Below are positions 1-32,000 of a stretch of 32,000 nucleotides of DNA, piece by piece; the first letter of the stretch is position 1; each line of letters begins with the position of its first letter. The notes beneath the pieces are model-generated. The model made no database searches, was not told the origin of the DNA, and saw nothing but the letters and a program-made list of their open reading frames with translations. A program made the translations under genes and the position numbers. The stretch is taken from contig JASBSB010000006.1 in assembly GCA_030149205.1 (NCBI GenBank), positions 120,001-152,000 of the forward strand, written 5' to 3'. This stretch comes from Candidatus Heimdallarchaeota archaeon. GTDB lineage: Archaea; Asgardarchaeota; Heimdallarchaeia; Heimdallarchaeales; Kariarchaeaceae.

Positions 1-532
1 AAAAAGGGATTTCGATCGTGGGAGGATTAGAAGTTTGATTATTTGGAATATATTTATCAATGTATTTAATGTAATCTGCGGATTGACTCACATCCCTGGC
101 ATCGAATTTCACTAAAACTTTCCCATTTTGATCAAATAATACATAAGTTGGTATAATTGAAATCTTGTATGCAGACTGAAATACATTGCCACTATCTATC
201 CCAAATTCCCAAGTTGCATTGTAAAATTTTTTGAAATCAAGCAATGCTTTTGGATTGTCTGTATTTGGTGAGATGGAAAGTGAGAACAGAGTTATGATGC
301 TCCCTCGATACTTAATTACATCCGAAAGATGAGACATAGCTTTTTGACATGGGCCACACCAAGTAGCCATTGCATCAACCAATAGATATTTTCCTGAAAA
401 TTTGTTGTAATTGGTTTTTGTACTTTGAAGGTTTGTGTAACTTAAGTCATTGCTGTAAACTGCGTTAACCTGTTGAAGACTAAAAATCATAAGAACAAAA
501 ACTGTTACGACCATTCCTTTATTATTCAACAT
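1..532 (-). CDS. TlpA/thioredoxin-like thiol-disulfide oxidoreductase with N-terminal signal/anchor (partial, runs off left edge)
   Basis: Manual translation from ATG at 532: MLNNKGMVVTVFVLMIFSLQQVNA...GKYLLVDAMATWCGPCQKAM...WEFGID...YKISIIPTYVLFDQNGKV. The WCGPC motif is at 347-361, and there is no stop before the window edge. Not in the ORF track. Confidence 0.9.
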   Translation of the reverse strand, partial: MLNNKGMVVTVFVLMIFSLQQVNAVYSNDLSYTNLQSTKTNYNKFSGKYLLVDAMATWCGPCQKAMSHLSDVIKYRGSIITLFSLSISPNTDNPKALLDFKKFYNATWEFGIDSGNVFQSAYKISIIPTYVLFDQNGKVLVKFDARDVSQSADYIKYIDKYIPNNQTSNPPTIEIPF

Positions 533-586
533 ATAATAATTCTTCAGGATAATTTAAATTTTTCAATTATCTAACATTAAAAAACA

Positions 587-1066
587 TCAGAAACCATCAA
601 TTTCAAATGGCGGGTCATTGCACTCTTTGATTTGTTGTAGTACGACATAAGTAAAACTCGAGGATATGCCGTTGATCTTTTTCATTTCAGTTATAACAAA
701 ACTTCCAAGTTCATCTATATCTTTAGCCCGAACCTTACAGATAATGTCCCATTCTCCAGCGATTATATGAACCTCCTGAACCTTCGAAAACTCACTTAGT
801 TGTTTTGCTGCATCCACCTGTGTTATAGAAGACCGAGTTGGGTCAAATTTTAACATAACAAATCCAACAATACTAAGATCCAATTTTTTCATTTCTAGGT
901 AAATGCCAAATCTCTTGATTATACCACTTTTTTGAAGCTTCTTAATTCTTGCATGAATTGTGCTTTTTGGATTATTAAGTTTCTTAGATAAAGAAAGGAG
1001 AGGTTCCTGACTGTTTTGACGTAATAGCTGTAGAATTTTGAAATCAAGTTCATCTAATTTTACCAT
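587..1066 (-). CDS. Lrp/AsnC family transcriptional regulator
   Basis: N-terminal LDELDFKILQLLRQNSQEPLLSLSKKL...STIHARIKKLQKSGIIKRF HTH, followed by a RAM domain (EVHIIAGEWDIICKV). Confidence 0.93.
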   Translation of the reverse strand: MVKLDELDFKILQLLRQNSQEPLLSLSKKLNNPKSTIHARIKKLQKSGIIKRFGIYLEMKKLDLSIVGFVMLKFDPTRSSITQVDAAKQLSEFSKVQEVHIIAGEWDIICKVRAKDIDELGSFVITEMKKINGISSSFTYVVLQQIKECNDPPFEIDGF

Positions 1067-1237
1067 GGATAATATTCAATTTTAACCAAGAGTATATTAA
1101 AAATTTTGCATAATTTCCAGAAATTCCATGAATTATTAGACGTCAAATTTGAAGTTCTAGAAATATTTCTGAAATATTTTAAAAAGGTGAACACTTAACA
1201 CTAGAAATACTTATCTGATAGGGAGATTAATCTCACT

Positions 1238-1882
1238 ATGGAATCTAAGAGTACTGACAAATTAATTGGTTATTATTTGATTTTGTGGATTCTTCAGACT
1301 GCCATTTTGAATTATGCTCTTTTTGGGATTCTAAATGATGAAACCAAAAAAAATTTGTATAACCTAGGATATGCACTGGTTAATTTGGATTTGATCTTCT
1401 TCCTCGGATTAATTCTTTTAGTGCTCATTTCTCTACTAAATTCAACCTCATTGGCTGGAAGAATTTTAATAATACTTGGTTCAATAATCTTTATGTTTGG
1501 AGCTATTTCATACCGTGTTTTAATAAATTGGATTCCTAATATTTCTATTTTCAATGTTTTATCTAAATTACTCTATCCAAATTCTCCGAAAATACAAAAT
1601 TTGGGGTTCAGTGTTATTAACGAAATCATTAGGGCAGTTTTTATAGCGAATGTTGGTCTTTTGTTAGTTGCTATCGGACTTGTATTATTATCATCAAGGA
1701 GAAGAACCAAAATTATGTTCCTTCTCTATGGTATAATAAATCTCAGCCTATCATTTAGCCTCTTAGTTTTTTTAAAACCAATTATCAGTCTTGTGTTCCT
1801 CATTCCTGGAGTTTTGTTCTTTATTCAAGACCAAAAGTTGTACGATGAGATAGAAATCTATGAAGTAGAAGGGAACAAATGA
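1238..1882 (+). CDS. Hypothetical multi-pass membrane protein
   Basis: 214 aa with about 5-6 hydrophobic segments and no recognised motif. Confidence 0.7.
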   Translation: MESKSTDKLIGYYLILWILQTAILNYALFGILNDETKKNLYNLGYALVNLDLIFFLGLILLVLISLLNSTSLAGRILIILGSIIFMFGAISYRVLINWIPNISIFNVLSKLLYPNSPKIQNLGFSVINEIIRAVFIANVGLLLVAIGLVLLSSRRRTKIMFLLYGIINLSLSFSLLVFLKPIISLVFLIPGVLFFIQDQKLYDEIEIYEVEGNK

Positions 1883-3093
1883 GAAACTTCTATTTCAGAC
1901 AAAACCTTTCCATTCTCCTTCGCAAAATCTAATACTATTCGGCAGTTTTCTTCTGTACAGTCAATCCCTAACTTCTCAAGTACAAATCTAGCATTTGATA
2001 TACCACTCAAAGGTCCAATGTCTATAATTTGCTCCTTGCCAAATTCTTTTGCAGGAACACTTGAATAAACGATGTCACCCCAACTTTCATCCTTGGTTTG
2101 TGCCTTTATGATAGCAGCTGCATGTACCCCCGTAGCCGTCCTAAAAGCATCAGTTCCCATGACAGGGTAATTTTTGGGAATATCAAATTTAACCATTTCA
2201 GAAACTGTTTCTGTATATGCAGACAACTTAGACAGGTCTCGGTTTTTGTAATTCTTAAAGCCCATAAGTTTTAAGTTCACTAATAAAGTATCCATCGGAG
2301 TGTTGCCGCATCTTTCACCTATACCAATTCCGGTCCCATGCACTCTGTCTATCCCTGCCTCTATAGCTGCAATCGAATTAGCTAAACTTAAACCACGATC
2401 TCTATGACCATGCCAATCAACACGTACCTTTGAAAATCCGTTTTCTTTTAACATATGCTTAATATAAGAAACCAATTGATAGGTTCCATGAGGGGTTGCA
2501 TGCCCCACAGTATCTGAGAGACAGATCGCCTGTGCTCCGTTCTCCACGGCAGTCAGATAGATTTTTTCCAAGACCTTAGGATCTGCCCTAGTAGTATCTT
2601 CTGTTACGAACATTATTGGAACATTATTGTCAATACATAATCGAGTTGCATCCTTGGTTAATCGCAACAATTTTTCAAGACTCCAAGATTCAACCTTCAT
2701 TCTTATAGGAGAAGAACCTAGGAAAGCAGCAACCTCTAAGGGAATCCCAACCTTATGACTGATATCTATTACAGGTTCAATATCATGGGCTATTGTACGA
2801 GCTGCACAGTTTGGAGCAAGGTTAAACCCTTCATCTCGTATCATCTCACATATGGCTGTGACATCATCATACATTTTTTTGGTTGAGCTTGGAAAGCCAA
2901 TGTCTGCCCCATTAATCTGTAGGTCTTCCATCAATCTTACAAGCTTAAGTTTGTACTCCAAGGGAGGATCTTGTGTCGATGGTGATTGAAGACCATCCCT
3001 TAAACTTTCATCATCCAATTGAACCTCCTTTTCCAAAACTTGACTATTGAGGTCAAATGAATTCCAATCAAAGATTAAGGTCTCATTGTTCAT
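1858..3093 (-). CDS. LeuA-family (DRE-TIM metallolyase) 2-isopropylmalate/homocitrate/citramalate synthase-like protein, no C-terminal regulatory domain
   Basis: Motifs DESLRDGLQ, LSDTVG, HGHRDRGL and GIGERCGN. The ORF track starts at 3144, but ATG at 3093 (MNNETLIFDWN) lies about 25 nt downstream of a TATAAAT on the minus strand. Confidence 0.88.
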   Translation of the reverse strand: MNNETLIFDWNSFDLNSQVLEKEVQLDDESLRDGLQSPSTQDPPLEYKLKLVRLMEDLQINGADIGFPSSTKKMYDDVTAICEMIRDEGFNLAPNCAARTIAHDIEPVIDISHKVGIPLEVAAFLGSSPIRMKVESWSLEKLLRLTKDATRLCIDNNVPIMFVTEDTTRADPKVLEKIYLTAVENGAQAICLSDTVGHATPHGTYQLVSYIKHMLKENGFSKVRVDWHGHRDRGLSLANSIAAIEAGIDRVHGTGIGIGERCGNTPMDTLLVNLKLMGFKNYKNRDLSKLSAYTETVSEMVKFDIPKNYPVMGTDAFRTATGVHAAAIIKAQTKDESWGDIVYSSVPAKEFGKEQIIDIGPLSGISNARFVLEKLGIDCTEENCRIVLDFAKENGKVLSEIEVSHLFPSTS

Positions 3094-3281
3094 AGACAGA
3101 TGTAAAATAGGTAATTTATAGCTTTTTGGAGTAATGGAAACCAATTTGCTATGGAATTTTATAGAAAAAATTATGTTGAAAATATTGTTTATAGAAACTA
3201 ACTAGATTTCTTTGAGACTGAAATACCAAATTTAGCCTTCCTGTTCGGTAAAGTTCAATAATACCTACCAATTATAAACTC

Positions 3282-4139
3282 ATGCGAGAAATTAAGACTA
3301 TATTGGTATTAGGACTCGGAGCTATGGGTAATGGAATTGCGCATGTTGCAGCACAATCAGGGTATAAAACCCATGTGTATGATGTTTCAGAGGAATTCTT
3401 GAATCGGGGTATGACGACGATTAGAAAAAACTTGGAACGTGGTCTAAAAAAAGGAAGAATTACAACAGAAGAAATCGATGCAATAATGAGTCGAATTACT
3501 CCTTTTACTGATCTTACTAAGGCTTCAGAGGGGGTTGATTTTGTCATAGAGGCAGTATTTGAAAATATCGAAGTTAAAGTTGAGCTTTTTGCTCATCTAA
3601 ATGAGGTGCTACCTTCAGACATAATCTTTGCATCCAACACATCATCAATATCATTATCTTTGCTTGGAGGATCATCTGGTCGTCCAGAGAACTTTATTGG
3701 TATGCATTTCTTTAATCCTGTTCCAGTAAAAAACTTAGTTGAAATCATTAGAGGTCTACTTACATCAGATGAGACCTATGAAATTGCAAAGATGCTCTCC
3801 TCAAAATTTGGAAAAGAATACATTACAGCGAAGGACTCTCCTGGATTTGTTGTCAATAGGATACTGGTTCCCATGCTCAATGAAGCAGTGTTTGCCGTTC
3901 AGGAGGGGTTAGCGACTCCTGAAGATATTGATAAAGGGATGGTCTTGGGGACGAACATGAATATGGGTCCACTGGCACTGCTCGACTTGGTTGGGTTGGA
4001 TACTGCATTAATGGTCTCGAATGTATTCTATGAACAGTTCCAGGACAGTAAATACAGAGTCCCAGAGTTACTGAAGCAGATGGTTGCTTCAAAACTATTG
4101 GGTAGAAAGACAAAAAGAGGATTTTACACCTACGACTAA
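3282..4139 (+). CDS. hbd: 3-hydroxybutyryl-CoA / 3-hydroxyacyl-CoA dehydrogenase
   Basis: GLGAMGNG Rossmann motif, VIEAVFEN, SNTSS, GMHFFNP, PGFVVNR, MGPLALLDLVGLD and LGRKT. Confidence 0.93.
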   Translation: MREIKTILVLGLGAMGNGIAHVAAQSGYKTHVYDVSEEFLNRGMTTIRKNLERGLKKGRITTEEIDAIMSRITPFTDLTKASEGVDFVIEAVFENIEVKVELFAHLNEVLPSDIIFASNTSSISLSLLGGSSGRPENFIGMHFFNPVPVKNLVEIIRGLLTSDETYEIAKMLSSKFGKEYITAKDSPGFVVNRILVPMLNEAVFAVQEGLATPEDIDKGMVLGTNMNMGPLALLDLVGLDTALMVSNVFYEQFQDSKYRVPELLKQMVASKLLGRKTKRGFYTYD

Positions 4140-4165
4140 ATATATACTGGTTTGAATTAACGTCG

Positions 4166-4693
4166 TTATTTTAATAAGTTTGAATACGTTTTCCTAAATT
4201 TTATCAATTTAGGATTGATCACAACTTGACAGTATCCTTGGTTTGGATTTTTGTTAAAATAGTTTTGATGATACTCTTCAGCCTCAAAAAATTTGACAAA
4301 TGGAACTATTTGAGTGACAATTGGATCTGACCATACCTGTTGTTGAGTAAATTCGCTGATTACACTCTCTGAAACCTTTTTCTGTTCTTCAGAATGATAT
4401 AGAATGATTGAACGGTATTGAGTCCCTACATCAGCCCCTTGTCTGTTTAGAGTTGTTGGATCATGAACACTAAGAAATATCTCCAACAATGATTTAAAGG
4501 AAATGATCTCAGGATTAAAGGTTATTTGAACTACCTCTGCATGTCCAGTTCTCCCTGAACAAACTGACTTATAACTTGGGTCATCAACATTTCCTCCGCT
4601 GTAGCCACAGAGTACTGATTCCACACCTTGAAGATCCCTAAATAATGCATCTAAACACCAGAAACATCCACCACCCAATGTTGTTTTCTCCAT
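4166..4693 (-). CDS. msrA: Peptide methionine sulfoxide reductase MsrA
   Basis: GGGCFWC, GHAEVVQ, HDPTTLNRQGADVGTQYRS and AEEYHQNY motifs; no signal peptide. Confidence 0.97.
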   Translation of the reverse strand: MEKTTLGGGCFWCLDALFRDLQGVESVLCGYSGGNVDDPSYKSVCSGRTGHAEVVQITFNPEIISFKSLLEIFLSVHDPTTLNRQGADVGTQYRSIILYHSEEQKKVSESVISEFTQQQVWSDPIVTQIVPFVKFFEAEEYHQNYFNKNPNQGYCQVVINPKLIKFRKTYSNLLK

Positions 4694-4747
4694 GATATTT
4701 GTAGAGGCTACAGTTTTATTAAGTTTAGGAATGAAAATTCAGACAAG

Positions 4748-5449
4748 TCAATAATATATTCTTAATTCAGGAATGTAGGTAGATAAGATAAGATAAAACC
4801 CAGATATTAATACAATAATTCCAAGAACCGTTTTTATCTTTTCTTGATTTTTTGAAATTTTAGCAGCAAAAGTTTGTTTAAACTCTGGAACCAGTAAAAC
4901 TATTAAAAGAAAGGGAAATGCAGCCCCTAAGCTGAATCCAGAGTATCCTATAATTTTGTCAGACAATCCAAGATTTAGGAGTTGTCCCCAAGAAACAAAA
5001 AAATAAGATATAGCGCATGGAGCTGCTATTATGGTATATAATAATCCCACAACAAACCCTAGAATTAGTAAATTACCTGAAACTCGCTTAGAGTATAATA
5101 GGTCATTCAAAAATTGAGGTAGTTGAATGGAGTACAGAATCTTTGGAGTATATACTAACATTATTCCTGCAAGGATCAATAAAGCTCCTTGGACAGTTGC
5201 AAATGTAACGTAATTTTGTAAAAAAAAACCAATCAAAGATAGAAATGAATTAACAAGTAGCCCTATTGTAGAATAAACTATCATAATCCCAGCAGTTAGA
5301 CCAATCAGGGAAAGTAAAAGTTTGCTTTGTGATGTTTCATTTTCAGCTGCGATTAATGCAAAATAAGTTGGCATTAATGGAAACAGACATGGACTCAATG
5401 ATGTCAGAATTCCCAAAATGAACTGAAAAAAGAAAACATCTAAATTCAT
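4748..5449 (-). CDS. ccdA: CcdA / DsbD transmembrane-domain protein (cytochrome c biogenesis / transmembrane electron transport)
   Basis: About 6 TM segments with the paired Cys motifs SLSPCLFPLMP and AAPCA. Confidence 0.88.
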   Translation of the reverse strand: MNLDVFFFQFILGILTSLSPCLFPLMPTYFALIAAENETSQSKLLLSLIGLTAGIMIVYSTIGLLVNSFLSLIGFFLQNYVTFATVQGALLILAGIMLVYTPKILYSIQLPQFLNDLLYSKRVSGNLLILGFVVGLLYTIIAAPCAISYFFVSWGQLLNLGLSDKIIGYSGFSLGAAFPFLLIVLLVPEFKQTFAAKISKNQEKIKTVLGIIVLISGFYLILSTYIPELRIYY

Positions 5450-5518
5450 AAATTACTGAAAGGACAAGTTCTTTAATATTATTTCGATTGGTCTGAACTG
5501 ATACGCATGTGTTTTGTA

Positions 5519-5947
5519 CTACTGCTCAGACATTAGGCTACTGATTATCTTCTCTAATCGAACCATGAGGGGTTGAACCTTTGATTCAAAATGAATTGAA
5601 ATTTGGTTTTGAACAGCTTCAGAGGTGATTCTTTCTTCTTTTTGTTTTTCTTCCTCTAGTGTCTGTACCCTTGCTGTTAATCCCTTAATCTTATCGTCAT
5701 ACTCGGAAAGTTTCCCTTGAAGGGCACTAGATTGCCCTATTTCATCTGTGATCTCAGTTACTGCCAACCGCTGTGATAATTCATCATCATGTACATATCC
5801 TTTTTCCAAATATATTTGAATTGAGCGATTGATTAGTTCTGTCAATGTCGATCCCATTTTTTGTGCATTAAGTTGCAATTTGTCTTTTAATTTCTTGTCC
5901 AACCAGAAAGTTGTTGCGACTCTATCTTTTCTCCGAGTTGAGGGCAC
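5519..5947 (-). CDS. Ribbon-helix-helix (CopG/MetJ-like) DNA-binding protein with C-terminal coiled coil
   Basis: RVATTFWLD (beta strand) - KKLKDKLQLNAQKMG - STLTELINRSIQIYL pattern; heptad-like LQGKLSEYDDKIKGLTARVQTLEEEK. Confidence 0.7.
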   Translation of the reverse strand: MPSTRRKDRVATTFWLDKKLKDKLQLNAQKMGSTLTELINRSIQIYLEKGYVHDDELSQRLAVTEITDEIGQSSALQGKLSEYDDKIKGLTARVQTLEEEKQKEERITSEAVQNQISIHFESKVQPLMVRLEKIISSLMSEQ

Positions 5948-6013
5948 AAGTATTATGTGAACCTTAGATTTAAAAAATGTTTGCCCGTATATCTTAAGAT
6001 TTTTTCTAATAGA

Positions 6014-7633
6014 TTAATATGCGGTTGAAAGGTGATCATTCATCATCAGATGTTTAAACAATTCATCATAGATTTCAACTAATGTAAGTTGAGAGATCTC
6101 CTGCTCAAACTTCATTTGTGTAGGAGTTTCAGTGTCCTTAAAAAAGGTTAGAGGATATATCATGACCTTGTACAGAATTTTAAAAGGGAGTATCAGAAAA
6201 TCAATGGTTGCCTTATACAGCACCTTGGTACTCTTTTTGCTGACTTGCCAAATCCTTGTTGGCATTCCATCAAGCTGCTTTGGTTTGTTTTTAAATTCAA
6301 TGATTTTATCAAATGAATGATTCAACTGATTCCCTATTTCTTTGTATCTCATTAATGAATATTCCAGCACTGGTCGATTTTTCAAGTTTACGAATTTTAT
6401 TACAAGGAACTTATAACTAACCAAGGCATACTGATAATACACGTAAAGTAAAATCAAGGGGATAAGAAACAAACCATTAAAAAAGTTCACAATCCTTTTT
6501 TTCCTTTTCTCCCAATTCGACTTAAAGGCGTAATGATCCTTCATAAATTGTCTCACTCCAAATGCAAGTCCAGTACTAATTTTCCCAAGATCCAAGTCAT
6601 TGACAAACTGTGAATATTTTTCTTCTTCATGGATTATAATTTTTAGGACTGTTGAAACCATTAGATTGTTAATCAGATCTTCATCCTCTTGGCCAGCAGT
6701 AATTTTGAAACTGAGATTCATCAAGTTAAATTTTGCTTCTTCAAGTGTTAGATGGTATCGATTTGCAAATTCCTTTAGAGCTTTGTTTCTCCTCCAAAAT
6801 TTTATAGTAAATTCGTTTTGGTAAATCTGCAAAGCAAATTCCCTGGCTTTCTCTTCCCTGATGTTTCTAAAATCTAGATTATTAAGACTTTCTTGAGACC
6901 CTTGCAAAATTTCGGATATTAGTTTCTTTGCTCGATCAGGGACTTTGCTTTCCCCAGTTCCAAGTAGATTTACAACTCGTTCGGAGATTTGATTTAACTG
7001 TTCTGACATCTCCTGCTTAAAATCCTCTAATGATGTCTGATCAACAGGTGGAAAATCAAGCACCAAGAAACCCGCGAACCCTCCATAATAAGGAATTGCC
7101 ATTAGTGATTCTAAGGTATTAAAAAATACCGCACCTCTATAATTGCCCATTTTCAGGCATCTTTCCTTGGCATTTTGAAAAACAAAAAAAGGTGGCCCAA
7201 AAATTCCAGCAACCGTTGCTAACACCATTGAGGTTGAACTGAAAATGTAGATCAGAACAGGTCCTAAATCACCGAATTGCCTCTGACTAAAATAAGCAAT
7301 CAGTCCGGCAGATAAAGCAACTGCTGATACTGCGTTATCTATGGTCTGACCAACCCCCTTTCTTAGAGCAAAGCTCTCACTCACCTCTTCTACCTTAGTG
7401 GATATATCCATTAATTGTGAGATGGTTTCTTCTGCTTCAATTCTAACTGGGTCTGTCATCAATCTGCTTAGGGCAAAAATATATGATCGGTTATCCTCGA
7501 GAAACGGCATTGCCTCTTGTAATTTTTGAGGAAAGATAAAATCGTAAATGTTCAACAGGATTTGAGCAGATATAGTTAACAGGAAAATGATAGGGGTGAG
7601 AATAAATATTATAAATGCTCGAATTTTACCCAC
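6014..7633 (-). CDS. Uncharacterised 539-aa multi-pass membrane protein, paralog A
   Basis: Long ORF with GTG start and hydrophobic segments near aa 5-30, 100-150, 165-192, 385-410 and 475-497; colinear with 7847..9466. Confidence 0.85.
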   Translation of the reverse strand: MGKIRAFIIFILTPIIFLLTISAQILLNIYDFIFPQKLQEAMPFLEDNRSYIFALSRLMTDPVRIEAEETISQLMDISTKVEEVSESFALRKGVGQTIDNAVSAVALSAGLIAYFSQRQFGDLGPVLIYIFSSTSMVLATVAGIFGPPFFVFQNAKERCLKMGNYRGAVFFNTLESLMAIPYYGGFAGFLVLDFPPVDQTSLEDFKQEMSEQLNQISERVVNLLGTGESKVPDRAKKLISEILQGSQESLNNLDFRNIREEKAREFALQIYQNEFTIKFWRRNKALKEFANRYHLTLEEAKFNLMNLSFKITAGQEDEDLINNLMVSTVLKIIIHEEEKYSQFVNDLDLGKISTGLAFGVRQFMKDHYAFKSNWEKRKKRIVNFFNGLFLIPLILLYVYYQYALVSYKFLVIKFVNLKNRPVLEYSLMRYKEIGNQLNHSFDKIIEFKNKPKQLDGMPTRIWQVSKKSTKVLYKATIDFLILPFKILYKVMIYPLTFFKDTETPTQMKFEQEISQLTLVEIYDELFKHLMMNDHLSTAY

Positions 7634-7679
7634 AAATTAAACTTGGTTTACTTATTTATAAGTTTGTCTTGTGGAGCAC
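7634..7679 (-). promoter_or_regulatory. Putative promoter (TTATAAAT TATA box, leaderless-type) of paralog A
   Basis: Minus-strand TTATAAAT at about 7654-7661, 21-28 nt upstream of the GTG; the sequence is conserved upstream of paralog B. Confidence 0.65.
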
Positions 7680-7846
7680 CTTAGAGTAGCATAGTTAGGT
7701 AGAGGCGGACTACACATAAATCAAATTTTGAGATTACATAGAATTGTTTCAGCTACAAAACTGTAATAGGAAAATACAAAGATATCTTTGTGCTTTAATT
7801 CAATAATTGATTCTGAGTTTGATGTAGTTTTATCTTTTGAATTAGG

Positions 7847-9466
7847 CTAATAAGCTGTAGAAATATGATCACTCATCATTAACCGTTTGAATAACTCATC
7901 ATATATTTCAACAAGGGTTAACTGAGAGATCTCCTGTTCAAATTTTGTTCGAGTAGGTATTTCCGACTCCCTGAACAGCGATAAAGGAAATATCAAAATC
8001 TTGTATAATATTTTGAATGGAAGAACAAGAAATTCTAATACTGCCTTGATCAATATTTTGCTGCCTCTCTTGGTCCCATTCCAGAGTTTCGAGGACAAAT
8101 CATCGAATTGTTTTGGGGTATTTTTGATTTCAATTAGCCTATCAAATGTCCTGTCAAGCTGAATCCCAATTTCTGTGTATCTCATTTTGGAATATTCAAC
8201 CACAGGCCTGTTTTTTAAGTTAACAAACTTCATGACAAGGAATTTGTAACTTATTAATGCGTACTGATAGTAGGCATTAATCAGGATATAAGGAAGTACA
8301 AACAGACCATAGAAAAAGTTAAGAATCCTTGATTTCCTGTTCTTCCATTTAGATTGAAAGGCATAATGATCCTTCATAAACTGTCTGACTCCAAAAGCCA
8401 ATCCAGTACTGATTTTTCCAAGTTCTAAATCATCAACCAACTCTGAGTATTTTTGTTCCTCTTGGATGATTATTTTCAGGACAGCTGTTACCATTAAATT
8501 GTTGATTAGATCCTCGTCCTCTTGACCAGCAAGAATTTTAAAACTTAGGTTCATCAAATTATACTTTGCCTCTTCAAGGGTCAGATGGTATCGATTGGCA
8601 AATTCCTCAAGAGCTTTCTTTCTTTTCCAAAATTTTAAGGTAAATTCATTCTGGTAAATTTGAAGGGCAAACTCCCTAGCTTTTTCTTCCCTAATATTTC
8701 TAAAATCTATTTTGTTAAGGCTCTCTTGAGATTCGTCCAGGATCTCATTAATCAATCTTTTTGCCCTATCTGGAATTCTGCTTTCACCTGTCCCAAGTAG
8801 ATTCACAATTCGATCTGAAATTTCGTCTAACTGTTCTGAAATTTCCAGCTTAAATTCTTCTAATGAGGGCTGATCCACAGGTGGAAGATCTAGCACCAAA
8901 AACCCCGCAGCTCCACCATAAAAAGGTATTGCCATTAGAGATTCCAAGGTATTAAAGAGTACAGCCCCTCTATAGTTCCCGAATTTTAAACACCGTTCCT
9001 TAGCGTCTTTAAACACAAAATAAGGTGGCCCAAATATTCCCGCCAAGGTTGCTAACACCATTGAAGTAGAACTAAAAATATAGATCAATACTGGGCCAAA
9101 GTCACCGAATTGACTCTGACTAAAATAGGCAATCAATCCTGCGGATAGTGCCACTGCAGATAATGCATTGTCTATTGTTTGACCAACTCCCTTTCTAAGT
9201 GCAAAGCTTTCACCAATATCTTCTACTTTCGTAGAAATATCCACAAGTTGTGAGATAGTTTCTTCAGCTTCGATCCTAACTGGGTCTGTCATCAATCTAC
9301 TTAGAGCAAAAATAAAGGTGCGATTAACCTCCAGAAGTGGGATCGCTTCCTGTAGTTTAACTGGGAATAGAAAATCAAAGATATTTAATATAACCTGAGC
9401 AGTCATAGCTACAAGGAATACAACAGGGGTGAGAAATAGGATGCCAAGGGTTCGGATTTTACCCAC
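7847..9466 (-). CDS. Uncharacterised 539-aa multi-pass membrane protein, paralog B
   Basis: Same length as paralog A with no indels; 75 of the first 100 aa are identical by manual count. Confidence 0.85.
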   Translation of the reverse strand: MGKIRTLGILFLTPVVFLVAMTAQVILNIFDFLFPVKLQEAIPLLEVNRTFIFALSRLMTDPVRIEAEETISQLVDISTKVEDIGESFALRKGVGQTIDNALSAVALSAGLIAYFSQSQFGDFGPVLIYIFSSTSMVLATLAGIFGPPYFVFKDAKERCLKFGNYRGAVLFNTLESLMAIPFYGGAAGFLVLDLPPVDQPSLEEFKLEISEQLDEISDRIVNLLGTGESRIPDRAKRLINEILDESQESLNKIDFRNIREEKAREFALQIYQNEFTLKFWKRKKALEEFANRYHLTLEEAKYNLMNLSFKILAGQEDEDLINNLMVTAVLKIIIQEEQKYSELVDDLELGKISTGLAFGVRQFMKDHYAFQSKWKNRKSRILNFFYGLFVLPYILINAYYQYALISYKFLVMKFVNLKNRPVVEYSKMRYTEIGIQLDRTFDRLIEIKNTPKQFDDLSSKLWNGTKRGSKILIKAVLEFLVLPFKILYKILIFPLSLFRESEIPTRTKFEQEISQLTLVEIYDELFKRLMMSDHISTAY

Positions 9467-9512
9467 AAACTAAACAGGGTACGCTTATTTATAAATTTGT
9501 CCTGTGGTGTAC
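9467..9512 (-). promoter_or_regulatory. Putative promoter (TTATAAAT TATA box) of paralog B
   Basis: Same motif at the same spacing from the GTG as in paralog A. Confidence 0.65.
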
Positions 9513-9620
9513 TGAAAGTCGCACTGTAACTTATTAAGTGTAGTACACTTGAAAAAGAAAATTACTGTTAACCCAGATTAAACGAAAATGTCAATTTCTT
9601 AATTTACAGATGGCGATATT

Positions 9621-10157
9621 TCAATTTTTTTGGACTACCTTGTTTTCACTTGCAAATCTTATGTACCACCAATAAAGACTAACACCCAAAAGAACGAGAA
9701 TTATCAAGAATTGAGGAAGGGCACTTAGAGATTTGGTTTCTCGATATCCTCCAGATTGCATAATCATCATAACCAACAAAATCTGTAAAAACACAGCTAC
9801 AGACACAGATGCAGCAGATTTAATTTTATTATGTTTCTCATTCAAAATCTGAACAGTGTAATACAGGGCATAATAAGAAGGGATGTTTAGGATCATGACA
9901 ATCCACCAAGGTTCCATCTTCAATTGAAATGTATTATAAATTGGTGCTGGTTGTAATATTTGATAAATTGTCCAAGGATAGTAGTAAGACACTTCAATTA
10001 TATTTCCATTATTAGTTGTTGCTATAATTGGAACAAAAACAATTACTGTGGATACCACTGCTGTGAGGATATACCGGATGAGTCTGTCATTTCTGGATGC
10101 AAACGGTGTTGCTTCTTGAACTGTTGAAGCCAAAGCTTGTAATGACACTAATAACAC
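9621..10157 (-). CDS. Hypothetical membrane protein (about 4 TM)
   Basis: 178 aa with four hydrophobic stretches and no recognised motif. Confidence 0.65.
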   Translation of the reverse strand: MLLVSLQALASTVQEATPFASRNDRLIRYILTAVVSTVIVFVPIIATTNNGNIIEVSYYYPWTIYQILQPAPIYNTFQLKMEPWWIVMILNIPSYYALYYTVQILNEKHNKIKSAASVSVAVFLQILLVMMIMQSGGYRETKSLSALPQFLIILVLLGVSLYWWYIRFASENKVVQKN

Positions 10158-10262
10158 ATCTAAACAAGGACTTAATTATCTTTATGATAACAATTGAACT
10201 TTCTGTGAAAATCTAATTTATAGGAATGCTAAGTTTTAAGTCACTGACAAAAAGTAAGACTC

Positions 10263-11108
10263 ATGACTTTTTCGATCGTTGCATTCGATTCAGAAACCCG
10301 GGAGTTAGGAGTTGCTGTCTCTTCAAAATTCCCAGCAGTGGGATCACTTGTCCCTTGGATATCAATGGATGCAGGAGCGATAGCGACTCAGGCACTTGCT
10401 GACCTTAAATATGGTGTGAATGGACTCAAGCTTCTACAAGCAGGCGCCAGTGCATCTCAGGTTTTACGAGTAATTAATGAGCAAGACCCAGGAAAAGAAT
10501 CTCGACAGGTAGGGATTGTAGATCTAAATGGGAATTCAGTAAGCTTTACAGGAAAGGAATGTTACCCTTATGCTGGAGGACTAACAGGAGAAGGTGTCGC
10601 CGTTCAAGGCAATATTTTAGCCGGAGAAGAGGTCATTAACAATATGATGGACACGTATCTCAAAAAACAGGGAGATTTGTCTGAGAGGTTAATGAGTGCT
10701 CTTGAAGCCGGTCAAAAGGCAGGTGGGGACAGCAGAGGACAACAATCTGCAAATTTGTTGGTATATAAGAAAAATGGGGGATACAGAGGGGGTAGTGATA
10801 TTTATGTAGATGTCAGGGTGGACGATCATCCAAATGCAACCTACGAGTTACGCAAGGTGTTTGAGTTGTACTCATTAACTTTGCTACAAAGAGATGACCC
10901 AAAAAACATTAGTAGACTGGATGCTGAACTGTTAGAGAAAATTACAGACAAGTTGTATGAAATTAAGTTTTTAAAATCACCAATAACTGAGGAAGAAGCC
11001 AGGTTACCTGCCTTTGTTCAATGGATACATACTGAGAATTTTGAGAACAAGGAGAGATTTGATGGGTATGTTTGGAATTCAGTTCTGGATCATTTGTGGA
11101 AATTATAA
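10263..11108 (+). CDS. DUF1028 family protein (Ntn-hydrolase-like fold)
   Basis: MTFSIVAFD...LGVAVSSKFPAVG...GAIATQA...RQVGIVD...QGNILAG...GGDSRGQQSA...DVRVDDHP signature. Confidence 0.9.
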   Translation: MTFSIVAFDSETRELGVAVSSKFPAVGSLVPWISMDAGAIATQALADLKYGVNGLKLLQAGASASQVLRVINEQDPGKESRQVGIVDLNGNSVSFTGKECYPYAGGLTGEGVAVQGNILAGEEVINNMMDTYLKKQGDLSERLMSALEAGQKAGGDSRGQQSANLLVYKKNGGYRGGSDIYVDVRVDDHPNATYELRKVFELYSLTLLQRDDPKNISRLDAELLEKITDKLYEIKFLKSPITEEEARLPAFVQWIHTENFENKERFDGYVWNSVLDHLWKL

Positions 11109-11111
11109 TGG

Positions 11112-12203
11112 TTAAGGCTTGATGATTGCTTTCATAACTATGTAATTTTCTACATCGGTGAGAGCTTTTCTTGTTTCCTCTAGATTGTACTCTTGTGAAA
11201 TAATCTTTTCCCATGGATATTTGGAATGATAAGCCTCTACAAATTTGACGGCTAAATAGAAATGGGAGAAATCTGACCCCCAAGAACCCCTAACAGTTAG
11301 ATGCTTCTTGTTGATATCTAAGTGGGGATTAATAGCGATCTCACCTGAGTTGGTATATTGTCCAACAATCACATAGGTTCCTCCATCACGAACAAGTCCA
11401 AATCCCTCCTTTACTGCTTGTGCAACACCTGTTGCCTCAATTATCTTGTCAGCACCTCTATTGTTGGTCAAATTTTTAACCAATTTGATCCTTTCTTCTG
11501 GTGAATATTCATCAATTGAAATTGTATCTTCAATACCAAATTGTCTGACAATGTCAAGTCTTAAGCTGGGCCCACCAATTACAATGACTTTAAACGCACC
11601 ACTTCTTTTTGCAATGATAGCTGACATTAAACCAACTGGACCCGAACCCTGAACTACAACCGTATCCCCCAAATGAATATTTGCTCTTTCCACAGCATGA
11701 ATTGCTGTTGGTAATCCACAACCTGCTGCGATGAAGGTTTTTGCAAATTTGGGCGAGGTTAATTTAATGATCTTGACCCCTGGTTTTAGATAAATATAAT
11801 TTGACCATCCCCCTAATAACCCATCATTTGCTGAATATGTTATCCCATACACCTTCCTTTTTGGACATCTGGTGCTCTCTTTTGCAACCAAACAGAACCA
11901 ACACGAATTACAGGTCTCATTAACATCTAAGAAGGTAACAGCATCTCCTGGTTTGATTAAGTCCCCCTCAACATCAGTTACCTCACCATTTACCTCTTCA
12001 ACTAGTCCTGTGCTAACATGACCTGGGATAATGGGATATGGAACACCACTTAGTTTGTTATGACTCAGGTGAACATCTGTCCCACATACCTCAGAGTAAA
12101 GAGTTTTGATTAACACTGCACCATTTTCTAATGTTGGTCTTTCTATGTCTTTCACTGTGATTTCTCCAGCTTCATTCATCAATGCTGCTTTAACTTTATC
12201 CAC
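11112..12203 (-). CDS. Zinc-binding medium-chain dehydrogenase (MDR)
   Basis: CGTDVH, structural Zn motif CNSCWFC...C and GSGPVG NAD-binding motif; GHV in place of the usual GHE. Confidence 0.9.
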   Translation of the reverse strand: MDKVKAALMNEAGEITVKDIERPTLENGAVLIKTLYSEVCGTDVHLSHNKLSGVPYPIIPGHVSTGLVEEVNGEVTDVEGDLIKPGDAVTFLDVNETCNSCWFCLVAKESTRCPKRKVYGITYSANDGLLGGWSNYIYLKPGVKIIKLTSPKFAKTFIAAGCGLPTAIHAVERANIHLGDTVVVQGSGPVGLMSAIIAKRSGAFKVIVIGGPSLRLDIVRQFGIEDTISIDEYSPEERIKLVKNLTNNRGADKIIEATGVAQAVKEGFGLVRDGGTYVIVGQYTNSGEIAINPHLDINKKHLTVRGSWGSDFSHFYLAVKFVEAYHSKYPWEKIISQEYNLEETRKALTDVENYIVMKAIIKP

Positions 12204-12536
12204 AGGTAATATTCCAAGAAAAAAAGATAAACCTTGGTTTTCTCCTTATTCTAATTACCTAATAAACCGAAAATTTTTCTCTGTAGGCTTAATAACTGTG
12301 AAACAACGAGGAATTATACCAATGAACCTCAAAATTTAATGTTAATGGATAGGATAATATTAGCTTCACATAAATATAGAACTCTAGACCGATCTTGACA
12401 TAACTTGTCGAATCTCTTATGCGTAGAGCGATAAAAACCCCTACAAAAGTATGTAACGAAGTTTCTCTGTTTTATCTAAGTTCTATACCACCTTTTGAAT
12501 CATTACAGACACAAAGATTAAAGCCATTTTTTGTTA

Positions 12537-13265
12537 TCAAAAAAAATTGTCCAAACTAGTACTTCTATCTATTCGAGTTGTTATATTTTGAATTGTTTTC
12601 CATTTAAGACGTGCATGCTTGGGAAAAGAATGATATTTTTTGTAATATTCAACTAAAAATTGTTTTGCATTGCTGGGGTAACCCTTGCCAAAACTTGGGA
12701 GAGTTGGGTCAAAATTTTTCATTTCCTCCTGTAGAATTTTTATGGTTTCATCTCTGACATATTTAGCAATGATGCTAGCAGCTCCCACAGCAACAAATTT
12801 AGCATCCCCTTTATGTTCAGAAACAACCCTATATTTACCGATACAAGCTTTAGATACTTGAGATCCAAATCTTTCAGCATTGACATCTGCAGCATCAAGT
12901 TGTAACTCTTCAAATGACCCACAATATTCTTTTAATAGATTTTGAAACTTAAAAACTTCAATTTCATTTAGAGTGTACTTCTCCATTAAGGAGTTAATTT
13001 CTGTGGCTTCTACTCTTAGTACTTTGTACGCTGAAACAATACTAGTTATTTCTTGAGCAAGTCTAGACCGAGACTTTTCTGTGAGCTTTTTGCTGTCATC
13101 AACACCTAAATCCAACAGTTTCTTCTTTTGAACAGGAGTCACTCCTACCAAACCCACAACTAATGGACCTAATACTGGGCCTCTTCCTGCTTCATCCATT
13201 CCTACAATCAAACCCTTCTGGTTGGAAGTTTTGCCTTCAATTAGAGATTCCAATAGCCTGTTCAA
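12537..13265 (-). CDS. rnhB: Ribonuclease HII with C-terminal PIP-box
   Basis: GMDEAGRGPVLGP, GVDDSKKL, LDAAD, HKGD, AASIIAK and GKGYPS motifs; C-terminal STSLDNFF PCNA-binding-type motif. Confidence 0.95.
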   Translation of the reverse strand: MNRLLESLIEGKTSNQKGLIVGMDEAGRGPVLGPLVVGLVGVTPVQKKKLLDLGVDDSKKLTEKSRSRLAQEITSIVSAYKVLRVEATEINSLMEKYTLNEIEVFKFQNLLKEYCGSFEELQLDAADVNAERFGSQVSKACIGKYRVVSEHKGDAKFVAVGAASIIAKYVRDETIKILQEEMKNFDPTLPSFGKGYPSNAKQFLVEYYKKYHSFPKHARLKWKTIQNITTRIDRSTSLDNFF

Positions 13266-13342
13266 ATATTATCACACTTCACCACTACTAAAAGATTTTA
13301 ATTTTGAAGTTAGATACAGAGAGATTTGTAATTAATTTTATT

Positions 13343-14515
13343 TCAAGGATTACTTAGTTTTAACAAAACCGAATCAAGTACTTCTCTACTTGCTTTGGTT
13401 CGAATGCTCTGAGAACGGAATAATGTGTTGGTGGATTTAAAACCTCTATTCAACAACTCTTCTATCACATATTTTTGTTTTGGCATATTAATTCCTAGTT
13501 TACTTGCACGATCATCTAAGGCATAATAATAGGGAATATCAGCTGCATTAACTGCTTCTTCAAGAAATTTTATTATTCTTTTTTTGGTTCCAAGTTCCAT
13601 TTCTGCGATTAGATTTATAGCATCACTACACCAATCAGGATCAAACAGGTTCCCAGACCAAACTGGCCCAAAATACTCTATTTTGTCGCAGCATTCCATT
13701 GTTTCACCCAGAGATAGAAATTTAAATTTTTGGCATTTTGTACAAACTGCTCCTGACTTAATCTGTTCTAACAGTTTATTTGATCGTCCTCTACCTTCAG
13801 TTAAAAGGAAGAAGACTTTTATGTAATGATCTGCAGAAATAGAGAATACCGGGATAGGAGCGCGTTCGAACCTCCCTCCTGATCTAAGCACCAGGCCAAT
13901 TAAGATTCGAACAGCAGTTTCGTGTGTGAAGTGATTGTTTAAAGAGATCGCACCGTATTTTCTTAGGCAAGACATCGGAAAAACACCAGCAAGAGCAGTC
14001 ATATCAGTGGCAGTAACAGAAAGCAATCCTCGCTTCTGCAGCACTCTCCAAATTGAATCAATGAAGGGAGCTGGACTTCCGAATGGATCCAAATCAATGA
14101 CATGATAGCGTTTTCTGTCCTCAGCAAGATCAAAAGATAGTGCTCTTGCTTCTCTGTTCTCAATTTGTATTAAATCAGAATTATCTTGTAGAGTGTTTGA
14201 AAGCTTCATGATCTCATAAGAAATTTTTGACAAATCATTTAGAACTACCTCAGTCAAATTTTCAGATATCTCTGATATCATCCTCATACCCCTAACACCT
14301 ATTCCAGCCAACGGATCATAGAATCTTATGGCTCTGTTGTTTCTTTGGGAATATAATTTCGTAAACAATATTGATAAATCTCGATTTAGTTCCATTGATG
14401 GATTATAAAAGGCTGGGAGGTCATAGATGTGTTCACCCTGAATTTTGTAGAACTGGCCTTGCCCTTCTTTGCTTAATTCAAGGGGGTAAACTGTATCTTC
14501 AACCTTCAAGTTCAT
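13343..14515 (-). CDS. trm1: tRNA (guanine-N2)-dimethyltransferase Trm1
   Basis: FYNPSMELNRD, DPLAGIGVRG, DLDPFGSP, VTATD, ETAVRIL and DHYIKVF motifs. Likely start is ATG at 14515 (track gives 14545), overlapping the rlmE stop. Confidence 0.93.
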   Translation of the reverse strand: MNLKVEDTVYPLELSKEGQGQFYKIQGEHIYDLPAFYNPSMELNRDLSILFTKLYSQRNNRAIRFYDPLAGIGVRGMRMISEISENLTEVVLNDLSKISYEIMKLSNTLQDNSDLIQIENREARALSFDLAEDRKRYHVIDLDPFGSPAPFIDSIWRVLQKRGLLSVTATDMTALAGVFPMSCLRKYGAISLNNHFTHETAVRILIGLVLRSGGRFERAPIPVFSISADHYIKVFFLLTEGRGRSNKLLEQIKSGAVCTKCQKFKFLSLGETMECCDKIEYFGPVWSGNLFDPDWCSDAINLIAEMELGTKKRIIKFLEEAVNAADIPYYYALDDRASKLGINMPKQKYVIEELLNRGFKSTNTLFRSQSIRTKASREVLDSVLLKLSNP

Positions 14516-15122
14516 CAGATTTACCTCTAAAATCTGTACACACAAAGAATTCCTCAGCGGACTTCTTTCTAGTTGCTTTTGGTCTGTATCTTCTCAGTTT
14601 CTCAAATCTTTGATGAATTTCATTTTCTAATTCCTTGATATTTGGCCCTCTAAAAACCTTAGTCACAAACGTCCCACCCTCTTTTAATATTAAATCACAG
14701 ACGTCCAATGCAATTTCCACCAAATAGTTCTGTCTGTCTGCATCTAATCCCCAATTTCCTGTCACATCTCCCGCTAAATCGGACAAGACGAGATCAGCTT
14801 TGGTTCCAACTCTCTCTTTAAGAAAATCCAGTAAAGACTTATTTCTCATATCCATATTTATGATCTCAATATTTTTATCTTCAAATGGACGAATTGGTCT
14901 CTTATCAAGGGCAAATACCATTCCCTGACCCTTTAGATATTTTGAGGCAATCTGACTCCATCCCCCAGGTGCAGCACCCAAATCCAAGATTATATCACCC
15001 CTATGAATTACATAAAACTTTTTTTGAAGCTCTTCCAACTTAAATGCTGACCTAGACCTATATCCTTCTGCCTTTGCTCGTTTATAGTAAAATTCTTTTT
15101 TTCTTTCATCAATGAAGGACAT
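14499..15122 (-). CDS. rlmE: 23S rRNA 2'-O-methyltransferase RlmE (FtsJ/RrmJ)
   Basis: GYRSRSAFKL, DLGAAPGGWSQ, VLSD, TKVF and RPKATRKKSAEEF motifs. Confidence 0.95.
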   Translation of the reverse strand: MSFIDERKKEFYYKRAKAEGYRSRSAFKLEELQKKFYVIHRGDIILDLGAAPGGWSQIASKYLKGQGMVFALDKRPIRPFEDKNIEIINMDMRNKSLLDFLKERVGTKADLVLSDLAGDVTGNWGLDADRQNYLVEIALDVCDLILKEGGTFVTKVFRGPNIKELENEIHQRFEKLRRYRPKATRKKSAEEFFVCTDFRGKSDELEG

Positions 15123-15266
15123 ACAGATATTTTATCTTTAGATATTTAATATAAGACATTTACATTAGATTTCAATTAATGATGAAAAATCTATCATTAG
15201 TTAAAGTTTGAAGATTTAAGAAAAAAGCATCGAAGATGTTTTATTCCATATAATTTCTCTGCTCTT

Positions 15267-15650
15267 ATGGATATAAAAGCAACAATTCAACAGGAGATAG
15301 AAACACTTCATGTTTTGTTTCAAGAATGGTTTAATGGAAGTTTACCAGAGTTCTATGATATCCAAAAAAGGTTTAGGGGAGATTTTAAGATGATTAACCC
15401 TAACGGTAAAATAGTATCTCAGGAAGAGGTTGTCACACTAATAAAAAATGGAAGAGGAAAAAATCAAGATATTGTAATTTCAGTTGACCAAGTAACATTA
15501 GTCGAATCCTTCAACAATCATCACTTGGTCTATTACAGAGAGACACAAGTTGAAGAGGATAAAATCCTAAATCAGAGACTATCCACAGCATTGCTTTATC
15601 AAACTCAAGAAAGGTTATTTTGGAAGTTTGTTCAAGAGACTTGGCTGTAG
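15267..15650 (+). CDS. DUF4440 / NTF2-like (SnoaL-fold) protein
   Basis: IETLHVLFQEWFNG...FKMINPNG...RLSTALL...W.F.QETW pattern typical of this family. Confidence 0.7.
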   Translation: MDIKATIQQEIETLHVLFQEWFNGSLPEFYDIQKRFRGDFKMINPNGKIVSQEEVVTLIKNGRGKNQDIVISVDQVTLVESFNNHHLVYYRETQVEEDKILNQRLSTALLYQTQERLFWKFVQETWL

Positions 15651-15652
15651 TA

Positions 15653-16081
15653 TTATTTTCGAAGTTCTAACTCTATCTCGTATTCAATCCACTCTTGAAG
15701 CTCCTCACAGGTTGCTGGGGAGACTGGATTGCCAATTTTACATTCGGACATAATTGGGCATGTAAGACATGGCTGCGCATTAAAGGATTCCCATATAGAC
15801 TGACTTGGATCAACTAGTTTGATCTTTTTCTGAATCCCTTGTTCTTGGTCAATTTCAGATTTATAGATAAGAATCTTATTTTGAAGCATTAAATCTTTCA
15901 GCTTGTCATGAACTTTTTCATAATTCCCAAATTGTTTTGTCACTTCAGTTAGGGTCGTGTCTTTGTATTTATTCAATAGATCTAAAATCCCAGCTTCTAG
16001 GTTTGACTCAAATGATGTACTAATATTGTCTTTAGATCGTTTATCTGAAAAGTTTGACTTAAAATCATCATGGTTAAACAT
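15653..16081 (-). CDS. RPC34/RPC39-like (TFE-beta) transcription factor with winged helix and C-terminal 4-Cys Fe-S domain
   Basis: C-terminal PCLTCPIMSECKIGNPVSPATCEELQEWI has C-x2-C-x5-C-x10-C spacing with SP and W, as in the RPC39/TFE-beta [4Fe-4S] domain; a wHTH-like segment precedes it. Confidence 0.8.
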   Translation of the reverse strand: MFNHDDFKSNFSDKRSKDNISTSFESNLEAGILDLLNKYKDTTLTEVTKQFGNYEKVHDKLKDLMLQNKILIYKSEIDQEQGIQKKIKLVDPSQSIWESFNAQPCLTCPIMSECKIGNPVSPATCEELQEWIEYEIELELRK

Positions 16082-16293
16082 GGTTCATAATCACTTAGCA
16101 TATAGTATAGTTACCTTTAATATAAATCTTTTGGAAGTCCATTGCTCAGTGAGACGTAAATTGATATTTCAATGAGATTTATCTCCCCTTATGCTTTAAA
16201 AGAAAGATTAGCTTTGCACCCCATTATCGGAAATTTTGATTTAATTCATTCTCATGGTTGAGAAAGTTAATATCCTTTAATCGAGGACTATAA

Positions 16294-16731
16294 TTGATGA
16301 GTGATAGACTCTTCAGAATCTTAGAGAACGAGATTTCCAAGGTCAACAGCCATCTCCCCCAAAAAGTTATACCCCTTCATCTTTTGCTTAAAATGGATCA
16401 CCCACAAATATTAACCAGAGACGGGGAGAAGACCACCTTGGATAATAAAGAAATTGAGTCTATAGCTGAGTTATTCAGAGAGTCTGAACTGAAGCGAATT
16501 TCTCTCCCGATCTATATCACAAGAAGAAGGGACATGGGAAAGGGGACATTTGCGATTGGAGGGTCAATTCATAATATCTATATTGTTAGAGGAGTGTTAG
16601 ATGACTCATTACCATCCTTTAACATATGGAAGTTAAAGGATCACCCAGTGTCTGAACGAATAATTTATAATTATCAACTATCTAAAATTAGAAGTAAATT
16701 TCCCACAACTACAGTGATTGCTTTCGCTTAG
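16294..16731 (+). CDS. DUF61 (UPF0216) family archaeal protein
   Basis: EISKVNSHLP...LLL...P.I.TRDG...LD..E...ISLPIYI pattern. Confidence 0.75.
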   Translation: MMSDRLFRILENEISKVNSHLPQKVIPLHLLLKMDHPQILTRDGEKTTLDNKEIESIAELFRESELKRISLPIYITRRRDMGKGTFAIGGSIHNIYIVRGVLDDSLPSFNIWKLKDHPVSERIIYNYQLSKIRSKFPTTTVIAFA

Positions 16732-16733
16732 TT

Positions 16734-17114
16734 TTAGGCTGTCTCAGTTTCTGTTTGGTACAAATTACAACTTGGACATTCAAACTTAGATCCAGGAACA
16801 CAATTGTATGTTGGGTGTTTGTTTATCAATGAGAACTCATGCTTATCTTTATTATAATCTATCTCCATACCTTTAACATATTCCAAGGATGATCTTTCAA
16901 CAACCAATGGAATGCCATCAACAATTGCGTAATAATCCTCTGCTCCTCTCTTTGAAAATTCCAGATCATAAACAAATCCTGCAAATCTATCAATCATAAC
17001 GAAAATTCGGACTACCTGGTCTGTATGTTCAGATAATTTTAACTGACGTTTTAATTCTGTTCTGGCTTCTTCTGTTATTGTTACAAAAACTTCAACAGCA
17101 CCAAGATTAATCAT
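16734..17114 (-). CDS. HesB/IscA-like Fe-S assembly scaffold/carrier-fold protein (atypical Cys pattern)
   Basis: VTITEEA...VRIFV...GFVYDLEF...DGIPLVVERSSLEYVKGMEIDY...FSLIN scaffold. Likely start is ATG at 17114 (track gives 17174). Confidence 0.75.
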   Translation of the reverse strand: MINLGAVEVFVTITEEARTELKRQLKLSEHTDQVVRIFVMIDRFAGFVYDLEFSKRGAEDYYAIVDGIPLVVERSSLEYVKGMEIDYNKDKHEFSLINKHPTYNCVPGSKFECPSCNLYQTETETA

Positions 17115-17151
17115 AAATATTGTTTCCCAAATTACCCTTAAAAGTTTTGGA

Positions 17152-17562
17152 TTATTCCAACTGGTCATCAACAAGAGTTAGTTCAATGGAGTATTGATTC
17201 ATAAGGTATTCCTCAAGGGACTCATAATCATAGTCCCGAATAGATGTAAAAATTGAATTCTTATCTTCATAAAATTGTCTTATCATATCCATTACTAATC
17301 TATGAGATAGCTGTGCTACTTTTGCATAAGAGAAATGTTCATTTTCAAAGTATGGAATATCCATTATCCAATTGGTCTGATCAATCCTGATGAATTGAAG
17401 AGCACCTAGACTGCCTTGTTTTATACTTAATCCTATGTAATTGTTCGGGTCAACACTAACATCAGGTTGATTATCTACAAAAAATAAAACGTCATCTAAC
17501 GGATATGGAAGTTCCCGATATTCTAATTGGGGGATAGTTCCGTATACATTTCTCAAGGTCAT
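17152..17562 (-). CDS. Hypothetical acidic protein
   Basis: 136-aa ORF tightly packed between co-oriented genes. Confidence 0.7.
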   Translation of the reverse strand: MTLRNVYGTIPQLEYRELPYPLDDVLFFVDNQPDVSVDPNNYIGLSIKQGSLGALQFIRIDQTNWIMDIPYFENEHFSYAKVAQLSHRLVMDMIRQFYEDKNSIFTSIRDYDYESLEEYLMNQYSIELTLVDDQLE

Positions 17563-17564
17563 AA

Positions 17565-18380
17565 TTATGCTGCAAAAATAGACCCAATGGTTTCTGATCC
17601 TTCTAATTTCTTTGTGTCCTCATAAATATTATAAGAGATGAAGACTGGACTGATATCACTTATCTGTTGAAGGGTTGTTGTGATACGATCCTTCATAATC
17701 TGTATCTCAAGCTCTCCATCAATATATGATTTTGAAGACAAAGATAAAGAAATTGAATTTTTAGGACCCAATACTAGTTTTGATGATAATGACCCAGTTG
17801 TTGAAATCCATTCTATCTCAAATGAATCATCATATTCTGTCTTAGAGACAAATCTAAAGTCACCAAACCATTTCCCAACAAATTGTTCTCCTAACTCTTT
17901 TAGACCTTGTTTATCCATCTCAATATTGGAGGTGAGAGTTCCAGAAATCACATGGGTCACGATGTTTTCATTAAACCTCTTTAAGGACTGAAATTTATCT
18001 GCTAATTTTAGTGATAATAATAAACCTGTTTCAGTTATTTGGTAACCGTTTTCAGTCTTTTGAATTAAATCCTTTTCAGATAATCTTTTTAATGCTTTGG
18101 TTAATCTGGCTTGATGGAGGTTGATCTTACGTTTCAATCCTTGGAAACTTACAATCAAGTCACCTTCTTGTTCAACTAGATCACTTACAGTTGTTAATGC
18201 ACCAAGGAAATCCAAAACTACAAATTCCTCAGATGTTAACTGCTCTTCCGTATAGAGTTTGTTTATCATGGTAGAATCAAATGAGTTTGTCTCTAGTGGT
18301 CTAAGCAATGCTGTTGTACGGAGAGCAGCCTCACTGTTTTTTACTGATCGAATCTCCATTGACATATCCTTCTTTAGCAC
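17565..18380 (-). CDS. Winged helix-turn-helix (MarR-like) domain protein with C-terminal domain of unknown function
   Basis: SFQGLKRKINLHQARLTKALKRLSEKDLIQKTENGYQITETG wHTH. Confidence 0.7.
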   Translation of the reverse strand: MLKKDMSMEIRSVKNSEAALRTTALLRPLETNSFDSTMINKLYTEEQLTSEEFVVLDFLGALTTVSDLVEQEGDLIVSFQGLKRKINLHQARLTKALKRLSEKDLIQKTENGYQITETGLLLSLKLADKFQSLKRFNENIVTHVISGTLTSNIEMDKQGLKELGEQFVGKWFGDFRFVSKTEYDDSFEIEWISTTGSLSSKLVLGPKNSISLSLSSKSYIDGELEIQIMKDRITTTLQQISDISPVFISYNIYEDTKKLEGSETIGSIFAA

Positions 18381-18582
18381 ACCGAGGTATATTAATGTGA
18401 GTATCTTACCCTCAGTACAATAGCACTTTTCATTAATAATCTTGGTACAATTATTTCTTGCGTGTCCACTCTTAAAAACCCTTTCAAAACAGAAATTGTC
18501 AGCGAGTTCTATAGAGTCTGAAGATTAATTCATGCTAATATCTAATTTTTTTTTAACAATGATGATGCTTGAACATTTGTAA

Positions 18583-19491
18583 GTGAATAATTTATCCTCT
18601 CGATATGCTCTGGAGATGATCAACCTTAAGGATGATGAAATCAAAGAATTTCTCTTTTATAACAAATTATGGGTGAAAGAGGATGATCAGAGGGGAATAA
18701 AGACTGAGATAAATAAAATTAAGAAAAACAGTGCACATATTGACTATTGTTGGATCTATTTAGATGATGAAAAAGTTGGTGTTGTCCGAATTCGTAAGGG
18801 GAGCTTCTTTCGATTTGGTCTGAAACCTGATATTCAGAGGGAACATATTCCCTTCATCCTTGAGATTATAATAAAAGACGTAAATATTTGGAGACCAAAA
18901 AAACTAGAGGCTTTCGTTCACGAGGATTATAAGACTTACTTGTTAGATAGAGGGTTTAAAGAGGAATATTCAAGGTTAATGATGGAACTTGACCCAAGAT
19001 TACAGAAGCATCCCCCAGAATTGAACGGATGGAACATTGAGTCCTTAAATTGGAGAAGAGTTAATAAAATAGCAGAGCTCTTTCAGGATGCATATTCTAA
19101 CTCTATTGATGAGTTAATTGGGATGTTTAACCCAACCTATTCTAAATATATTTTGAGTGTTATTAAGAAGGGAGAGTTTGGGAAGGTTAACAAGGAGTTT
19201 TCATACTTTGTTAAACAAGACAAAGAGTATGTGGCGGGATTGATTTGTACTGAATATCAGAATGAGTTATTTTTAGTAATTATCGGAGTAAAAAGAGCCT
19301 TTCAGGCCAAAGGTTTAGGAAAAAACCTAATTTTAAAACTAATTGAAGATATTAACAAATCAGAGGGTTTTGATAAAATCACTCTCTGGGTGACATTTGA
19401 GAACACTAATGCCCGAGAGCTTTACTTAAAAATTGGATTTAACCAGGTCTTTAGGGTATATGCATTATCAATTGACCCTAATTTGATTTAG
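18583..19491 (+). CDS. GNAT family N-acetyltransferase (tandem-domain)
   Basis: C-terminal IIGVKRAFQAKGLGKNL (motif A) and LWVTFENTNARELYLKIGF (motif B); degenerate N-terminal GNAT domain. Confidence 0.85.
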   Translation: MNNLSSRYALEMINLKDDEIKEFLFYNKLWVKEDDQRGIKTEINKIKKNSAHIDYCWIYLDDEKVGVVRIRKGSFFRFGLKPDIQREHIPFILEIIIKDVNIWRPKKLEAFVHEDYKTYLLDRGFKEEYSRLMMELDPRLQKHPPELNGWNIESLNWRRVNKIAELFQDAYSNSIDELIGMFNPTYSKYILSVIKKGEFGKVNKEFSYFVKQDKEYVAGLICTEYQNELFLVIIGVKRAFQAKGLGKNLILKLIEDINKSEGFDKITLWVTFENTNARELYLKIGFNQVFRVYALSIDPNLI

Positions 19492-21043
19492 AAGGGTGAT
19501 ATATAACTTTCCCATTGACATAAACTGATTCAATTTGAGTTGTTGGAATAAGGCTCGGATCAGCAAGAAAATTTTTAGAAAAAATATTAAAGTCAGCGAA
19601 ATACCCCGTTTTCAGTTTCCCTATTCTGTTTTCTTCATGGACATTAAAGGAAGGTGAGTGTGTAAATAGCTTAACTGCATTCTCAATAGATATTGCTTCT
19701 TCAGAATTCCAACTAGAATCTTGTTCATATGATTTCCTGAATACGGCTGCATAAATCCCAGAAAGGGGATCAGGGAGTTCAATTGGAGCATCAGATCCAC
19801 CACTCACATGAATACCAGATTCAATCAAAGTTCTCCATGCATACGACAATTTGGCTCTATCTCCAAGTCTTTGCTCTGCCCACACCCTGTCTGTCGGCAA
19901 GAAGGCTGGTTGGATATTTGCGATAGCATTGGTTTGTAAAAAAAGCTCAATTATATTGGGATTAATCACCTGAACATGTGTTACGATAGGACGTGATGAG
20001 CTCCCATAAACCTCCTGATAAATTTTTAACACATTTTGACAGGCTAGGTCACCAATTGCATGAGTTTCTATATCCCAACCACTCTTTCTTATGTGATCCA
20101 CCTTAGAGCGAAGGGTTTCGAAATCATCAATTAGTATTCCTCTCCCATCAGAACCAGATCCAGAGCCATCATAGTAGGGCTCAATGAGAGCGGCAGTTGA
20201 TGCACCCAATGATCCATCAGCAAAAAGTTTCACTCGTTCAGCCCTAAGAAGGCCTGTTTCCTCTTTGGGTTTGGGTGATTGGTTCATGTCTATCTCTTTA
20301 TAAGGAATTGTTAGGAAAACTCGAATGTTTAGCTGATTTGAATCCACCAAGAATTTATAGAGGAACCAAGCGTTCGAGTCATTAGTTTGGACTGAAGTTA
20401 TTCCAACTTTTGTTACCTCTGCCAACCCCTGTTTTAGGGTTTCTACTCTGTTTTCGAAAGAGTCTATCTCTAGTTCACTTTTTACAAGTTGTAAAGCATT
20501 TTCTCTAATTACACCAGTTAGTTCACCATTTATTGAATCTAACTCTCCTCCTTCAATTTTAGTTGAAACGGTCAGGCCTAATTCATTTATGGCTGGTGTG
20601 TTGATTACAGCTATGTGATTACAAGCTCTGAACAGTATTACTGGAAGGGTTCCTTCTACTTCATCTAAATCGGCTCTTGTTGGATAACGGTTCTCCACAA
20701 AAAGGTCTTGATCCCAACCGTGACCTACAATCCATTTATCATTTTTATGGTGCTTTGTAAATTCAAGAAGTGCTGTCTTTAAACTGTCAATACTTGAAAT
20801 CCCGTTTAAGTGCAACCTCCTCTTTTGTAATCCAATGTTGTATACATGTATGTGTCCATCATGGAATCCCGGTAGAACAAACTTGTTTTTTAAATCATAA
20901 GTATTTCTCACTTTTGGCTCACGGTCATTCCCGGTTGATTCAATACGACCATCGTCATTAACAAGCATCCAAGTTACGAATGAATCACCATCAAAAATTT
21001 GTCCGTTTCTAAAAAGTATCATGTCTGTTCTTGTTTTGCTCAA
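19478..21043 (-). CDS. Amidohydrolase 3 family (YtcJ-like) metal-dependent hydrolase
   Basis: PGFHDGHIH, VKLFADGSLG, HAIGD, THVQ and GGSDAP motifs; metal ligands intact. Confidence 0.92.
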   Translation of the reverse strand: MSKTRTDMILFRNGQIFDGDSFVTWMLVNDDGRIESTGNDREPKVRNTYDLKNKFVLPGFHDGHIHVYNIGLQKRRLHLNGISSIDSLKTALLEFTKHHKNDKWIVGHGWDQDLFVENRYPTRADLDEVEGTLPVILFRACNHIAVINTPAINELGLTVSTKIEGGELDSINGELTGVIRENALQLVKSELEIDSFENRVETLKQGLAEVTKVGITSVQTNDSNAWFLYKFLVDSNQLNIRVFLTIPYKEIDMNQSPKPKEETGLLRAERVKLFADGSLGASTAALIEPYYDGSGSGSDGRGILIDDFETLRSKVDHIRKSGWDIETHAIGDLACQNVLKIYQEVYGSSSRPIVTHVQVINPNIIELFLQTNAIANIQPAFLPTDRVWAEQRLGDRAKLSYAWRTLIESGIHVSGGSDAPIELPDPLSGIYAAVFRKSYEQDSSWNSEEAISIENAVKLFTHSPSFNVHEENRIGKLKTGYFADFNIFSKNFLADPSLIPTTQIESVYVNGKVIYHPSKSN

Positions 21044-21076
21044 TATTAGAAAATTAGGATGAAGGTATAATAAAAA

Positions 21077-21412
21077 TCAAGAGGTTAAAGGTTGCTCTGA
21101 TTTCATTTTAATCGGTTCTTCGGGAATTACAAACATTGCTATCAAGTAGGCAATGGCAACAGATCCACCTGTAAACAACAATAGCAGTACTGTAATCAAT
21201 CGAACAAGCGTTGGATCTTCCCCCATATAGTCAGCAAGTCCTGCACAGACACCAGCTATCATTTGGTTGTTTCGAGACCTATAAAGTTTTTTCGGAGAAC
21301 TCTGGGTTGGTCTATTCAAATCATTCATCTGATATCCACAGTTTGTACAAAACTTTGCTGAATCCTTAAGGATAGTTCCACAATCAGGACATATCATAAT
21401 TTTATTACACAT
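21077..21412 (-). CDS. pspC: Zinc-ribbon-PspC domain membrane protein
   Basis: CPDCG...KFCTNCG zinc ribbon followed by KLYRSRNNQMIAGVCAGLADYMGEDPTLVRL...AYLIAMFVIPEEP (PspC). Confidence 0.88.
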   Translation of the reverse strand: MCNKIMICPDCGTILKDSAKFCTNCGYQMNDLNRPTQSSPKKLYRSRNNQMIAGVCAGLADYMGEDPTLVRLITVLLLLFTGGSVAIAYLIAMFVIPEEPIKMKSEQPLTS

Positions 21413-21450
21413 AAGTATTATTTTAAGGTTTTGAATTAATTAAATTTCCG

Positions 21451-22755
21451 TCAAGACCCTTGTTTCTTCAGATTCTCCATCTTTTTTGCATGTACTTCCT
21501 GTACCTCATGTTTGCCATTCAGATGACCACCTCCCTGTAATCTGGATATAATCGGAAAATATAATGGGTTAACTTTTCCTGCTGCTTTTGAAGCAAAAGG
21601 GGTCCCAACTAAAGGCATGAAGGTATGAGAGTGAATTTTTGCACCCATTTCCACAAGACTCTCCATTAAAGATATTGTGAGAAGAATATCCTCCTCCAGC
21701 TCTCCCGGTAACCCAAAGATTATGTCAACATCTACTTGAAATCCAGCATCTAAAAGGAGTCTAGTTGCTCGGAGGACCTCAGCTGAGGAATGACCTCTGT
21801 CACTTAATTTAAGTAAATTATCGGAACCTGATTGACCACCTAATATTACTTTCTTACTATCAGAAAATTCTCTCATAATTTTCACAGAGTCTAAGTTTAT
21901 TGTTTCTGGACGTACCTCAGATGGAAAAGATCCAAAAAACACCTTTCCAGAAATTGGAAGGGCTTTACGAACCCCCTTCAACATCCTTGCCAATTCTCCC
22001 AAATTTAATGATCTACCATCACTTGATGCGTAGGACAATGCATTGGGCGATATAAATCGTATTTGTGTTCTATCTTTAAAGTATTCAACTAGGATCTTAA
22101 CATATTTCCAAATAAGTTCAGGGCTCCTGTGTCTTACACTAAGACCTTTTGACCTAATCTGACAAAATCTACACTTCCAAGCACACCCTCTTGTAATCTC
22201 AATGGGTCGAAATAATTTATGTTTTACAGAAAATGGAGGGTACATATCTAAGTCAATTTGTGGTGGTTTAGGTGTCTTTTCCATTTCTCCGTCGTTATTT
22301 AGATAAGCCAATCCTCTCACTTCGTTAACTTTTCGATCTTGAAAAACTTGCCACATTAAAAATTCAACCAGTGTAATTTCACCTTCTCCCAAACACACGT
22401 AATCCGCATGGTTCTGGAGTGCTGAAAAAGGAGCACCACTAGGATGAGGCCCTCCCACTAAGGTAACTGTCTCTTTTCCCAGAGCATGTAGCTGAGATTG
22501 TAGTTCTTTGAGGTTACGGCCGATTGTTTCATACTGTGTAGAAAAGTAGCTTGCTGCAATAATAACTTTATTAATTTCTTCTCCTAGCTCATAAATCTCT
22601 TTAAATTCTGAATTCACTCTTGGTAAAACTATTCTTAAATCCCTCAATATTGGATGAATATCAAGTGATGCGATTAGTGCACTAATCGCATTTGCATTGA
22701 TTCTTGAATAAAAAAAATATAAAACAACATCATTAAGCTTAGAGGTTAAAATCAA
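21451..22755 (-). CDS. B12-binding-like domain / radical SAM protein (archaeal MJ1487/TIGR04013-like)
   Basis: VGGPHPSG, GEGE, EITRGCAWKCRFCQ (CxxxCxxC), SEVRPE and HTFMPLVGTP motifs. Confidence 0.85.
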   Translation of the reverse strand: MILTSKLNDVVLYFFYSRINANAISALIASLDIHPILRDLRIVLPRVNSEFKEIYELGEEINKVIIAASYFSTQYETIGRNLKELQSQLHALGKETVTLVGGPHPSGAPFSALQNHADYVCLGEGEITLVEFLMWQVFQDRKVNEVRGLAYLNNDGEMEKTPKPPQIDLDMYPPFSVKHKLFRPIEITRGCAWKCRFCQIRSKGLSVRHRSPELIWKYVKILVEYFKDRTQIRFISPNALSYASSDGRSLNLGELARMLKGVRKALPISGKVFFGSFPSEVRPETINLDSVKIMREFSDSKKVILGGQSGSDNLLKLSDRGHSSAEVLRATRLLLDAGFQVDVDIIFGLPGELEEDILLTISLMESLVEMGAKIHSHTFMPLVGTPFASKAAGKVNPLYFPIISRLQGGGHLNGKHEVQEVHAKKMENLKKQGS

Positions 22756-22804
22756 CTAGTACACCTTTCCTAAGCAAATAATGGTTTAACAAGTAGTTCA
22801 TTCA

Positions 22805-23617
22805 TCACAAATCAGTCTGTCCTAAATCAACAGTAACGTTTTGACCAGTTATAACATTTGTAGTTAGAAGAAGAGCTAAGACTGGAAACATGTCTTCTGT
22901 GTTTAATTCCCCTCTAAGAGGATTCTTTTGCTTAACTAGATCTATTTCTGACTGAATACTACTGGAATTCTTCTCTGCTTTCAATTCAAGTTCCTCAATA
23001 TGTCTTGCAGTCATTACATACCCTGGAACAATTCCGTTGACCAAAATATTAAAATCTGCTCCTTCTTTTGCTAAAGCTTTAACCAGCATATGAACTCCTG
23101 CTTTGGCAACTGCGTAAGGAAGTTTATAGCCACTGGGCTTTATACCTGTCGTTGATCCAAAGAAAACCATGTGCCCACCATCACTGTTTTGTAACCAGTC
23201 AAAGATGTATTTTGAAAAAGTGTATGCAGAGGTCAAATTTAGATTGAGAACTTTAGTAAATTCCTCAGTTTTTAGTTTGCTAACAGGTTTGTTGAACAGG
23301 CTTCCACCAACCAAATGAATAAATCCATCTAGCTTTGGATATTTTAATCTCGCAGATTTTATTGCCCCAGCAATTGACTCAGTATTGAAATAATCACAAT
23401 AGAAAAAATCCAGAAGATCTTGAGGGTATCTGGCTTTAATTTTATTGGTGAATTGTTCACTGTTCTTTCCACCGAACCCTATAACTTGATACTCATTGTC
23501 TAGGAGGTATTCAGTGAACTCTTGACCCATATTACTCCCAATGGCTGAAATTGCAATTATTCGTTTATCCGAAGGAAGAATGATATCCTCTGCTTGAACC
23601 TCATTTGAACCAATCAT
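22805..23617 (-). CDS. Short-chain dehydrogenase/reductase (SDR)
   Basis: Catalytic YAVAK, VLNLNL, VNGIVPG and ITGQNVTVDLG; glycine-rich loop is atypical (SAIGSNMG). Confidence 0.88.
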   Translation of the reverse strand: MIGSNEVQAEDIILPSDKRIIAISAIGSNMGQEFTEYLLDNEYQVIGFGGKNSEQFTNKIKARYPQDLLDFFYCDYFNTESIAGAIKSARLKYPKLDGFIHLVGGSLFNKPVSKLKTEEFTKVLNLNLTSAYTFSKYIFDWLQNSDGGHMVFFGSTTGIKPSGYKLPYAVAKAGVHMLVKALAKEGADFNILVNGIVPGYVMTARHIEELELKAEKNSSSIQSEIDLVKQKNPLRGELNTEDMFPVLALLLTTNVITGQNVTVDLGQTDL

Positions 23618-23764
23618 AGATGAAATTTCTAATAATTTAATTTAAGATTTTGGGAATATCTTACCTTGTCAGCAGTTGTGGAATTTATCATACAAGTCGG
23701 ATGTTGTCATTCAAAATCTTTAAGTTTACCCTGAATTACCCAAAGATGGGACTCAGTCCCATTT

Positions 23765-23869
23765 GGCTTGGTGGTGCAGTTAGGTCAAACATTTGAGACT
23801 CTCAATTTACAAGGGAACTCTCAAGACCCGGGTTCAAAATACAAATCTATGAAAATCCCGGCCAAGTCA
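23765..23869 (+). tRNA. trnE: tRNA-Glu (anticodon CUC) with two introns: 23805-23817 (37/38) and 23839-23855 (59/60)
   Basis: Acceptor GGCTTGG/CCAAGTC plus A73; D arm GTGC..ACAT; anticodon stem TGAGA/TCTCA with mature loop CTCTCAC; T arm CCGGG/CCCGG with mature loop TTCAAAT. Each insertion forms a BHB-type central 4-bp helix (CUCU:AGGG; UUCA:UGAA) with 3-nt bulges. Mature length 75 nt; CCA not encoded. Confidence 0.92.
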
Positions 23870-23904
23870 TCAAATTTATGTTACCTTACCTTATTCATAA
23901 TTTA

Positions 23905-24384
23905 CTATTCAAACTCTTCATCGAGATAATCTGTGGAAATTTTTTGTTGTTCCTTGTTGGATTCATACTCTTCCCATAACCGTTGTGACACATAGATTGG
24001 CGCATCATTAACAACAGCCAACAATGTCGCATTACTTGGAATCATTGAGAAAGCTACACTTCGCTCGAAACCTTCAGGTGTCAACCATATAGTTGCCTGA
24101 TATACTGAAGTTCCAGGAACAGTCGCATCAATTTCCACTCTATCAACCACTGCAAGCTGCCCTACAAGATCATAAATTCTTAAACGTGAATCCTTGTCAA
24201 CCTCCTTTGATTGGTGTGCTGAGATAGCAACTGCAATATCAACAGGAATCATACTCATTAAAAAATCGCGACCATTCTCCAAAATGAACCTTAGAAAGGG
24301 TAAAGTAGCTTGATCAACGACAAAGTTCGGGTTAGAGAGGGTTAAAACTTGAACTTTCTGAACTAGCAGATATTCATCAACCAT
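23905..24384 (-). CDS. DUF151 / bifunctional nuclease (BFN) domain-like protein, divergent
   Basis: Layout ...FLMSMIPVDIAVAI...RLRIYDLV...VEID...YQATIWL...IPSNATLLAVVNDAPIYVSQRL matches DUF151; acidic tail. Confidence 0.7.
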   Translation of the reverse strand: MVDEYLLVQKVQVLTLSNPNFVVDQATLPFLRFILENGRDFLMSMIPVDIAVAISAHQSKEVDKDSRLRIYDLVGQLAVVDRVEIDATVPGTSVYQATIWLTPEGFERSVAFSMIPSNATLLAVVNDAPIYVSQRLWEEYESNKEQQKISTDYLDEEFE

Positions 24385-24467
24385 TTTCTTCTATATATGT
24401 TATATCAATCCGACTTGAAAAGCTTTACCCTTTAAGAAAATCACTTCATGTTCATTTTTAATCAAAA

Positions 24468-25283
24468 TCAACTTAAAAGGACAACCACTCCAATTAATAG
24501 ATCACTTAGAATCATTGGTGTTGCCAGAAACAAACTTGTTCTAAATTCAAACCCTTGAAAATATTTAATTGAAATCGCAGATACAATTAACCCTGAAAAT
24601 ACGGTGATGGTGAAAATTATATTGAATGCTAAAAGATTAAGATAGATGTTTTGTAAGTACAATACATAGACACTCACACCCATTAATGCTCCTGGAACCA
24701 TACTAATTATCCTAACCGTCAGTACTGGTACTCTTAATGATTCCTGAGGAAATCTTAACATGAACAATTCACTCATCAGGAGTATAACAAAACCTATTAC
24801 AAACGCAGATAAATCGTAATAGAAGGAGAAAGGAAACTTTACACGGTATAATGCGCTGCCAGCGAATGCGACTCCCGATATTCCCAGCAGAATACTTACT
24901 GCAAGAATGATTAATCCCCAGAATAGTCCCATCCCTGACTCCCAAAACTTACTATAATCCACTGGTTGACCCGATTCATCTGTTGTGGATTCTGTACTTA
25001 TCCTGCTGACATGTGCCTTTTGTTGTATATTCATGAAATTTATCAGACCTTGTTCCTCAGCAAGTGTTCTTCCTAAACTTGTCAGTGAGTATAAACCGCT
25101 TTCTTTCTTTTCAACCAATGGATCTAAAACTTTGAGATGGTGATAAAGAGACCCGGGTTTAAGCCTTGTATGAGAAATTAACTGTGAATAGCTTCTAGGT
25201 TCTGAGAATAGGAATATGACAATCTCTTTACGTGTTTTGTTTTTTATCTTTGGCAAAATATCCAGATAATCAATTTTATCCAT
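24468..25283 (-). CDS. ArsR-like wHTH transcription regulator fused to a multi-pass membrane domain
   Basis: NKTRKEIVIFL...RSYSQL...KPGSLYHHLKVLDPLV...YSLTSLG wHTH, followed by about 5-6 TM helices. Confidence 0.8.
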   Translation of the reverse strand: MDKIDYLDILPKIKNKTRKEIVIFLFSEPRSYSQLISHTRLKPGSLYHHLKVLDPLVEKKESGLYSLTSLGRTLAEEQGLINFMNIQQKAHVSRISTESTTDESGQPVDYSKFWESGMGLFWGLIILAVSILLGISGVAFAGSALYRVKFPFSFYYDLSAFVIGFVILLMSELFMLRFPQESLRVPVLTVRIISMVPGALMGVSVYVLYLQNIYLNLLAFNIIFTITVFSGLIVSAISIKYFQGFEFRTSLFLATPMILSDLLIGVVVLLS

Positions 25284-25317
25284 TTCAAAACCTAATTTTC
25301 AATGTTGTACGTAATTA

Positions 25318-26370
25318 TTAACTTCTTCTTCGATACACAACCAACGTAACTAATATCAATGCAGTTGCACTAATTAAGCCTAATGCAGTTGGTGACATAA
25401 ATACGTCCATGAAAGATGGGGATGTTGTACTAGCGGAGCTTGTTGGTGCAAAAGCTGTATTTAACACTAAAACTGCGGTAGGAGAGACTCCAATAGAAGG
25501 ATCGTAAGATATTGAGGATCCATGTGCAAAAGTTAGAGCGAATACTTTGCTATCACCAACAGCATTGGCTAAAACAGGAGTGACCTTCCCGTCAACTTGT
25601 GCTGTTTTATCCCATTTGAAGAACATTGGAACATGCGAGTTAGAATCATTCATTTGAGTTCCGTTAAAATTCCCTTTAGAATCCATATGACCCTTGGTTC
25701 GAGCTTCATCCATCATATTTTGTCGTCCATTATCAGAGTTACCTATTTTATGTAAGACAGCTAATTTTGATGCGCTAGAGATGTATGGGTAATTCAGATA
25801 GAGAGACCATTTCCAAGCGAAGGGTGTAGATGTGGTGGTCTTATTTACTTCAAGCACCATTTTAAAAACATTGGAACTTTTACTTGTAATTTCATAAACT
25901 GTTGAGTTACTAGTCATAGTTTTCTTAACTGGGTTTAAGGTTGTAGAATTAAGACTAAACTCTGAGAGTATAGTTGAATTTTGACGATATTGCGTTGTAC
26001 CATTAAATTCAACAAGTTTTGTTAGGGATACAGAGAAGGTATTAGAGTACTGTGACTCCATGTTACGACTACCAGAATCTGCCATATGAGTCCTCATGGT
26101 ATTAGAGGGCGAAGCAGATATTGTAAGTGTAATCTGAGAGGTGATAGTTACAGTTCCAGTAACATTCATACCTGTTCCATTGTTGTGAAATCCATTGTCT
26201 CCAAATTGGACATGATCCATTCCTGAGGGGTTGTTGTGTCCAGGAGGAGACATCGGAGGTTCAGTAGGCCGATTAGTTGGTTGATGGTCTCCTTGTGCAA
26301 ATGCAGCACTGAAACCAAACAACAAAACTAATGAGAGGGTGAAAGCAATCAATAATCGTGTTGATTTCAT
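25318..26370 (-). CDS. Secreted type I membrane-anchored surface (glyco)protein
   Basis: Signal peptide ending AAFA, beta-rich body, nine N-X-S/T sequons, Ser/Thr linker, C-terminal TM and RRRS tail. Confidence 0.8.
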   Translation of the reverse strand: MKSTRLLIAFTLSLVLLFGFSAAFAQGDHQPTNRPTEPPMSPPGHNNPSGMDHVQFGDNGFHNNGTGMNVTGTVTITSQITLTISASPSNTMRTHMADSGSRNMESQYSNTFSVSLTKLVEFNGTTQYRQNSTILSEFSLNSTTLNPVKKTMTSNSTVYEITSKSSNVFKMVLEVNKTTTSTPFAWKWSLYLNYPYISSASKLAVLHKIGNSDNGRQNMMDEARTKGHMDSKGNFNGTQMNDSNSHVPMFFKWDKTAQVDGKVTPVLANAVGDSKVFALTFAHGSSISYDPSIGVSPTAVLVLNTAFAPTSSASTTSPSFMDVFMSPTALGLISATALILVTLVVYRRRS

Positions 26371-26549
26371 AAGTACTAATCATCCTGATTCTTTTCAAAG
26401 ATTCACTACAAATTTCGGTTGAGGTTTCCTCAAATCTCAGTTGAAACTTAAAAATATTAAGGGGCAAACCCCTCTATTACAAGTTTAGGTTAATTTTGAA
26501 AAAATGTGCACATTTGAAAGATTAATGTATATTCTATGAATCGTAAAAT

Positions 26550-27209
26550 ATGGTGAAAATTGAGACCCATGTTGTAGGTCCATTACAAACAAACTGTTAT
26601 TTGATAATCCTTCCATCAAATCGAGTCTTGATGATTGACCCGGGAGGCCCCGAAGTTGAAATAATTGCTAAACAGGTAAAAACTGATGGTCAGATTATTT
26701 CAGATATACTGGTGACACATGCACATTTCGATCATTATAACTGGGGAAAATTGGTTAAGAATATTTTTGAAAAAGCAAAAATATGGATTGGGGAGGAGGA
26801 TTCAAAGATATTACCTGAAATATTTGATTGGGGAAACAATTTCAACATCTCGACACCTCAGTACTTTGATCCTGATGAGCTGATTCAGAAGAACACGACC
26901 TTGGAATTTGATAATCTAAGCCTCACCTGTATTGACTCACCAGGACATACTCCAGGTTCAACGGTCTATTTTTTGAAGGAAATGAAAGTTGCCTTCACTG
27001 GTGATGTATTGTTCAAACAGTCCATAGGAAGAACAGATTTTCCATTCTGTGATCCTGGGGATATGGAATCAACTCTTCTTCACCTAACTAAAATTCTACC
27101 TGATGAAACTAGAATATTACCTGGACATGGTGAAAGTACCTCAATGGGAGAAGAAAAATCCTCTAACCCGTTTCTTATCTCACTATCAAGGGGATTAAAC
27201 ATTTTTTAG
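26550..27209 (+). CDS. MBL-fold metallo-hydrolase (glyoxalase II-like)
   Basis: TNCY, IDPG, THAHFDH, PGHTPGS, FTGDVLF, GRTD and PGHG motifs. Confidence 0.93.
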   Translation: MVKIETHVVGPLQTNCYLIILPSNRVLMIDPGGPEVEIIAKQVKTDGQIISDILVTHAHFDHYNWGKLVKNIFEKAKIWIGEEDSKILPEIFDWGNNFNISTPQYFDPDELIQKNTTLEFDNLSLTCIDSPGHTPGSTVYFLKEMKVAFTGDVLFKQSIGRTDFPFCDPGDMESTLLHLTKILPDETRILPGHGESTSMGEEKSSNPFLISLSRGLNIF

Positions 27210-27333
27210 ATTCAATCTTTGAATTTGGATAATTGCTAACCTAGAGGGGATTTTGTTTCCTTTCTCTGTAGTTTTGCTCAAATCAATACTAAAATTCAAA
27301 TATCAATAGAATCCCCAAAGACAAGAAACACAC

Positions 27334-27369
27334 AATAGTAAACAATTAAATACGTGTATGTTTACTATT
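27334..27369. promoter_or_regulatory. Perfect 11-bp inverted repeat (AATAGTAAACA-N14-TGTTTACTATT), putative operator
   Basis: Arms at 27334-27344 and 27359-27369, 26-61 nt upstream of the ATG at 27395; the AT-rich spacer contains ATTAAATA. Confidence 0.55.
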
Positions 27370-27394
27370 ATAACTATAAAAAGAGGTAGACAAC

Positions 27395-27664
27395 ATGCAA
27401 TTTTGTCCAAAATGTGATGCATTACTCATATTAGACCCTAAAAAAAGCAAACCAGGGAAGCCAGTTTTGAAATGCAGAGATTGTGATTACTCTTCGAGTG
27501 ATAAGTCCAAAGCTAAGGATTATGTTTTATCTGAAGAGGTCGCTCATTCAGAGAAAGATACTATAGAAATCGTTACTGAAACTGAAAACGATAATATTTC
27601 ATCTGAGATTCGAGAAGAGTTAACAGAACAATACAGAGAAGCTATTGAAGGATTTGATTATTAG
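27395..27664 (+). CDS. RpoM/TFS (Rpb9/A12/C11)-like protein with only the N-terminal zinc ribbon
   Basis: MQFCPKCDALL...LKCRDCDY zinc ribbon, then an acidic helical tail; no second CxxC...CxxC ribbon and no QTRSADE motif. GAGGT SD-like sequence upstream. Confidence 0.75.
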   Translation: MQFCPKCDALLILDPKKSKPGKPVLKCRDCDYSSSDKSKAKDYVLSEEVAHSEKDTIEIVTETENDNISSEIREELTEQYREAIEGFDY

Positions 27665-27669
27665 ACCTT

Positions 27670-28854
27670 ATGGATAAATACTCAGATCCATTTGTGATTA
27701 ACAATCTAAAGTTCCCAGGAAAGGGTAGATTAATTGAAGGTTCACTCTATAGGAAGGGTAATTTAACCAGAATTGGAAAAGAACCTTTCATACTATCTAG
27801 AGCCTTAGGTGAAGATCCGAAAATAATTGATGGGAAAAATGGGGTGATCCTTCCCACTGTTCGTGACAAATTATCTTGGATCAATCCTAATATCTCACAA
27901 AATGAATTGAGAGGGATTGAAGATAATATGATAAAAGGAGGGATAGAAATAACATCATTTCGATCACAAAAAGAGTTATCAAGGGTTGGTTGGTTAAGTC
28001 TTGGCAGAAAAATGAAAACAATCTTATCACCTCAGAATAATATTCTTGGCTCTTTAAATTTCATAGAGAGATGGTATAATCTTCAAGTATCTGGTGAGTT
28101 GCCGGAATCTCAACTTATTGTTGAATACAATGAGTTACCAAATTATTTAAAGGAATATCAATCACCCTGTTCACATCAGATTAATGAACACAGAATCCAC
28201 GAAAACAATAAGAAAAATCCGATGATATCACTTTGGCCAACATCCGTGGAATATTTCTATGCAGACGATGAGTTTACAGCAAAAAACAAACAGCAAGTTG
28301 CTCAAAACAAGTTCTCAACTTTAGAAGAAGAAAGAAGGATTATGAAACTTCCTAAGATTGAACATAAACTCTTGGGAGCAACATATGGAGAATCAAATTC
28401 AACGAACCGCATCCTCTTCCTATATAACCTCCTGTTTGATAAAAGTCACACTAAAAAGTTACAAAACTTTGTTCTACCATTGCGGAGTAAAATTCAAAGA
28501 AAGAATCTCATAAAATCATACCTTGCCAATCAATACACAATAGCTGTGGGGAATCAAGAAATCGGGTCCCAAGACTCCGAGTATAAATTTGGTTTGCCTC
28601 TCAGACCTTTCACCTCATCAATATTAGTAACTTTGTTTTCAGAAAACTATTCTTCACTCTATGAAAAGTTACTTGGTAACCAGAAGGACAGGTATGTTCA
28701 TGACCACACCCAAAGTGAAATTCCTAACAATTTTACAGTTCAAAACAAAACAAAACCTAAGACAATTTCACCTTATGAAGGGATTGAAATTGAGATTCAG
28801 TGGGAAACCACTATTTCAATTAAAAATAATGAAATCTTTTTGATTAGTGATTAA
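27670..28854 (+). CDS. Degenerate dihydroorotase/cyclic amidohydrolase-like protein (probable pseudoenzyme)
   Basis: KIIDGKNGVILPTVRDKLSW aligns with the IDaxGxxvlPGxiDxHxH motif, and LPLRSKIQRKNLIKSYLANQYTIAVGNQ with PPLRxxedrxaLxxxlxxGxIdxiaTDH, but the metal-binding His/Asp residues are absent. Confidence 0.55.
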   Translation: MDKYSDPFVINNLKFPGKGRLIEGSLYRKGNLTRIGKEPFILSRALGEDPKIIDGKNGVILPTVRDKLSWINPNISQNELRGIEDNMIKGGIEITSFRSQKELSRVGWLSLGRKMKTILSPQNNILGSLNFIERWYNLQVSGELPESQLIVEYNELPNYLKEYQSPCSHQINEHRIHENNKKNPMISLWPTSVEYFYADDEFTAKNKQQVAQNKFSTLEEERRIMKLPKIEHKLLGATYGESNSTNRILFLYNLLFDKSHTKKLQNFVLPLRSKIQRKNLIKSYLANQYTIAVGNQEIGSQDSEYKFGLPLRPFTSSILVTLFSENYSSLYEKLLGNQKDRYVHDHTQSEIPNNFTVQNKTKPKTISPYEGIEIEIQWETTISIKNNEIFLISD

Positions 28855-28891
28855 AGGTAATGGTTAACTAGAGCCTAGTGAATTTGATTTA

Positions 28892-29860
28892 GTGGAAACC
28901 GCAATAATCACTGGTGTCACAGGGTTAGTTGGGTCAACTTTATCGGTTCAACTTAAAAAGCACGGATTCCGAGTCATCGGGTTAGGGAGGGATAAAACTA
29001 AACTTCAAAGTTTAGAACAGCAAGGTATTGAAACCATACAATTTGATTTGACTGACCCCCTTGAACACTATCCCATGTTTCCATCAGATGCAATTTGGTA
29101 CCATTGCGCTGCAGCCATCTCAGGAAGCACAGAATCCGTCCTTGAGGAGGTAAATGTTTTAGGAACAGAAAAAATAATTCAGGCCGCTACAACCTCAAAA
29201 GCAAAACAATTCATTCAAATTTCATCTATTGCAACCTATAAACTAAGTTTCACAGAACCAATAAAAGAGTCAAGTCCACTTGAACCAAAGTCCGTTTATG
29301 GTAAATCGAAACTGAAAGCTGACGAATTATTAACTAGTAAACTTTTACCTTTTCCATTTACAATAGTGAAACCCCCATATATCATTGGTCCAGGGGATAA
29401 GAATTTCACATATGAGTTGGTTAATCGTCTGAGAAATAGAAAACTTCCAATCTTCACAAAATCAGGGACAATTGGAGTGATAGATGCGAGAGATTTAGCT
29501 GAATTACTATATCTACTCACACAACATCCAGAAATTAATAATCGGATCGTAAACGTCCAGGGAAATCAGGTTAATTACGAAGACCTTGTTCAAACCATTG
29601 TTAGAACTTGCAATTTACCGAGTCCCAAGAGATACAACTATTATTTTATCATATTTGTTGCATTGATAAACGAGGTGGTCTCCAGACTATTAGGTAAAAA
29701 TCCAGATAGGGGTTTATCGAGGTATCGGATTTATACACTCACTAGCTACAGAAGTTTAAACACAACAATATTAGACAATCAAATTCAAAAATTATATATT
29801 TCAATCAGGCAAAGTATCGAGGATTGGTGTGTGGAAAATAAAGCACAGAGAGGGAATTGA
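28892..29860 (+). CDS. NAD-dependent epimerase/dehydratase (extended SDR)
   Basis: TGVTGLVG, HCAAA, NVLGT, SSIATY, YGKSK and PPYIIGPGD motifs. Confidence 0.92.
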   Translation: METAIITGVTGLVGSTLSVQLKKHGFRVIGLGRDKTKLQSLEQQGIETIQFDLTDPLEHYPMFPSDAIWYHCAAAISGSTESVLEEVNVLGTEKIIQAATTSKAKQFIQISSIATYKLSFTEPIKESSPLEPKSVYGKSKLKADELLTSKLLPFPFTIVKPPYIIGPGDKNFTYELVNRLRNRKLPIFTKSGTIGVIDARDLAELLYLLTQHPEINNRIVNVQGNQVNYEDLVQTIVRTCNLPSPKRYNYYFIIFVALINEVVSRLLGKNPDRGLSRYRIYTLTSYRSLNTTILDNQIQKLYISIRQSIEDWCVENKAQRGN

Positions 29861-29924
29861 ACCCCCGTACATGGTTGTCTTCAAAATATTGCAGACCACT
29901 GCATAGCCACTCTGCCATCTGTGC
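29842..29924 (-). tRNA. trnC: tRNA-Cys (anticodon GCA) with a 12-nt intron at 37/38 (29877-29888)
   Basis: Minus strand reads GCACAGA TG GCAG AGTGGCT ATGC A GTGGT CTGCAA [tattttgaagac] A ACCAT GTAC GGGGG TTCAATT CCCTC TCTGTGC T. Perfect acceptor stem, U73 Cys discriminator, relaxed BHB (CUGC:GAAG with one mismatch). Confidence 0.92.
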
Positions 29925-30091
29925 AAATAGGCAAACTCCTGACTGTTTTTCCCTTAATAATCATTTCCTTAGAGATTAAGTCAAATCACACTCATCTGAT
30001 ATTCCCTTTCAAGGAGGTGGACACAATATCTTAATTCTTGTCACTTTAAGAAGAATAAAGATATAATCTAAGAAAATAAAGTACCAACAAG

Positions 30092-30757
30092 ATGGCAGAA
30101 TATTTTACCTCATCCAAAAAAACTTTGTTTGATTATTGGCAGGATAAATCTCGTTCATTACGGTTTCTAGATGGAGGTACAAGAGAAGAAGCTTACAGCT
30201 ATTTTTGTCTAAACTGTCACCCAAAATTTCCTTGGCTTGATATTGGGTCTGGAACTGGATATGTGATTAAAAAGTGTTTGGGAAATATCTTGGGACAGTT
30301 GATTATCGCGGTCGATATATCATTTGAGATGTTAATTCGATATCAAGTTCCAGAAGTTAACAAAATTATTGCTTCAGGTGAATTCCTTCCTTTAAGAAAA
30401 AAGTCTATTGCATTCACAAGTAGTTTCTTTTGTCTTAGTGATTATCCAAGACTTAGCTTGTTTTCGAATTCTATACAGCGAATATTAATTGACGTGGGAG
30501 AAGTAATTTTATTTGATTACGCGGTGGGTGATGGTTATTGGGAACTCAGAAAGGCACACCATGACCCACAAAAATTAATAGGGAATATTAACCTAAGAAC
30601 TGCAGAAGACATAAACAAAGAGTTTTCAGATTTGAGCAGTTTACAAGAGAAATATATCACATCTACTGTGTCCACCAAGAATTTGATGAGAAAATTTGAC
30701 TTTCTCCCTGAAACCCTTGATAGAAAATTTTTATTCATTCATCTCAAGCGGAGATAA
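30092..30757 (+). CDS. Class I SAM-dependent methyltransferase
   Basis: WLDIGSGTG, AVDISFEML and ASGEFLPL motifs. Confidence 0.85.
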   Translation: MAEYFTSSKKTLFDYWQDKSRSLRFLDGGTREEAYSYFCLNCHPKFPWLDIGSGTGYVIKKCLGNILGQLIIAVDISFEMLIRYQVPEVNKIIASGEFLPLRKKSIAFTSSFFCLSDYPRLSLFSNSIQRILIDVGEVILFDYAVGDGYWELRKAHHDPQKLIGNINLRTAEDINKEFSDLSSLQEKYITSTVSTKNLMRKFDFLPETLDRKFLFIHLKRR

Positions 30758-31678
30758 AAGATTGAAAATGTCTTCAGGAGAATCACAAATTAAGTAAGCT
30801 ATTTGTTCTAGACCTAAGATAGGTTCTGAGTAAATTAATATGGGTTTTGAACTATCACCCAATAAATTAAACACCTTAGAAATTGCTTTTAAGCTCATTG
30901 TATCAATATTGGCTTTAATTTCAGTGACAAGTCCCTTTAGACTAATTAATAGCATATTGGAAAATTTCAGAGTAATCGCTGCCCTTAAATGTTCAAAAAA
31001 CTGATGAACTGTCAATAGGAGTCTCGCAGTTCCTTCTGAAGCTCCAAACTCTGGGGAAGGAATGCGGGTTAAGTGTCCACGATACTTAGTAATTCTTCCT
31101 GGGAAGGCTGAAACATCTAGTTCTGATTGCATATCTGATGTTCCATAGATCATCTGTAACCCAATTTCAGGAACAATTGCTGGTAAAATTGATAACTGAT
31201 CCAATGAACGGATTATCTTTCCCAAGGATTGAATTATAGTGAACCTTTCTTCGGTTAGGAGCTGTATCTGATGTTCTGTGGTAATACAAGCTGTGCAAGG
31301 AGCTCCACCTGTGTTCAATCCAGATACAATTTTGGAATGTAGGACACATGTTGGACCACTGATGCGCAACTCTTTGCATTTCTCACAAACTTTTTGGATA
31401 GCCTTCTCGACAGAGTTTTTTTCTGATAAAATTAAAATTTCTGTGACCTCTTGGGCTACAAGTTTTGCACTTTGATCTATCATCTTAACTTCTTTGTTGT
31501 CTAAATCTAGTTTGATTTTTTGTTTTTTCCTAAGATATGAACTCACCAAAGCCTGAGAAACCCTAAGAATTGATGCAATTTCTGATTGGGTGTATCCAAG
31601 TTTTGAGAGATTTATCGCTGTTTTTTGTCTTACATTTGCAATGTAAGGTTCTGCGATTAGTTCACATGGCATTTTCAT
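30731..31678 (-). CDS. thiR: ThiR-like regulator: HTH fused to a ThiN (thiamine-phosphate synthase-like) domain
   Basis: N-terminal MPCE...GYTQSEIASILRVSQALVSSYL HTH with a Cys cluster; C-terminal IVPEIG...VSAFPGRI...PEFGASEGTARLLL ThiN-like domain. Confidence 0.8.
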   Translation of the reverse strand: MKMPCELIAEPYIANVRQKTAINLSKLGYTQSEIASILRVSQALVSSYLRKKQKIKLDLDNKEVKMIDQSAKLVAQEVTEILILSEKNSVEKAIQKVCEKCKELRISGPTCVLHSKIVSGLNTGGAPCTACITTEHQIQLLTEERFTIIQSLGKIIRSLDQLSILPAIVPEIGLQMIYGTSDMQSELDVSAFPGRITKYRGHLTRIPSPEFGASEGTARLLLTVHQFFEHLRAAITLKFSNMLLISLKGLVTEIKANIDTMSLKAISKVFNLLGDSSKPILIYSEPILGLEQIAYLICDSPEDIFNLLSPLEMNE

Positions 31679-31751
31679 AATTCTTTACAATATAAGTGGG
31701 TGATATAAGAGTATAATAACCTTCTTAATTTTGAACACAAAACCTCAATCA

Positions 31752-32000
31752 ATGAAGAATAAATTTCTCTTTTTGTTTATAACCTCCATCTTGTTTATGT
31801 CTGCTTCAACAAATGGATTAAATCTCCAACAAAATACTTCAAAACTAACCATTTATACCTATGACAGCCTCTTAGCTGATCCGGGGTATGATTTTGTGGG
31901 TAATTTCTCAGTACATGCAAATATACCTCGAAATGATATAAAATTGGTGAAATTTAGTGATGCTGGATCTATGTTAAGCCGTGTAATAGCAGAAAGGAAC
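31752..32000 (+). CDS. thiB: Thiamine ABC transporter substrate-binding protein (ThiB/TbpA-like), partial at right edge
   Basis: Manual translation MKNKFLFLFITSILFMSAS...KLTIYTYDSLLADPGYDF...VKFSDAGSMLSRVIAERN: signal peptide plus the LTxYTYDS and DxGxxLxRxxxE motifs; divergent from the thiR-like gene. Not in the ORF track. Confidence 0.75.
   Translation, partial: MKNKFLFLFITSILFMSASTNGLNLQQNTSKLTIYTYDSLLADPGYDFVGNFSVHANIPRNDIKLVKFSDAGSMLSRVIAERN

Follow-up and report, generated by a model that had tools for sequence, protein, structure and literature searches.

Tandem duplicate genes of an orphan helical membrane protein family restricted to the Heimdallarchaeales

The window, that is the whole stretch of DNA analysed (32,000 nucleotides), contains two adjacent genes that encode all-helical membrane proteins of 539 amino acids. 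They belong to a real orphan family that is restricted to one order, the pair goes back to a local duplication, and both copies have been maintained; of this joint description we are highly confident. With respect to function, we tentatively propose hydrophobic anchors, a self-associating scaffold or adaptor, and copies that are interchangeable or act in mixed assemblies, a combination that is possible and may well prove wrong. Taken as a whole, a duplicated gene of an orphan family together with a membrane-anchored scaffold reading is the best explanation, and we consider it fairly probable.

Organization and conservation of the gene pair

The genes, their upstream regions and one neighbouring gene are located as follows.

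4748..5449, (-) strand: CcdA-like thiol-disulfide transporter gene (DsbD_TM, two PC motifs; Pfam DsbD_TM, E 1e-13)
6014..7633, (-) strand: copy A, downstream paralogue, 539 aa, GTG start, 77% identity to copy B with 0 gaps
7634..7678, (-) strand: putative promoter block of copy A, -45..-1, with the TATA box at 7654-7661
7679..7846, (-) strand: diverged spacer between copy B and the copy A promoter, inside the 1833-bp duplicated unit and no longer alignable
7847..9466, (-) strand: copy B, upstream paralogue, open reading frame of 539 aa, GTG start, all-helical membrane protein of the orphan family
9467..9511, (-) strand: putative promoter block of copy B, -45..-1, 35 of 45 bases identical to the copy A block
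9487-9494, (-) strand: TATA box of copy B, TTATAAAT, preceded by an A-rich, BRE-like GACAAA

A preliminary description had reported a tandem pair of 539-aa genes with GTG starts and an offset of exactly 1833 bp, and the ORF list gives the same lengths and the same start-to-start distance. An identity of about 75%, counted there over the first 100 residues, extends over the full length (BLASTP: 413 of 539 identities, or 77%, 91% positives), and all four blocks quoted as invariant are found in both copies. The GTG starts are supported because homologues start at the same MG/VG position, the N-terminal residues P35, E40 and P43 are conserved, and dN/dS is 0.08 across codons 1-100 of the two copies; the automatic gene calls P0001 and P0002 (519 and 498 aa, respectively) are N-terminally truncated versions of the pair. 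The nucleotide identity is only 75%, with 101, 40 and 261 differences at codon positions 1, 2 and 3, which rules out an assembly artefact, an origin already deemed unlikely. The Nei-Gojobori estimates (dN 0.13, dS about 2.6 and saturated, dN/dS about 0.05, not near 1) bear out the purifying selection proposed earlier: judged from the codon comparison, both copies are under strong purifying selection, which makes it very probable that both are expressed and functional.

Conservation of about 46 nt of upstream sequence with a TATA box had also been noted. We find a 45-nt BRE/TATA block in which 35 of 45 bases are the same at -45..-1, as against 6 of 30 at -75..-46; beyond -45, identity stays at background level except for a short patch at -90..-76 (10 of 15). 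The conserved block of both copies includes TTATAAAT at -28..-21, a position that implies a leaderless mRNA, or one with a very short leader, as predicted for copy B. The reading of these blocks as promoters leans on the TATA-to-start distance of archaea.

Distribution of the family

The family, whose profile gives copy B 873 bits, is represented by 26 cluster representatives among 1.84 billion proteins, all of one family and none longer than 676 aa; 8 other clusters were found among 5.8 billion. It is present in 44 of 46 other Heimdallarchaeales genomes and in 0 of 354 Asgard genomes outside the order, and the same Asgard genome search finds it absent from the Hodarchaeales. The carriers amount to 10 of 11, 1 of 1, 30 of 31 and 3 of 3 genomes in four taxonomic families (f1 to f4, respectively), among which are Kariarchaeaceae and Heimdallarchaeaceae; the relatives come under the source names Ca. 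Heimdallarchaeaceae, Ca. Heimdallarchaeum aukensis and Ca. Kariarchaeota. Within the order, nearly every genome has the gene and its inheritance is vertical, with a tree that follows the taxonomy, and it was probably present in the common ancestor of Heimdallarchaeales. Its genomic context includes the CcdA-like gene, which adjoins the family gene in 9 of the 9 Kariarchaeaceae genomes with enough flank, in two orientations (tblastn).

All database names retrieved for the family are either 'hypothetical' or 'uncharacterized'. The nearest entries are a 'hypothetical protein' of Ca. Heimdallarchaeum aukensis (UJG41091.1 / UniRef100_A0A9Y1BLK4) and proteins of Heimdallarchaeales MAGs (e.g., RMG36708.1), full-length homologues that are 22-54% identical and share both the architecture and the invariant residues; all of them lack a name, a Pfam domain and any described function. 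Among the titles and abstracts returned for 'Heimdallarchaeia' with 'reticulon', and for the 'Kariarchaeaceae' literature, none concerns the family.

Comparison with known families and folds

The preliminary description recognised no family, and this holds for Pfam, NCBIfam, PADLOC, PHROGs, PDB sequences, the PDB and viral fold libraries, and the ESM Atlas, none of which gives a convincing match. The curated cut-offs of Pfam-A and NCBIfam are not reached, no family recurs across the 49 members, and PDB sequences yield nothing by single sequence or by profile. In the ESM Atlas search, the score of the whole protein was 0.76, and no usable match came back for residues 140-375. The predicted monomer (AlphaFold) has no confident Foldseek match to a characterised family in the PDB; PDB Foldseek, the viral BFVD library and VIA give nothing past generic helical bundles. 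Among these are spectrin-like three-helix bundles (PDB 3fb2, 2odv, 3edv), on which model helices 62-87, 199-226 and 233-252 superpose with Z 8.7-9.4 and rmsd 2.5-3.0 Å over 83-85 residues. These Z values are, however, those of unrelated helical bundles, the sequence identity is 10-15%, and the bundle of the orphan protein, unlike the spectrin-like ones, is put together from separate parts of the chain with a membrane hairpin in between.

Individual candidates were considered and set aside. The best Pfam/NCBIfam match, a GatB/YqeY domain at residues 306-387 (E 1e-3, 19.3 bits against a cut-off of 27), is confined to the two window copies among the 49 members and is treated as chance. For dynamin-like, atlastin or mitofusin proteins, Pfam and NCBIfam give no GTPase family; Dynamin_M accounts for two sub-threshold matches among the 49 members (E 0.018). 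A terpene cyclase, suggested by weak VIA rows and an acidic GQEDEDL motif, was rejected, as the motif is not conserved in Heimdallarchaeaceae; the Asgard diterpenoid cyclases are a different, recognisable family (bioRxiv 10.1101/2025.02.07.637177).

Architecture and predicted structure

Family-averaged hydropathy gives five hydrophobic segments (about 6-32, 97-117, 123-146, 381-402 and 470-497), whereas the well-conserved residues lie almost wholly in the soluble stretches 33-96, 147-376 and 498-539. Sites that are at least 90% conserved number 0 of 98 in TM1, TM2, TM4 and TM5, and 32 of 34 such sites are in soluble stretches. The best-conserved stretch is 147-200 (mean 0.60, 8 sites at least 90% conserved), and the juxtamembrane region 145-200 as a whole is strongly conserved with the pattern FGP...G.YR...E...P...PP. 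Invariant residues are F145, G146, P147, Y165, E175, P181, P195, P196, F205, R264, F266, F289, G359 and D366.

The AF2 model of copy B (49-sequence alignment) has 18 helices with pTM 0.59 and a pLDDT of 68, compared to a pLDDT of 52 with 9 sequences; regions below 50 are 86-111, 189-199 and 450-464. In the model, helix 62-87 packs on helices 199-252 as a helical bundle, and residues 61-253 take part in the fold alignments. Lysine- and arginine-rich flanks are present on both sides of TM4 and of TM5, and a positive-inside count gives similar K/R densities for the two sides (0.16 and 0.19). In Heimdallarchaeaceae, one type of paralogue carries a single additional module that resembles TM1; with it, a simple five-span topology would be inverted.

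These topology observations run contrary to a reading of the hydrophobic helices as anchors, as do the only moderate AF2 model and the invariant E175, R264 and D366, which, together with region 145-200, would be compatible with a site of catalysis or gating as well.

The highly conserved residues are in the soluble stretches and not in the hydrophobic helices, which is more in line with a helical domain anchored in the membrane than with a channel. We suggest that the hydrophobic helices would be anchors that hold the conserved helical domain at one membrane face, and that the protein, which would probably self-associate, may serve as a scaffold or adaptor anchored in the membrane. A channel, transporter or membrane enzyme, with an active site at the membrane interface formed by FGPP...GNYRGA...E175...PPVD (145-200), is rather unlikely by comparison. 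Such an assignment would account for the conservation of 147-200 with the invariant E175 and Y165 and the helix-breaking Gly and Pro residues, and the neighbours of the gene in Heimdallarchaeaceae are transporters (EamA, ABC permease, MFS). The hydrophobic helices, however, are the least conserved parts and have no family-wide polar residues, the family shows neither a conserved His, Cys or Ser nor a recognised catalytic motif, and Foldseek matches to polytopic transporters (MFS, MOP/MurJ, MATE) have E-values of 0.14-1.5 with TM-scores of about 0.1 and an rmsd of about 30 Å. As to the earlier idea of a membrane-shaping, pore-forming or channel protein, the fold comparisons return generic helical bundles only, and the conservation pattern speaks against a channel or transporter.

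Duplication history

The preliminary description explained the pair as subunits of a hetero-oligomeric complex. The tree speaks against this: copies A and B group as sisters with support 100 and have a long stem of 0.55 in common, with nearly symmetric terminal branches of 0.17 and 0.13. Their neighbour is the single copy of the same-genus genome G055. The same-genus comparison consists of the two such genomes that carry the gene, and in the other one, G053, one gene is split over two contig ends (98.9% identity in a 361-nt overlap). A family profile search finds no further copy in the own genome. In three of the four families (f1, f2 and f4), most genomes have a single match. Both types are not found wherever the family occurs, and the duplication is not older than the carriers, as an obligate A/B pair would have it. 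With sister copies and single-copy relatives, the protein thus works without a paralogous partner, and the pair is, as judged from tree and copy number, a lineage-specific tandem duplicate of one gene.

That A and B are nevertheless two subunits of one membrane complex, kept as a pair because both are needed, is unlikely. Purifying selection and conserved promoters on both copies would agree with it, as would the distribution of the A/B differences, which are concentrated in TM1, TM4, TM5 and the loop between TM4 and TM5 (36-52%) and are few in the TM2-TM3 hairpin (5-8%). Heimdallarchaeaceae genomes, moreover, independently keep 2-4 paralogues, some in tandem. On the other side, of 58 positions with a family-wide conservation of 80% or more, the copies differ at only 2 and agree at the remaining 56.

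In the duplication, the 1833-bp unit took the BRE/TATA promoter along with the gene, and strong purifying selection has maintained both copies since then; their products might be interchangeable or enter mixed assemblies.

Further readings of the hydrophobic segments

The last part of the protein recalls reticulon/REEP proteins (DP1/Yop1), in which case two C-terminal hydrophobic segments of about 30 aa would insert as wedges from one side and curve the membrane. Segments 379-411 and 466-498 have central conserved prolines (P392 and P483) and K/R flanks on both sides, the charged residues of 470-489 are on one helical face, the basic loop between the segments (median 63 aa, 21% K/R) is followed by a conserved C-terminal helix, and the two segments align weakly to each other (hhalign, TM4 against TM5, 29% probability, E 6e-4; other pairs at most 8%). 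The segment lengths, prolines and basic flanks would be compatible with the reticulon/REEP arrangement, which has two hydrophobic hairpins of roughly 30-35 aa with their ends in the cytoplasm and an amphipathic helix at the C-terminus. The likeness is limited to the last 170 or so residues: unlike reticulons, the orphan protein has three more hydrophobic helices and a conserved helical domain of about 290 residues, such that its N-terminal two thirds have no counterpart. Neither reticulon (PF02453) nor TB2-DP1-HVA22 (PF03134) is matched (E<=1 for the window copies, E<=0.1 for the 49 members), each segment is a single long, straight helix in the AF2 model, and the soluble domain, not the putative wedges, is most conserved. 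We consider reticulon-like curving quite unlikely. Equally doubtful is a Heimdallarchaeales-specific membrane-organising protein of unseen fold, in which proline-kinked wedges and amphipathic helices would hold a cytoplasmic helical platform that shapes or compartmentalises the membrane or docks the Asgard cytoskeleton, with independent duplications giving rise to mixed assemblies.

A pore-forming toxin, defence or mobile-element protein is hardly credible: the Gly/Ala/Ser-rich hairpin within amphipathic helices recalls colicin, Bcl-2 and alpha-PFT heads, and residues 121-191, a long, partly hydrophobic helical hairpin rich in small residues, align to the heads of the tripartite AhlB, SmhB and YaxA, but with Z 4.6-5.9, which is chance level for helical hairpins, and no more than this hairpin of the whole tail-plus-head fold (ClyA, Ahl, Smh, Yax) aligns (Foldseek E about 1). 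The N-terminal anchor and the further hydrophobic segments make the orphan a resident membrane protein and not a soluble toxin, the window context consists of housekeeping genes, and the near-universal, vertical inheritance is core-like, in contrast to alpha-PFTs. For five family members, PADLOC and PHROGs give 0 families at E<=0.01. Three Heimdallarchaeaceae genera have a type II DNA methyltransferase upstream of the family gene; a defence link through the methyltransferase was rejected, as it is 0.8-2 kb away and not operonic in the two closed genomes, with opposite-strand ORFs between in one, and as PADLOC has no match for the family.

Implications

About half of Asgard genes have no known function. 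The present family is new solely because nothing matches it; its mechanism is not what makes it new. As it is absent from Hodarchaeales and has no match outside the family, it informs the biology of Heimdallarchaeales and not eukaryogenesis directly. Order-wide families that are absent elsewhere are markers of what sets the cell biology of a lineage apart, and this one is a clean case, being strongly constrained, membrane-bound, present in Kariarchaeaceae and Heimdallarchaeaceae, and free of relatives in sequence or fold. As soon as these archaea, or a heterologous host, become tractable, determining its structure would be a sensible aim.

Distribution of the family and database searches

The two proteins belong to a real membrane protein family that is confined to one order and under strong constraint. 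Among 5.8 billion clusters, a word-indexed search returns eight other clusters of about 540 aa (39–54% identity), and an exhaustive profile search returns 26 proteins from 1.84 billion representatives, all of the same family. The longest of these does not exceed 676 aa, hence there are no fused forms among the 26. We note that member annotations are solely 'hypothetical' or 'uncharacterized'. A survey covering 400 genomes from this phylum finds the family in 44 of the 46 other genomes of the order Heimdallarchaeales, namely in 10/11 genomes of family f1 (Kariarchaeaceae), 1/1 of f2, 30/31 of f3 (Heimdallarchaeaceae) and 3/3 of f4, versus none of the 354 remaining genomes, among them 22 from a sister family of the class. 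Members include Ca. Heimdallarchaeum aukensis, which has a closed genome, and an f1 genome, Ca. Kariarchaeota.

The preliminary description recognized no family, and the searches agree: nothing at or near threshold is found in Pfam, NCBIfam, PADLOC or PHROGs, no weak domain match recurs across the 49 members scanned, and PDB sequences match neither a single-sequence query nor a profile. The structural comparison proposed at that stage yielded a monomer model and no convincing match in the PDB. The AlphaFold2 model (49-sequence alignment) is all-helical with 18 helices (pLDDT 68, pTM 0.59); Foldseek against PDB and viral models gives no hit better than E 0.05, with TM-scores of about 0.1. Exhaustive structural alignment returns solely three-helix bundles covering residues 61–253, with Z up to 9.7, which according to the aligner's own notes is chance level for helical proteins. 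Given a model of moderate quality, the fold is unmatched rather than proven new. The family is new in the sense of having no detectable relative, not as a demonstrated new mechanism, and no claim to membership of any known family is possible. Asgard genomes commonly encode orphan membrane proteins specific to one lineage.

The gene pair and its upstream block

The pair consists of two co-oriented open reading frames, offset by 1833 bp as first described:

6014..7633, minus strand: copy A (downstream), 539-aa ORF, GTG start
7847..9466, minus strand: copy B (upstream), 539-aa ORF, GTG start

The proteins are identical at 413 of 539 positions (77%; 91% similar) with zero gaps, slightly above the approximately 75% counted over the first 100 residues; DNA identity is 75%, with 101, 40 and 261 differences at codon positions 1, 2 and 3, respectively. 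The Nei-Gojobori estimates (dN 0.13, dS about 2.6 and saturated, dN/dS about 0.05) bear out the suggested purifying selection on both copies, and dN/dS is at most 0.08 in each of three segments with estimable dS, which cover codons 1–380 because dS is saturated beyond. Both copies are maintained. Nucleotide comparison reveals no long identical tract of the kind expected from recent gene conversion between them. The GTG starts are supported by sequence comparison: homologues start at the same MG/VG, and P35, E40 and P43 are conserved. The automatic gene calls are too short (P0001, 519 aa; P0002, 498 aa); their cut N-termini miss the conserved first hydrophobic helix.

The TATA-bearing upstream sequence is indeed conserved in both copies. 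Of the last 45 bases before each gene, 35 are identical, versus 6 of the next 30 upstream; with synonymous sites saturated, such conservation means that the block is under selection. It contains TTATAAAT at -28..-21, preceded by an A-rich GACAAA. Judged by established archaeal promoter geometry, this spacing suggests a BRE/TATA promoter and a leaderless or near-leaderless mRNA.

Duplication history

In a maximum-likelihood tree of 58 members, A and B are sisters (support 100) with a long common stem (0.55) and short, near-equal terminal branches (0.17 and 0.13). Next to them branches the lone copy of a genome of the same genus, G055. The other carrier in the genus has two apparent fragments at two contig ends, which share a 361-nt overlap of 98.9% identity and are therefore one gene. 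The window's own genome has no further copies, and most genomes of f1, f2 and f4 have a single match, so that the gene is not usually paired. The window pair arose locally by a tandem duplication that took the promoter along, and it is old enough for synonymous saturation.

The Heimdallarchaeaceae have two old paralogue clades from an independent duplication. In one genus the gene was duplicated in tandem once more, and one of the resulting copies acquired an N-terminal extension and an insertion:

L048 2402-6242, L039 5055-8887 and L036 8194-11992 (relatives' loci): Heimdallarchaeaceae tandem pair

The upstream copy (669–679 aa) carries an N-terminal extension of about 100 aa, repeating the module of first hydrophobic segment plus PPK, as well as additional residues inserted between TM2 and TM3. 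The N-tail of the downstream copy is acidic and of low complexity; those of other paralogues are Lys-rich.

Genomic context

The pair is surrounded by housekeeping genes. On its downstream side are an RHH-like gene, a CcdA-like gene and MsrA; on its upstream side, an orphan membrane ORF is followed by DUF1028 and an alcohol dehydrogenase:

4748-5449, minus strand: CcdA-like gene, DsbD_TM, two PC motifs
5519-5947, minus strand: RHH-like ORF, 142 aa, between copy A and the CcdA-like gene
9621-10157, minus strand: orphan multi-span membrane ORF, 178 aa, directly upstream of copy B

The CcdA-like gene adjoins the family gene in 9 of 9 Kariarchaeaceae genomes with enough flank (window, L004, L005, L007–L011, L015). 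In the window's genus it lies downstream and points the same way; in the clade with 650-aa proteins it lies upstream and is divergently oriented, so the two genes have stayed adjacent through a change in orientation. No such gene was detected in the loci of the other three families. As the family lacks a conserved cysteine, a redox tie is not evident.

The N-terminus of the 142-aa ORF weakly resembles a ribbon-helix-helix domain (RHH_1, E 0.016), and the tail is coiled-coil-like. In genomes of the same genus the orthologue of this ORF (66–68% identical) is some 5 kb away from the family gene, hence the window locus is rearranged. The 178-aa ORF has no homologue in any fetched related locus, its sole Pfam match being weak (DUF5767, E 0.004).

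Heimdallarchaeaceae neighbours are an EamA transporter, an ABC permease and a methyltransferase:

L032 6025-8124, L036 12079-14034, L044 11101-13047 and other Heimdallarchaeaceae loci: type II DNA methyltransferase

In three genera the latter (650–700 aa; Eco57I, N6_Mtase and TaqI_C domains; best PADLOC match MTase_II, E 9e-82) lies upstream of the family gene, and no nuclease domain was seen in it. No partner conserved throughout the order was found. On contig 3 of one relative, G048 (L042 / L011), isolated Ns are scattered through the sequence (90 in 20 kb) and disrupt naive ORF calling; the family gene is one open frame nonetheless.

Architecture and topology

Family-averaged hydropathy defines five hydrophobic segments, TM1–TM5 (residues 6–32, 97–117, 123–146, 381–402 and 470–497). 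In the AlphaFold2 model, helix 62–87 between TM1 and TM2 packs on helices 199–252 after TM3; TM2–TM3 would therefore form a hairpin, and both stretches would share one side of the membrane.

TM4 and TM5 have basic residues on both flanks, and the variable loop between them (median 63 aa) is itself basic (21% K/R). Segments 379–411 and 466–498 each have a central conserved proline and are weakly related by hhalign (29% probability); charges within 470–489 lie on one helical face. Two layouts are possible: the protein may truly span the membrane five times, its N-terminus inside and its main domain outside, or its C-terminal segments may act as wedges or lie in-plane, with everything on the cytoplasmic face. 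The N-terminal tails of Heimdallarchaeaceae paralogues (33–60 aa, Lys-rich or Glu-rich) should stay cytoplasmic, and the one additional TM1-like module of one paralogue type (a hydrophobic segment, then a PPK motif) would invert the simple five-span layout.

Possible function

Conservation of at least 90% is reached at 34 sites; 32 of them lie in soluble stretches, and none is among the 98 sites of TM1, TM2, TM4 and TM5. We tentatively favour a reading in which the hydrophobic helices anchor the conserved helical domain to one membrane face, the protein serving as a scaffold or adaptor that probably self-associates. The best-conserved part is the juxtamembrane stretch 147–200, and F145, G146, P147, Y165, E175, P181, P195, P196, F205, R264, F266, F289, G359 and D366 are invariant in 49 members; a transport or catalytic site at the membrane interface is a less likely reading of the protein, and the family has no conserved Cys or His. 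An obligate A+B complex is rather doubtful: hetero-oligomerization had been offered as the reason for the pair, and this is not supported, the copies being sisters, G055 single-copy and one match the rule in most f1, f2 and f4 genomes. Slightly less probable again is reticulon-like membrane shaping, where the likeness lies in the layout of the C-terminal third and is one of architecture only, as is the resemblance of the small-residue hairpin to the heads of alpha-pore-forming toxins. A toxin or defence role is very improbable, with no PADLOC or PHROGs match near threshold.

Anchored in this way, the protein would be a membrane-bound helical scaffold. Since the window's copies are sisters and their relatives within the genus single-copy, the family acts as a single gene product, duplicates of which have been kept repeatedly.
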